DNA of 64,000 nt from a virus. Each line of letters opens with the position of its first letter. The stretch's first letter is position 1. The notes under the pieces are model-generated. The model searched no databases and had not been told where the DNA came from. It saw only the letters and a program-made list of their open reading frames with translations. The position numbers were made by a program, and so were the translations under genes. Where the stretch lies: positions 11,157 through 75,156 of the IMG/VR virus record IMGVR_UViG_3300020020_000027; one strand, given 5' to 3'. This document shows, piece by piece, positions 1 to 64,000 of the stretch.

Positions 1-157
1 TGATTGGGTGGTGCAGGTCCGTCCGGACGGCACCATACCTGATCCCATATTGAATAGAGAAAAGAGCTTTCCTCAGGAACGGGGGGTGGCTCGCGCCAGA
101 ATTGAACGAGCAAGAGAAGCATTGGATAGATTGAATCAACAATCATTGGATAAGTAG

Positions 158-1714
158 ATGGAGCTATTTGACTTTCAAGCAGAAACAGTAGAGCGACTTG
201 AACCAAAACGAGGATCACTAATAGCCCACGACATGGGCACCGGGAAAACTGTGACAGCAATTGCCTTAGATAAATCACGTAGACAAAGCTTTGATAATCC
301 AGCTAAAACACTTATTATTTGTCCACTATCTGTGATTGATACTTGGGTCAAACATTTTAAACTATGGGCACCTGAACTTAAATTAGCTTGGGTCAACAAC
401 AAAAACAGGCGACCCTTCATGGAAGCCATGGATGCCACTTTCCGTAATGCTAATAGCATTGGCTATGATGTCTTTATCATGCACTATGCAGCAGTCAGAC
501 TTGAGCCTGACGTAGCTAGGTATCCATGGTTCCATGTTATTTCAGATGAAGTACACGCACTACAGGATAGAAAATCCTCTCAGACCAAGGCAGTAAAGAA
601 GATACCAGCGTTTTATAAAACCGGACTTTCTGGTACTCCAGTCTTCAACAAGCCTGACGATCTCTGGTCAATCCTCAATTGGCTATACCCGAAATATTGG
701 ACCAGCTATTGGGCCTATTTCAAACGCTATATAAAGTGGGTTGAGTACGACGGATATCGAACTATAATCGGGGTAGAAAACGAAGAAGAACTACAACAGG
801 TTATGGCAGGCTTCTATAGTCGAGTAAAAAAAGAGGACGTAATTAAAGATCTTCCGGACAAGTACTTCAGTGTAGTTAAAACTCGGATGCACCCCAAGCA
901 AGAAAAAGCCTACAAGCAAATGAAGCGCGATATGTTGGCGTGGATTGGTGAGCATGAAGACGAGCCAGTAAATGCACCGGTAGTACTTGCTCAACTTACT
1001 AGACTACAGCAGTTCGCTTCCGCCTACGCAGAAATCATCAAGACGACAAAGAAGCGCAAGAACTGCTATGAATGCGGTCAATTACACATTGAATCTTGCG
1101 AAACTTGTGGACCAATATACGAAAAATATGAAAAAGCAATCGACAATTATGCTATAGACTATGATGAAGAAGTTGGCCTGCCGCAATTCGGAAGTAATTG
1201 TGAAAATCTGAAGCAGGTAAAGTGTATTGGTCATCCACATGAATTCGTTCAACTGTCCGAGCCGAGCTGTAAAGTAGACGCTGCGATTGAATTGATTCAA
1301 GCATCAGATGAGCCGATTATCTTCTTTAGTCAATTCGCACAAATGGCCACTCTCCTTGCTAAGAGATGTGAAAAACTAGGAATCAGTTGTGGTCTCTACA
1401 CTGGCTCAGTTACTAAGGAAAATCGGGATAAGATAGTTGAAGACTTCCAAAGTGGCAAGCTAAAGGTCTTCTCTGGCAGCATCAAGGCGGGTGGCCAGGG
1501 TCTAACCCTCACTGCGTCGTCAACGGTCGGCCTACTCAACCGAGAATGGGCAGAATCACTCAACGACCAGGCAATTGACCGAGCCCATCGGATCGGCCAG
1601 AAGAATGCCGTTCACGTAATTGATTTTGTTACCGAAGAAAGTATTGATGAAGAGCGTAATTTGGAAATTGCCTTGGATTGGCAAGTAATTAAAAAGTTAC
1701 TAGGTGAACTATGA
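158..1714 (+). CDS. SNF2-family (SF2) DNA helicase
   Basis: Motifs HDMGTGKT (Walker A), DEVH, LSGTP and C-terminal GGQGLTLT...QAIDRAHRIGQ; carries a Cys-rich insert. Confidence 0.92.
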   Translation: MELFDFQAETVERLEPKRGSLIAHDMGTGKTVTAIALDKSRRQSFDNPAKTLIICPLSVIDTWVKHFKLWAPELKLAWVNNKNRRPFMEAMDATFRNANSIGYDVFIMHYAAVRLEPDVARYPWFHVISDEVHALQDRKSSQTKAVKKIPAFYKTGLSGTPVFNKPDDLWSILNWLYPKYWTSYWAYFKRYIKWVEYDGYRTIIGVENEEELQQVMAGFYSRVKKEDVIKDLPDKYFSVVKTRMHPKQEKAYKQMKRDMLAWIGEHEDEPVNAPVVLAQLTRLQQFASAYAEIIKTTKKRKNCYECGQLHIESCETCGPIYEKYEKAIDNYAIDYDEEVGLPQFGSNCENLKQVKCIGHPHEFVQLSEPSCKVDAAIELIQASDEPIIFFSQFAQMATLLAKRCEKLGISCGLYTGSVTKENRDKIVEDFQSGKLKVFSGSIKAGGQGLTLTASSTVGLLNREWAESLNDQAIDRAHRIGQKNAVHVIDFVTEESIDEERNLEIALDWQVIKKLLGEL

Positions 1715-1871
1715 AAAAACTAGCACCGGGTATGACTGTGCAGAGCGCCAGGAATTCCTGGCGAGTTGCGTACTGTGTTCGGTGTGGTTGGTGTAGTGAG
1801 CTTTTGTCATATGCCAACGCGAAAAAACTAGCCTGTGACGAAGACTCTCATATATGTAAAAGGAATACTAA

Positions 1872-2273
1872 ATGAACTTCATTCACAGAACACCAAGATT
1901 ACACCAGAATCCAAATGATCCTGCATATCACATGCTATACACTGGACACACATCTACTCCCAAAGTTCATCGCATGGGCTGCTATATCTGCTCGGATATG
2001 GAATTCGCTCGGATAGGAATGCCACTTTGTAACCTTTGCTGTGCCTGTGCTCAATTGGGTAAGGAAGGTCACATACCCGCCGATGACAGTTATTGCGATG
2101 ACTGTAGACATACACTATGCGAAGACTGTGTTAATTTACCCGCACAAAAAGAACCTATTTGCACTTGCAACACGCCATGTTGTGAGGTTGACGTTGGTGT
2201 CGGCATCATAACTTGCGAAAGCAAGCACTGTCCAACACACGGAGAAAACAATGACAAGAGCGAGATTAAGTAA
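1872..2273 (+). CDS. Cys-rich hypothetical protein
   Basis: AAGGA RBS; many CxxC pairs; co-directional with neighbours. Confidence 0.6.
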   Translation: MNFIHRTPRLHQNPNDPAYHMLYTGHTSTPKVHRMGCYICSDMEFARIGMPLCNLCCACAQLGKEGHIPADDSYCDDCRHTLCEDCVNLPAQKEPICTCNTPCCEVDVGVGIITCESKHCPTHGENNDKSEIK

Positions 2274-2548
2274 GGAAGAACTAGAACTTATCGAAGATGC
2301 TTTGATATATTATGGGGTTTCGAACTTAGATTTGCGCGTGGTAATATCCACAATAATTAGAAAGATTAAAGTAACCAAGGGTCAGTCACCATACGAAACC
2401 ATCATGATGGAGCCATACAAATGAGTTGTCAAGAATGTAACAAACTAAGAAACACACCAATATTTTTCCAATTGCTGCAAGACTGGTTCAAGATGAGTGC
2501 AGATAAAGTCACTAGTATCTTTCATCGGAAAGGACATAAGATCTTCTG

Positions 2549-3256
2549 ATGCAACAAAAAACCAGGACGGTAGTTCTCACTCCGTCTAGGTCACGACCAA
2601 ATAAGCTAGATAGAATGCTAAATTCTATCGCATCACTGTCCGTTGGTGAAGTGGCAGTCTATGTCGGAATAGATATGGATGACCCAAGTTACCAAGACTA
2701 CCAAGACCTACTAAAGAAATACAAAATCCTAACAATATTCAATGATTCTAGGAAGACTCTTTCGGCCTGGACAAACTCTCTGTCCACAGCCGCACTATAT
2801 TCCTATGGAGTGGATGGAACTTATCTAGTTTCCATGGGCGACGATCACGAAGTGAAATCTGACTTGTGGAACCTTTCTCTGATGAATTCCATTCATGCCC
2901 TAGATGGACCAGGCTTTGCCTACGGGGACGACACAATAAATGGATCTGGGCTATGTACCGCCTGGATGGCCTCAGGTAAAGTGGTTAACGCGCTAGGCTG
3001 GATGATGCTGCCAAACTGCAAGCACTTCTATGTAGACAATGCCATTATGGAACTTGGTCAAACCTCAAATCGGATTGCATACAGACCAAAAGTTGTGATT
3101 GAGCATCTGCACCCAGTAATTGAGAAATCGGAAATAGATAAGACTTATATAGATGCTAGTAGTAACATCGAAAAAGATTTATTAGCTTTTCGAAACTGGC
3201 ATGTTGGAGCACAATTCCATCAAGATGTTCAAACAATCTTAGAGGTGACGTGGTAA
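2549..3256 (+). CDS. Putative GT-A fold glycosyltransferase
   Basis: N-terminal LTPSRSRP, GIDMDDP, acidic MGDDH motif, HFYVDN and C-terminal IEHLHP, typical of phage GT2-like proteins. Confidence 0.7.
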   Translation: MQQKTRTVVLTPSRSRPNKLDRMLNSIASLSVGEVAVYVGIDMDDPSYQDYQDLLKKYKILTIFNDSRKTLSAWTNSLSTAALYSYGVDGTYLVSMGDDHEVKSDLWNLSLMNSIHALDGPGFAYGDDTINGSGLCTAWMASGKVVNALGWMMLPNCKHFYVDNAIMELGQTSNRIAYRPKVVIEHLHPVIEKSEIDKTYIDASSNIEKDLLAFRNWHVGAQFHQDVQTILEVTW

Positions 3257-3579
3257 TCTTGCTTAATGAAATGGCCAAAGAGTTTCATAGCCTTAATGTG
3301 GACAAAGGCTTTTGGGATGATTCAAGAGACCCACTTAAAGTCCTCATGTTAATCGTGACGGAACTCTCTGAGGCAGCCGAGGAATTTAGGCATGACCAAC
3401 CAGCCAACCACACATACTACCTGGGTCCAGAACCAAAAGGTGTGCCTATAGAAATGGCGGACGCCATTATTCGTATTCTGGACGCATGTGCTGCTTGGGG
3501 GATTGACCTAGACGAAGCAGTAATGATAAAGTATCACTACAACAAGACCCGTCCATTCATGCACGGTAAGAAAAGCTAA
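3250..3579 (+). CDS. MazG-like nucleotide pyrophosphohydrolase
   Basis: LIVTELSEAAEEFR...EMADAIIRILD...KYHYNKTR ExxE/ExxD pattern. Confidence 0.82.
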   Translation: MVILLNEMAKEFHSLNVDKGFWDDSRDPLKVLMLIVTELSEAAEEFRHDQPANHTYYLGPEPKGVPIEMADAIIRILDACAAWGIDLDEAVMIKYHYNKTRPFMHGKKS

Positions 3580-3593
3580 CCGGAGGAATAGAA

Positions 3594-3872
3594 GTGCGGA
3601 TTCCCACACTAGGCCGAACAGTTCACTATCGCGGCAAGGAAGGCGTTAAGGCCCTACGTGCCGCTATTGTTTCCTGTACAGTTGAGGAGCTTGACCAACA
3701 AAACGTTCTTGATGGGCACATTTCCGATCTAGACGATGAAATGCATGTACATCTGCACGTAATTACTCCGGGAGCGCGAGGTCACTTTGAGGAATTCAAT
3801 GTTCCTTTTGGCGAGCCACAGACTGATGGAAAAATCCCTCCGGGCACTTGGTGCTGGCCTAAACTGGTTTAA
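3594..3872 (+). CDS. Hypothetical phage protein
   Basis: GGAGG RBS with GTG start; PTLGRTVHY...RAAIV...PGTWCWP pattern. Confidence 0.7.
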   Translation: MRIPTLGRTVHYRGKEGVKALRAAIVSCTVEELDQQNVLDGHISDLDDEMHVHLHVITPGARGHFEEFNVPFGEPQTDGKIPPGTWCWPKLV

Positions 3873-3970
3873 TCAACAATCAGGAGACTATAAAGCACTG
3901 ATTGGTTTGGGCGTATTAGGGTTCGTTGATTATTTTCTGGGTTTTGCTTTGATTATTTATTTTGACTTAT

Positions 3971-4184
3971 AGTGGTCTGGGCAGCCAAGTAAGAATAAGA
4001 GGCATTGTGTTGGGCTGACCGGACACTGCATCTTCAAGATGCCTCTTATCACCACTTAAGCTGAGGAGACACCTTTATTGTTGCGATTCACCCTCGGACT
4101 TCACTTTGGAAGTTGTGTGACTTTATCTTATCTAGTTTTGAGGGTCACACCAATGATACGATTGGGTTCAAGAGGTGTCTCCTC
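3971..4184 (+). ncRNA. Candidate structured non-coding RNA(s), two long stem-closed domains upstream of tRNA-Gln
   Basis: ATAAGAGGCAT (3995-4005) pairs with ATGCCTCTTAT (4039-4049); GAGGAGACACCT (4063-4074) pairs with AGGTGTCTCCTC (4173-4184), with internal hairpins. Confidence 0.4.
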
Positions 4185-4188
4185 TTTA

Positions 4189-4259
4189 TGGAGTATAGTG
4201 TAATGGTAGCACGCTTGCCTTTGGAGCAGGCAGTTTAGGTTCGAACCCTGATACTCCAG
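4189..4259 (+). tRNA. tRNA-Gln (UUG)
   Basis: Acceptor TGGAGTA/TACTCCA, D loop with TGGT, anticodon arm CTTGC-CTTTGGA-GCAGG, T loop GTTCGAAC. Confidence 0.92.
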
Positions 4260-4260
4260 C

Positions 4261-4650
4261 ATGTATGAAATAACAAAAATCCTTGAGTGTGAGGACTGCG
4301 GTCGAGTATTAAAAACCTTGACTGAATACGAAAACCAACAGGTTGCGACAAATCCATACAATTATATTTCTTACTGCGATGAATGTAAAGCTAGTCGCGC
4401 CAAACGGGGTGAAGCAGCAATCTACGCAATTCATCCTGGCTGGATAACCTCACTATATGATGGTGATCGACACTATATTGGAGTGGGCTCATTAGTTCGA
4501 CTTTATGAATTAAGAACAGGGGAATGGATCCCTTGGCACAATAATAAAGGACGTGATCCGAATAAATACATCCACCTTTATCCAAGACCAGACGGAAACT
4601 ACGGTAGGCCAGAAGATGTCAAAGGACAGACCAAACAGGATAACGTTTAA
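4261..4650 (+). CDS. Hypothetical protein with CxxC pairs
   Basis: ORF directly after the tRNA; CEDC and CDEC motifs. Confidence 0.55.
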   Translation: MYEITKILECEDCGRVLKTLTEYENQQVATNPYNYISYCDECKASRAKRGEAAIYAIHPGWITSLYDGDRHYIGVGSLVRLYELRTGEWIPWHNNKGRDPNKYIHLYPRPDGNYGRPEDVKGQTKQDNV

Positions 4651-4831
4651 TATAAATGACATCGACTCCGAAACACTAACGAAGCTTTCCGAAGATACCG
4701 GACAGACCAAGACAAACGTGCTAATTAGGTCAATCAAACTTTATTCTCTCTTGTACAGATCAATAGAGGATGGTAGCAAGTTAGTGATAAGATCTTCCAA
4801 CGGTGATGAGGAAGTAATTAGGTTCCTTTAG
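4616..4831 (+). CDS. Ribbon-helix-helix (CopG-like) DNA-binding protein
   Basis: RITFNI strand followed by helix LTKLSEDTG and helix KTNVLIRSIKLY; start refined to ATG 4616. Confidence 0.65.
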   Translation: MSKDRPNRITFNINDIDSETLTKLSEDTGQTKTNVLIRSIKLYSLLYRSIEDGSKLVIRSSNGDEEVIRFL

Positions 4832-4848
4832 ACTGAAGGATTCATTAA

Positions 4849-5163
4849 ATGATCGTATGGATTAGCGTCAGTAACTCTGACGACAGATTGTCTTCCATTC
4901 TTTGGGCAGAATATATCAAAGAGGTAGACAAGGTGATATCCCACCACGTATTTGAAACTCATGCAGCCATGGTACACTCTCTACCTACCTCACACTCTAT
5001 GGATTGTCATTGGTGTGTTGATTTAGGTAAAGGTACATTCATGCAATCCAATTTAGTCCGAGAGCTAACTAAGGTTGCTAAGGTATTTAGGCAGGACAAA
5101 ATCGTTTGGTACGAGTGCAAAGCAACCCACCATATTCTTGGGGTTGATAATGAATTGGAATGA
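4849..5163 (+). CDS. Hypothetical phage protein
   Basis: AAGGA RBS; coupled to the next gene. Confidence 0.65.
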   Translation: MIVWISVSNSDDRLSSILWAEYIKEVDKVISHHVFETHAAMVHSLPTSHSMDCHWCVDLGKGTFMQSNLVRELTKVAKVFRQDKIVWYECKATHHILGVDNELE

Positions 5164-5365
5164 CATTTCACCTGAAAATGCAATGGGATTAGATCTAACC
5201 GAACGCTTGGACATCACAGCCCCGCTTAACGAAGAAGGAGTTCGCTGTCCTTGGCCTTGGGAACCACAAACACTAACTAATCCTCCCTTTGGACAATACC
5301 ACTGCGGATATTGTGGAGCCATGGTACTAGCGGGAGTTCCACATATAGACTATAGGGAAGATTGA
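5150..5365 (+). CDS. Small Zn-ribbon-like hypothetical protein
   Basis: CPWPW...HCGYCG; stop overlaps the next start. Confidence 0.6.
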   Translation: MNWNDISPENAMGLDLTERLDITAPLNEEGVRCPWPWEPQTLTNPPFGQYHCGYCGAMVLAGVPHIDYRED

Positions 5366-6546
5366 TGGATGTTCAGAAATACATAGATCTAGGTTTAATC
5401 CATTCTATTCATACTTCTGAGCGTCGATCTTTCAGGGGCTGCCGTCGTCGATGGGACTGGTCATATCGACAGAACTACCACCCTACGGTAACGCCAAAAC
5501 CACTTGAATTCGGCACAGCTTATCACATTGCCATGGAAGTTTGGTATGAGCCAACTAATTGGTTTGGTGATAGAACCAAACAAGCTAGTCTGGCACTGGA
5601 AGCCTTCCAGGATACCGTACAGGACCAATACAGTAGATACATTGAACTAAACGGTACCCCGGAAGATGAAATCATCGAGAGCTATAAAGACAGCTTGATA
5701 CTTGGTAGTGATATGGTTCGGTATTATACAAATAAAATAAGTCCAAAGATCGACCAAGACTGGACCCCAATAGCAGTAGAAATTCCTTTCGAGGTCAGCT
5801 TGGGATTCACCTGCAAATGTGAAGCTTGTTGGAAATTGTACTACGAATACCTGATTAAGCATGTATTTAGTAAGTACGAGCATATAAAGACTGAAGAGGA
5901 AATAAAAGCTAATTTCCCTGGTCTGCCCGTAACCTTCGGTGGACGAATCGATGCCATCTTCAAGGATATTCAGGATCGCATATTTTGTGTTGACTGGAAA
6001 ACGACATCCAGAATTCTAGACGATTACGATGAAGCTGCGTTCCTCGAACTGGACGACCAGGTAGCAGGGTACCCAGTGGCGATTCGCAAGCTTGGGCGCC
6101 GCGTGGATGGCTTCATTTACCACGAACAGCGAAAGGCCGTGCCCGAGCCACCCAAGCAGCTTCAGCGGGCATACAAGGGTAGAGTTTTCAGTACTAATAA
6201 GACATCCGCAGTCGAGCACGAAAGCTTTGTTAATGCCGTTATGGCAGAAGACGCACGTGCATATAATATGGGATTATATGACGAGTACCTAGAATTCCTT
6301 CAGGGTAATATGGCCCCAAAATTCTATCAACGACATGTTATATACAAAACTGATATACAGATCGAAAATTTCTGGAATGATTTAATCAGTGAAGCCAAAG
6401 ACATGCTGATGGAACCGAGAGTCTATCCTCAACCATCTCGGTTCAGTTGTAATTCATGCATGTACCGAGTGCCTTGCGACGGACAGAATCGTGGCGAGGA
6501 TTTTTCTTACACACTAAACACACTATTTGTTCGGGACAGACAATGA
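5362..6546 (+). CDS. Cas4/AddB-like PD-(D/E)XK exonuclease
   Basis: FRGCRRRW, GTAYH, GRIDAI...VDWKT, QVAGY and C-terminal CNSCMYRVPC (Fe-S cysteines). Confidence 0.88.
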   Translation: MMDVQKYIDLGLIHSIHTSERRSFRGCRRRWDWSYRQNYHPTVTPKPLEFGTAYHIAMEVWYEPTNWFGDRTKQASLALEAFQDTVQDQYSRYIELNGTPEDEIIESYKDSLILGSDMVRYYTNKISPKIDQDWTPIAVEIPFEVSLGFTCKCEACWKLYYEYLIKHVFSKYEHIKTEEEIKANFPGLPVTFGGRIDAIFKDIQDRIFCVDWKTTSRILDDYDEAAFLELDDQVAGYPVAIRKLGRRVDGFIYHEQRKAVPEPPKQLQRAYKGRVFSTNKTSAVEHESFVNAVMAEDARAYNMGLYDEYLEFLQGNMAPKFYQRHVIYKTDIQIENFWNDLISEAKDMLMEPRVYPQPSRFSCNSCMYRVPCDGQNRGEDFSYTLNTLFVRDRQ

Positions 6547-6887
6547 CTACTTTATATCGACTAATTGAGGAAATGAAGCATTGCAACGAAAAAGCTGTTG
6601 AGTTTTCTGCGAAGTTCAACAAAAGAGCCGAATTTCTTGAGGGATTGTCCAACAATCGCGCAGAAAACGCAGGAATATTAGATCCATTTAAGAAAGCTCA
6701 GAGATTAAGAGCATTAAAAAGAGACGACCACATGCTAGAAGATTTCGGTAAAGCTCAATCATTCTTCAAAGGTGAAGTGGAACGGATATCAGCATATTTG
6801 AACGGGTTGTTGGCTTACAAACAGCTAATTGGTATTAGGCCAACTATGGACCCGCACGATGAGATCCACATAGATTACGGTCTATGA
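6543..6887 (+). CDS. Hypothetical protein
   Basis: ATGA overlap with the nuclease stop; helical composition. Confidence 0.6.
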   Translation: MTTLYRLIEEMKHCNEKAVEFSAKFNKRAEFLEGLSNNRAENAGILDPFKKAQRLRALKRDDHMLEDFGKAQSFFKGEVERISAYLNGLLAYKQLIGIRPTMDPHDEIHIDYGL

Positions 6888-6898
6888 CTCTACTGCTC

Positions 6899-6927
6899 TG
6901 GACAGGTCTAGACACACGTGATAGGCT
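6899..6927 (+). promoter_or_regulatory. Putative housekeeping-sigma promoter
   Basis: TGGACA-N17-TAGGCT in the gap upstream of the ATPase gene. Confidence 0.5.
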
Positions 6928-6966
6928 ACTGACACCTGTGACAACACAACGGACAAAGGCGACAAT

Positions 6967-7701
6967 GTGTCAGTCAAGCAAATTGCTGATCTGCCTATTT
7001 ACGAAGTCAAAGACAGAACTCCAAAATTCAACTTTCTAGTTTATGGTGAAAGCGGTGTTGGAAAGACTAGGTTCTGTGGATCAGTGATTGAAGTTCCGGA
7101 ACTTTGTCCAGCTCTGTTACTTGACGTCGAGGGTGGCAGTCTCACGCTTAAAACTATTTATCCAGGTCTTGAGTGTGTCCGAATCGATACTTGGGAAAAA
7201 CTAAAAAAGGTTTATTCCCGACTTAAGAGCCATCCAGACCATGGTTACAAAACTCTAATCATTGACAGTGTAACTGAAATGCAAAAGATGGGCATGGATT
7301 ATACCATGCGCATTCGTAAAGACGGAGACGATCTAAACGTACCTGAACTGAAAGAATGGAACATCAACATTGAACAGGTCAGAAGGTACGTTAGGGCTTT
7401 CCGAGATCTAGAAGGTATCAACACACTTTTTACTGCTTTAGTAAGAGTTGATACGGATAAGCGAACCGGACTATCCAGGAAGAAGCCATCACTTAATGGT
7501 AAAGTGGCCGACGAAGTGTGTGGTTTCCTAGACATTGTTACTTACTTAGGCATGGAGGAAGTGGACAAGGTAAATACACGAATCTTACAAACTGGAAATA
7601 CTCCAGGGACAATTGCCAAGGACCGATCTAATTTCTTGCCGATGCTAATAGCCAATCCCACGATGCTAGACATATACAAACATATTAATCAGGAAGGCTG
7701 A
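6967..7701 (+). CDS. Sak4-like (AAA_24) ATPase, probable single-strand annealing recombinase
   Basis: YGESGVGKT Walker A, LLDVEGG, IIDSVTE Walker B and AKDR; lies between exonuclease and SSB-like gene. Confidence 0.85.
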   Translation: MSVKQIADLPIYEVKDRTPKFNFLVYGESGVGKTRFCGSVIEVPELCPALLLDVEGGSLTLKTIYPGLECVRIDTWEKLKKVYSRLKSHPDHGYKTLIIDSVTEMQKMGMDYTMRIRKDGDDLNVPELKEWNINIEQVRRYVRAFRDLEGINTLFTALVRVDTDKRTGLSRKKPSLNGKVADEVCGFLDIVTYLGMEEVDKVNTRILQTGNTPGTIAKDRSNFLPMLIANPTMLDIYKHINQEG

Positions 7702-7706
7702 TTCAG

Positions 7707-8213
7707 GTGACCTTTAAGCTAAACATGTCCGATAAAGAGGCAGAATCTAAGGAATTTGAATTTCCTCCGAGTGGCGAATATCTTTGCAGAATTACTGACC
7801 TTGAACTCAAGTCTGTACAGAAGCCTGGCGACAGCTTCGGCAATCCATTTTGGAAAGTTACCCTGGTTGTAGAAAAGGTCTTCGCTGCAAATTCTGAGCA
7901 GTATGTGGGAACGACTATTCCGACCAGTGTTATGCTCTACAAAGGCGCGCTTTACTCGATTAAGCAGCTTTGTGAGGCACTACACCCAGAATTCATTGAA
8001 GGTAAGGACATTAACCTTCCTTCGGCAGAAAACGGCGCCCCTGATCCCGATCCATGGTTGGGTCAATTGGTGAAAATTAAAGGGGTTAAGTTTGCCGAAA
8101 ACACCCGGCGCAAGGATGGTACTACTCGTGAATATGCCGAGTTTCAAATCAGATACCGCGCTGCCAAGAGTGATAGCAAGACTAGCGACAATGGGCTGCC
8201 TTTGCCTTCCTGA
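7707..8213 (+). CDS. Putative single-stranded DNA-binding protein (DUF669-like)
   Basis: PPSGEYLCRITDLELK...GNP N-terminus, DxxLPLP tail, synteny after the Sak4-like gene. Confidence 0.6.
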   Translation: MTFKLNMSDKEAESKEFEFPPSGEYLCRITDLELKSVQKPGDSFGNPFWKVTLVVEKVFAANSEQYVGTTIPTSVMLYKGALYSIKQLCEALHPEFIEGKDINLPSAENGAPDPDPWLGQLVKIKGVKFAENTRRKDGTTREYAEFQIRYRAAKSDSKTSDNGLPLPS

Positions 8214-8230
8214 TCTATAAATCAGACCTA

Positions 8231-8266
8231 ACAACCCAGTAAAGCCTTATGGCTTTGCTGGGTTGT
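8231..8266 (+). terminator. Intergenic hairpin (terminator or processing site)
   Basis: ACAACCCAGTAAAGCC-TTAT-GGCTTTGCTGGGTTGT, 16-bp stem. Confidence 0.55.
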
Positions 8267-8285
8267 ACAACATTTGACTAGGTGA

Positions 8286-9308
8286 TTGTTGTTTAATCCA
8301 TATGAAATTAGTGCACTATCGTATTTTGATGCCGGATTCAGTCCACTTCCTGCTAATGGGAAACTTCTAGCAGTTAAAGAAGCCTCTGGACGACACCCAA
8401 TGGCTAACATAGATAAAATAAAATCTTGGATATCTACACACAAATCATTCAATGTAGCATTAAGACTCCCACTAAATGTAATAGCACTTGACATAGATGC
8501 TTACAAGGGAGACCTTGAAAGATTAAAGAAGACCGAAGATGAATTGGGCAAGCTGCCTACTACGTGGAATTCGGACTCCCGTGGAGGACAGGGCGGCAAG
8601 GTATTATACCGAATCCCTGAAGCATTAGCATCAAAGAAATGGCTCAGCAATATCAATGGAATTACCATAATACAACACACCCACCGTTATGTTATGGTTC
8701 TTCCATCATATAATAGAGAATCAGAAACCAGATACATGTGGTATCAAGGTTTGGGCGGGCAGATAATTCCCGGTTATTACATACCTACGGTTCATGATAT
8801 TGCTGAATTGCCAATCGAATGGGCGCAGGCACTAAAAAGGGATGACCAGATGACTTTCAATTCCAACTCGGAAGTGAATAATCTGGGGCTTGAGATATTC
8901 GATGAAGTGCCTCCCTGTAAATACATGACCATATTAATCAGAATGTGTAAAGAGAAGTTGTATGAATCTTACGACTTCGGCCTTCATGACACAGGTCTAT
9001 CGATTCTGGCCTTACTACTGCGCGCTGCCGCCGACGGACACAGCGGAATATTCGACGCAATAGAAGAAATGTCTCAAGTATATTGTTCTGCATCTCGTCC
9101 GAGGGATTTAGCAATTGATTGGGACAACATACTGTCATGGCAATTGGCCCAAGTAGACGCAAGAGATATAAGCACAGTTGACTCTTGTGAGCTAAACATT
9201 TTTTTAGAAAACCAGATTGAAGCCGAAGTAAGAATGCTTATTGCGACGGGGATGACCGAGTTTAGAGCAAGAAGGCTACTAAATGGCAGAAGAGGCAGGT
9301 TAATGTGA
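8286..9308 (+). CDS. Bifunctional primase-polymerase (prim-pol)
   Basis: YFDAGFSPLP...NVAL...IALDID...YVMVLPS motifs of the AEP prim-pol domain. Confidence 0.8.
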   Translation: MLFNPYEISALSYFDAGFSPLPANGKLLAVKEASGRHPMANIDKIKSWISTHKSFNVALRLPLNVIALDIDAYKGDLERLKKTEDELGKLPTTWNSDSRGGQGGKVLYRIPEALASKKWLSNINGITIIQHTHRYVMVLPSYNRESETRYMWYQGLGGQIIPGYYIPTVHDIAELPIEWAQALKRDDQMTFNSNSEVNNLGLEIFDEVPPCKYMTILIRMCKEKLYESYDFGLHDTGLSILALLLRAAADGHSGIFDAIEEMSQVYCSASRPRDLAIDWDNILSWQLAQVDARDISTVDSCELNIFLENQIEAEVRMLIATGMTEFRARRLLNGRRGRLM

Positions 9309-10558
9309 TTCCTACAGGCGACCAGGAGGAAGCACTAAAACAAATACACAAGTGGTTTCACCAAACCACTAATAGGGTATTTAGACTAGGGGGTCTGGCT
9401 GGTACCGGGAAAAGCTCACTAATTCCACTGATTCACACATACTTGGGGATAGAAAGCCGCGAAGTGATATACTCCGCGCCCACCAACAAAGCTACTTTGA
9501 TCATACAGAACAGACTGAGCCGAACCGGAATTATAGCTAACGCACTAACCATACATAAGACCTTCTATATTAAGCAGGAACGCCACTGCGATGACTGCCC
9601 ACTAAAGGAAACCCTAAAAAACATCTGTCACGGCCGATCAGGTTACAACCAATGCGGCTGCTATTTGGACTTCTTGGCCAGAGCCAGCGTAAACACCAAC
9701 ATAAAGCTGATCATTTGCGATGAAAGCTCAATGGTAAATCGTGAAGTCTATGAAGATTTGATGCACTCATTGCATGAGCGAGTGAAGATATTATTCATTG
9801 GAGATCATGGACAACTCGAAGCTATTGATGACGATACAAAAATAACCAAAGCTATGGGTAAGTTCGAGCTTATGAAATTCCCAGACTTCACCCTAGTTGA
9901 GATACAAAGGCAAGCAAAGGACTCAGCAATAATTCAGCTTGCTTACAAAGCAAGGAATGGGTTCGATATTGAAATTGGCGATCATGGTCCGGGAGTGCGG
10001 AAAGTCAGCATAACTGGTGATATAGATTTCGATGTCACAGATCCCGACCTGGTTGGAATAACATACTTCGCCAATGCAGATCCCACAAATCCAAATCATC
10101 GAGGAAGAATTTCCGTCACTGACCTCAACAAGATTTGGCGAGCAAATCTGGGCATAACCAGTCCACATCCTATACTGGGCGAGCGCTTGGTCTGTCGAGA
10201 CTATATTAGGCGTTTGGGAATCCCTAAAGGTACCATGGGTGTCATCCACGACATAAAAAATATCGACAAAGAATCTTATTACGTCAAGCTGGTGCTAGAT
10301 GATGGTCGCGAATACGAAAGCACCATTTCTTCTGAGCAATTTCACCGTAATAAGGCAATCTGGGGAAGACAGCACCTGGATAAATGGGATTTCGGATATG
10401 GCCTAACCTGTCACACTGCACAAGGATCGGAATTTGAATCAGTAGTTATCTTTGAACCATCTAAAGGATTTGCAAATTGGCTAGGAAGACAATCATATAG
10501 TAGATGGCTATATACTGCTATAACTAGAGCGAAGCGCAATCTATTGCTAGTGGGGTGA
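9305..10558 (+). CDS. RecD/Dda-like SF1B DNA helicase
   Basis: GLAGTGKS, APTNKA, DESSMV, GDHGQL, TCHTAQGSEF and YTAITRA. Confidence 0.92.
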   Translation: MIPTGDQEEALKQIHKWFHQTTNRVFRLGGLAGTGKSSLIPLIHTYLGIESREVIYSAPTNKATLIIQNRLSRTGIIANALTIHKTFYIKQERHCDDCPLKETLKNICHGRSGYNQCGCYLDFLARASVNTNIKLIICDESSMVNREVYEDLMHSLHERVKILFIGDHGQLEAIDDDTKITKAMGKFELMKFPDFTLVEIQRQAKDSAIIQLAYKARNGFDIEIGDHGPGVRKVSITGDIDFDVTDPDLVGITYFANADPTNPNHRGRISVTDLNKIWRANLGITSPHPILGERLVCRDYIRRLGIPKGTMGVIHDIKNIDKESYYVKLVLDDGREYESTISSEQFHRNKAIWGRQHLDKWDFGYGLTCHTAQGSEFESVVIFEPSKGFANWLGRQSYSRWLYTAITRAKRNLLLVG

Positions 10559-10561
10559 CTC

Positions 10562-11281
10562 ATGCCCCTACATCACCATTGGCCACCAGGCAAAATACTT
10601 CCCATACAAGAACTACTTCCTGAACATCCTAAAGTATCCGATTTGCCCAAATTACCCGGAAAGATAACTGGCCAGTTTACCTGCCCTGGCCTGCTATACT
10701 GCCTGTGGAAGTCGGGTCGGCACGCAGCGATGGTTACTGCGTGTAATAGATGGTCATGTGGGCGATGCGCAAAAATCAAGATCGACGAAATAACACAAGT
10801 TTTTGCGGACGCTACAGTTGACTCGCCAATGGTGTATGATGCATTATTTGAACAACACGAACTAAACAAGGTACTTAAACTGTTTAGGAAAAAAGAAATA
10901 TCCGCCCTTAGCCTCAAGCTTCCCAACGAAACATACATATTGGCCTCAGACCATGCTGAAGCCAGAACCTGGACAATGACTCCATTAACTCGGGCCAGTG
11001 CTATAGCTAAATTACAAACCGTAGATACTACCAGAATTCGACGCAGAGATTTTATCAATAATTGGCGACCAGAAGCTCTTTACGAACCAAAAAAGGATAC
11101 CGTGGTATTCTCTACTGTGTTCGCCAACATGGATGATCTGAAAGAAATTATTAGCGACTATGGCCTTGACATAAATAGCGAATTCATTCCAGGTGATCCA
11201 CTCGATGCGGTTGAACGATTGACAAAGCTTCGAAAAGACCACACTATAGTATTTGATAATGTCGAATACTTAGTCGAGTAG
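10562..11281 (+). CDS. Hypothetical protein with CxxWxCxxC Zn motif
   Basis: Long ORF coupled to the helicase; ACNRWSCGRCA. Confidence 0.65.
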   Translation: MPLHHHWPPGKILPIQELLPEHPKVSDLPKLPGKITGQFTCPGLLYCLWKSGRHAAMVTACNRWSCGRCAKIKIDEITQVFADATVDSPMVYDALFEQHELNKVLKLFRKKEISALSLKLPNETYILASDHAEARTWTMTPLTRASAIAKLQTVDTTRIRRRDFINNWRPEALYEPKKDTVVFSTVFANMDDLKEIISDYGLDINSEFIPGDPLDAVERLTKLRKDHTIVFDNVEYLVE

Positions 11282-11289
11282 GTGATATT

Positions 11290-11787
11290 ATGGGCGGTAG
11301 AGGTTTAAATAGAAGAGACGACCCCGTAGCCGGAAGAGAGGCTTCACTACCCGGCGAATATCGTGCTGTCCTGGCCTTAAGGCGCAAAGGAGTTGGCTAC
11401 GATGATATCGCGGAACAACTTGGCTACGAAAGTAGATTCGAAGTTATTGATATCTTAAATCGAATCTACCGAAACGTCAAGCCAATCAATGTCGAAGAAG
11501 TCCGGGATAGTATTGAATCACAAATAGATGACTTGACTACCGTATACATGGAACCAGCCCTTATGGGCAACGATAAGTCAGCTAAATTTGTCTTGGCCGC
11601 ATTGAAACTTAAAGCTCAAATACGTGGTGCCATTCTACCGCCACAAGTCAACGTGCAAATAACCGGACAGAAACCTTGGGAAAAGGTCTATGCCACGACG
11701 TTGTCCGATGTGGACGAAAAGGGAAACATCATCGAGGGAGATGTGATCGAGGATGAGTCAGAATCAAAAGAAGAATATGATTTTTAG
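11290..11787 (+). CDS. HTH DNA-binding protein, resembles terminase small subunits
   Basis: AGGTG RBS; LALRRKGVGYDDIAEQLGY HTH, helical GNDKSAKFVL...KAQIRG segment and beta-rich tail. Confidence 0.55.
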   Translation: MGGRGLNRRDDPVAGREASLPGEYRAVLALRRKGVGYDDIAEQLGYESRFEVIDILNRIYRNVKPINVEEVRDSIESQIDDLTTVYMEPALMGNDKSAKFVLAALKLKAQIRGAILPPQVNVQITGQKPWEKVYATTLSDVDEKGNIIEGDVIEDESESKEEYDF

Positions 11788-11967
11788 TTACATCGGTTTT
11801 GTGTTTAAAGTCATTCTGGTTGGTTTCGCCCGCAACGTGCTGCGGATTGGTCGCCATGTCGCAGATCATCGGATGCGTGATGGCGCAGTGGTAGCTAGCT
11901 TTAACCGTAGTGAGGCTTATCGCAAGCGCTACCAGGGACGACACTTTGCTAAGATCTGGAGTCCTCA

Positions 11968-12204
11968 ATGGACTTAGTAATAGCCGCGCTACAAAAGCTC
12001 CAGCAAACTAGACATGAACGTCTGGATTTGATGCATGAACGTTACAGCGGTCAAGATTTCGGTGAATTAACCAACGTAATAGCAGATGTAATCAATCTGC
12101 TGGAACAATTTTATGTTTTAGCAACTTTACCAGCCGACGGATTTGTCTCTATTACTCCGGAGCGTCCAGGTGGACAAGAGGAAACATCCACTAGCGATAT
12201 GTGA
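11968..12204 (+). CDS. Hypothetical protein
   Basis: GGAG RBS; overlaps the polymerase start. Confidence 0.55.
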   Translation: MDLVIAALQKLQQTRHERLDLMHERYSGQDFGELTNVIADVINLLEQFYVLATLPADGFVSITPERPGGQEETSTSDM

Positions 12205-14464
12205 AAATTGCCCTTGGCGTGAAGAGGGTGCCTACGTACCTAGCCTAATCCCTAAAAGTGAAATAAAGGTTGCTGTTGTAGGTGAAGCTCCAGGTGCCTA
12301 TGAGGCTAAGACAGGTATTCCTTTTACTGGTCCATCAGGTGAATTACTTGACCGAGTAATGGAACATCATGGTTTCAAACGCAAAGAACTTGCCCTGATC
12401 AACACGGTTGCCTGCCGACCCCACGGACCCACGGAGAAGCCACCTAAAGGCGCCATTGCCGCCTGTAGACCGCGTCTGGAGTCGGATCTGAGGCGAGCTG
12501 GCGCACCGGTCATCCTCGCGGTAGGCGGCACCAGCGCGCAAGCAATTTTGGGTGAAAGCAAACCTATATCAAAGTTAAGAATTGGTCAGTCCAGGGACAG
12601 TAGGTTTGGTCCTGTCATCTCAACCTGGCATCCTGCGTTTTGCTTGCGAACGCCAGATTCATTCCCGTCATTCGTTCATGATACAGGAAAATTAAATGGA
12701 AAAGAGCTTGCGCCGTGGGCGCCACCGGAGTACAAGGTCTTTAATGATCCGGCTGTGGCGCTGGTCGCTATCCGTAGGCTATTTGGAGTCAAACGTATCG
12801 TTATCGATATTGAAGCAGCCTCCGATAAAGATATTGACGATTCGCACCCAGAAGATTATGACTTACTATGTGTTGGTGTTGCGTACGCCCGGGGACAGGC
12901 TGTTATATTTGGCGATCGGGTATTCAAAGACCAAGAGTGCATTGATGCTTTCAAAACACTTCTCCAAAACGTTCAAATTGACGGATGGAATCTGAAATTT
13001 GACTTACTAGGATTGTCTCCAATCTTTGGGTTGATGAAGGTGGGACGTGACGGTATGCTCATGTCCTATACGGTAGACGAGCGTCCTAGGCAGCATGGAC
13101 TCAAGCACAGATCAGTGGAAGATCTCAACGCACCAAGGTATGACGAAGAAATAGCGCAATATACCAAAGGTAAAGACGGAAGTTTCGCTAACATACCTAA
13201 AGATCTGCTTTACAAATACAACGCCTATGACGTAGGCGCCACCTGGGACGAGATGGACTACCTCGACCTGATGATGGGACCACAGCAACACAAGCTACAC
13301 AAATTCCTGATTGATGCAGTGAACATGCTAATGCACGTAGAACTATCCCCATTGCATTTCGATCTACAATATAATGCTGGACTAGAAGAGATATATCTCA
13401 GGAAAATAGCAAGCTCACAAGTCGATATTGAGGACCACGTCGGCTATGAATTGAATCCACGTTCGTGGATGCAAATCATGAAGTATTTTGCCAGTAAAGG
13501 CATGACCATACCGACTACGAACCGTGACTTCCTAGTAAAAATACGACCACTCTGTGCACTTGAGGTGCAAAAATTCATCGATCTAATTCTCATTAATCGT
13601 AACCTGTCAAAAGCATACGGGACATATGTCAAGGGACTGCGGAAGAAGGTAAAAGATGGGAAGATTAATACTACTTTTTCACTTCACGCCACAACGTCTG
13701 GCAGAACTGCTTCTAAGAAACCTAATTTGCAGAACGTCAAGCGGGATAAACCAATTAGAAATCAATTCACGGCCGGAGAAGGGCTGATACTTGTTCAAGC
13801 CGACTATTCTCAAGCGGAAGGCCGGACCATTGCTGATTTGGCTAAAGATAAATACCTACAGAAGGTATTTTCAGATCCGAAGATTGATATCTTTAATGAC
13901 ATGTGCGATCGCATTTGGTCAGGAGGTTGGGATAAAGAGAACCGTGTCTCAATCAAGTCTATCTTCTACGGGTATTCATACGGTCGCAAAGCAAAGTCGA
14001 TTGCTCAAGAGCTCAAGAAACCAGTCGAATATGCCATAGATCTAATGAAGGAATTCAAGGCACTCATTCCCGATGTTGTGGCCTGGCAAGCAGCAATCAG
14101 GCATGAAGTACTAGAAAAACAAGAACTTTGGACACCATTTGGCCGTAGACGCAGCTTCCATCTTATTACTAATGAAAATCTAGAAGATGTTATCAATGAA
14201 GCGCTGAGTTTCAAACCACAATCAATCGCCTCGGACATATGCTTGCGTGCGGCTGTAAGACTTCAGCCTCGACTGAAGTCAGAATTCAATGCAGATATTA
14301 AACTACTAATCCATGATGCCATTGTTACTGAATGTGCACCGGAACATCGAGAAGACGTAATTTCCGTGATGAGTGAAGAAATGGTACGTTCTGGAAGAGA
14401 ATACACCGATTGGGTGCCATTCAAGGTTGATACATCTTGGGGGTTTAGACTAGGAGAATTGTGA
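12143..14464 (+). CDS. Family A DNA polymerase with N-terminal family-4 uracil-DNA glycosylase domain (SPO1-type architecture)
   Basis: UDG: VGEAPG, PFTGPSG, WHPA. Exonuclease: DIE, NLKFD, YNAYD. Polymerase motifs A DYSQAE, B KSIFYG..YG, C IHD. True start may be GTG 12170. Confidence 0.93.
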   Translation: MSLLLRSVQVDKRKHPLAICENCPWREEGAYVPSLIPKSEIKVAVVGEAPGAYEAKTGIPFTGPSGELLDRVMEHHGFKRKELALINTVACRPHGPTEKPPKGAIAACRPRLESDLRRAGAPVILAVGGTSAQAILGESKPISKLRIGQSRDSRFGPVISTWHPAFCLRTPDSFPSFVHDTGKLNGKELAPWAPPEYKVFNDPAVALVAIRRLFGVKRIVIDIEAASDKDIDDSHPEDYDLLCVGVAYARGQAVIFGDRVFKDQECIDAFKTLLQNVQIDGWNLKFDLLGLSPIFGLMKVGRDGMLMSYTVDERPRQHGLKHRSVEDLNAPRYDEEIAQYTKGKDGSFANIPKDLLYKYNAYDVGATWDEMDYLDLMMGPQQHKLHKFLIDAVNMLMHVELSPLHFDLQYNAGLEEIYLRKIASSQVDIEDHVGYELNPRSWMQIMKYFASKGMTIPTTNRDFLVKIRPLCALEVQKFIDLILINRNLSKAYGTYVKGLRKKVKDGKINTTFSLHATTSGRTASKKPNLQNVKRDKPIRNQFTAGEGLILVQADYSQAEGRTIADLAKDKYLQKVFSDPKIDIFNDMCDRIWSGGWDKENRVSIKSIFYGYSYGRKAKSIAQELKKPVEYAIDLMKEFKALIPDVVAWQAAIRHEVLEKQELWTPFGRRRSFHLITNENLEDVINEALSFKPQSIASDICLRAAVRLQPRLKSEFNADIKLLIHDAIVTECAPEHREDVISVMSEEMVRSGREYTDWVPFKVDTSWGFRLGEL

Positions 14465-14515
14465 GTAAAATATTAATTGGAACATTGATAACTGTTACAA
14501 TCATACTTTTATGTT

Positions 14516-16306
14516 TTGGAGCTTTTGAATTATATGGAACTTAACGCCTGGGATTACTTTGAAATTCGATTTGATCCGAATCCAAGTGGTACTTACTTAA
14601 ATGGTTACTGGACATGCTACGCTGAGCCAGGTTACGATGGATCGGGCTCAAGTCCACTGGAAGCAATGGCCGAATGCATGATTGCCATGTCCAAAGCATT
14701 GATAGAACAATCGAATGCAGATAAGAAGAACAAAGAGGCCGAATGAAGATAGTAAAACCAACTAATCCACCCACTATGGCTGTAATTGTAGATACAGTCA
14801 TTCATGATGAATTAGTTTTTAACATAACTCCATCACATATCGAGCATACCCGAATAGATTTAGTTTGGGTTAGTAAGGGTATGGTAGGAGTACTAATTGG
14901 CACACCAGAATTAGTGGGAGCTGCCATACCGCCAGCTATCAAGCCTGGCATGCGAATAGTCGCCAAGATAACTATCCATCCTAGTGTGGTACACATATAC
15001 GAAGACAACATCGAGGAGATCTGATGGAACAGTTAGAACCATACAAAACTGAGATAGAATTCGCCGATGTTAAAGTTGAAATTATGTTTGACGGGTTCTG
15101 TCTGACAGTAATGTCAGAATCCAAGTACGTTTTCGCTGCATCGGTTAATGATCCATCTGTGTCCGATCGAGGAAATGCTTGCCTTTTGCTGTTCGATCCG
15201 GATGAGTTGGCTACTAGACTAGACGATGAAGAGGAAACATCTGACGAATTCTGTTTGGTTCGAGACTTAGATTACTCCATCTGCAATCTTCCTAGAGGAC
15301 ACGAAGGAGTAGTGCATCAAGAGGTACTTGAGGATGGAACGCTGTGGGCGGAATGGCGCTCAATCACAAAATACAGCGAAACCAACCGAGCAGAAAAGTA
15401 TCTTACTCCTAGCGAAAGATCACCAAATGTGGTGAAAGATAGTTTTAATGAATGAAGAGGAACCAAAGACAAGAAAAAGTGCGGTCTATAACGTTAATGA
15501 AGTAATTTTGAACGACTCTGAATCTTGGAAGGACGGAGCTATAAGGCAGTCAATCCGAGATATTATTGAAGAGTTGGAAGACGTCACTATTTCTGGTTGG
15601 TCTAGTTATTTAGATGATGAAATGTCAAAGAAGAAGAAGAAGAAGAAGAAATCAAGATGGCAGCGCAAAGACAAATGAACATTGAACTTTGGTATTGTAC
15701 CTGTATTAAGGGCAAGAATGATGGATTCAAGAATCTTGGGCAGCAACACTGGGTTCACTCAGTTTGCCTCAAACCAACCTATCTATTTTGGATTAATCAA
15801 GTGTTGATTGAAAAGTACTGGAGCGAGCTCGATGAAATCATTGAGCGAATAATCGACCAAAGCGAACTAGATGATGGCCTAGACAAGGGACGAGCCGAGA
15901 CGGCTTGTTTATTCATTGCCATGTTACTCCGACCACACAATCCCAGCGTCAAAGACGTACGTGATATGGCAGTCAAGCGTTATAGGGACAGACATGTCAT
16001 TAGATCCGGTATTGCAGGCTGAGAAGTCCTGCCGCAGTTGTCGCCGTCCAATTTTTTGGTATCCAACAATTGGATGGATACACGATGAATTAATGCAATA
16101 CGTCAATCAGGAAAATACTTGTGATTCCGCACATCCAGTATCATGCGGGTCGCATCGCAGAGGAGCTTGTCCTCATGGATGGACCTGACTTACGCAAGAA
16201 GAAAATAATTCATCGAGTTATCGAACGAATCGATGCAAGAATCTTAATTCTGGTGGCAATCCGCAACCGTCTGGCCGAGCTGGAGCAAAAAGATCAAGGA
16301 TCTTGA
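14516..16306 (+). other. Run of small coupled hypothetical genes (14516-14746, 14743-15024, 15024-15455, 15448-15678, 15675-16022 and two short ORFs to 16306)
   Basis: Consecutive same-strand ORFs with overlapping or abutting stop/start codons. Confidence 0.6.
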
Positions 16307-16367
16307 TTCGGACCCTACCCCTACCCTAGACACGTAGATCAACAGGGCTCAGATTGGACACAAAACG

Positions 16368-16826
16368 GTGAAGTTAAAATTCGATGTAACAAAAAACTCC
16401 CGAATAATGGCTATAGACCCGGGAGTTACTTGCGGTTTTGCTTCAACTGGTCCGATGATGTCTGATCTTAAGGTTTTCCAGAAAAAATTCATTATGCATG
16501 ATGACTTCATCGAGGTCATAAACGAATTTTACCCTGACATCCTAGTCATCGAGAAGTTCGTCATGACACATAGAGATAAAACGGACTTCACAGCAATTGA
16601 ATACATCGGGTTGGGCAGATGGTTTGCCCAACGTCGAAAAATTCCATTTGTATTACAAACGCCTGGACTTGGTAAAGGTTACTTTACTAATGATAAACTC
16701 AAGCGCTTGGGTGTATACGTGCCGGGTAAGCCCCATGCCATGGATGCCACCCGTCATTTGTATCAATTTATGATTCTCAACGAACTCTTTGACCTGACAC
16801 TACTAAAGGAATCACGTGACAGTTAA
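16368..16826 (+). CDS. RuvC-like Holliday junction resolvase
   Basis: IMAIDPGVTCGFA, LVIEKF and HAMDATRH RNase H-fold acidic motifs. Confidence 0.78.
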   Translation: MKLKFDVTKNSRIMAIDPGVTCGFASTGPMMSDLKVFQKKFIMHDDFIEVINEFYPDILVIEKFVMTHRDKTDFTAIEYIGLGRWFAQRRKIPFVLQTPGLGKGYFTNDKLKRLGVYVPGKPHAMDATRHLYQFMILNELFDLTLLKESRDS

Positions 16827-16946
16827 ATTTAGTTTTTCTTTAAGGTATTTTGTTCTCGGAGCATATCTGGATCGTACCTTAAAGACAGTGCACATATATC
16901 CACTACCGTTTGTTAGAATTTCTTTCTCAGACAGATAGGGAATAAT

Positions 16947-17222
16947 ATGGAAAAAGTTTATCTATTGGGCAGCGAATACAAGGATGACAATCAAAAAGAT
17001 ACGATCATCTATGGAAACATAAACGATGCGATATCTCATGCTAAGGATTTTATACAAAGAATGTGTAACGCTAAGAGCAAGATAAAGCAACTTGACGTTG
17101 ATGGGTATGTATACTTTGGCATCAATCTTTCTGAAGGTATTCTAGTTTACGTGCAAGAGAAGACCATTGTATACACTACATCATCTTCATATTCATTTGG
17201 TCCACCAACTTTAGTTGAATAG
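16947..17222 (+). CDS. Hypothetical protein (last + strand gene of the module)
   Basis: AGGG RBS, ATG start. Confidence 0.55.
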   Translation: MEKVYLLGSEYKDDNQKDTIIYGNINDAISHAKDFIQRMCNAKSKIKQLDVDGYVYFGINLSEGILVYVQEKTIVYTTSSSYSFGPPTLVE

Positions 17223-17224
17223 AA

Positions 17225-17253
17225 TGGCCGGGCTATATGCCCGGCCAATTTTT
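17225..17253. terminator. Intrinsic terminator between convergent arms
   Basis: TGGCCGGGC-TATAT-GCCCGGCCA followed by ATTTTT at the convergence point. Confidence 0.8.
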
Positions 17254-17617
17254 ACTTTGGTCCCAACACACCCGTCTTGTGTGCATCCTCAAATGGTGAC
17301 ACCTGATGTCTCGTCATCAAAGCGAGGAACGACAGCACTAGCAAGTTGAATGAACCAACTTGTTCTTGGGTCAAATCTAGACCGTATGCGCCTGCCAGAG
17401 CTACCGCTGAGGACACAGCGTAAGTGAATACTTGTGGGGCTATGGGTCGCGTTCTCCATGCCGCGATAGCACCAAAAACAGCACTAATGAACGTTATTAT
17501 CAGGGCTGCTTGCTCGGGGGAGAGGAAGCCCAAACCGAATGTAACAAGAAAATTTATCGCACCTGCTATAACAGCAAACCATAAAGTAAATTCTCTACCT
17601 AGTATATTCTTCATCAT
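17252..17617 (-). CDS. Holin
   Basis: About four TM segments, C-terminal TRHQVSP, directly downstream of the endolysin. Confidence 0.78.
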   Translation of the reverse strand: MMKNILGREFTLWFAVIAGAINFLVTFGLGFLSPEQAALIITFISAVFGAIAAWRTRPIAPQVFTYAVSSAVALAGAYGLDLTQEQVGSFNLLVLSFLALMTRHQVSPFEDAHKTGVLGPK

Positions 17618-17652
17618 AGTACTTACCCCTTTGTATTATGTTCAAGTTAATG

Positions 17653-18522
17653 TCACTCCTGCTCAAGAACATCGACTTGAATTTGTGTAGCCGGTAGGGT
17701 TACGGTAGTGTTAGGGAAATTAATCACAGCTTTGAGTGGCCAATCAATTGTAGTACTTCCAGAACCATTCTTTATTTGACACAGTTGCTGTAACCTCGCC
17801 CATGCGTCAGCACCATATATTCTGCCATCACCACCAGTAACAATACGAGAAAGTGCCGATGCAGTTTCATCGCCATAGTCGCTGTCCGGACCAGCCACAG
17901 GAAGACATGCAGGATCAAATTGAAGAAGTTGTAGTTGCATAGCCCTTACTTTTTCACCGACGTCGCTATATTTACAGAACATATCATCGTCTCCAATTCC
18001 AGCTACAATAGCCAAATACTGTTCTTTTGTTTCGCCTCTTAGGGCAGACAAAATAGCATCCGCTGCCACCATGTCTTCGACGTATTTGCGGCGGATTTCT
18101 CCATGAACGTGCCATTTGTGATCAGGTGTAGTGATCGATATTCCCTTGGTGACAAAGTCATATCGTTTGGCGTCACCACTACCAAACCAACCATTGAAAG
18201 CATTGAGATATATTCTGCGAGGATCGGTGACATCATTCCATACCCACCACAACCGATCACTGCACAAGGTCATGTCTCTGGTATTCATTGACATGTCAAT
18301 GGCCGCAGCCAAATCACGTGGCCATTTTCCCGGAGGGGCTTTATCATCGGGACGAATCACTGAGTAGTTAGTCGAAGACTGGTCTTCGATTGATATGTGG
18401 TACCCTCCCCGAGCCTGATGGGCAGGGTCGCCCACAATGCCCGAAAGCACTGCCGAAGGGTAATAGCTTTCCCAATTGCTGGCAATATACCTAGTAGTAG
18501 CATGCGCTTTGGTTGTCATCAC
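17653..18522 (-). CDS. Endolysin (putative Zn-peptidase plus peptidoglycan-binding domain)
   Basis: GDPAH...YH...AIDMS...HKWHVH metal-ligand pattern; VRAMQLQL...DSDYGDET PG-binding-like motif; next to the holin. Confidence 0.75.
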   Translation of the reverse strand: MMTTKAHATTRYIASNWESYYPSAVLSGIVGDPAHQARGGYHISIEDQSSTNYSVIRPDDKAPPGKWPRDLAAAIDMSMNTRDMTLCSDRLWWVWNDVTDPRRIYLNAFNGWFGSGDAKRYDFVTKGISITTPDHKWHVHGEIRRKYVEDMVAADAILSALRGETKEQYLAIVAGIGDDDMFCKYSDVGEKVRAMQLQLLQFDPACLPVAGPDSDYGDETASALSRIVTGGDGRIYGADAWARLQQLCQIKNGSGSTTIDWPLKAVINFPNTTVTLPATQIQVDVLEQE

Positions 18523-18767
18523 GGTACCGCAATCACATCGTAATTTGGCTCTTCGGCTGCCCGATATCTGTTCTTCTCCCCTACGGTGTAGACCTCCATG
18601 GCTTCTTCATCACGTACAGTGAATGAGTCATTGAACCAATCATATATCCAACACTTATTACCTTGTTTGTCTACTAAAAGTATTCCTTTAGGGAACCTCG
18701 AAATCATGATTTCCCCGTTTAGTGGACCACCAAAACAAATTCCTTCATAGTACAGATTTTCATCCAT
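18519..18767 (-). CDS. Hypothetical protein
   Basis: Coupled ORF with a CFGGPLNG motif. Confidence 0.55.
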   Translation of the reverse strand: MDENLYYEGICFGGPLNGEIMISRFPKGILLVDKQGNKCWIYDWFNDSFTVRDEEAMEVYTVGEKNRYRAAEEPNYDVIAVP

Positions 18768-19368
18768 CGGTTTGGCTCCTTACTCGCTGACCACCAACCA
18801 TATTTATTCTAGGCAAAGCACGCTCTCGAATACTTGTGTTACGTGCCCTAAGTTCATCACTTTTGGGTGCTCTAGGACTAGGCAAATCCGGTGCCGCCAG
18901 ACCAGCCCTTCTAGCACGAATCAAATCTCTTTTTTCTCGAACACGAACTTGATCTATAGGTGAACGCTGCTTTATTACTTGAATCGGATTGTTATCCACT
19001 GCATTGATATATTCGTCAGGGAAGCCCGCAGCTTGTAACCTGTTCTTCAATGTTTGAGGATCGTCAGTAGGAGTCATTGGACCCAATGCAACCTTCGCCG
19101 CAGCCAACCGTTCCCGTTTTTGTTGTCTAGCCATTGTAGCATTCGGATGATCATCATCTCTAGGCATTATCGATTCGTAAATAGCAAACTCTGCTAGTTC
19201 ATCTTCATCGTTTATTTCATATTCGGCCGAAAGCCATTCCATCCGCTGTGGTGGAATCGACAGCCCATTATACTCAATTGTCATATCGTCATTAACTATT
19301 TCCCGGACAACTTCTATTCTTTTTGCTTCCTGGTTATATCTTGCGCAAATGACCCTCATCTCACGCAT
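18760..19368 (-). CDS. Hypothetical protein, end of tail module
   Basis: Coupled ORF in the late operon. Confidence 0.6.
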   Translation of the reverse strand: MREMRVICARYNQEAKRIEVVREIVNDDMTIEYNGLSIPPQRMEWLSAEYEINDEDELAEFAIYESIMPRDDDHPNATMARQQKRERLAAAKVALGPMTPTDDPQTLKNRLQAAGFPDEYINAVDNNPIQVIKQRSPIDQVRVREKRDLIRARRAGLAAPDLPSPRAPKSDELRARNTSIRERALPRINMVGGQRVRSQTDG

Positions 19369-20108
19369 TAACTACACCTCACAACAAAGAAGTTTACCAA
19401 CTTGCTGCTACCAGTAGAACCGAATCGAACAGTAAAATCTGATGTCGAGTATCCATCCAAACTCCATTGCAATGTGCTGCCTGACTGATGTACAGTAATT
19501 ATTGGTAGCATAGGATCGGCGAATGGCGTAAAATAAGCATGTGTCCATGTAGAGAAACCAGAGCTTGCCAGGAATACTCCAGGATAAAATGTTTGTCTGT
19601 TATCGTATTGCCATGAGTCTCGTATTTTACCTTTAAGCAGAATTATTTCTGGTATGACTGGATCTACCCCCAGCCAAACATATGATTCATTTCCACCAAA
19701 TGGTAGATGGGAAAGCATACCAAATCTTCTGGTCAGGATTACCTTACCACCATCCTGAAAAAGATCAGCTAACCTTTCTACTTGTATCTGTACAGCTTGA
19801 TCCTTGTCTGGTGGTATACCAAAATCAAAGCCGAACCAGGATATTTCATGGGTATCATTATCACCTAATGGGAACATGCGAATTTCCGGAACAGAACCAT
19901 GCATGATTCTAAGCACAGTCGTTCCGTCTGATTCTTTAACCTTAATGTCTCCATTAAGTACGATCAGATCACCATCCTCAATTGAGGTGTGACCAATCCG
20001 CAAGCCAACTTCAGAATTCCTTACTCTTTCAGTAAGATCCTTAACATATTCGATAATATCTGGTTGTCCACGAAGTCTTGTAGGCTCAGCGTCATATCTA
20101 TTACTCAT
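19368..20108 (-). CDS. Minor tail protein
   Basis: Synteny after the hub protein; short N-terminal coiled segment then beta-rich. Confidence 0.65.
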   Translation of the reverse strand: MSNRYDAEPTRLRGQPDIIEYVKDLTERVRNSEVGLRIGHTSIEDGDLIVLNGDIKVKESDGTTVLRIMHGSVPEIRMFPLGDNDTHEISWFGFDFGIPPDKDQAVQIQVERLADLFQDGGKVILTRRFGMLSHLPFGGNESYVWLGVDPVIPEIILLKGKIRDSWQYDNRQTFYPGVFLASSGFSTWTHAYFTPFADPMLPIITVHQSGSTLQWSLDGYSTSDFTVRFGSTGSSKLVNFFVVRCS

Positions 20109-21175
20109 GAAACATCACCCTCAAACATTAGTCGAACATATTCTACGTGATCATCACTGGGTGGGTAATACTCCCAGCCTAAAATTCTAGAATTAAATAT
20201 TAAATTAGATCCGATATGTGATGGATCATTAAAATGAATTTCTGCTTTATCGCCCAATCCATAGCTACCAAACTGCGGCTCCAGGTCACCCTTGACCTCA
20301 ACCGTGTAAACCGGTACTCCGGCCTTCCTAAACCTTGACGCTTGTACAGTCAATCCGGTAAGCAAACCTGCATCAGATATGTCTTTAAAGCTAAGTGCCA
20401 CATCGTATCTAGGAAAATTCGAGTTAATTAGATCTGTATGTATCACTTCTTGGGTCAGCATAGACGAGCCCTCGCCCGCGCCTACTCCGTAGATATGGGT
20501 GGCCCTGCCGGACATGGAGCCGTTGTTCCAGTAGTTTGTAATTTCGCCATCGTAATACAATATTAGCGGCTCATTTGAACCTAGGGTGGGATAACCAATT
20601 CTCAAAGTCTTAGTAAAAGCTCCTTCGCTTTCCGCGACATCTATGGTCCAATCGAAACCATCATCGCCATTAGCAACGCTATCCATGGCTTGGCGGTATC
20701 GCTTAAATTCTACTCCCTTTACCATAAGGGTCTTGAGTACCACATCAGGAAAAGATGAAGGTAGGGTTACTTGCCAACTGTTTGAATCGGACATCATTGA
20801 AGTCCAAAGATTTAGAAATATATTACGCTGCTCAACTTCTATTTCTTCAATGTCAACTAAAATCAATCGAGCTTCAGGATAGCTTTCAAAAGCTTTGCAA
20901 TATAACTCATAAATCTTTGCTTGACTCTGATAAGTTCTGGTCCACACGATCCCGCCCCAAATCGGCTGGGTATCACGTAAACACATTACATAGCATCTTC
21001 CCTCTTCAGTAGCCGACATCAAATCACTATTGTCTTTACCGGTCTGATCTAATTGAAATGAACCACGCAATTCACCTTGACCAAATCCACGAGTCATTGA
21101 CACACCCTGAAGACGAATTTCTTCAATTATTTGTCCAGTCAGCATGTCACCAAAAACGTAAGCAATATCCGCCAT
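20105..21175 (-). CDS. Minor tail / baseplate hub protein
   Basis: GDMLTGQIIEEI...PIWGGIVW...GFDW...YGVGAGEG...YGLGD pattern of actinophage hub proteins. Confidence 0.75.
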   Translation of the reverse strand: MADIAYVFGDMLTGQIIEEIRLQGVSMTRGFGQGELRGSFQLDQTGKDNSDLMSATEEGRCYVMCLRDTQPIWGGIVWTRTYQSQAKIYELYCKAFESYPEARLILVDIEEIEVEQRNIFLNLWTSMMSDSNSWQVTLPSSFPDVVLKTLMVKGVEFKRYRQAMDSVANGDDGFDWTIDVAESEGAFTKTLRIGYPTLGSNEPLILYYDGEITNYWNNGSMSGRATHIYGVGAGEGSSMLTQEVIHTDLINSNFPRYDVALSFKDISDAGLLTGLTVQASRFRKAGVPVYTVEVKGDLEPQFGSYGLGDKAEIHFNDPSHIGSNLIFNSRILGWEYYPPSDDHVEYVRLMFEGDVS

Positions 21176-21183
21176 AAGCTCTC

Positions 21184-22365
21184 CTAGATAAAACCATATA
21201 AAGCAAAACTCGATCCAGCAATAAAGCTTCCTGCTCCAGGCACCAATCTAATCGAAGTAATTGCCGCAGAACTGCGCCATCTACCCATAGCATTACGTGT
21301 TACCAAGGATCCAGTCGCAGTACCATTGCTCCATGAACTTTGGTTAATTGATAGCTTTAAGAATGTAGTAGATGCATACCAAGGAATGTCAATAGTGAAT
21401 ATTGCTGGATGACTCGCCGTAGTACCGGCTGCTGGCATCTCACGCATGGGGATGCCAATTTGGGCCAACGACTCAACAGCAGCCGTAGCAGCCTGCTGAC
21501 CTGCCATCTCCTGGTAGTCATAGTTCGCAGCAGTGTCTCCGTTGAATTGCATGAACAGGTTTGTCTGAACACCTGCTGTATCAGATCTACAAAGCACATA
21601 CAACCTTAAGTTTCTATACGTCGCTGGAATGGATGAGAAAGTAACTGACGCAGTCGTTCCTACCAAGACCGATTCATTTATCTTAGCAAATCCAGCAGGA
21701 TATACTTGGTTATATGCCGCACCATCCCAAATATATTCCCGGCCAACATCCATAGACCAAACACGCTGTCCGGCAGATATCTCAGTGCTTCCTGGACGGG
21801 TAGCATCGCTTCTTGCCCTTATTTGTCCACCAAGGGCTGCCATATATATTCTGGTGTCAGTTATTTCACCATTAGTAATAGCCGTATCGTTGGCAGCAAC
21901 CGCCACCTGTGCAACAGTAATAGAATTAGCCGGAGCTGCTGGTACTGCTGGAGATGAAGCAGGAGTACCAGTTATTACCTGAAGCTGTACATCATTGCTT
22001 GCCCCACTGTATTGTGCATCACGTACATTAACGACAACGATATCAATTCGGGCCAAGGTAGCATGGGCGGCGGCGATGCTCAAAGTTACCTGAGCATCAT
22101 TGACAGCGAAATAGTTTCCTTGTGTGCTGCTCTCTGAACCAGGAATAGAGCACGCTCCCGATCCCACCAGCACAGTCATGTTGGGTGAACCCGCCTGAGT
22201 GACGGCAAACTCAGTACCGAAGCCCTGATGCACTCCGCCTCGGGCTCTTAGTGATGTTGCAGAGGAAAAAGTTCCGGCCTGAAGCGATGCCAAATACATC
22301 CGCATCTGCGCCGCTGTATGCGTGCTCAGCGCCTGTATCCAACCGGGCGGATTTAGAATTGTCAT
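21184..22365 (-). CDS. Minor tail protein
   Basis: SPNMTVLV..G...LARIDIVV...GTPASSPAVP motif typical of actinophage minor tails. Confidence 0.75.
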   Translation of the reverse strand: MTILNPPGWIQALSTHTAAQMRMYLASLQAGTFSSATSLRARGGVHQGFGTEFAVTQAGSPNMTVLVGSGACSIPGSESSTQGNYFAVNDAQVTLSIAAAHATLARIDIVVVNVRDAQYSGASNDVQLQVITGTPASSPAVPAAPANSITVAQVAVAANDTAITNGEITDTRIYMAALGGQIRARSDATRPGSTEISAGQRVWSMDVGREYIWDGAAYNQVYPAGFAKINESVLVGTTASVTFSSIPATYRNLRLYVLCRSDTAGVQTNLFMQFNGDTAANYDYQEMAGQQAATAAVESLAQIGIPMREMPAAGTTASHPAIFTIDIPWYASTTFLKLSINQSSWSNGTATGSLVTRNAMGRWRSSAAITSIRLVPGAGSFIAGSSFALYGFI

Positions 22366-22366
22366 A

Positions 22367-23227
22367 TTATCTCCAAGCCGAACGGAAGCTAACGTTCAAC
22401 GAACTACCCACACCAGCTGACGCACCATAGCGAATAAATGTGCTTCCGGGATTCAAGAAAAACCATTCGAAGTTGGTCATGGTGTTTCTTCGATTAACTG
22501 TACCATTCAATCGTACTGTTTTATATAAAGCATCTATCACCAAGGTTTCGCCTGCGGCTAAGTCTATATTGAAAGCTAAAATATTACCATAAGTTTCATC
22601 ACGTATTGATGGACTGGTAGACGGACCGGTAATGGTAAAGATTGGTGGTGTCGGTCTATTGCCTGCATTGTTGACAAAGCTTCCATCTGGTGATGCCGCC
22701 CCACCAAAGCTGAGATCAAAATCTAAGTTGAACCCAAAACCCGTAAGTGACCCAGCTGTGAATGGAATATCAACTAAGTTAGATGTCGAAGTATAAATTC
22801 TTGGGTCCTCAGCGAACATTTTGAATTGAGCTTTAGCTTGACCCGTACGTCTGATCTGTTCCCAATCGTACTTAACTCCCAATGGCTTTACGTATACTAC
22901 TCTTTCATCTAATCCTGGTACTTTAAAATAAAATGGTAATGTAACTCTGCTGGGCGCAAAATTGAATTTCAGTGAGTCCAGATAAGTTTCCATTGTACCA
23001 GAATCAGTGAAGATTTCAGCATTTATTAGTATGTCCCGCCCACGCTCAAATTCAGCATCCATGAATCCGCCATCTGCACCTTCATGCTCTCTTCGCGTTT
23101 CGCGGTATGGTGCATTATCCAGTCCTATCACGGTAATGACATCAACGAAGGGCAAACCCGAGGAACTAGAGTTAAGCACAATCCCTGAGTTCCCCAACAT
23201 AAACGTGAGATCTTCGGTTAATGTCAT
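22367..23227 (-). CDS. Distal tail protein (Dit)
   Basis: Directly after the tape measure; AEDPRIY, NAGNRPTPP..ITGP and terminal SAWR. Confidence 0.8.
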   Translation of the reverse strand: MTLTEDLTFMLGNSGIVLNSSSSGLPFVDVITVIGLDNAPYRETRREHEGADGGFMDAEFERGRDILINAEIFTDSGTMETYLDSLKFNFAPSRVTLPFYFKVPGLDERVVYVKPLGVKYDWEQIRRTGQAKAQFKMFAEDPRIYTSTSNLVDIPFTAGSLTGFGFNLDFDLSFGGAASPDGSFVNNAGNRPTPPIFTITGPSTSPSIRDETYGNILAFNIDLAAGETLVIDALYKTVRLNGTVNRRNTMTNFEWFFLNPGSTFIRYGASAGVGSSLNVSFRSAWR

Positions 23228-23235
23228 TTAGGACC

Positions 23236-25995
23236 TCATAGCCTATTACCCAGCTCGAACCCAAGCTCCTCAGCGTGGATTCTCGGGTTGATTTCCTGCG
23301 TACTTACTGTGATGTTTTGAATTATGGTCTTCTCCTGCACCGGAACACCAGCAAATGCGGTAGTGGGAACAGTAAAAGTAGGAGCTGCTAGTTGTCCGAT
23401 CTGTCCCGTTACTCCCTGTAGCTGAGCCTTTATCACAGGGATCTGACTCATCAGACCATTCAAGAATCCCTGCATGATATTCTTACCCACTGGAACCAAG
23501 AGCTTGAGGTCAACAGACTTTGGCCCCTTGACCTTAGGGATCATATCGGTAATCTCTTTAAGTTTCTCTCGCAGATCCTTAACTTTCTCAGTGATACCTC
23601 TAATAAAGCCCAGAATCAAGTTTCTACCAGCGTCAATCAACCAATCGCCAGCATTCTTAAAGAAATCAAGTAGCGGCTTGACTGCATTACGGACGGAGTC
23701 AACAATGTCTCTCCACGCACCACCAAATTTATCCCGGACACTGTTGGCCACATCAAAAACAAAGTCTCGCACCTTCTGTGCCCATCCACTTACCACATTG
23801 AACACGTCTCGCCAGAACGAAAGCGAAGCATCGTATACCTTGTGCCAAGCATCGGATATCTTCTGGGCTATTGGGTTTATCCAGTCCTTTATTATCTCAC
23901 TAATCAACGTGGTAAAGAATCTAATTACATCAAGAATTAAACCGAACACTTCGCGGAATAGATCAGTTAGTGGCCTCAATCTATCCGCAACATTCTGGGC
24001 AACCTCCATGATAAATCCGACGACTCGGTCACGTAGATTAACAAAGAATGATACCACAGCATTGAAAGCTATAACTATCCACGACCACAGTGTCTTGAGG
24101 GCATTGACAAAAGCAAAGACACTTAATATTACCCCCGCAATTATAGTGACGAAGGCCAACAAAGGTGCCGCAAGCATCACTGCGCCTATGATTAGCATCC
24201 ACTTCACCAGTTGCGCAGCGAAGGCAAGGAACGGTCGGATAGAATCGGAATTCTTCTCCCACCATTCGGCCATCTTATTTATTGCAGGGATAACAAAGTT
24301 GTTTATTACATCAGCTATATACTCGAATGCCTGTCCTGCAAGGTCTTGAATTATTCGAGCAGATTCTTTAATCTTGGGTACAACAACCTCAACCCAAATT
24401 TGAATAAACCTTCTCACTGCTGGAAGGATCTTATTTTCGATCACTTCCCACAGTCGCTCAAGCGCTGGCCTAAGGTTACTGTCGAACGATTTCTGTACAC
24501 TCTGTGCTGCCTGCATCGCCGTGCGCCAGAAATCAACAATAACTCTATTTATTTGCGATATGATATCTCTAAATTGTTGACTGTTCTTCCAAGCTAGAAC
24601 GAACGCTGTACCGAATGCCAAAATAGCAGCAGTTACTGCGGCAATTGCCGCTAGTATTGCTACCAACGCGGTACCCGCCAGCATAATTCCGGAGACGAAG
24701 AAAGCCAATACACCAATTAGAACGACCAGTACACCAACTGCAATTGATATTACTGATCCCCATAGGAGCACTTGGGCAATGACATTCTTTACTGGCTCGG
24801 GTAGCCGCTCAAACGCATCCAGTACCCGTCCTAGGATGGTCATGAATTGAATCAAATGCGGCATTACTGCGCGGCCAAGTGTTTCTTTTATAAGTTTCCA
24901 CTTGTTCTCTAGCAATACCGTCTTTGCTGCTACACTATTAGCCATAGTTTCGTAAGAATTTTGGAATACTCCGGTAGAGTTGGTCATGAAACCCATCATC
25001 TCTTCGAAGTCACCAAAGTTCTTAAATGCTGTGTCCCAGAACCTCCTGGCCTGAATTGTGCCGCCTGCACCTTTGAACAATTCTTGGAAGAATGCCGCTC
25101 GCTCAGGCTGTGCCATCTCAGCAAGCTTTTTGTTCATTTGGGTCATGACCTCAATTAGAGGTAAGAATTCTCCTCTTGCGTCTCTGACCTTTATTCCGAT
25201 TTGTTCCAGTCGACCAACTGTAGTTGGGTGGGCGAAAGATTCCAAAGCTCTTGCTGCTGAAGCAGCAGCCATAGCAGCAGACAAACCGTTTCGGGTGAGG
25301 AATGCCAGCATGGCACCCAATGTCTCAATGGACTGTCCAGATCTAGCCGCAGCAGGGAGCGCTCTACCAATGACGTTAGACAATTCCTCATAGGTGATAA
25401 CACCCTTTCGAACAATTTGGAACTGTACATCCTGAATACGACCAAGGTCTTTCGTACTCAAGCCCAAAGAGTTCAAGATTGCAATGTTAGATCTGGCTGC
25501 ATTTTCAATAGTAGTTTGTCCAGCAACCGCTTCCTTGGCAAAACCTTTAAGTAATTGTTCAGATTCAGCTAGAGTTACATTCATCGATGAGAAGACAAAG
25601 AACAGAGTTTCTTGCATCTGCTCAAACGGAATTTCAACCTCGCGGGCTACCCTCCGGCCAACCGCAGCCAAGTCTTCCAGACTGATGGAAACATCATCGA
25701 CCTGAGTCTTAGTCGCGCGCACTTGCTTTTCGTAAGCTACTGCAACATCGGAAGCACTTTTAAGGAAATGTAGTCCTGCAACTCCCATACCGGCCATGGC
25801 AGTACCGGCTAGCATTGACGTCATAGCGAATTGCTGCATAGTCAATGCTAACCGCTGCATACTCCGATCAAAATTACTCATATTAGAAGCCGCAGCATTT
25901 GCCGCAGATCCAACGTTATTGCCAAATGAGCGTATAATCCTACTAGCTTCGTCCCTGGCACGAAGCACGATCCATAGATCACGGGTTATGGCCAT
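23236..25995 (-). CDS. Tape measure protein
   Basis: 919 aa, LRARDEAS N-terminus, TP901-like core, hydrophobic segments, periodic Trp/Phe. Confidence 0.92.
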   Translation of the reverse strand: MAITRDLWIVLRARDEASRIIRSFGNNVGSAANAAASNMSNFDRSMQRLALTMQQFAMTSMLAGTAMAGMGVAGLHFLKSASDVAVAYEKQVRATKTQVDDVSISLEDLAAVGRRVAREVEIPFEQMQETLFFVFSSMNVTLAESEQLLKGFAKEAVAGQTTIENAARSNIAILNSLGLSTKDLGRIQDVQFQIVRKGVITYEELSNVIGRALPAAARSGQSIETLGAMLAFLTRNGLSAAMAAASAARALESFAHPTTVGRLEQIGIKVRDARGEFLPLIEVMTQMNKKLAEMAQPERAAFFQELFKGAGGTIQARRFWDTAFKNFGDFEEMMGFMTNSTGVFQNSYETMANSVAAKTVLLENKWKLIKETLGRAVMPHLIQFMTILGRVLDAFERLPEPVKNVIAQVLLWGSVISIAVGVLVVLIGVLAFFVSGIMLAGTALVAILAAIAAVTAAILAFGTAFVLAWKNSQQFRDIISQINRVIVDFWRTAMQAAQSVQKSFDSNLRPALERLWEVIENKILPAVRRFIQIWVEVVVPKIKESARIIQDLAGQAFEYIADVINNFVIPAINKMAEWWEKNSDSIRPFLAFAAQLVKWMLIIGAVMLAAPLLAFVTIIAGVILSVFAFVNALKTLWSWIVIAFNAVVSFFVNLRDRVVGFIMEVAQNVADRLRPLTDLFREVFGLILDVIRFFTTLISEIIKDWINPIAQKISDAWHKVYDASLSFWRDVFNVVSGWAQKVRDFVFDVANSVRDKFGGAWRDIVDSVRNAVKPLLDFFKNAGDWLIDAGRNLILGFIRGITEKVKDLREKLKEITDMIPKVKGPKSVDLKLLVPVGKNIMQGFLNGLMSQIPVIKAQLQGVTGQIGQLAAPTFTVPTTAFAGVPVQEKTIIQNITVSTQEINPRIHAEELGFELGNRL

Positions 25996-26003
25996 TTAGC
26001 ACC

Positions 26004-26602
26004 TTAAGTTTTGTTGTTTTTATTATCCAGCTCGGCTCGAACTGCCCTAGCTTCCTGCACTCCATGTAAGAGGAACATGAATAGTGCATCTTGCTGTAAT
26101 ATACCGCCAGGTCTAGGGAGGGCATTCAATTCTTGACAATCATTAATTAGTTGAATGACTAATCCAACGTCAATATCAACTTGCTTAGCCTTTGTCAGTA
26201 TGGCAGCTCTGAGCCGATGCGCTAGTTTTTTATATCTTCGTCCTCTTCAAAAGAATTCAACTCATTAATGTACTTTTGGATCTCGTCACCTATCCTACCT
26301 TCAAGAATTTTGACATGTGCTGGATTCTTGAAATCAAGCAATTTATCATTGGCATCAGTTAAATTATGCCTAACGATTAGATTCGCAAATTCCCAAAGCG
26401 TAGTCTTCTCTTGCAGCAAATCCATTTGCAGTTTCATCGAATCGTTCTTGGATTTACTTTGCATTTCCATTGCAACAGATGCCATCATGTCTTTTCTAAC
26501 CAAAGACTCACCAAATGTCATCCGCCGAATTTCAACCACGCCACCTTGACAAGATGTTAGCTTGAATTCATCAGAATTCTGTATAACTACAGCAATAGGC
26601 AT
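26004..26602 (-). CDS. Tail assembly chaperone; short form 26222-26602, long form by -1 frameshift to 26004
   Basis: Slippery A-AAA-AAC (26225-26231) immediately before TAG; the -1 frame stays open for about 75 codons and contains LPRPGG..QQ. Confidence 0.8.
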
Positions 26603-26615
26603 TGAAAATTGCTCC

Positions 26616-26777
26616 TTAAGTACTAATAACAGGTATCGCGATAACGAGTAGAAAGAACACCGAAAGTAGAGTCAGACCTAGTGGAAGCATTCCGACGCTG
26701 GTTCGGAAAGTCTCCACAAGAAAACAAGCTATTGCAGCTAGTATTGCAATCAAAGCTATCAAAGCGAGTGGGTCCAT
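26616..26777 (-). CDS. 53-aa two-TM membrane protein (not in the ORF track)
   Basis: GGGGAG RBS; MDPLALIALIAILAAIACFLVETFRTSVGMLPLGLTLLSVFFLLVIAIPVIST fills the gap. Confidence 0.6.
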   Translation of the reverse strand: MDPLALIALIAILAAIACFLVETFRTSVGMLPLGLTLLSVFFLLVIAIPVIST

Positions 26778-26791
26778 CTTGACTCCCCCAA

Positions 26792-28621
26792 TCAGAACGA
26801 TACATAGACATCGACTTCATTGGCATCCGGGTGTGATCTTGGTCGTATCCCGATCGAACCGGTACCGTATGTTACCCCAGACTGCTTACTCTTGAGGATC
26901 GGGTAACCGTCCGAGGCAAAGGCCATAATCTGCACACTAATTCGCTTGACATACGTAGTATTACCAGCCACAGTTTTTGGCTTAAGGTATATACAATGCT
27001 TGCCAACCAATGGCATCCAACCATGAATATCTGTGCCAGCTACGCCACCGGATATTTGCCTGGCCAGATCCGTTTCGTTCACCCGATTAACTGTTGGCAC
27101 GGTCACCCCCACAATCAGCCTGGCAGCATCACTGGATGTAGCTTGCCCTATTACTTTAGCCTTTACCTTCGACAGTGGCCTCGACGTATTTGTCTCTACT
27201 ATCTGACCAACTGCTTTAATCTTCTTACTTGATATAGCCTGTGCAGTGTCTGTTTCAACAACTTGTCCAACTGTGGATGGTGCACCAGGGCTGATAACAG
27301 ACTGTGCGGTATTCGTTTGTTGTACTTGTCCAACAAGCTTTACCTTACTCTTGGACACCGTATTTGCTGTGTTGGTATTTACTACTTGACCAATGGTCAC
27401 AGTCTTGCGTCGAGTTACTACTTGGGCAGTTTCAGTTTCAGTAACTTGACCGATAGCTTTAACTTTAAGCTTGGTGAATGCCTGGGCAGTATTGACGTTG
27501 GTTATTTGACCAACAGCACGGGTCTTGCGTCGAGTAAATGCCTGTGCAGTATCAGCGGCAGCAACCTGAGTTACTGTCTTGGTTTTAAGTTCATTTATTG
27601 TTTGGGTAGTATTGCTGTTTACTACCTGACCAATAGTCCGGGTCTTTCTGACTGCAACATTCTGGGCAGTATTAGTCTGAACAACCTGCCCAACAACAAT
27701 GGTTTGGCCAGTAAGCTCAGTAACTGCATTCGAGGCACTGATCTCGCTGACTTGCCCAATTGTTCTCGTCTTGCGTCTGGTTACTGCCTGTGCGGTATTA
27801 GTCTCGACTATTTGTGTGAATGCTTTGAGCTTACGTTTGGTAATAGCTTGCGCGGTATCAGTTGCAGCTATTTGTCCAACAACTTTAGTTTTACGCTTAG
27901 TTATAGCTTGTGCTGTATTGGTATTAGTAACTTGGTTTACTGTAACATTTATTGGTGCAGCAGCAGCTCCAATAACGGCAATAAGAACTTGAGCTTTGAA
28001 GTTGGCCGTCAACAACAATGTGGCAGTACAAGTGCCAGTGGAACCGGCAACAGCCTTTTCACCAGTCATCATGGTGAAACCGCCACCACCACCGGCTGTT
28101 GCCCAACCATCCATTCGTTCGGTGACGCTGGCAAGAGTAGCGTTAGCCCAAGTGGAAGTACCCGCAGTAGATGAAACATCTTGACCGGTAGCAAAAGCAG
28201 CCATAACTAGGCGGTTAGCACCTGCGGTAGTACCTGCGGCAATGCTAACTGAAGTATCCGCCACCAGCTCTGTGGTAGGAGTAGCAAAGTCGAATGGCGT
28301 TCCAGTAGTAACACAACCACGCAGGATAATCATCCGACCAACCATGTGGTCGCCTGCATCGGCTATTGAAGGTGCAGCCTCACTTGCGGTTAATCTACGC
28401 CAAAGAACTGTGAGTTTAGTCGGGGCTGTTCCTGTCGAAACATTGGATTGGGTTGCTTGTGCCCAGTTAGTGGGTGGCGTGACGGTATCACCAGTAGCTG
28501 ACTCGATGAAAGTAAAAGCTACGTCGTTGAGTATTGCAGTGTATCCACCGGGATAAGCGGGGGTAATGCCAGCAGCACCGCTAGTGACAGCACCTACACC
28601 AACTACCGTTGGCATTGCCAT
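26792..28621 (-). CDS. Virion fibre/decoration protein with about 15 repeats of ~20 aa
   Basis: Repeats of (V/I)GQxxxTxTAQAxTxxKxKx after a Thr/Ala-rich globular domain. Confidence 0.7.
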   Translation of the reverse strand: MAMPTVVGVGAVTSGAAGITPAYPGGYTAILNDVAFTFIESATGDTVTPPTNWAQATQSNVSTGTAPTKLTVLWRRLTASEAAPSIADAGDHMVGRMIILRGCVTTGTPFDFATPTTELVADTSVSIAAGTTAGANRLVMAAFATGQDVSSTAGTSTWANATLASVTERMDGWATAGGGGGFTMMTGEKAVAGSTGTCTATLLLTANFKAQVLIAVIGAAAAPINVTVNQVTNTNTAQAITKRKTKVVGQIAATDTAQAITKRKLKAFTQIVETNTAQAVTRRKTRTIGQVSEISASNAVTELTGQTIVVGQVVQTNTAQNVAVRKTRTIGQVVNSNTTQTINELKTKTVTQVAAADTAQAFTRRKTRAVGQITNVNTAQAFTKLKVKAIGQVTETETAQVVTRRKTVTIGQVVNTNTANTVSKSKVKLVGQVQQTNTAQSVISPGAPSTVGQVVETDTAQAISSKKIKAVGQIVETNTSRPLSKVKAKVIGQATSSDAARLIVGVTVPTVNRVNETDLARQISGGVAGTDIHGWMPLVGKHCIYLKPKTVAGNTTYVKRISVQIMAFASDGYPILKSKQSGVTYGTGSIGIRPRSHPDANEVDVYVSF

Positions 28622-28643
28622 CTATTACACCCCCCTACCTCCA

Positions 28644-30821
28644 TTACGCATTGTCTGGAATAAGACCAATAGCTGTCACTTGTGAAATGTCGGTTGCACC
28701 AATCACTTTCGAGGCCACAGTATTTGCCGCTACGTACTGGGTACCATCTACTCCATCAATGGTATAAGTGAGTGTGGCCCCACGGGTTCCAGATGGCGTG
28801 GTGACTAAAATACTGACCATTGACTGAGCCAGTGTGTCTTGATAGACATATGCACTGAATGCTCCACCCTCAATTTCCAATGCACTGTATGCTACAGCTA
28901 GTTGAGTAGCAAGTTCTGCTAGCGCCCACTGTATACCGACGTCAGGTGTAGCATCACCCGCGTTACCAAACTCAATCGCCAATGCATCAAGCTTGGCTTG
29001 AGTAACCACATAAGGACCGCTACCGCTACCCCTAAGCGTTCGGCACATCCAACGGTAAGTCGTGGTGTCAAATCCAGCATCAATGGCGTCGCCACCCATG
29101 GGATTAATCGTCACGCCATCATTGGCCTGAACTTGAAGGGATGCTGCTGAAGTACTTGCTGCCCAACCCAACGAATACATCCGAATACCTCGCCCGATGA
29201 CATTATTTGTCGCCATGGCATAAGTTTCCATCGGAATTTTACACAAGTTGCTGGCATTGACAGTAATTTGCGCAACACCATCGGCAGAAGCACCAATCAC
29301 TGGAGGTATTTCATCCACTGCGCTGATAGCACCAGCCGAAGTAAATGCTACCAACGTGCCACCGTTGCTGGTGTAAACGTTGAAGTTGGCACTAGTTCCG
29401 GTAGTTGTGGCAGTTCCGGCAGAATCTGGTCGCAACGGTCTGATGTTAACCAGACCCATTGGGAAACCCTTGCGGGCACTTGAAAAGAAAACATCGTCGT
29501 AATAGACGGTAGCCGTAGTACTTGTCTGCCAACCTAGTCTAAATCTAGTGACTTCGCCAGCAGACATGCCTGTATTAGTAGCTTGCGTTTGCGTTACTGG
29601 TAGTGTAGCGTCCAAACTGTCATAGTCAACTTGCCAATCACATATGTGTGTGGTGGTACGTGGATCATAAAGCAATTCGATGCCGATCCACTTATTGAAA
29701 GCGACTACCGCATTGGATACTACTTCAGTTCCCGTGCCGACTTTTACCCCAATTTTCTGGGTAGCCGTACGATACCAAACCTTAACGCTGTTTGCTGCTA
29801 TGCTGACTACCTCAACGGAAGCTAGCTCTACGTCCACTCCTGGCAGAGCGCCATCGAAATAAATAGCAAATGAGGGATTAGCTGCCAGCGGCGATCCGAA
29901 GCCTCCATCGAGGTTTTTGTCAAACCCATCAATCCAGGTAACACTTTCGGCAGCTGCACTGGAGGTGAGCTTAAGACTATAGGTCCCAGAGCGTTTAAAG
30001 GTAGAAACTACTTCAGGTGTACCCACCACCTCATCGAAGACAGGAAGATCACCAGCCGAACCAATTTGCGTCAAGGTGGTAGGCGTGCCGAATTCAAATC
30101 CGCACATCGCTCGGGCAATGGGAGCATATTTTCCTGTTGCGCTATAGAGGACGATCATAATGCTGTCGGTGGGAGATGATGGAGAAATGCTCGCCGTCAC
30201 ATTGAGTGGCGCAATTGACTGATAAGCTCTAACGGACACGGACATCCGAATGCCCCTAGTACCATTCGTCCGTGAGGGTGAAGCTATTTCTTGCCAGTTA
30301 TCAGTATGCCCATTGATATCAGGAATGGCTCCGGCAGCAGCAGAAGCCGAATGTAAGGCAATACCCAAAGCCTCGTATGAACCAGAGTCAGCCGAGGTTA
30401 GAGTTTGGGAGGCTACCAAAGAATAGACTGAAGACTCTTGGTAAGTCATGCTGACCCCAGCCAGTCCAGTGGTATCGGCATAAATTTCAAAGTCGACACT
30501 CTCTAGCTCAAGTGCCACCCACACCACTTGCTGCGGACCATTAACGGTTACCGTAAGAGTCCAAGGAGATTCAACACCAACATTGACCTTAGTGAAGACG
30601 AAAGGGTTCTGCCATGAATCCGAGCTTGCAAATCCTGTTTTTTCGAATCCAGTAATGTCAAGGTCAGTGGGAGTACCATCGCTCGACCCAGTGGCAGTAC
30701 CAGAGGCAAGTATCACCACCATATTTCCGGCAGTAGTACTTGCAGGCAATGATACTGATCCACTGGAGCCAGAAAAGTTACCGTTATTAATTTGAATAAT
30801 ACTATCTTGAGACAGCGGCAT
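28644..30821 (-). CDS. Large virion-associated protein, possible lectin-like domain
   Basis: Ser/Thr/Gly-rich, beta-rich; CGFEFG...RSGTYSL...YYDDV; within the structural operon. Confidence 0.65.
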   Translation of the reverse strand: MPLSQDSIIQINNGNFSGSSGSVSLPASTTAGNMVVILASGTATGSSDGTPTDLDITGFEKTGFASSDSWQNPFVFTKVNVGVESPWTLTVTVNGPQQVVWVALELESVDFEIYADTTGLAGVSMTYQESSVYSLVASQTLTSADSGSYEALGIALHSASAAAGAIPDINGHTDNWQEIASPSRTNGTRGIRMSVSVRAYQSIAPLNVTASISPSSPTDSIMIVLYSATGKYAPIARAMCGFEFGTPTTLTQIGSAGDLPVFDEVVGTPEVVSTFKRSGTYSLKLTSSAAAESVTWIDGFDKNLDGGFGSPLAANPSFAIYFDGALPGVDVELASVEVVSIAANSVKVWYRTATQKIGVKVGTGTEVVSNAVVAFNKWIGIELLYDPRTTTHICDWQVDYDSLDATLPVTQTQATNTGMSAGEVTRFRLGWQTSTTATVYYDDVFFSSARKGFPMGLVNIRPLRPDSAGTATTTGTSANFNVYTSNGGTLVAFTSAGAISAVDEIPPVIGASADGVAQITVNASNLCKIPMETYAMATNNVIGRGIRMYSLGWAASTSAASLQVQANDGVTINPMGGDAIDAGFDTTTYRWMCRTLRGSGSGPYVVTQAKLDALAIEFGNAGDATPDVGIQWALAELATQLAVAYSALEIEGGAFSAYVYQDTLAQSMVSILVTTPSGTRGATLTYTIDGVDGTQYVAANTVASKVIGATDISQVTAIGLIPDNA

Positions 30822-30830
30822 TGTCGCTCC

Positions 30831-31307
30831 CTACGAAGCTCGATAGAACCCACCCACGGCAATCTGTGCCGTTATGTCAGAACCATCCGGAGTCACGACA
30901 AAGTCATGCAATGTCATCGGAATTATGTTGGCGTCAGTACCAGCAGCAGAATCAGAGTCATAAGCAGTAACAAAATCGTTCCAGCCGTCACCTGCCACAA
31001 CTGCGGTCCACGTCTGATCTGGAATGTCGACATCTGTCCGGTCGTTGGTATCATCAACGGTAACGGTTATTCCGCCAGTGGCGTTGTCCAGAACTTTACG
31101 GGCATAACCAGAGTTGGTCACTTCGTTGGTGGTTCCAGCCACAAGTGCGGTAACTGTGTCCACATCAATCAAAGTGGCGTCGGCCTCGATTCCCGCTGTT
31201 GCCAAAATCAAAATAACGAAAACCGAGTTAGCCGGATCGTTGGCGTTGACCCGGCTACCAAACTCAGCCACACGACCTTTGGCTATGTTAAAAACTATAT
31301 TGGGCAT
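30831..31307 (-). CDS. Structural protein heading the fibre/decoration cassette
   Basis: NSGYARK...TPDGSDIT pattern; position in the structural operon. Confidence 0.6.
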   Translation of the reverse strand: MPNIVFNIAKGRVAEFGSRVNANDPANSVFVILILATAGIEADATLIDVDTVTALVAGTTNEVTNSGYARKVLDNATGGITVTVDDTNDRTDVDIPDQTWTAVVAGDGWNDFVTAYDSDSAAGTDANIIPMTLHDFVVTPDGSDITAQIAVGGFYRAS

Positions 31308-31814
31308 TTATTGACTCCCAACCGTACATATTACAAACACACCAACATCAAAAGTTGGAGCTGGAAGCGATCCCAAGTAACCATAGGTTACTTTCCAACC
31401 CACAGGAACTCCACTGTCCAGTAGAGGTTGTGATTCTTTCAAAAAGAACTGATTTGGATCATCCACTTGCAAGTCAGCCCCACCACCGGTAGCAAAGAGC
31501 CCAGACGAACAAGTCTTTTGTGCTACAAGCGAATACTTATTCGATTCAGTTACTGAAAACTGGACTACTTCACTGAATTGTTGGGTGCGCGGATACTGTT
31601 GCCAATTTAATGACGTGTATCCATTAGGACAAGACTCCGATGAGTCTATGACTATCAATTCGCCTTTATTTGGATGAGAATTTTTGTAGCATCCGTTAAT
31701 CGATCCATTAGTTCCTGGAATTGATGCCCAAGCAAAAGTCCCAACAGCTAGTGCAGAAAGTACACTAGATAAAATTATAACTGAACTTCTCTTTAAGCCT
31801 TTAACCATGGACAT
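31308..31814 (-). CDS. Predicted secreted protein
   Basis: Signal peptide (KR, hydrophobic core, AWA) then SIPGTNGSINGCY...LIVID...C...LNW. Confidence 0.65.
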   Translation of the reverse strand: MSMVKGLKRSSVIILSSVLSALAVGTFAWASIPGTNGSINGCYKNSHPNKGELIVIDSSESCPNGYTSLNWQQYPRTQQFSEVVQFSVTESNKYSLVAQKTCSSGLFATGGGADLQVDDPNQFFLKESQPLLDSGVPVGWKVTYGYLGSLPAPTFDVGVFVICTVGSQ

Positions 31815-32259
31815 TCACCAGCTCAAGCTCAAAGCACCAGTCCACTTCCCACTTACCTTCGGTTGTTTGGGTTTTGTCTGGTTGCTTGGTGACTTTGTAC
31901 ATGAAGTCTTTCTTCACCCAAGAGCCATCGTCATCTTCCAACACGTGAAAAACAACTTCGTCTGCCTGGTGGAAAGTATGAGTGGTTGACCAAGGATTGG
32001 TTTCCGGACCGCCAGGACGATGCACGGTACGGTGATTCACCCACGTTGCCCATCCCTCGGTGACGGCATTAGCCACATAATCCATGCTGATTTTATCTTT
32101 AGTGGGTGCCTTGTTCTCGAAACTCACTCCAAGAAGTGGCCAAGACTTTGGTTGATTATCCAATGGGTCAACCAAAATACGCTCACCAGTCATGGAATCA
32201 TAACGAGTGATTCGATTCGACCCATCACTATAATCAGCTAATTTTCTGAAAGTGAACAT
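31801..32259 (-). CDS. Hypothetical structural-region protein
   Basis: Coupled ORF in the late operon. Confidence 0.6.
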   Translation of the reverse strand: MFTFRKLADYSDGSNRITRYDSMTGERILVDPLDNQPKSWPLLGVSFENKAPTKDKISMDYVANAVTEGWATWVNHRTVHRPGGPETNPWSTTHTFHQADEVVFHVLEDDDGSWVKKDFMYKVTKQPDKTQTTEGKWEVDWCFELELVNVHG

Positions 32260-32265
32260 CCAAGC

Positions 32266-32799
32266 TCACGTCCTCTTGAAATAAGCATTAGTTTGCTTGG
32301 CTGTCGTAGCTTTTGCTATATTCGTCTGAGTTACTTTTGTGCTGCGATTCCTAAAACTAACGGCGTTATTCGCAGCTGGCAATGCACCAAGCGGAGTGAC
32401 TGCACCAGTATCTATGTACGAGTTAGTTGGTGCGGTAATTGTCGCAATAAACAATTCCGTTCCACCCGTACGACCATAGACTTTCCACGCGGTAGCAGTA
32501 GGAAACGAAGCCAAACCAGTAGCAAAGCTAATGGTATTCGACCCAGTAACACCTGAAGCCACCACTCCAGTCTTAGCCGTGGCAACTGGTGGAGACTCCA
32601 CACCATTTACTACCACCGACACTTTGTAGGAATACGTAGCCGCAGCCAAGGTTCCACCGGTCAGTGATGGAGTGACAGAAAAATCACCCGCTGCGGGCGC
32701 ACCACCCTGCACGCCAGTAACTACTACATCGGTAGTTTCCCCGGCCGCATTACGATACGTGACTGTATGAAACAGTTTCGAAGTCTTATTAGACATCAC
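32266..32799 (-). CDS. FN3/Ig-like domain protein
   Basis: GGTL...TYSYKV...WKVYGRTGGTELF...YIDTG; resembles the insert in the tail tube protein. Confidence 0.6.
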   Translation of the reverse strand: MMSNKTSKLFHTVTYRNAAGETTDVVVTGVQGGAPAAGDFSVTPSLTGGTLAAATYSYKVSVVVNGVESPPVATAKTGVVASGVTGSNTISFATGLASFPTATAWKVYGRTGGTELFIATITAPTNSYIDTGAVTPLGALPAANNAVSFRNRSTKVTQTNIAKATTAKQTNAYFKRT

Positions 32800-34067
32800 A
32801 CCACCTGCGCAATATTCTCTTGAGTACCAACTTCAATCGTGTACGAGTTACCACTTGCATCGATAACGTTCATATACTCGATTGATGCTCGCACCAAGTC
32901 GCCCTGACCAGAAAGACCTACTTCGTAGGTGTTCTTCACTGACACTGGAGCATTAACCTGGACGTAATTGGTAGCCGACTTCTCTCCCCGAATAAAAATA
33001 AGCTGAGCAGTAAGTGCCTTAAACGCATCAAACTCAGTACGGTTAAAGAAGTCACGCTCCATGGTAATGGTGCACTCACGCTCACCAAATTTTACATACT
33101 GAGCGCCACGACCAGTATCTTTCAGTCGGAACTGAGGCTCAGCATTGTCATTGACCATGAACTCGAACGTGTCGGTATCAAATACCTGCGTTCCAGCAAT
33201 ATTGACTTCATATTGTCCGGCACCAAACGGAACCGTGGTGGGGTAAACCGGGCTTGGTAGTGATTGAACAGATTCGTCACTACCAATAATACTCATGTTG
33301 AACATGAGCAAGCCATCACTGGGAGTGATGGTAAATGAGCTAAGCACACAACCTCTATAACCGAAAACTATTCCATTTCGCACTACCGTCAACGAGAGCG
33401 ATAAAACCGGGGTAGCGTTGGGCGTCGGGTCAAAAACGTAGACCTTGTCAGTAGTGCCTGTCTTTGTGGCCGAGACCCGCGACGCGAGGAGAAAGTAAAT
33501 TATTACATCCTCAAGTGCTTCCATTTCAATGTCGCCATTGACATGAACGTTACCCGGAACGGCACCAAGTACATCGACACTTTGTCTGATTGGACGACGC
33601 CAAACAGTTGCCTGATCGAACTTCAATGATTCCGAGTTGAACGGGAAGAACTTGGTCGGGGCAGTGTATGAGCCGTAATTAAGTGCACTATTGAAGGTAG
33701 GCAATGCACCCGATGGAGCACCTGGTGAAGTGTCTATATCCGTTATCACCAAGCCAACGGTTTTGTACAGCAATTCTGTACCAGTACCACCACCGGCTGC
33801 GGTCTTGTAAAGCTTATAACCAGTGGCACCTGTGACTGCCGCCCACGACACGGTCACAGTACTGGTGGCACCAGTGGTAATGATGGTTTGCTCATTGCTC
33901 CGCAGCGTTTGACCGGCTGCGTTTATTGCGGTTACAGCATAAATATATGTACCGGCAGTAATAGTTCCGCCGGAGGCAGCGGTAGCCAAAGCAGATTGCA
34001 CAGGTGGCGGCAAAACCTCAATGGCCAGACCCATGAATCCGCCGCCACCAATACCAGGTTGGGTCAT
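32796..34067 (-). CDS. Major tail (tube) protein with inserted FN3/Ig-like domain
   Basis: GFMGLAIE...YG.YTAPTKFFP..SESL, SLTVVR...YRGCVLSSF; synteny after the tail completion genes. Confidence 0.8.
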   Translation of the reverse strand: MTQPGIGGGGFMGLAIEVLPPPVQSALATAASGGTITAGTYIYAVTAINAAGQTLRSNEQTIITTGATSTVTVSWAAVTGATGYKLYKTAAGGGTGTELLYKTVGLVITDIDTSPGAPSGALPTFNSALNYGSYTAPTKFFPFNSESLKFDQATVWRRPIRQSVDVLGAVPGNVHVNGDIEMEALEDVIIYFLLASRVSATKTGTTDKVYVFDPTPNATPVLSLSLTVVRNGIVFGYRGCVLSSFTITPSDGLLMFNMSIIGSDESVQSLPSPVYPTTVPFGAGQYEVNIAGTQVFDTDTFEFMVNDNAEPQFRLKDTGRGAQYVKFGERECTITMERDFFNRTEFDAFKALTAQLIFIRGEKSATNYVQVNAPVSVKNTYEVGLSGQGDLVRASIEYMNVIDASGNSYTIEVGTQENIAQVV

Positions 34068-34080
34068 AGTTTAGCGCCTC

Positions 34081-34290
34081 CTATATTTTTAGTTCCTCAT
34101 CGTCTTCAAGGACGTGCAGAACCAAATTAACGCCAGCAGGAATTCCTATTTCACCGAACTTACACCGACGCTTAGCTTCTATCCGCACCATCTTGAAGTC
34201 GTCAATTATCAAAGGCTTTTTAGGTCCAACCAAGCCGAAATCTGGAATGGTTCCAACTTGGTCTGAGGTAATTACCGCAAAAAGCTGCAT
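34081..34290 (-). CDS. Hypothetical protein
   Basis: AGGTGAG RBS; in operon. Confidence 0.55.
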   Translation of the reverse strand: MQLFAVITSDQVGTIPDFGLVGPKKPLIIDDFKMVRIEAKRRCKFGEIGIPAGVNLVLHVLEDDEELKI

Positions 34291-34297
34291 ATCTCAC

Positions 34298-34750
34298 CTA
34301 CGGTATATCTGTTAGGTTAGTCTTGCTTTGTCCAACAAACGTCAATTGGGTAGCTCTAAACATTGATCCAGACCTGTACCTAAAGCCTGGATCCCACGAT
34401 TCAACAAATCCGTGGATAATGTTCCCACCCATTTCCGTGTCTTGATGCAAAAAATGTTCAATTGTTTCGGCTAGTACATCAGTTTCTAATGACTTCGTTC
34501 CTTCATCGCCTACGGTGTTGTTATATATGGTGACTAACACGGTCATACGATTTCTTGTCCCTGCTCCAGGAAACGCCACGCGCTGTAATGCCCGGTCTTT
34601 ACGACCAGCCATTACCACGACAGTTTTGCCTGGAGGAAGCTCGTTCTGTTCGCCATATAAAACATTATCAACACCTAAAACCACTTTATTGGTATTAATT
34701 TGACTCAATATGTACTGAGCTAGAACGGTGGTTTTGTCCGTGTGGGGCAT
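34298..34750 (-). CDS. Putative tail terminator
   Basis: Size and synteny upstream of the tail tube; GGAGG RBS. Confidence 0.6.
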   Translation of the reverse strand: MPHTDKTTVLAQYILSQINTNKVVLGVDNVLYGEQNELPPGKTVVVMAGRKDRALQRVAFPGAGTRNRMTVLVTIYNNTVGDEGTKSLETDVLAETIEHFLHQDTEMGGNIIHGFVESWDPGFRYRSGSMFRATQLTFVGQSKTNLTDIP

Positions 34751-34758
34751 GCCACCTC

Positions 34759-35316
34759 CTAGAATTCTTTATGCTCGAACGGCCAAAAGTCTTTTTTACT
34801 AGTCACTTGACGAATCCATGAATCAAATATAACTACGATATGCTCAATGTCTTTTTCTTGAAGCAAGGCAAATTGTCGTCTGGGCACATGCTTGGTTCCT
34901 TGCTGATGATATTTGGCATATGGAATTATCTTATCTAACGCTTCCATATCAGCCGAGTCGCGAGTAATTCTCCATATATGACGGGACTGAGCAGAATCTG
35001 ATAGTCTTTCAGTCACACCAAGCAAGGGATAAATTACGTAAGAATAAGACATTCCAGACTTAAGCTTTTTGTTTAATGTTTCAAAGGTAAGTGGTGGCCA
35101 GGCAGGACGGCCCATAACGTCGAAATTAACTGCTATTGAATTCATAATAACAATTCTTACTGACTGGGTCAGCGGCCAGGTCATATCACCAAACTGTCTG
35201 GCCATTCTAAAAGTACTAGTTTTCAGCAAATCTGCATTTATTAGGAATGGTTTAATATCAATTTCTATCGGAAAGTTTGGGATACGAAATCCCGAACCGG
35301 CCATGATAGTAGGCAT
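34759..35316 (-). CDS. Virion morphogenesis / tail completion protein (Mu gpG-like)
   Basis: GRPAWPPL..ET...YAKYHQQGT.HVPRRQF signature. Confidence 0.75.
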   Translation of the reverse strand: MPTIMAGSGFRIPNFPIEIDIKPFLINADLLKTSTFRMARQFGDMTWPLTQSVRIVIMNSIAVNFDVMGRPAWPPLTFETLNKKLKSGMSYSYVIYPLLGVTERLSDSAQSRHIWRITRDSADMEALDKIIPYAKYHQQGTKHVPRRQFALLQEKDIEHIVVIFDSWIRQVTSKKDFWPFEHKEF

Positions 35317-35765
35317 CAGAACCTACTTCCCAAACTAAAATATGGTCCACCCAGCGACGGATCAGCCGGAGTCGGCTCCTGCGCAGAACTGGCATCATTC
35401 GGATAATAACTGGATACATCAAAACTAGGCACGGGCACTTCAGGGATGACAATTGTTCTCTCTAAAAGTGCCATTACTACGGCGTCGGCATTATCACATA
35501 GTCGCTTGGCATAGTCATTACCTTCATCTTGATTCTCACTGTAGAATCGATCCATTATCCATGATGCATAATATTTAGAAATAATCGTACGAATTAGTTT
35601 AGGTGTATTTCCACTAGTGGTCCAACCGGATACATTATACACCACTGAAATTTTAGCTAGTGTTTCTTCTTCTAAATGGGCAAGGAGTTCAGTGTCAATG
35701 CTGGCAAGGGTAAGCTTGACTGGGTCAAGCCACCCTTGAATCTCAGGTAACGTCACCCTTGCCAC
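35316..35765 (-). CDS. Head-to-tail adaptor
   Basis: TPKLIRTI...FSLGSRF; synteny after the capsid gene. Confidence 0.65.
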   Translation of the reverse strand: MARVTLPEIQGWLDPVKLTLASIDTELLAHLEEETLAKISVVYNVSGWTTSGNTPKLIRTIISKYYASWIMDRFYSENQDEGNDYAKRLCDNADAVVMALLERTIVIPEVPVPSFDVSSYYPNDASSAQEPTPADPSLGGPYFSLGSRF

Positions 35766-35772
35766 AATTTAC

Positions 35773-36084
35773 CTACTTCTTGTCCTTAGTTTGTCCAAGC
35801 GCAGCTTCTTTGGCCGCTGCTTCCTCTTTAGCTGCCGCAGCTTCTTTCTTTGCTAAAGCCTCTTTTTCCTTCTCGGTCAACTCAGCGGTCTCGCGCTCAA
35901 AGTCGTCCATTGTTGGCTCTGTCTCTTCCTGCTTTGGCTTGCTGTCCTCAATCTTCACCGCTCCCCGCTCGTAGAGCCGGGTAAGTTGCTCTTTAGTGAA
36001 CTGCTTAGGATCAATCACATCACCGGTCTTAATCAGCTCGGTGTTGTGGTTGATATCCATTGCTGCCACAACTCGCTTAGCCAT
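35773..36084 (-). CDS. Hypothetical head-associated protein
   Basis: GAGG RBS; LYERGAV plus Ala/Lys/Glu tail; follows the MCP. Confidence 0.6.
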   Translation of the reverse strand: MAKRVVAAMDINHNTELIKTGDVIDPKQFTKEQLTRLYERGAVKIEDSKPKQEETEPTMDDFERETAELTEKEKEALAKKEAAAAKEEAAAKEAALGQTKDKK

Positions 36085-36098
36085 AAAACAACCTCACA

Positions 36099-37058
36099 TT
36101 AGACGTTAGTGGCGTCCAGGATCACGTAACCGGCAATCTGCTTGTCGGAAGCGTCCAGCGCGGTCATCTTGTGATCATAGGAACGCGAAACCCGAATCAC
36201 GTCACTCTTGCGGGGGTTTTCCCGCCACCGGTCAACAACCTGACCATTCCAGACAAATTCGTACCCAAAAGCAGGAAGCTTCAAACCTGGACGAGAAGGC
36301 ACGTAGGCCATCAGTACGTCATTGCCCCACAAATAAGCCAGAGACTCTGCCTGACCAAGAGGAGCCGAGTTAATTCCTGCACCAGGAACGATAACAGACT
36401 GGAAACCCAACACCGCAGCAAGCAATTCCTGCGAGAAAATCGCTCGCTCAGAGTACTTAATGCGCTCAAGGAAGTCCGGGTGATCTTCTAGAATCGACAT
36501 TGAGGTGTACGGCACCAGCAAAACATTCGGCTCTAGGAAAATCTTCGAGTGAATTGCGCGCTTGCCCACCCGAAGGTTAGAAATAGGGTCAGAGTTAGTG
36601 TAGTCATTCCACTGTGAAGTACCCGAGAGGGTCACAGTGTTACCTGAAGCGTAGTTAGCCGCAGTCGTCACCAAGGTCTGTATGATTCGCTCACGTCCAA
36701 GCATTATCTTGGAGGTGATAATCTCAGTTCCGTCTCGGTCTGGAGCCAATGGAGAGTCAGCATTTCTCCGCTCTTCGTCGGTAACATAAATCTGCAAAGC
36801 ATGCTCAATACAGAAATATGTATCCGTCGAAACGGTAGCGCCAGTAACCTCACGTGCGACAGCACCAGGAGCGCGAACATCGTCCTCAGGCAGCCAACCT
36901 TCACGGCCGAAGGTGTAATACTTATCGGATTGTTTTTGGACATTCAGTGCCGGAAACAGGCGGTCGCCGACCATCCCGTTATTTGGCCACCCAATGCTTA
37001 TCTGAGTAAGTACTTGATCAACATGCACTTCCCCAGATCCACTTGGACTGTAGACCAT
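36099..37058 (-). CDS. Major capsid protein
   Basis: VDQVLTQISIG...RLFP...PGA, TLSGTSQW..SDPI, PAFGY and AGYVI motifs; AGGAG RBS. Confidence 0.88.
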   Translation of the reverse strand: MVYSPSGSGEVHVDQVLTQISIGWPNNGMVGDRLFPALNVQKQSDKYYTFGREGWLPEDDVRAPGAVAREVTGATVSTDTYFCIEHALQIYVTDEERRNADSPLAPDRDGTEIITSKIMLGRERIIQTLVTTAANYASGNTVTLSGTSQWNDYTNSDPISNLRVGKRAIHSKIFLEPNVLLVPYTSMSILEDHPDFLERIKYSERAIFSQELLAAVLGFQSVIVPGAGINSAPLGQAESLAYLWGNDVLMAYVPSRPGLKLPAFGYEFVWNGQVVDRWRENPRKSDVIRVSRSYDHKMTALDASDKQIAGYVILDATNV

Positions 37059-37088
37059 GTAAAGCTCCTAAAAGTAGCTAGTATTAGA

Positions 37089-37478
37089 TTAGGAGACCCA
37101 CTTGACGCCTGGCGTAAGTAGAACATCAATAATTGCCCCGGCCGTACCGGTCTGTAGTGCCACACCAGCGACAAAGTTACCCGCAGCAGTACCCAAAATC
37201 GCTTTGCCATCAACTCCGGAAACCAGCCGGTCGCCTGGAGCTGCACCACCAGTGCCAAGAGTTACCGGCGCAATACCCTGAAGACGAACCGCAACTACTC
37301 CGCCCTCGACAACCTTGGACGCATCCATGTTGTCCATGACCACACCAAGGCAAAACTGAGCCAACGTCGGGGTGAGGTCAATGTGGTTTTGGGTAGTTCC
37401 AATGGCACAGAAGCGATACTGGATCGCAGCAGCCACTCCCTCTGGAATACGGCCAACATCTAGAATAAAATTAGCCAT
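37089..37478 (-). CDS. Capsid decoration/cement protein (DUF2190-like)
   Basis: Gly/Val-rich, G.APV..G..L.S..DGKAI...GVAL...G.IIDVLL; lies between protease and MCP. Confidence 0.75.
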   Translation of the reverse strand: MANFILDVGRIPEGVAAAIQYRFCAIGTTQNHIDLTPTLAQFCLGVVMDNMDASKVVEGGVVAVRLQGIAPVTLGTGGAAPGDRLVSGVDGKAILGTAAGNFVAGVALQTGTAGAIIDVLLTPGVKWVS

Positions 37479-37489
37479 GTGTCACTCCC

Positions 37490-38824
37490 TTATTTACTCG
37501 CCTGAGCGCCATCGCCCATACGGTAACGCTCGTACAGCGTTGGATCTGCCGATGCAACCTTCTCCACTGCCGTGAGGAAGTCAAGCTTCTCATCCAGCAT
37601 AAGCTTATTGGTCCGCTCGCTGAATTCCTGCGTGGCAGATTTCTCTCCCATGGAGTAGTTGTGTCGCACGGCTGCACCCGAGCGCTCGCCAAGCTCCACC
37701 ATGAAGTTGGTCGAAGTACGCACATTCTCCAGGAATGCAACGAACTTACCGGTAAGCTCCTCATTCATGCCAAGCATGATTTCCCGAGCAAGCTCCTTGG
37801 CTGATGGAGTCAAAGCCATCTTGTCGTTGTCAAACTCAGACAAGCGAGAATCAACCAGAGTTTCGCGCATTCTCTTATTGCCATCAGCAATAGCCTTCGC
37901 CTGAGTCTCAAAATGAACCAGCAAAGACTTGGCCACTGGGTTAGCCTCAGCGAGCTTGCGGAACTCCTCGATCTCCTCCAGCTTGGCCACTGGCGTCTTG
38001 TCTTCGATCACAGGTGGCTTGTTAAGCTCAGCGAGCTTGGTCGTCACCCCATCGATAATTGCCTGTAGATCCTTTTGATCCATATTCGTTCCCTCTTTGA
38101 GCGAAGTAACGTCTTTACCGGTGATACCTGACACCAAATCAAACGCGTTATCTATCACAGATTCAGACAAGTTGATCGGCACTAGGTTCTTCATGAACGG
38201 ACGGTTCGTCAAGGCTCCGCCGATGACGACATCATCAAACTCTTTACCCTGTGGGTCTTCCCACTTGTCGGCAAATTCGAGCGAGAAGTACTTGAACTTC
38301 TTCTCTCGAACCTTCTCAGCAATGTCCTTCACAAACTCAACAAAAAGCCAAAGTCCATCAGAACGAACCTGAGAATCCTTTACCCACGCAGCAGCGCCAT
38401 CGGCACTGTCGTTATCGTGATTAAGGTTGATACTTGGGTCGATTCCTCGAACCTTTTTCTTGACACTATCTGCAAGAGCATTAATCTTTTGCAGGCTAGC
38501 GTCAATCACACCAAATACTGGGTGCTTATACTGTCCGAATGGAAGAGCATGAATCCAGGTCGAATCACCTTCCAACTTAACGTCGGAAAGGCTTACGATA
38601 TATCTAAGATTCTCGCCCATTTTGCCTCCTTCCCTGGCATAAAGTGCTTGAACTTGTTCCAGTGCCTGAGCATGTGTTTCGTGACATCCGATTTTTGAAT
38701 TAGTACCTTTTTTGTAGACGCAGTGTCTACCTTCGTCCATCCTGACTTCCCAAGGCATGTTACCTCCGGATATTACCTTATCGACATGGACTTCGCCTGA
38801 GCCGGACGGACTATAAACTGACAT
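37490..38824 (-). CDS. Mu gpI-like prohead protease / scaffold with N-terminal extensions
   Basis: WIHALPFGQ, DPSINLNH, AAAWV, KFKYFSLEF and GGALTNRPF followed by a helical scaffold; several possible in-frame starts. Confidence 0.85.
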   Translation of the reverse strand: MSVYSPSGSGEVHVDKVISGGNMPWEVRMDEGRHCVYKKGTNSKIGCHETHAQALEQVQALYAREGGKMGENLRYIVSLSDVKLEGDSTWIHALPFGQYKHPVFGVIDASLQKINALADSVKKKVRGIDPSINLNHDNDSADGAAAWVKDSQVRSDGLWLFVEFVKDIAEKVREKKFKYFSLEFADKWEDPQGKEFDDVVIGGALTNRPFMKNLVPINLSESVIDNAFDLVSGITGKDVTSLKEGTNMDQKDLQAIIDGVTTKLAELNKPPVIEDKTPVAKLEEIEEFRKLAEANPVAKSLLVHFETQAKAIADGNKRMRETLVDSRLSEFDNDKMALTPSAKELAREIMLGMNEELTGKFVAFLENVRTSTNFMVELGERSGAAVRHNYSMGEKSATQEFSERTNKLMLDEKLDFLTAVEKVASADPTLYERYRMGDGAQASK

Positions 38825-38840
38825 CGCCTTGACACCTGTG

Positions 38841-39068
38841 TCACTCGTATGTTTTGGCACTTGCAAGGAAAACTGCCTGAGTCAATTTGTTTACAAGAAA
38901 CTCAGTATCTTCCTTCCTCTCGTCAGCACTTGGGTGCTCATCGTAAGATATTTGTAATGAATGAATTATGCCCCAGTCGTCCATCATCTTCGCTACTAAA
39001 ATCCACTTTCGACTAATTCTATCGAAGTAAAGCGAAACTTTATCCACCGGAGCGAGCCAGGCCAGCAT
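38841..39068 (-). CDS. Hypothetical protein
   Basis: Fills the gap between the Acb2-like gene and the protease. Confidence 0.45.
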   Translation of the reverse strand: MLAWLAPVDKVSLYFDRISRKWILVAKMMDDWGIIHSLQISYDEHPSADERKEDTEFLVNKLTQAVFLASAKTYE

Positions 39069-39255
39069 TTGACCAAAACATTACTTCTTCAAGATGTGTA
39101 ATCGCTAGGGACTTCTCTCTACCATCAGGAATTATCTCGTTAAGTTCCAAAGCCAACGTCAAACATTTCATTCGAACGCTAGTGTGATCATTTCGTTTTT
39201 CTTCAGTACTCGCTGGATGGAACATGAACCTGTTTTCCAGATCTACTATTTCCAT
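39040..39255 (-). CDS. Acb2/Tad1-like helical hairpin protein (putative cyclic-nucleotide sponge)
   Basis: ENRFMFHP...PDGREKSLAITHLEEVMFWSNAGLAR resembles the Acb2/Tad1 hairpin signature; GGAGG RBS. Confidence 0.65.
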   Translation of the reverse strand: MEIVDLENRFMFHPASTEEKRNDHTSVRMKCLTLALELNEIIPDGREKSLAITHLEEVMFWSNAGLARSGG

Positions 39256-39258
39256 AAA

Positions 39259-40758
39259 TTAGCCTCCGGATCGGTCCGTGCCTGCATTTTTGGCCGGAGT
39301 ATTGATATATGGCGAGCCTTTTTGCTTGGAACCAGATGACGTAGGAGGCTTTACGCTACTGGATGGTGAGGCCAAACCACCTTGTCCAGGCATAGGCATC
39401 TCGCGAGCCGTGGATTCGTCCAGTGGAGGCAAGCTCATCGAGGATCGAATAAGGTTTTCCAACGGCAAATCAGGTGTCAAAATGCGTGCCCCCACCAAGT
39501 TGCGCAGCGCGAAGGTCATGGTTCGAGTGTCTTCCCACTCGCCCATGCGTCGTACACAAAGTTTGGGGTACCCATTGAACCGCAAATAATTCTTGTCTAC
39601 CAGCGGCTTGATGACTTTGCGGTTGATCATCGCGGCTAAGGTATTGGCTACATACCTGGTAGACTTATAGAAAGTGTCTAGGCTCTCCGTGGAGACTTCA
39701 CCACTACCCATAAACGAAGCCAAGATTGACTCATATATTTTATGGTCATGATGCTCAATTGACGGAATCGGATCGACCGGCTGACCTTCGAGCTTAGCGA
39801 AGATAACTTCCCAGCTCCACGGGATAGTAATGTAAGCTTTCTCGTTCGTCCGCAGGTTACGACCTAGATCGTTCGCCAATTCCTTATCTTTAGGAGTGAA
39901 TCCCATGGGTAGTTTGATGACTGGCACACCAATTCCATGCCGTTCCTTCTGGATGGCATCGATTTTGTACATAGTGTCTTTGTAATACCAGTGCTTGAAG
40001 GCGGTTCGCAGCAATGATGTGCCACGTATATCGCCACCTTCCATCTCAAACACCTGGATCAGCAGATTAGACATAGGTATTTCTATCTTTTTGGTGAAAT
40101 CTAATCCATTGATTGGCTCCAAAGTAACCCCTATGATGCGATTAACTGCATCATAATTCCACCCTTGAATGTCAAGGGGATGAATCGGGGGTAGGTTTAC
40201 CTTAAGCTTCCCAGATTTCCGGTCGAGATACCAAGCAAGCTCAAAACAGAAAAAGCCATAGTCCAAGCTACGCAAACTGTCCTCAATGAAATGCTCCCAT
40301 AGCGTTTCCATGTCATCGAACAGTGTTTCCTGGACAAATTTGGCTATATTCTTGTCTATAGTAGCGTCACTGAACGGTTCCATATACCATTCGGCACCTT
40401 GAATAGGAGTTTTCACTATTCTAAGGGCGGATCTTACCGTGCCATCGCTACGGACCATATCATAAAATGTCCGCAAACCCCTTTTATCTCTCAGCTCTGG
40501 AACGTTTTCCAGACGTGTCCAGGCGGTAAAAGGTGATGGGTCGATGAACGACATTTCGGCGAAACCGGTAGTTTCAGTAAGCTCATTATGGTCAGTTCTT
40601 TCACTGACTATGATGTATGATCCCTCATGCGGGTCATAATTTGCGTGCACGATGTCGTAACGATGCAATACCTCAGTTAATTCAAGCTCTCGTTCAGCTT
40701 TAAATTCCTCTAGGATGGTCACTGCATCGTCTTGGTTGCCTATGTTGTCATCCGACAC
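39259..40758 (-). CDS. Portal protein (Mu gp29/DUF935-like)
   Basis: LDYGFFCFE, GTSLLRTAFKHWYYK...ERHGIGVPVIK; follows TerL. Confidence 0.88.
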   Translation of the reverse strand: MSDDNIGNQDDAVTILEEFKAERELELTEVLHRYDIVHANYDPHEGSYIIVSERTDHNELTETTGFAEMSFIDPSPFTAWTRLENVPELRDKRGLRTFYDMVRSDGTVRSALRIVKTPIQGAEWYMEPFSDATIDKNIAKFVQETLFDDMETLWEHFIEDSLRSLDYGFFCFELAWYLDRKSGKLKVNLPPIHPLDIQGWNYDAVNRIIGVTLEPINGLDFTKKIEIPMSNLLIQVFEMEGGDIRGTSLLRTAFKHWYYKDTMYKIDAIQKERHGIGVPVIKLPMGFTPKDKELANDLGRNLRTNEKAYITIPWSWEVIFAKLEGQPVDPIPSIEHHDHKIYESILASFMGSGEVSTESLDTFYKSTRYVANTLAAMINRKVIKPLVDKNYLRFNGYPKLCVRRMGEWEDTRTMTFALRNLVGARILTPDLPLENLIRSSMSLPPLDESTAREMPMPGQGGLASPSSSVKPPTSSGSKQKGSPYINTPAKNAGTDRSGG

Positions 40759-40827
40759 GCCAGCTCCGCTTCGTGCTTTTGGGTAATACTATGCGGTAGC
40801 TGTACATAGGATGTCAAGAGCCATATA

Positions 40828-42249
40828 CTAGAACGTTTGGCCATCCATCGTGACAAATCCGGCATTGGCCAAGGTAGGGTACTTTTCCCTTACTTCTTGA
40901 GTAAAAAATCCACTGTCGGACAGTCCTTGCTTAAGCTCGCTTTCGTCTATTACATCAGAAAGACGAACACGCATACCGAGCTTAAAAATGTGCATAATGC
41001 CATATCGTAGAGCATCCATAGCATGGTCGTCACACTTCTTGGCTTGTTCTCTTGGGTCTCGGTCTTTTCCTCCTTCAGCAGACTTATAATTGTTGAATTC
41101 CCGAATCGTGTTTTTGCAGGACGGATCGACATATAATCCAGGTACTCCACCGCCCCTATTTTTGAGGAACGTCTTGACCAAGTCGACACCTTCACGCCAA
41201 TTATCCTTACTTAGTGGGTCTCCTACACAGGGACCATACTTAATCGATATATCCTGAATCGCCTCAGGGTCAGCCGCGTCTCCAAAAATCAAGTCCAACT
41301 GGTAACCAGCGGGGTTCTCCCGCTCCCGCCAAATTTGCATGTGCTCATCGAGGGTCAATTGGGGCTGGTAATGCTCCCGCCAGACATGCACAGTGTCCTG
41401 TGGACTGACCTGAAACTCAATCGCGGCGCAAGGGTTCACAAAACCAAAGTCAATAGACATAAAATTAGGCCAATCTGGCCGGTATTCATGCCTGCGCACA
41501 TGGGTACGCTCCATGAACTCCTTATAAATTTTACCACTAAACGAGGTGAAGTCCGCAGCTATTTCCTGTTCAAACGCATCCTTCGACATATTGCGCTTGA
41601 GTCGCTTGATCTCAGGGTCATCATAACCCTCGGGGAATATTACACTGTTATCCCAACTAGGGTATTGCCAGCTTTCATATTCCGGCTCACGGTCATCCAA
41701 ACCGCGCTGCCACAGCTCATAAAAGAAATTCTGTCCCTCAGGCGTCGAAGTAAATATCGCTTTACCGCGCTTATCAGATAAAGCAGGCTCAATCATCCGG
41801 TCCCAGGTCTCGCGCTGGTGCTTGGCAGCTTCGCACATCACCACCAAATCGAGCCCGTCACCAACTAGTGTTTCCTTGCGCTCCGCGCTGTGCACCTCAA
41901 TCCTGGTGTCCCAAGGAAACTGGATGTACATGTCACCTTGCTTGGCATTATATGCCTTTCTGATCTCCGGGAACTTGATGAACTCCAGCTTCATCATAAT
42001 ATCGGCCCAAATAACCCTGAATTCCTTCTCTCCGAGCACGTACGTGGGGCCAACCAACCAAATTCTCTTATCAGGAACAAAAAGGAACGGTTCTATATCC
42101 TTAGCAGTCATAAAAGTTTTGCCAGCTCGACGTCCACAAGCGGCCACCTTAAACCGGGCATTACTTTTATGGAATTCTACCTGCTTGGGGTGCGGCTGGT
42201 AGCCAATCATCTTAAAAAATTTAGCCTTATCGACTACCTGCCGCTCCAT
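40828..42249 (-). CDS. terL: Terminase large subunit
   Basis: PHPKQ, CGRRAGKT, CEAA (Walker B variant), STPEG.N.FY, SIDFGF.NP and DDHAMDALRY. Confidence 0.93.
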   Translation of the reverse strand: MERQVVDKAKFFKMIGYQPHPKQVEFHKSNARFKVAACGRRAGKTFMTAKDIEPFLFVPDKRIWLVGPTYVLGEKEFRVIWADIMMKLEFIKFPEIRKAYNAKQGDMYIQFPWDTRIEVHSAERKETLVGDGLDLVVMCEAAKHQRETWDRMIEPALSDKRGKAIFTSTPEGQNFFYELWQRGLDDREPEYESWQYPSWDNSVIFPEGYDDPEIKRLKRNMSKDAFEQEIAADFTSFSGKIYKEFMERTHVRRHEYRPDWPNFMSIDFGFVNPCAAIEFQVSPQDTVHVWREHYQPQLTLDEHMQIWRERENPAGYQLDLIFGDAADPEAIQDISIKYGPCVGDPLSKDNWREGVDLVKTFLKNRGGGVPGLYVDPSCKNTIREFNNYKSAEGGKDRDPREQAKKCDDHAMDALRYGIMHIFKLGMRVRLSDVIDESELKQGLSDSGFFTQEVREKYPTLANAGFVTMDGQTF

Positions 42250-42384
42250 ATTATCTCATCTCCTTTGTTGTGGAGTTAAGCATTCACCGATAACTATATG
42301 TGTCCACCCTACTCCTTGCGCAAAAATTATTTTCTGGCCACAATTCGTACATTTTGCCGTTCCGGATTCCAAATAATTCATTGT

Positions 42385-43987
42385 TTATCTCATCTCCGTA
42401 ACCACTGCTATCTCACTAACGTCTATGTTGAATACCACATTTCCATACTGATCTCCAATTTGGACCAGGTTATGCAAGAACTTCGCTGGGTGCTTCTGCA
42501 CGTATCCAGTAAACTCTTTACCACTTTTAAGGGTAATCTTTATGCTGGTTCTAGCATTATAACAATCAGTCAGAATTAAATTCCACGTGGAGGGTTGGAC
42601 GCCATCCATATTAGTGCCTCTCGATACCACCAACTACCATCATTGCAACATAAAATTCCATCACTAGTATACAAAACGCACTTGTGCAGGCTGCCTTGAT
42701 CATCTAAATGATGAATGTTCCTAAGGCCACCAACTTTTCCAAATTGCCTGAGCAATTCTCCACTATGACCACATACTGGACATGGACCACCATACACTTC
42801 GGTGAATACCATGTCGAATGTAGAAGCCATATTATCTCCTAGGTTGCGCCCGCAAGCATTCCACATTTACTACAGTGTGCACCCAACCTAGGTCTACCAC
42901 TATGACTATTTGGGTTCCACAGTTCTTGCAAGTTACCACTATCAATTCCTCAATTTAGCCTGTCGGTCGGAGAAGCTTTGGCGCCACTTAGGGCTACTTC
43001 AATTGTGGCTCACGAGATGCCGCCAGCAGGGCAATAAAGAATTCGAGAGCCGGACTGGTGTCGGTCGCAAATTGCGTGGTGAGTTGGAGGTACAATCTAG
43101 CTGCTTCATCACGAGTTAAAACCATCTTCAGCTCTATTGGTCCATCTTGTTCTCTAAATGTACTAAACTCTGCCATAATTCTCTCTATCTTTGTCTAGTT
43201 GATCTTTAATACCCTGCAATGGAGTCGAGTCTGGGTGATCCCAAGGAAGACCGCCCCTAGACACAGAACTATATTCACAGCTCTTTAGCTGACAAGCATG
43301 AAGTCCTCCGGCTGACCAATAAAACATAGGAATATCTTTGTGTATGGGACATACACAGCTTTCATCGCATTGGTGTTGAATTTCGTTCTGCTCGTCTTTC
43401 ATGGTTTTCCCAATCCTTTGTGGCCAACGTCCCACTAATGATGCTACAGATCATCGCCGCTATAGGCCATTTAGTCACCAGAAATACTGCTACATAAGTT
43501 ATTATAAAGAAAAAATTAGTGTAACAAATTGCATAAATTAATTTAATTAGTGTTGCTCTGTTATGTGGTTTCATATTCCCCTCCGGCAGCGACGTTTCGC
43601 AAAATAAAGGATATAATATTTTCCCACGTAGGAACGAATTTTGTAATAGTCAGACTCTGCATAAATAGCATATTTATGCTTTCCTGTCTGATAGATGCGC
43701 CAGGTATATAAAGGGTGTTGAACCTGAAAAATTATTGGTGCTGGCTTGAATTTATTCATCATTCGCCGTCCAATGATTTTTCATTGTGTCACTCGCTTAA
43801 ATTGTCCTGGAGTCGGTGTCAAACACCAACAACAATAATCGTGTTCCGGTATGCTGCAATCAGCCGTAGGTTCATGTCCCCAAATCATACAAGTGGTCCA
43901 TTCTATTATTGTTCTGAACCAATCAGGCTTATACTCGGGCGGACCATCCCATAGCCAAAACATTATCTTTTTTCTCATTGTAACCAC
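42385..43987 (-). other. Cluster of small hypothetical - strand ORFs upstream of TerL
   Basis: Several 60-100 aa ORFs, some with RBSs, including a TM peptide (43362-43574); starts uncertain. Confidence 0.5.
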
Positions 43988-44757
43988 ACAGTCTTGGCAT
44001 GAGTAGTTTTTACTTTAGGATGTATAAATACCGGTATTCCAATAGTGGCGAGACGATAACAGAAGCTTAAATCTTCGCCGATAATGTGCCCCCGAGAATT
44101 GCGCTTGGCGGTCGGCATGTGCACTCGCTCGAACCAACGGCGCCCGTAGAAGTTTTGCACAGCCATCGCTGCGCCCCGTGAAATCAACAGAGCGGCGGTT
44201 CCAGTGCCCGCTACCTGTATGGGCTCGGACGCCTCAAGATCAACGTCCTGCTTCAAGGTAAACGATAAGATTTCTTTTTTCTCTTTTCCATCTTTAATTT
44301 CTCCTGATTTATTTTCTTCAGTTTCGTCTGCTTCAACGGTAAATATAGATAGGTCATAAGCAGTAATAAACTCTTCAGTCAAGTATCCGCCGAAGCCATC
44401 TTTATCGGTTTTGGTCATACCTTTACATAGTGCTCCGATTACGTCTTTGTTTGCTTGGAGAAGATTAGCTACGGTGTCTGGAGCAAAACCCATATCAGTG
44501 TCTATCCACCAGATATGAGTGGCATCAGTTTTATCCAAGAAGTATTCCATCAGCTCGTTCCGAGCTTCTGGAATACTTAAGGGAGATGATAGGGCAGATA
44601 TTGTATCCTTAGTGAAAAGGTCAGGGTCCGCTGTGTTCGATAGCTTTAATAGGCTGTGCAGGAAACTATGACTGACATTTTCACCATGTATATAAGCTAT
44701 TTGCACTTTAGGTTTGGGTGGGTTAGTAATTTCGGACATGACACGAGTGTAAACCAT
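43975..44757 (-). CDS. GT-A fold glycosyltransferase
   Basis: IPEARN, WWIDTDM (DxD), GTGTAALLISR, GEDLSFC and THAK. Confidence 0.8.
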   Translation of the reverse strand: MVYTRVMSEITNPPKPKVQIAYIHGENVSHSFLHSLLKLSNTADPDLFTKDTISALSSPLSIPEARNELMEYFLDKTDATHIWWIDTDMGFAPDTVANLLQANKDVIGALCKGMTKTDKDGFGGYLTEEFITAYDLSIFTVEADETEENKSGEIKDGKEKKEILSFTLKQDVDLEASEPIQVAGTGTAALLISRGAAMAVQNFYGRRWFERVHMPTAKRNSRGHIIGEDLSFCYRLATIGIPVFIHPKVKTTHAKTVWLQ

Positions 44758-45732
44758 CTACCAGATTTAAGCGAGCTCAATTATTGAGTAGATAATACTA
44801 TGTTTTTTATGTATTCTAGGTTGACTATGTTGATTCTCATAACGCTATATAGAAAATAAACTATGAATATTATGTATACCTAGATGACATAGTGTAATAC
44901 CACCACTCGATCTAACGACCTAGTATACTAAGATCAAAAACGATCAATGCAGTAAGAGAGACCGGCTCGCGCCCGATTTGCCCTTTTTGTACCTTTTAAT
45001 ATAGTTTCTTACACTTTGTTATACTTTGTTATACTTTGATACAGTATATACACAATTGACCGATATGATACGAAATGTCCGTTTATAAGATCATATAATA
45101 CGATATGACTTGATCGGTCTGGAATACTCTCTTCCGGCACACTATAATACGATATGTCCGTATTATACACATATAGGGGGGTGGGTATATATGGGGATAT
45201 GTCCGATATATGCGCATAATAGGTCAAGATCACCGCGGGGGTGATCAATGAATGCCCATATATGAGGATATGTCCGGATTTATACGATATATATCCATAT
45301 AGTGGTGTGACGAAGGTCACAGATCAACTTCCAGAATATGCCCATATGTCCGAATTATACCTATATACCCCCATATAGCAGGGTAAAAGGGCATGATCAA
45401 CTGCCCCACTGTAAAGGGATAAAATAGGACATTTCACACTATATAGGGACAAACCAGGGCATGGTATAGTGGACTTAGTCGAGGGAGCTCAAGATCAAGA
45501 GGCAAAACGGGCATACCGAGACAAAAGACGACAAGATACCACAAAGAGGGGAAACGGTACATGTCCGACAAGTACGGACATAGCCGGTGAAATCCTCCTA
45601 AATGGTCCTTTGAACATTAAATAGTGGATTTATCGGAATTAGGTGGATATTCCCTGGAATGAGGGGATAAGCCTGATGTATCCGGATATATCTCGACGTG
45701 TCCAGACAAAACCGGACATAAGGAGATATACC

Positions 45733-45987
45733 ATGGAAAAGCGCTACAAAGTCGGAAATGTCACCGATTTCGGGAAATTGCTAGCCGAAGCGGTCAAATA
45801 CGACAATTCGTCACGTATAGTGTCATTATACGAAATAGACGACAAAGACGAAATGTCCACTTATCTACTGATAATTTGGGAAATATCAGTAGATAAGACA
45901 GAATATGAACTAAGTCGGACAAAATACGAAATAGACGAAACAGCTATCTTTAGTTGGATAGAAGCTGCTTTTGGAGTTTCTGTCTAG
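45733..45987 (+). CDS. Small early hypothetical protein
   Basis: Strong AAGGAG RBS before ATG 45733. Confidence 0.6.
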   Translation: MEKRYKVGNVTDFGKLLAEAVKYDNSSRIVSLYEIDDKDEMSTYLLIIWEISVDKTEYELSRTKYEIDETAIFSWIEAAFGVSV

Positions 45988-46372
45988 ACAAAATACGACA
46001 TTCTAAGACATGTCGAGATATACCTGGATACATCAGGATGTTTTGTGAGAACTTACCTTAATTCCGAAATGGCACGATATTCCCGGTTATATCCTGACAT
46101 GTCCGAGCTAGCGCTAGACAAAAACGGACATATCACGATATAAGGAGTTAAAATGATACGTTCTATGACAGATCACGCTTTGTCCTGCGATGTTTGTTAT
46201 TCGTGGGTTACGTCCGGAGATTTCGGAAATAACCCGAAATGCCAGACAGGTACTGAAATAAGGCAGGAAATCATCAAAGATAACGAAATGGTCTGGGAAA
46301 GCACCATAAGCTAGGACAAAAAAGGTCAAAACAGGACATGTCAGGAAATAACTGGACAAAGGAGCTTATAGC

Positions 46373-46690
46373 ATGTCATTTCAAGAAATAAACGGACAAG
46401 TCGTAGAAGATGCACCATATCACGACATGTCAGATCATGCCTGCTCATTTCCGGAAGATCAGTCCAAATGCGACTTTATCGTACATGTCGGCGTATGTGT
46501 CTCATATACGGAAAATTACGAAACGCAGGAAATGGGCGACAAAGTGTACATGGTAGTAAATATGCCAGATTCCGCCAATATGGTGGAAATGCGGGAAATA
46601 ACCGACATGTCCGGACAATGGCCGACATGGAAGGCAAATCCAGACATGCCACTTATATCCGTCGAACCGTGGAAAATCGGACTTGTCTAG
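46373..46690 (+). CDS. Small early hypothetical protein
   Basis: AAGGAG RBS. Confidence 0.6.
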   Translation: MSFQEINGQVVEDAPYHDMSDHACSFPEDQSKCDFIVHVGVCVSYTENYETQEMGDKVYMVVNMPDSANMVEMREITDMSGQWPTWKANPDMPLISVEPWKIGLV

Positions 46691-48801
46691 ACATAGTCTG
46701 ACACGACGGATTTAACACCCCAAAGTAGTATAAAACGGACTAGTCTGACATAATAGGACATGTCAGGATATATCTGGGAATATCGATGCTGGGTATGACA
46801 TACTAGGACAAATCTGGACTTATCTGGACGAAAGCGGACATAGGAGTACTTATGTACGTAATTCGGACCAAACACGGCTGTTTCATAGCAAAATCGGACA
46901 TTTGGTGGCATGCCGTACGTATCTACTATTTCTGGACAGATCAGGACGTATCGTGCAATATGCACGTAAATGGAGTAATAGTGGACATGTAGTACTACCG
47001 AGCACCAAATCGGACATGTCCGGATAAGTCTGGTTTTGTCCTAGTATGTCGAGATATGTCGCATTCATGGTGCTTTGTCCTAATTTGACCCAGTACGTCT
47101 AGAAATACACCAAGATCACCCTATTTATATAGATGGATCGCGATTTGTCAGGAATTCCAGCACAAAATATGACAAATCGGACATGTGTGTACATATAGGG
47201 TGGGGGGTGTATATGGCGGATATAGGTGTACAAAAACGGACAAAGGAGTGCATAGTGTTCGAATACACCATAAGTGTGCTCAAAAGGAAGCAAATGGTAC
47301 TATGTGTCACATGTAGCCTATGTCGGGACATAGTAGTATCAAAGCCGACATACAGGGACATACCTATAGATGGCGGACATTTCAGTGCATCTATGGACTT
47401 ACATGTATGTACCGCTCAAAGGGGAAATGAGACGCACAACCACGCAATTCACCAGGCATGGCTCGATGAGAACAAATCGGTCATAGGGGTCAGATCATGA
47501 TAATTCTCCTTATACTGGTCGCATTGCTCACAAACGCCGACAAAACGGGCATCACAGTCGGACCGGACTATTGCCACATAGGTGTGCAGACTGAGCCAAA
47601 GGCCGCAGCCTACGCACTTTGCTACATACCGGACAAAGAGGGTGAAAGAGGTGAAATCGGATGATTGACCTTATAGCGGTCATTATGTCCTTAGTGGCCC
47701 TTGTCGGACCCTTCGGACTTATCGTCGCGAGTCTACTCAAATCATGACAAACACCGACGAGTCGCACGATATCGGTATGTTCTGGGCCAATCTGTACGAT
47801 TCTAGCTGGATTGCGCGTGATCTGTCCCAAACCATGACAAGCATGGACGGAGCGGACAGACTCCACCAAATCGGACAACTCGGGATCACTGCGACAATAG
47901 TGATCTTTGGGTTATTGGTGGTATACCTCACAGACTTGTACCAAGAGGTCAAATCGGACGTAAGGGAGTAAGCGAATGTTCTTCGCCATCATGGTCATTG
48001 CGGGCATAGTGTCCATTTTCGCCGCAGACCGGTACTTTAACGACAAAGAGCGCTGAGTAGTACAAACCGGACGAACTAGTACAAACCGGACACATCAGTC
48101 ATAAGGGTTAAACTAGGACAAAGCATCACGATTGCGGCATATCTCCCGATATAGGATCAATACTCGTCATGTCCGACTTACTACCCCAATCCGGAGCAAA
48201 TCGGACATCTGGAGTCAAACATGGGCAAGCACGAAGCAAAGGGACACGCCTCCCGCACCGGACCAATCGGACAGCTCACCCTAAAGACGGCAAAGCACGT
48301 AGTTCACCCCATAGTGCACGTTGTGGCCATTATAGGACTCCACACCGCAGCCCTAACAATCATGACCAAAACGCCCATACTGCACTTGATCGGGCTTACG
48401 CACTGATTCCAGCACAGAGTAGCACATATAGTACAAAACGGACATAGCACCCTATATGCGCGTATATCAGTATATTTCCATACTTGAGTGTGTGTGTATC
48501 AGTATATTTCCATACTTGAGTGTACAACACAGACTTGATCCACCATATCCGCACAAAACGGACATGGCGGGCATTGATCCTATATCGGACATATACCGAC
48601 AAGTGGCTCATACGTGCCATGTCCGCGCTTCGTTCAAACGGGTCTATCGCGACGTTTCGGACATATCGCGAGATTTCGGACACATCACCCAATTCGCCGG
48701 TATCTACCAATATCACTACAACAGTTATATATCGGTCGGTGACGCTCAAAGGTACCTAAAACAGTACAGTTAGGACAAAACGGACAGTTAGGACAAATGG
48801 C

Positions 48802-50427
48802 ATGACACGTCACGAACTATCCCAGATAGTCGCAAACCAGGCCAAACTGTTCAAAGGTCACGTAAGCGACAAAGGTGACCTAGTGTTCCCAACCGCCGGA
48901 CAAGCCACAATGTTCGCACAAGCGGTCGTTTGGGACCTTCAGGTCGAAGCCTACCTTCCGGACAATATGGACATCGAAGACACAGACGTCAAAGTGACCG
49001 TAAAGGGGCGATGATGAACAAACTGACCTCATCCGGGCTTACCAGGGCATTGAAGGCAATTCGGGACGCAGACCCCGATGGCGGACATTCGGGTGGAAGC
49101 ATCCAAATGCTCCACAACCACAAAGACTGGGCAATTCGGACATACGGGCTGGAAGTGTGGAAAACGTACATGGCGACCAGTTGGGACAAACCGGACAACT
49201 GGGACAATGAGTGCGAAGGTCACGAATCACTCAAAGGCGAAGATATGGGCGAATCGGTCTATTGCGACGGCTCGTGCGTAACGGACAACTGGGGTAAGTC
49301 ATGACAACTCACACCATAACCTCAGGTATCGACCAAACCGGACAAAAGTTCCAGCTAGCCCATGACGGACAATTAGCACTAATGTACTCATACGAGGGCA
49401 ATAGGTGGAATTATATGTCAAGGGCGACAATTCGGTCACTCACCAAGCTGGCTCACCAAATGGGCATCAAGTGGGACAAACCGGACAAAATACGCGAACT
49501 GTACAACTACCGCGTAGCGACCAAACCGGACAGAGTGCGGAAAGCTCTCGAAAGGGACAAGAAGTACGCACCGTACCGAATAGCACAAATGGGTCAGGAC
49601 GACTGAAAACGGGCAAATAGGAACGAGACTCTAGGATTAGGTCGTTCGAGGACAAAGCGGACATGGCGCGCATAAGTCACTTGTCGGTAATATGTGATCA
49701 TTGTGATCATACCCGGTCATAGGCCACCTTGTCAGCGCATATTAGTGCATATAGGCTTAAATCGGTAGAAAATAGGACAGATCGGACAAGATGGACATAA
49801 TAGACAGAACCGACATGTCCATTATCAGGGGAAATAGATCCATTTAAGATTATGGATCGGCAAATCGACGGAATTCCAAGCATATGCGTCTATATACATG
49901 TATATAAGATCATGAGGGGCATAAGTTACCCGTGAGTAGAACGGGTGCGTGATCATGCATGAATATAGATCGACATCTCTAAATTCGGACAAAGAGGTCA
50001 TTGCATGAATTTCTACGAACTAATGCGCATGGCGAACAAAACAGGCGAAGCTGTGCTTTTGCCGGACAACGTACACCTAAGGCGTCCAATGTCGTCGACA
50101 ACGGACAGATCGTCCAAATCGACCGGAACCAGCATCATAGGGTTCTTTGAGATGTTTCGCGACAAAGACGGCAGAAGGGTCTTCATCGGCCAAGACGGAC
50201 AATACCGGCGGATGTGACGTATGCCAAAACCGGACACAAAGCACGAATTGGGCATACAGCTCGGAACGGTCTTCGACACCCTTATGGCGACATACTGCAT
50301 CGCTCTGGACATACCGGACAGCAAAGGCGAATTCGCTGGGATCGACCCAAACGGCGACATAACCCGCTATGACGTCCGTATGGTGGATTACATCCACATG
50401 TCCGAATATCCGCTGATAGAGCTGTAA
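48802..50427 (+). other. Small early genes within the motif field (48802-49014, 49011-49304, 49301-49606, 50005-50217, 50221-50427)
   Basis: ATGA-type coupling and RBSs; encoded peptides are rich in PD/TGQ/DK from the DNA motif. Confidence 0.55.
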
Positions 50428-50457
50428 ACATCAAGACAAGGTGGTCTATGTCTGGGT

Positions 50458-51084
50458 ATGAAACTCAGACAAATGGGACAGATCGTACTGAAGGGTACGA
50501 ATCGGACAAAGGAGCTCAAAGTGGTACAGAGGAAGCTATCCAGGTGGAAGCGCTTCAATCGGGCAATCCACAGCGAAACCGCCCGTACCTGGTCGCACCG
50601 GACACCGGCGCTCATGGTGGCCGGAGTCGCCCTTTACGTCAGTTACTGGCACATTCGGGGCGGCGCGCTTGATCATGGCCTCGACGCCGTCAGCGCCGCG
50701 ATCTTGCCGTTGTCCGTGGACGGCATGGTCATCACCTCAGCTCGCTATGTCACCAAAGCCCAAACGATCTTGGGCAAGACGCTGGCGATCATCGGCTTCA
50801 TCCTCGGCGTGCTGGCCACGCTCGCCGGTAACCTGATGAGCAGCGACGGGACGCCGGTCGGCACGGGCTTTGCCGCCTGGCCAGCCATCGCCGTGGTGGT
50901 CACCGGAGCGATCTTGCACTGGGGCGACGCCAAGGCCAAGCCGAAGAAGAGCACCAAGGCGCCCACTAAGGCACCCAGCAAGCCCGCACAGCCCTCAACC
51001 CCCGCTACCCCAACCGCCACTACCCCCAACGGCTCGCACGCCGCACAAGACCTCTCAACGCCGTTTGTGCCCCAAGCAGCTTAG
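50458..51084 (+). CDS. DUF2637/SpdA-like membrane protein
   Basis: VSYWHI...LPLSVDGM...TLAGNL...AAWPAIAVV pattern, about four TM segments, Pro-rich tail; high GC. Confidence 0.7.
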   Translation: MKLRQMGQIVLKGTNRTKELKVVQRKLSRWKRFNRAIHSETARTWSHRTPALMVAGVALYVSYWHIRGGALDHGLDAVSAAILPLSVDGMVITSARYVTKAQTILGKTLAIIGFILGVLATLAGNLMSSDGTPVGTGFAAWPAIAVVVTGAILHWGDAKAKPKKSTKAPTKAPSKPAQPSTPATPTATTPNGSHAAQDLSTPFVPQAA

Positions 51085-51095
51085 TAAGCTAAGTT

Positions 51096-51141
51096 ACCCC
51101 TATCGAGTCCACCCTGAGGTGATCTTGATAGGGGTTTCTTT
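51096..51141 (+). terminator. Intrinsic terminator
   Basis: ACCCCTATCGAG...CTTGATAGGGGT stem followed by TTCTTT. Confidence 0.6.
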
Positions 51142-51414
51142 GTCTACTTAGTTACTTAGTTACTTAGTTACTCTTGGTAACCAGGTAGCACAAAAGCACA
51201 AAACGGACAAAAGGAACATTTGGGTTCAATAAGGACAAGAATGATCTGGATCATCCATATATTTAAATGGATCGCGAATCCTCGAAAATTCCCTGAGCTG
51301 CACTTATCCAGATTTCTTGTTAGTGGGAAGTATGGAGGGCGTGTGCGTAAAGGGTCTGTACAATCGAGCAACAGGCTGAGAGCCAATCTGAGCCAAGATC
51401 TTTAAGAGGGGTAG

Positions 51415-51915
51415 ATGACCACCGATAGTGCAAGTAAACGACTCCAGATCGGTCCCAGGATGCGCGAAGCATGGGCCTACATCGCGGCCCATCCTGGCTG
51501 TAGCGAGTACGAAATCAAGATCAATTTTGACCAGCGGCTGTTGTCCCGTCTGGTCAGGGCCGAAATGGTCGAGCTACGTCCACCAGCGCAAGAAGGCTTG
51601 GGCCGTCGTGCGCACGCTCTGACCGCGTGGCAGCACGACGTAACCAAACGTCGATGGGCCAAGGATTCCGCCTATCACGAAGCACGTAAGCGCGTCTATG
51701 ACGACTATGAAACCTATACCGTCCCATGCCCACACGTGAGCTGCAAAGGCTCCCAAGGTCAACGCTGCACGGGAGACTTCTACGGCCGCGCTCGCAGTGC
51801 GCCTCACTACGAACGCTTGATCGTCAAGCTAAACAAGCTCTATGAGCTATACATAGACAACAATAACAAGATCACAAAACCGTCGCCAGACGACAACACC
51901 TCTGACCAGCCCTGA
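51415..51915 (+). CDS. Hypothetical protein, winged-helix-like N-terminus plus Zn finger
   Basis: AYIAAHPGCS..EI...LSRLVRAEMV; CPHVSC...C...HYER. Confidence 0.55.
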   Translation: MTTDSASKRLQIGPRMREAWAYIAAHPGCSEYEIKINFDQRLLSRLVRAEMVELRPPAQEGLGRRAHALTAWQHDVTKRRWAKDSAYHEARKRVYDDYETYTVPCPHVSCKGSQGQRCTGDFYGRARSAPHYERLIVKLNKLYELYIDNNNKITKPSPDDNTSDQP

Positions 51916-52240
51916 TCCCCGTTCCCAGTTATCTACCACAAATATAGCCGTCAAGATCACAATAGCCTACAGCCTGACCAGCCCTGGTCCCCGTTCTCAG
52001 TTATCTACCACAAATATGTCATGTACACCTAAGACAACATAGTCAACCAATGCTAGTTACTTTAATAAAGATATCTGAGAACGGGGATCAGCCCTGATCA
52101 CAAGCATGATCATCCGACATCTTAAGTTACTCGACAGTAACCAACAGCCCGTTGGTTGGGTCTCTAAACTAAGGGTACCCTAAGATCTTGTTCTATATGG
52201 TGGGATTGATCAGCATCTGGACAAAAGGATCAGGGCTGGT
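51902..52240. repeat. 44-bp direct repeat pair with inverted partial copies
   Basis: 51902-51945 and 51974-52017 (2 mismatches); inverted sub-copies at 52075-52091 and 52228-52240. Confidence 0.85.
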
Positions 52241-52672
52241 GAATATGGGTCGAGATCTTACATTGCTCGATGTATCGATATGTCACTTTTTAATGGTATT
52301 TTCACTCATAATGATCAATGTTATGTGAAGTGTGGGATATTTTGGACAGGTGGTGACACAGGTGTATGGTTGCACTGGACAGGATGGAATGGACTATGTA
52401 ATGAAACCATGCATTGACAACTATCCACCTAGACATTAATTGACACAGAGAACGCGAAACAGGGATCAGCCCTGGTGGGAGCATGTGCGCTTTATCATGA
52501 ACACCGCTGATAGAGTATGTTGACTATGTCTAATAATTATGCATACACACTAGTAATTATAGAGCATCCTAGGATGATCTTGAACATATTAAAGTAAGAT
52601 CGGAAATTTGGCGGAATTCCAGCGCCGTGATAAGGTTGATATAGGAAGAAGAAAAACCGGAAAGGGGTACGG

Positions 52673-55600
52673 GTGAATTGCTGGAAGTGTGACGCGCCTG
52701 CCACACACTACGTGTGCGTAGTGGTGGGCAGTGACAATGACACTACCTACGTCGATCAGTACACCTGTGATTACCACACTAAATTGGACATACCCGACGG
52801 GTACGGCATTTTAGAGGTATCACTGAATGAATTAGACCCATTCAACAGCAAAGTAATGTATTTGGTAGAAACCTCGGACTAATGACTTAGATGGTGCACA
52901 TGTTAAATGTGTACTTTCTTGGGCACTAGTAAGGGGAATCGGATGAATTCAGAGTTTTACCTCCTAAAGCCTTATTTGGATGAACAAAACAGAGGTATGT
53001 TAGTCATCAAAGACATGAGCTTGCAGGACGATTGGGGCAAGTCAACTTGGCGAGCCATCCTTTTCTGGTCAAGTCAAACTTGCATCGGCGAGGTATCGAC
53101 GATCATCTTTGATGAAACCATCAATGCTCCAGCTACGGCCGGACCTGATGAAGTAGCAGAAGATGCCCTAGGTTTCTTCACTCAGTGTGAAGGTGACACT
53201 AATCAAGAGTATTTCGACGCGTATACGCCCGAACAACTGAGCTGGCGCGATGAGCACGCCGAATATGTCGGGGCATTGGTTGACGATGTCGGCAAATATC
53301 GGATTATCTGATGATTTTAATTGATGCATACCTAGGTGTGCATCTTTTTGAACCATTAGATAGAAAAGGTGAATAATGACTAAAAAGTACAAGTTTCCTT
53401 TATTGTCAACTATCGCCTATTGGGTCTATCGGGCACTGCCTGAGCGCGTGCTTGCCTGGGTATGGTTATCCACCTTGGAACACTTGACGGATAAGCACAC
53501 GCAACCGATGGAAATGCACGATGACGACGGCATTACGTTTTTGTATGCCGTATCAGATGTAACGATCGAAAATATCAAGCACAAAATCGCTGAAGACACT
53601 CTGCGGGGTGATCTGGTATGAGTAAGGTATATGCCTTCACTGCACAGATTACCCGGCTCAAGAGGCTCAAGAACAGTGTAAACGGCAATCCTCGATACCA
53701 GGTCGGGTTCGATAATGCCCGTACCCTTAAGACTGCATCAGATCAATCATGTGCATTCAATATCGAGGGACTAAAAGGTGAGTTGCAGGTGTTCATCAGT
53801 AAGGGCAACCAAATAGTAGATCTGCAACCAGTGACCAAACCCCTATTGCCGGTATCAGGTGTAGGAGCTTTCGAGCACTTGGCACGGTACTCATTGTATA
53901 ATCCAAAAGCCGACCTTCTGACTGGACTCGTTTTTCTAGCTGAAAAGGTACATAACTTAGACACCGAAGCTGCACAGCTTTTCGTCGAGAACTACCTTAA
54001 GCACATCGGCAGGAATAAATGAACCGAATCAAGGTATACATTGCTTTAGCGGCAATCCCATTAATCCTAATAATCATGATTTTTATCATAAGCGCACAAG
54101 ATACCAATAAGTTCTGGAATGATTGTGAGCGGCTAGGCGGACACGTCGTCTCGACTGGCAGGGCTTACCTGTGCGTTTCGGAAGATGGAAGGATAATTGA
54201 AACCATGTGAATGAGTTAGTTTGGCCATAAATCGCCTGACATAAACGGACACATAATCAGATTTATGGCCTTACTTGCACATTTACTCTATTTAGGTGGA
54301 ATTATGTATATAGAACCTGAAGATGTCAAATGGGCAGACATACCTACATTTGAATCATATTGGACGGATCACGAAGCTTGTCCTAGTTCCAATGTATTTT
54401 ACTCAAGTGACTTTGGTTGGTGTACTCTTCATGATGAATGGTGGGAACTGCCAACTCAAGATGAAATATTGGATCTCTGATATTTTTGGATGATATGCAT
54501 ACGAAAGCATGTGTATCGTCTTGAAACATCAGAAAGGCTACAAATGGGACGAAGATATAAATTTCCTATGTTGTCCAGAATTGCCCACAAACTTCAATAC
54601 ATTGTGCCTAAACGCACTCTGATATGGTTTGCTCTAGGTGTTCTGGACGAATTGGACACAAAGATGAAACCCGTCGAAATTCATGACAATGATGGCGGAA
54701 TAATCCTTTGTGATGCAATAGACGGAATACAGCTAGAAAACTACAAACGGTTAATCATTAGCACATACCTCAAAGGGTACATACCATCGGAGAATCAAGT
54801 TGATCGAAATTGAGCGAGCGCGTGAACTACTCAAGCAGGCCATGGAAACTCAAGGTCGAGACTTCAAATATGTGCCTGAGCCAATGGGTTGTTATTATTC
54901 ACCCATCACGTTAACCAAAGAGGGAATCACCTTGCTTGAGGATGACAATCGGAGAAAGACTGGTTGTTTGATCGGCGTGGCGCTCACCCTCGCGGGCGAG
55001 ACCAGACACCTTGAATTCAATGAAGGGGTAGGGGAGCTAGCTACGGAATATCCAGATATGATGTCTGAATACACAGTATATTATTTTATTATAGCTCAGT
55101 CTAAACAGGATAATGGCTACACTTGGGGCGAGGCATACGACAAGGCCGAAGTGTACTACCAGGACTATATCGCAAACTAAATAACTAGGTTAGCACATAT
55201 CATTGTATATGTGCTTTCCTAGCTATTTTAGAGATAAGGGAATGAATAATGAGATATGTCAAGTTTATTGGAGTTGCCAATAACGATATTGCACGGGAGA
55301 TTTTCAAGATCATGTACCCGGCTGGCAACTCGACCGGCAATGAGCAGACCATGCGCGCAGCGCTGAGGCGCACGCTCAAGGCAGTAGGCACCAAAACGTA
55401 CAATGTTGTGCCGTTGAACCTTTCGGGCACCAGTGGCAACTATGAGCATGATGATTACATTATGATCTGGAACTACGCCTATAACTGGATTGCCGTTTAC
55501 AAGAAGATGCCCTCAGAAAAACTGGTTTCGGCATGAAAATCCATGTGATCCCCGCATGGATAGTACGTAACCTAAGTTACGTGGAAATAGTTTATGATGA

Positions 55601-58600
55601 GAATACAGCCCTTGACCTACGGGACAGGGGCTATGCTGTAACTTACGAACCACAAGAGCGAGTGTGTGTCAAAGATCGCACACTGAACCCTGAAATATCA
55701 TGTTATATGTGTCTACGTAGGGTTTCTTCATACTACAAAGGGACAAAACAGGATGAATCCTAAAGAGTTGCGCGAACTGGCAGACAATGATGATCTATTG
55801 GAAGTCGGACGTCAAGCTATCGAAGATGAATTGATCGAATTTCGAGACAGTGGATTTTTCCAAATTCGAGCCAATGGGCTAGTCTGTCGTACGGTTGATG
55901 CTCAAGAAAGTTCCATTATCCGTTTCGGTCCAGAATATGCCTTGTCCATTGGACTCAAAGCGATTGCCAACAAGCTAGAGAGCCAGTGATTGCCTTTGGC
56001 TGAGGGGCAAATGTCCCTCAGCTTTAGGGAACTACTAGACAAAAAGGATATAAAATGAATTTATCAGAAAAAGTAGAAAGAGGAGCTGCCCTCCTGGATA
56101 TAATGCGTCCTGGTTGGCACGATGTAATCGATAAATATACAATCGATATAAAGGATCCATACCTTTGCATCCTAGGACAGCTTTACGGTCATTACGCCAA
56201 TGGACTAGCAGCAATGTGGGATTTTCTCGGCGATGAGGCATACAGAACCTCAGGTTCGGATTTCGGATTCAGTGTGTCTTTATCTGAACAATATATTTTG
56301 AGTTCTGTTTTATCTGAATGCAGTCGGTTGAAGTCTTTCTGGATCACACAAATCGACGCAAGAAGGACAAAAGTAAATGTTGTATAAGTTTTTCGTCAAG
56401 CGAGGTGCTGCCTTACTCGATAAGAGGGTACCTAAATGGACAAACAAACTAAACCCAGACGATGTTGATATGTCGAATCCAGATTATTGCGTGTTGGGTC
56501 TAGTTTACCGTTCATATGAATATGGATTGGACCGACTGAATATCAAGGGGAATGGCTGGACTCACGGATTCAACATTCTGCTTGGCAATCGTCGTCGTGA
56601 AGTAACCAAGTATGCCAAGCTCGATGAGCTTTGGCGAGCACAAATTGAACAGCGCCAACCTTAATGTACCATAGTGATGGACAATTCCTAAGAATTGCCC
56701 ATCGCCATGGAATATTAACTGGGAGAAATAAAATGGACAGTGATGATTTGGGACGCTGTGAGGGTTGTGGTAAACTAGTAGAAGAGCAAAAGCTAGTGGA
56801 ATGCAAATGCTGTAATGGGCTATACTGTCCCGACTGCATGGAGGATTTGTATAATGGCGTTAGGAATTGAAGCAAAAAAGACAATTCAGTATGGCGTAGA
56901 CAGCCAAACTGACTTTAGTTTGGACAATGTGTCTGGCCGGATGGTTAGGCGAGATGACAAAATCGTCCTAGGAAGGTTACCAAAGAGGAAAGCCGCTGGA
57001 ATAGAACAAGCTGTGTATGTCGTTTACAGTTATGGAACCCCCATAGCTTGGGCACTTGATGAAAATACGTGGTACATTCCACGTATCGTGTATTCAGATA
57101 CGACAACACACCATCAGGGTGTGGTACGGGTAGCCGTGGACAACCCTGGATTCTACCAATGAACGCACAGCCAACGAGTGAACCGCTCTTGCCTGTTTTT
57201 GACGGCATGACTCGCAGTGAACTAACTGGTATGATTTGTGTGATCATAACGATCTTGATCATCGGCTTGGCAATTGCCTGTACTGGACGAAATCGAAATT
57301 AGAACTGTAAGATATAACTCAAGCTTCCAAGGGTCAGATCTTGGCAGGGACTCCCGCTGGTTAGCGAGGCTTAATCGCAGACTTAGAGTCACGGTTTTGT
57401 CGCGGTGCGTTCGATTCGCACTTGGGAGGCGTGGAAAAGATATTAAAACCGGAGGATTTTTCCGTCGAAGAATGCGTTACGCATTATTTCGAGAAAGATG
57501 ACCGATGGTTTTGGTACTGCCTAACTGAACACACAGGTTCGGGCAAGCGTAGGAAGCACCTACGCGGACACATGCGCGAGGGTGATGTGAAGGTGGCAAT
57601 CAAGTACCACACAAATGCCAAACGAAGGGTGAGACAGAACAGAGTCTGGCTCGCCTGGTACTACAAAGTAATAATGACTACCAAAGATCTAGATTATTTC
57701 CTCAGGCTATGGGCGGTTAGGTTTCCCTTGCCAGAACAAACCGATCAAGAAGATTTGATGGCTAGGATACAATCGGACAATTACCTATGGCAATATATGT
57801 TAGGGTTGCAACATGACAAGGTATAAAATAGATCAACTTAAAGAAAAGGTCCGAGATGGCTACATGATGACCTCTAGAGAGGTCGCTCAGTTAGCCCTAC
57901 TCGAACTAGTACTAGCAGACTATCCACAGCAACTTACCGCCGAACTACACATAAAGCGAGCAGAAGTCTATGCTCGAATCGCTCAAGCACTAAAGAGTGA
58001 ATCATGAAACAGGAAAGAACTGCATACATCCTGAATAAGGGCTCACGTACCGAATTTCCTAAAGGATCGCACTGTGCCGTTGGCGAGGCGAAATTCCATC
58101 ACCATGCCGATGGACAAAACGAAAGCCTAAGGGCAGGCTCAATGGGCTTGGCACTACATCGGGCAGTAACAGAATTCAAAGCCACATTTGGGCGCGAGCC
58201 GCAGTTTGATGAAGTAATGTTCCGAGGGACATTCACCACTTCATCGTGTATAGTGGAAATATGCGAATTGCCAGAGTAAAATGGATGATTTTTACGACAA
58301 ACTAATCAAAGCGATCATAATTGTGCTTATCTGGATACTAGGAGCCATTCTAGTCATGATGGGCACGGTATTAGTTATGGGTGTAAGGGGAAGCATGAGT
58401 AACGACAAGACTACTGTCGAACTATCCCAATACGATGTCGGTATGCTTTTTGGTGTGCTACTTTTGGCACGTAGGCATGGCGACACGCAGACATTCGATT
58501 GGGCAGGCGACTTCCGTAACCGTTTGGTAGCGCCTGACAGCCTAGACCCGGGTGAGACCAAAACTGATGGGTAACATAGCAAGATTTCGTATCTGCATGC

Positions 58601-61600
58601 TTGGCGCAGCGATCTTTAGTTGCGGCTTTGCCCTTCCTATGGTAGTGCCAATCTGGCTGGTGGGGGAATACATGCATGCCAAGCAAGGTTGATCTCGCCC
58701 AGTAAATACGGCAGACAAGTTAAAAAATCTTGGATTTGTCTGCCGTATTCATTTGGCGAACGACGAAAAATCGGGTATGATTGAGTTACAAGCAAGCAAC
58801 CTCAACAAAGGAGTATCATGGGCGGCATGTTTGATGACCTGATGGAGACGGATACACCCTCCGAGGTCAAGCCCCAAACCGAATCGGACTCTAGCACTGA
58901 CGAGAAGACCGAAACCGACAAGGTGGAGGTTGAGCCGCGCAAGACTCTCACTGTGCCTGGTCTTGACCAGTTGCCAGCGGGATTTGTCGATGTCAAGACT
59001 TTCGCTTGGAAATTGACCCAGAGAAACCTTGAGCAATCCGTTGCCGATGGGCGCACACCTGGCCCTGACGACATGGTTGACACCCAGGCCGTCTACGCTG
59101 CGACCCGTGGCAAGCGCTGGTCGCTTCCTTCGCTGGAAGCAGTCACCCCTGAGGGCACCAAGCTTGGGGTCGTCATCCCGCTCAACGAGGGCCTAACGGC
59201 CTGGGACGAGCGGCCGGAGCGTGGCTCTGGTGGCGGCGTGACCATGACGCCACAGCGACGGGAAACCCGTATTTTGCGGGCTGGCAAGTTCAGGGCACAA
59301 CTGGCCAAGATGAACAAGCGTCACGACCGAATCACCGAACTGCTCAATGAGGTTGGTGCCACTTGGGATGACGCGGACGCGGCTTTCAACGCATGGCTTG
59401 AGACTGAAGACGGAAAGAAGGAAATTGCTGACGCTGATAAGAACGACAAGAACGGCGACGAGTAAGATCCTAGATGAAAGGGGGAGTAATCCCCCTCTCG
59501 TCTTGGGTTTTGCTAGTAACTAGGAGATTAAGTGAGAAATGCACACTGGATGGTCAAGGTTGGATTGACTTTGGGTCTATTGATCCTAGCCGACTATGAC
59601 ATTGGTGGGATGATGAATATCCTAGAAACTCACTACGGTTATGAGTGGTCAATATTAAGCTAGCAAGACCCGCTAAGTTTGGCAATCCCTATAATATCCC
59701 ATTTGAGGTAGGAGTCATGACCTATTGAGGGGTAGGGAAAGTCATGGTCCTTATGCCTTCATTCGAGGGCGAAGGGGATTGCCTTAAAGCGAGGAAGAAC
59801 GTTGGGTAGTGGGTGATCCCAACACTAAAAAGTATGGTCGGTATTATGAATGAGTGTAAAAAGACAGGAAAAAGTAAGCTGTCTAGAAAGATAGCCACAA
59901 AATTAATGATAAAGAACCCTAAACTTACCATAGTTTATTACTGTAAGTATTGTCATTGGCACCATGTTTCAGGAAAGTTACAATGGTGGCTTAAATGATC
60001 GTAAAACATGAGGAATTGCTAAGCCTTCAACCCAATGGCCGAGATTGTGAGGCATGCGGGAGACACATGCATAAACACAAATGGGCCAACCTGGATGATG
60101 AAGGCTTTGTCACAGAATGTAATTTTAGTGTATACGAAAGAGAAGGACTATCAGTGCCAACTCAACGAAGCGAAGATACAATTCAGGCGATGCTAAAGAA
60201 GGTCGACGATTTGCTTGTGCAAGAGCGATTCGAAGATGACCACGAGCTACAGGTCATTCAGCATGTCCTACTCTGGGTTACTGATAATTACTCACCAGAT
60301 AGCTACATCGAAGACTTCTTCCCCGAAGAGGATTAAATGACTTACCAAGACGATATCATTTATACTGTAAGAAGTATCGAAAAATATACCCTGGACTCCG
60401 ATGATGCTGGCGGTGGCACACTGCGCCTTGCCTGCCGCAATAGTAGCGGTAGTAAGGTGTGGATCGAGCTGCAAGGAATCACCTTGGGCCAGTTCACGGA
60501 TTATGTATTGTACAGCATGAAAAAGGACTAGTATTGATCTAGTACCCATGCTAGCATGGGTACTAGATTGGTCGGGCAGAGGACCAGATAAAACGCACAA
60601 TTAATTAAAGGGGCTAAGCGCCCCTTTTTCTTTGGGAGAACAAATTGGACAGCGAATCGACTGACCGAGAAGTTCACATGTTGAAGCTGTTGGCTAACAT
60701 GGTTGATGCTTTCAATGCATGTAAGTTTGTTCAGGCTCATATTGTTTCAGTTGACGAAAACAATTGCCCCGATTGCTTGATGGTTGCCGTCCTCCTAGCA
60801 TTCAGCACGGACGGCGAGCAGAAAGCATACAAAGAAGCTATGTGTCAAGACATGCAGAAGGCAATCCAACAGATCGCAGAAGGTGAAAGGATCGCTAGAA
60901 ACTTGGCGAAATCTTTCGATCAGTTGGAGAAGAAATACTCTCATGACTGAGAAAATCATTATCCTAGTTTTTAGTATCGTCATACTGGGATTGCTATTCG
61001 CCTATTGCGATGAACTAAAACGTCCTGATCCATGTGACGTTCCTACGTCAATTGAATGCATAGAAAATGGTCGTTAATGAAAAATGAACCAATGCGGCCG
61101 GGCGATGTGTTCGCTCTATTGTTACTGATGATAACCCTGGTAGCCGGACTAAGCTTTGCTGCCAAAGGTTGTGCCAAGGGCTCGGAACCAACACCTAAGC
61201 CATCGATAAGTACTCAATAATGTTGGGTTCATTAATTGCACTCCAAATGGAGTGCAATTAATAAAATCAATATTATGGGAGGAACCATGCACTACACCCG
61301 AGAGTTACTAGACGAACTAGTAGCTGAGGGATGGGCACAATGTGTGGTGGACGAAGGCACGGGCTATTCCTATTACATGGCAGCTAGTGGACCTAGCTTT
61401 GTTCAGAGCCAAATGATGAATGAAGCTATTGCCAGTTGTGAACTGGATAGGGACGGCACATACACGATTGGATGAAAGATTGAAATTAGTTATTACTATT
61501 GCAATATTTATGGCCTTAGCCATCTTAATCGGGGCAGCTAAATGCACCGGCGAAACTGATAAGCCAAATCAAACACCCTCGTGCTGCCCGATGGGCACAG

Positions 61601-62611
61601 GTAAGCAGCCAGTACCAACGGAGAGAAGTTCATGAAAGACGATCCATATATCCCAGTACCGATTTCTCCAATGGTGGAAAGTAAAGCTATCGGGGGTCCT
61701 AGACATAACATTAAGCTATCGGCCCCTCGGAACTGGGACGGAATCGTAATGCAGTCACCGAATAGGGTGTACAATGGATATTATAAATGGACAAACGAAC
61801 AAGCTTGGGTCTGGCAAGACCAATCAGCTGGAACAGGTCAACTATCTCGTGGAACAGGTACAGCTCATCACAAACGACGTAAGAATGCTCTCGCATATTA
61901 ATTTGGTCACGGGTGTGGAAGCTCTATTAGCTATTTTAAGATCGCGAAAAGAAGAAGCTTCCGCCCTACTTGATGAATTGACTGTGATAGAAATAACAGA
62001 CTTGCGTAGGGCAGCGGTAGACCTGGCGATGATGTGCAACAAAAAGATATTGGATGAAACTAATGGATGATGATTTTAATGATTTTGATGATTCATTGGC
62101 TCGCGCACTAGTGCTGATGTATTTGAGACCAGGCGAACGACCAAACGCCATAACTACACTAAATAAAATATCCGACCTTCATTTAGCTGAAATAGAACTT
62201 AAGGCTGCCAGCCTCATTAAGCTCTGTCAAAAAGTAAGGGAATCTCGAAAGTAGGTTTCACTGAGCGCATACTCTGTGTGCGCTCATTAAAACTTATTTA
62301 AAAGGAGAACAATGTTTTGGCATAAACTAACTCATAGACATAAGGAATTGTACAAGGCTGGGATAGGCCAAATCAAACTTTGCTCTGGACGATTCCGGAA
62401 TCGTAATATAATTAATCTGGCTGTCTCAATGTATGAACTATATGATACCGTATATGTCGTTCCAAGAGTGAAAGAAATTGAATTCGAAGAGATCGTTAAA
62501 TGCCGTACTGAAGGCGAATTAGCTAGGGTTATCGTAGCTATGATAGAGGTTAGGAAGAATAGTCCATACAAAGTAAAGGTATTGGTTGACGAATGGACTG
62601 GAGAAAAGTAG
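52673..62611 (+). other. Array of about 30 small early-type hypothetical genes separated by long intergenic hairpins
   Basis: Dense + strand ORFs with RBSs and stop/start overlaps (e.g. 52943-53311, 53376-53621, 53618-54022, 54544-54813, 54800-55180, 56055-56387, 56377-56664, 59995-60336, 62312-62611). Confidence 0.7.
58818..59465 (+). CDS. Hypothetical protein with GC-rich codon usage
   Basis: AAGGAG RBS; flanked by hairpins on both sides. Confidence 0.7.
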   Translation: MGGMFDDLMETDTPSEVKPQTESDSSTDEKTETDKVEVEPRKTLTVPGLDQLPAGFVDVKTFAWKLTQRNLEQSVADGRTPGPDDMVDTQAVYAATRGKRWSLPSLEAVTPEGTKLGVVIPLNEGLTAWDERPERGSGGGVTMTPQRRETRILRAGKFRAQLAKMNKRHDRITELLNEVGATWDDADAAFNAWLETEDGKKEIADADKNDKNGDE

Positions 62612-63273
62612 CACAGGATCTACTGAACAAGGCTAGTCACGCTAACACCACTAAGGCAGAAGCCGACGCATACCAAGAAAAAGCTATGTATATCATGGCC
62701 AAGTATGGCATTGATGAAGCCATGTTCAGGCAAAGGGAGAATTCTACAGAGAAACCGACGTTCAAGGTATATAAGCAATTCCATCCTTATGCACATGTTA
62801 AAGAGATGCTACTAGCCAGCGTCGCGTTTACTTTTGGCGGCAAGGTAGTAACATCCAACAAAGACCACTATGTTTTCGCCTACGAAGCTGACTTGGAACG
62901 AGTTCAGTTCCTTTATTTCAGTTTACTTGCACAGATGCACATTGAGTCAGCAGAAATGAAGGTGCCTCAATCAGTCAGCAAGCGATCATACACTGATTCT
63001 TGGCTTAAAGGCTACGTGTACGGTGTAACCTGCCGACTACAGCGGGCATATGCAAAAGCCACTGGAAACGGTAAAGAACTAGTGCTTTTGCGAGATGCAC
63101 AGGTAGAACAAGCCATGAAGGATAAGTTCGGTAAATTGAGAAAGAATACATCTAGTTTTGGCAACGCACATGACTTCCAAGCCTTCGATCAGGGCACAAC
63201 CTCCGGCCTACGGGCCGATATCGGACAAGATCGAATAGCTAAAACCGCTGGTCAGAAGACGCTTGGATATTAG
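62593..63273 (+). CDS. DUF2786-domain protein
   Basis: LLNKA...TKAEADAY..KA..IMAKYGID signature. Confidence 0.7.
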   Translation: MDWRKVAQDLLNKASHANTTKAEADAYQEKAMYIMAKYGIDEAMFRQRENSTEKPTFKVYKQFHPYAHVKEMLLASVAFTFGGKVVTSNKDHYVFAYEADLERVQFLYFSLLAQMHIESAEMKVPQSVSKRSYTDSWLKGYVYGVTCRLQRAYAKATGNGKELVLLRDAQVEQAMKDKFGKLRKNTSSFGNAHDFQAFDQGTTSGLRADIGQDRIAKTAGQKTLGY

Positions 63274-63275
63274 CC

Positions 63276-63304
63276 TTGACAGTCGCGTCAAGGACAGGTA
63301 ACGT
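63276..63304 (+). promoter_or_regulatory. Putative housekeeping-sigma promoter
   Basis: TTGACA-N17-TAACGT in an intergenic gap. Confidence 0.6.
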
Positions 63305-63352
63305 TGTTGGTGGCAGGTGAAAGCTTGCCGCCCAAAAAATAAAAGGACACCC

Positions 63353-63709
63353 ATGCACTACACAGATGAAGAACTTGAACTTTTCGAAAGAGATGTTGAT
63401 AAGCTTCATGGTCTGTGGCTTGCCTACATCAATGACAAAGTAAAGGGCGAACTGCCTGAGCACCAGGCACCTGGACTCATTGCCATGTGTGCGGAAATTT
63501 TCACGCAGATCATGCATAGGCTGCACGAGGCAGAGGGAGAAAACCTCGGGGTTGCTCTTGATGAGCAGCGAATTGGTGCTATCCTGGCGAACGTGTTTGA
63601 CTTCGGTCAGTATGCTGCTCAGCATGGCGTGGACAGAGCCAACATGACCCCTTGTGGTTGTGACATAAAGCTAACCGACGATGATATCCGTAACCTACTA
63701 GGTAATTAA
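63353..63709 (+). CDS. Hypothetical protein
   Basis: AAGGA RBS before ATG 63353. Confidence 0.6.
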   Translation: MHYTDEELELFERDVDKLHGLWLAYINDKVKGELPEHQAPGLIAMCAEIFTQIMHRLHEAEGENLGVALDEQRIGAILANVFDFGQYAAQHGVDRANMTPCGCDIKLTDDDIRNLLGN

Positions 63710-63846
63710 AATGGTTGGAATTGGACTAGATGTAAATTGTTGTCTATCGTCCTCCCCGGACAAATAAGCAGTCTCTTTACATTGAGTGGTCACCAAAGGG
63801 TCCATATGCTGGTGGGGGTTAGGCCAGCGCCAAAATTTCATAGCGA

Positions 63847-63917
63847 CGCGGGTGTAGTGGAGTAGTACCACGTCGGGCTCATAACCCGAAGGCGCCGTGC
63901 AAATCGGACACCCGCCA
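63847..63917 (+). tRNA. tRNA-Met (CAU), initiator type, atypical T arm
   Basis: C1:C72 mismatch, acceptor GCGGGT/ACCCGC, anticodon arm TCGGG-CTCATAA-CCCGA with three G:C pairs. Confidence 0.8.
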
Positions 63918-64000
63918 CTAGTGATCAGACGTATGGTGATTAGGGAGATCCTAATACGACTGTCCATTTCGAAGGAACGTCTAGCGACGCTACAAGTTCA

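Follow-up and report, generated by a model that had tools for sequence, protein, structure and literature searches.

Known Systems of Repeated Binding Sites

Several described proteins act from short repeated DNA sites. BldC of Streptomyces binds 9-bp direct repeats in the whiI and smeA-ssfA promoters (PDB 6AMK, 6AMA) as head-to-tail protomers; its consensus is AATT-N4-C, the optimised whiI-opt site is CAATTCGGACAATTCGGACA, and longer sites carry extended filaments (PMC5859096). At least two repeats are needed in vitro (PMC5859096). The small winged-helix proteins P2 Cox, 186 Apl and lambda Xis also oligomerise on direct repeats about one helical turn apart. Their arrays, at a switch region or attP, comprise about 3–7 boxes, and the sequences are unrelated to the phage field described here. 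The lytic mycobacteriophage D29 has an Xis/MerR-like repressor, gp36, which binds a small number of direct repeats and represses the phage genes downstream (PMC12266134).

Many asymmetric repressor sites, the stoperators, are distributed through the genes of Cluster A mycobacteriophages (PMC6550527, PMC9283540). Like the units of the present field, they are oriented with transcription, and they act on elongation as well as on initiation. A 50-kb genome carries about 20–35 of them. Unlike the field, stoperators are 13–14-bp, mostly intergenic sites for the immunity repressor of a temperate phage, and they do not form phased arrays. As the phage unit is 9–10 bp long and phased, the field was not assigned to the Cluster A stoperator system, and neither an integrase nor a repressor was found among the phage ORFs scanned. 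In the literature, we found no track of a DNA-coating protein filament of comparable scale.

Organization of the GGACA Field

The DNA comes from an uncultured soil phage, and the window is the whole stretch of 64,000 nucleotides that was analysed. An earlier note, made from the letters alone, had counted about 89 GGACA/TGTCC sites by hand (68 on the + strand and 21 on the − strand) near the point where transcription diverges. The program count was the same: positions 45070–50520 contain 68 GGACA and 21 TGTCC, with ~14 expected from the rest of the window (~7.6 GGACA and ~6 TGTCC). On the + strand, there were 5–18 GGACA per kb at 45–51 kb and 0–4 in most other bins (maximum 6). The palindrome at 47012–47021, the 10-bp register at 46741–46840 and 45981–46040, and the 9-bp steps at 49775–49793 were also present as described in that note.

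The unit proved to be longer than GGACA. Its core is AAA-N-CGGACA-W (43 CGGACA compared with 2.4 expected), and the full consensus is cAAa(T/C/A)CGGACA(A/T). With a position weight matrix (PWM), 110–138 units were found on the sense strand, where 12–19 were expected. The four bases preceding CGGAC (−5 to −2) were A or T in 85, 82, 78 and 63% of the field sites, against 49–64% at GGACA elsewhere in the genome, so the A/T-rich tetrad is specific to the field. None of the CsrA site (A-N-GGA), DRACH, a two-quartet G-quadruplex, the DnaA box and a −35-like hexamer fits the position weights. The coordinates of the main features are given in Table 1.

Table 1. Features of the early unit and the adjacent divergent region (positions in the window)
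Feature	Position	Strand	Details
Five reverse-oriented units, family D4	45076..45351	-	ATATGTCCG on the + strand; 45-79 bp apart
Forward track of BldC-type units	45427..50604	+	68 exact GGACA, ~110-138 PWM-level units; spans ~15 small early genes plus spacers
Cassette 1, repeat I4	45672..46037	+	Arms 45672-45702, 46007-46037; gene 45733-45987; 90% complementary, partner-specific; 30/31 arm pairs in minimum-free-energy fold
Cassette 2, repeat I5	46075..46785	+	Arms 46075-46104, 46756-46785; genes 46153-46314, 46373-46690; 93% complementary; 29/30 pairs in minimum-free-energy fold
Longest visible array	46741..46840	+	~10 units, 10-bp register; right arm of stem I5 abutting left arm of I2
Cassette 3, repeat I2	46797..47050	+	Arms 46797-46829, 47018-47050; ORF 46852-46992
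Cassette 4, repeat I1	47051..48145	+	Arms 47051-47091, 48105-48145; genes 47255-47500, 47497-47664, 47744-47971, 47976-48056; 41 nt, 85% complementary
Cassette 5, repeat I7	48146..48588	+	Arms 48146-48175, 48559-48588; gene 48221-48406
Cassette 6, repeat I3 (family Fm)	48594..49689	+	Arms 48594-48626, 49657-49689; genes 48802-49014, 49011-49304, 49301-49606; compensatory changes against G002, G003
Four-unit array	48759..48795	+	9-bp steps; just upstream of gene 48802-49014
Three-unit array	49179..49206	+	9-bp steps; inside CDS of gene 49011-49304; peptide WDKPDNWDN (translated by eye)
Cassette 7, repeat I9	49707..50461	+	Arms 49707-49733, 50435-50461; genes 50005-50217, 50221-50427
Last gene of early unit, DUF2637 membrane protein	50458..51084	+	57% GC, nearly motif-free
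Terminator-like hairpin, then U-tract	51096..51142	+	End of early unit with field; -30.2 kcal/mol, z-score -6.5

The field is strongly one-directional, with forward copies enriched ~9-fold. Five of the reverse copies lie at 45076–45347, others are located in the inverted-repeat arms described below, and the remaining nine occur near background density. The orientation flips at the transcriptional divergence point, and a flip next to the late operon was also found in the related phages G001 and G003. The five reverse-oriented units are situated in a divergent intergenic region of 975 bp, and a TATAAT-like box, recognised by eye on the − strand, precedes each of them. It is possible that these units are operators at leftward (late-operon) promoters, a promoter role inferred by eye. 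Scans with promoter and terminator consensus sequences gave counts no higher than in shuffles.

The flip, along with the position of the field next to the packaging-gene operon (terL, 40828–42249), could also be expected of a polar DNA-handling signal, such as a small-subunit terminase/pac array, an ejection-ratchet track on the first-entering DNA or a Chi-like protection from exonucleases. Small terminases also bind phased repeats. However, known pac sites come nowhere near the size of a 5.5-kb field with ~110 sites, and the search for a binder yielded no small terminase. In five candidate host bins, CGGACAW was at or below the reversed-pattern control, which also speaks against a Chi-like or uptake-like host signal. 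We therefore regard a DNA-handling function as very improbable. The contig ends carry no terminal repeats. None of the roles suggested in the earlier note, namely a phi29 p6-like end coat, a packaging or ejection signal, a centromere and a decoy, gained specific support.

Relation of the Units to Genes

Units were found in all three codon phases, and their density in genes equals that in spacers; they are thus not a by-product of a repeated peptide. The small ORFs of the field have full-length protein homologues in the relatives with 35–70% amino acid identity. Hence, they are real genes, and the field is not a non-coding region. The positions of the units turn over between orthologous genes while the density is kept, and selection on the units appears to act at the nucleotide level. 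The DUF2637 gene that closes the early unit is probably a recent import.

Helical Phasing

Gaps between successive GACA clustered at 9–10, 19–21, 27–31 and 37–40 nt, with almost none between these bands. The peak that the earlier note had predicted for GACA positions against a null was found at ~9.7 bp: the Rayleigh test on pair distances gave a period of 9.6–9.8 with R = 0.68 at lags 5–35 and R = 0.43 at lags 36–70 (99th percentiles of the null of 0.33 and 0.32, respectively). The phasing recurs in the relatives G002 and G003, with a period of 9.6–10 and R of up to 0.81 across the three phages (this one, designated G000, included).

Beyond ~70 nt the signal is gone. The phasing is therefore local, with arrays of up to ~7 units and without coherence over kilobases. 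At a PWM score of at least 5 bits, 62 of the 82 chains consisted of single units; taken with the loss of register at ~70 bp, this means that the data do not call for one unbroken filament of 5 kb. As to the idea of one site per helical turn, the spacings are indeed quantised at ~9.7 bp, but the register holds for only ~70 bp and not over kilobases.

A BldC-like Protein and Its Match to the Field

The phage codes for one protein, p85 (85 residues, G000:C1:10283-10540), of the BldC family, a group of MerR-like winged-helix proteins that lack dimerisation and effector domains. The p85 gene lies 616–873 nt upstream of the window start, ahead of the replication genes. The best sequence matches of p85 in the PDB were BldC structures 6AMA (E 3.4e-8) and 6AMK (E 5.1e-8), and it passed the Pfam HTH_17 cut-off (28.7 bits against 27 bits). 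In a Foldseek search with the AlphaFold model of p85, the top seven matches were all BldC chains (rmsd 1.4–1.9 Å, 42–44% identity, TM ~0.8 on the target); weaker fold matches included P2 Cox (4lhf) and Pukovnik Xis (4j2n).

p85 is identical to BldC at the positions of F21, V23, R30, W31, T42, G44, H46, R47 and R48, and it has R in place of K26. Accordingly, both the DNA-contact positions R38, R42, H61, R62 and R63 (BldC K26, R30, H46, R47 and R48) and the interface positions F33, V35, W43, T57 and G59 (BldC F21, V23, W31, T42 and G44) correspond to those of the BldC family, as do sequence and fold. p85 differs from BldC in additional N- and C-terminal segments and in a three-residue insertion before the wing. 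It shares with D29 gp36 the character of a small phage-encoded winged-helix protein of Xis/BldC fold and the use of direct repeats (binding is predicted for p85), whereas gp36 acts on GC-rich GCGGC repeats at few places, with no kilobase field and no helical phasing through genes.

The consensus of the field across five phages was cAAatCGGACAaatc, in which the C of GGACA is invariant by construction. The field unit has the composition of a BldC-type unit, i.e., an A/T-rich tetrad with a C:G pair 4 bp downstream, and the phage form AAA-N-CGGAC is nearly the same 9-bp unit as the optimised form AATTCGGAC. The geometry also corresponds, since both BldC sites and the field consist of directional, head-to-tail direct repeats spaced at 9–10 bp. 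The difference is one of scale and location: BldC sites lie in bacterial chromosomal promoters and comprise 2–4 repeats, while the phage has ~110 units over 5.5 kb, which, unlike the promoter-sited repeats, also lie inside coding sequence in all three phases.

Based on the above results, we suggest, with moderate confidence and from sequence and model comparisons, that a winged-helix protein of the BldC family, most likely p85, uses the GGACA field as its binding track on DNA. The proposal of the earlier note that selection keeps the site of a polymerising protein thus received partial support, from the counterpart in the 9-bp repeats of BldC and from the homologue encoded by the phage.

It is conceivable that a BldC-type regulator of the host occupies the units instead of p85, so that the operon senses the developmental state of the host, or the field serves as a sponge through which the phage manipulates host development, with p85 mimicking or competing with the host protein. 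The unit differs very little from the optimised Streptomyces BldC site, BldC homologues are widespread in bacteria, ~110 sites would make a large sink, and the DUF2637 gene and the similarity of the capsid to those of Arthrobacter phages hint at Actinobacteria. On the other hand, the GC content of the phage (45.6%) is far from that of Streptomyces, and the phage has its own homologue with conserved contact residues, which co-occurs with the field. The host search through terminase relatives led to metagenome bins that span several phyla (with labels such as Saccharibacteria and Chitinophagaceae), and the protein atlas gave viral clusters only. We consider binding by a host regulator quite unlikely.

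The other candidate binders named earlier were less convincing than p85: the protein at 4616–4831 had no Pfam family match, that at 11290–11787 had only a weak match to a sigma region 4-like HTH, and that at 51415–51915 had a weak zinc-finger match and was missing from two of the four relatives that carry the field. SpoIIID, whose site TAGGACAAGC looks similar, was rejected because the phage has no PF12116 match, there was no sign of an endospore-forming host, and the field has C, not A, before GGACA.

Inverted Repeats Bracketing Gene Cassettes

A second layer was found on the same DNA. Seven abutting, partner-specific inverted repeats of 27–41 nt bracket gene cassettes (Table 1). They are interleaved with the field and explain those reverse-oriented copies of the motif that are located in their arms. 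Partner scores of the arms were 19.5–26 on the diagonal and 4.5–14.5 off it. The arms covary between phages (40 double-sided columns; pairing of 0.84 within a phage against 0.76 across phages), and their mismatches, read on the sense strand, were G.U in 53 cases and A.C in 20. Each of the seven stems was recovered by minimum-free-energy folding, and for six of them the duplex was predicted to be more stable on the sense strand than on the antisense strand. Because of the covariation and the sense-strand G.U bias, the repeats are probably mRNA stems and would represent an RNA-level layer.

Partner-specific complementarity, compensatory change and sense-strand bias are features of RNase III-type stems, and the repeats are candidate sites of this type. 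For this layer only, the leader–trailer helices of 16S/23S rRNA and the RNase III sites between T7 early genes are comparable, being long-range or intergenic stems that delimit functional units in one long transcript. The difference from the rRNA helices is that here cassettes of a phage mRNA each lie inside their own long-range stem of 27–41 bp. In Rfam, only tRNAs reached the gathering score.

The presence of such stems raises the question of whether the motif itself acts in the early transcript, with CGGACAW recognised by an RNA-binding or cleavage factor, or pairing with UGUCCG in the stem arms to guide folding or processing. This would agree with the stable sense folds, covariation and G.U bias of the interleaved repeats, with the GTC(C)/GAC(A) pairs carried at the loop-side arm ends of five of the seven stems, and with the ~9-fold forward enrichment, reverse copies outside the stem arms and the leader group being near background; moreover, the field is co-extensive with a transcription unit ending at a strong terminator. 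However, the accessibility of the motif in predicted RNA folds was the same as that of 5-mer controls of the same composition, and single-substitution variants showed no wobble-tolerant pattern. The 9–10-nt lattice with the A/T tetrad and CGGAC is far closer to the solved DNA complex than to any RNA-binding rule that could be named. An RNA role of the motif itself is thus unlikely, and we retain the DNA track as the preferred explanation.

Distribution in Relatives and Other Viruses

The search for the same field in related phages, proposed in the earlier note, was successful in four (G001–G004), and the field was missing in G005. Orthologues of p85 follow the same pattern, being present in G001–G004 and absent from G005. 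The contact residues are largely kept in the orthologues of G001–G003; that of G004 has K in place of R30 and R in place of H46 at contact positions, yet the motif is kept in this phage.

Genes for BldC-like proteins with 40–51% identity are present in many other viral contigs. Five of these genomes were tested and contained no CGGACAW field, so a BldC-like gene alone is no predictor of the field. A scan of viral contigs for a triple-unit pattern gave more than 115 hits; the 80 examined had at most 20 GGACA per 3 kb each, which indicates that fields are rare, in contrast to the common small arrays. The phage GenBank collection had no nucleotide match to this phage. The sequencing runs listed for it were all of soil DNA, with no RNA run among them, and two may represent the source sample.

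Proposed Role of the Track

We suggest the following scheme for the early operon. Each unit, with its A/T-rich tetrad ahead of CGGAC(A), spans ~9–10 bp and would dock one protomer, most likely of the phage's own p85. Since the units run head to tail along early transcription, the protomers could polymerise into short filaments no longer than ~7 units, densely scattered over the whole first operon, in genes and between them. Once made, p85 would coat the early operon and shut it off by promoter occlusion and elongation roadblocks; we infer that early-gene shut-off is probably what the track serves. The five reverse-oriented sites where the late operon begins may be a further target of p85. In a separate RNA layer, the seven long-range stems would bracket gene cassettes in the early transcript.

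More tentatively, the early operon might carry two further codes besides that for protein, namely a chromatin-like track of many short BldC-type filaments that silences or switches the whole programme in one step, and a stem that clamps each cassette. The docking unit would then be a building block of the stem arms, so that cassettes could be swapped between phages with both layers kept.

In the known cases, proteins of the BldC/Xis type act on between two and a few repeats. A genuine track would be a ~30-fold scale-up of this binding mode to the coating of a complete operon, and the sequence of ~15 proteins would be constrained by it in each of the three reading phases. Such a track would moreover be a clear example from nature of overlapping codes, in which protein, DNA docking lattice and RNA stems are written in the same bases, and, if binding by p85 holds, the protein would provide a programmable, directional DNA-coating module. 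For the biology of these phages, it would mean a new viral way to silence a block of genes, nearer to heterochromatin or stoperators than to a classical operator.

Genome Layout

The source record is a 75,156-bp IMG/VR contig from soil, the window being its bases 11157–75156. The phage is of the siphovirus type, with late genes running leftward and small genes rightward from a divergence point at ~44.8–45.7 kb. The ORFs that were scanned included no integrase. A Ro60-like protein (TROVE and vWA domains) is encoded upstream of the window; its gene was also found in the relatives G001–G003 and is missing from G004 and G005. There was no Rfam match to a Y RNA at the gathering score. Ten tRNA genes are carried, eight of them in the contig stretch L033. 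Matches to PHROG families labelled glycosyltransferase were obtained for two proteins, one of which also matches a family labelled DNA methyltransferase, and these matches hint at DNA modification.

Positions of the features of the phage contig (window coordinates unless indicated)
Feature	Position	Strand	Remark
terL	40828–42249	−	
Mu-like portal and major capsid gene		−	
SNF2 helicase, PD-(D/E)XK nuclease, primase-polymerase, RecD-like helicase, UDG-PolA fusion		+	
p85 gene	G000:C1:10283–10540 (contig)		ahead of the replication genes
Ro60-like gene	L033:4401–6029 (contig bases 4401–6029)		
tRNA genes outside L033	4189–4259, 63848–63916		
Protein with glycosyltransferase and methyltransferase matches	2549–3256		
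Protein with glycosyltransferase match	43975–44757		conserved in field-bearing phages only
Five grouped reverse sites	45076–45347		adjoin TATAAT-like boxes, head of late operon
Inverted-repeat chain	45672–50461		seven abutting pairs, arms 27–41 nt
ATGGATCG-N10-GGAATTCC	47123–47158, 49842–49877, 51257–51292		three largest non-coding gaps
ATATAGGG(G)TGGGGG(G)TGTATATGG	45169–45194, 47191–47216		G-rich, two copies
32-bp tandem direct repeat	48457–48520		non-coding gap past gene 48221–48406
DUF2637 membrane-protein gene	50458–51084		57% GC (genome 45.6%); almost motif-free
Terminator-like hairpin, strong	51096–51142		end of early unit

Organization of the GGACA Field

The earlier note had counted 68 GGACA and 21 TGTCC by hand in 45070–50520, and this count proved exact; about 14 are predicted from the rest of the window. 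The core is longer than GGACA, as CGGACA occurs 43 times (2.4 expected), and the unit consensus is cAAa(T/C/A)CGGACA(A/T). A position weight matrix recovered 110–138 sense-strand units against 12–19 expected. Successive GACA sites are separated by 9–10, 19–21, 27–31 or 37–40 nt. The phasing of the sites proposed in that note is genuine (a period of 9.6–9.8) but limited in extent: it is significant to lags of ~70 nt and is lost farther out, as also in two relatives, so the sites keep register only over short arrays, of about seven units at most. At a strict threshold, the majority of units are singletons.

The 21 reverse copies include 5 grouped sites, 8 in inverted-repeat arms and 8 scattered singles; the latter, together with one just beyond 45070–50520, amount to 1.8 per kb versus ~1.1 elsewhere.

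The field is filled by ~15 small plus-strand genes with GGAG ribosome-binding sites, most of which have full-length homologues in related contigs (35–70% amino acid identity). Copies of the motif fall in each of the three codon phases, at about the same density in genes and spacers. Orthologous genes share some sites and differ by the gain or loss of many others, with the density unchanged. This is coding DNA in which selection acts on the motif at the nucleotide level.

Several other elements accompany the early region. The bipartite elements split it into blocks, and CATATAGG-type boxes lie near them (six in the field, one or two elsewhere); both are candidates for internal promoters or for regulator sites. 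The DUF2637 gene appears to have entered the early unit recently, and this family may hint at an actinobacterial connection.

Similarity to BldC Sites and the Candidate Binder

BldC, a Streptomyces regulator, binds directionally, head-to-tail, with one protomer per 9-bp direct repeat, and forms extended filaments on longer sites; its consensus is AATT-N4-C, the A/T tetrad being read via a narrowed minor groove (PMC5859096). The field consensus in all five phages, cAAatCGGACAaatc, differs at 1–2 positions from the optimised BldC site, 5′-CAATTCGGACAATTCGGACA-3′ (PMC5859096). The A/T tetrad is present at field sites only. The motif might instead be an RNA signal in the early transcript, which its one-strandedness would fit; however, none of the RNA rules tested accommodates the 9–10-bp lattice of A/T tetrad and CGGAC nearly as well as the solved DNA complex does.

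The only BldC-like protein encoded on the contig is p85, which scores above the HTH_17 cut-off. Its best PDB sequence matches are two BldC–DNA structures (E 3.4e-8 and 5.1e-8), and BldC chains take the first seven places among the fold matches of its model (rmsd 1.4–1.9 Å). It is identical at the residues aligned with BldC F21, V23, R30, W31, T42, G44, H46, R47 and R48, and has R in place of K26. The general idea of a polymerising DNA-binding protein is supported by the BldC-like unit and p85, but the binders and roles named in the earlier note are not.

Distribution Among Related Phages

A search of related phages, as that note had advised, revealed the same field in the same place in four of them, G001–G004 (terL identity 61–92%), all of which have p85 orthologues. 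The orientation flip beside the late operon is visible in G001 and G003. Both field and p85 orthologue are absent from G005 (terL identity 51%). Many other viral contigs carry BldC-like genes at 40–51% identity, and in five viral genomes with such genes the field was absent. Elsewhere, small arrays of three units are common and dense fields uncommon. We found no paper describing a BldC-type track of kilobase scale across a phage operon.

More distant relatives (terL identity 54%; L023:6600–7800, also L021, L022 and L024) have no GGACA field and carry in its place, upstream of terL, about ten copies of (T/G)(T/G)ACCGTACC, which may be a different operator set.

Inverted Repeats of the Early Region

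Each inverted-repeat pair in the field surrounds 1–4 early genes, and the partners are specific (diagonal scores 19.5–26 versus 4.5–14.5 off-diagonal). The 75 kb of this phage hold seven pairs of this kind, every one inside the field; the chains recur in G001, G002 and G004 alongside a few extra pairs elsewhere, with none in G005 and none or a single isolated pair in non-field relatives. Sense-strand arm mismatches across the five phages comprise 53 G·U, 20 A·C and 22 transversions. In seven orthologous stem families, 40 columns changed on both sides, and stem-arm pairing is 0.84 within versus 0.76 across phages. Minimum-free-energy folds form all seven stems, the sense duplex being more stable in six. 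Most likely, the repeats are stems of the early transcript, probably mRNA stems akin to rRNA processing helices.

The three early genes of window 45733–46690 are reordered in a close relative (L017, reverse strand, 11945–12925); hence, stem-bounded cassettes appear to be shuffled as units.

Proposed Function

Both BldC and D29 gp36 are repressors (PMC5859096; PMC12266134), and the p85 gene sits in a later module. Based on this, and on the reverse sites adjoining TATAAT-like boxes, we suggest that the putative BldC-type track, with p85 as its predicted binder, would serve to shut off the early operon, with a possible added action on late promoters via the five reverse sites.
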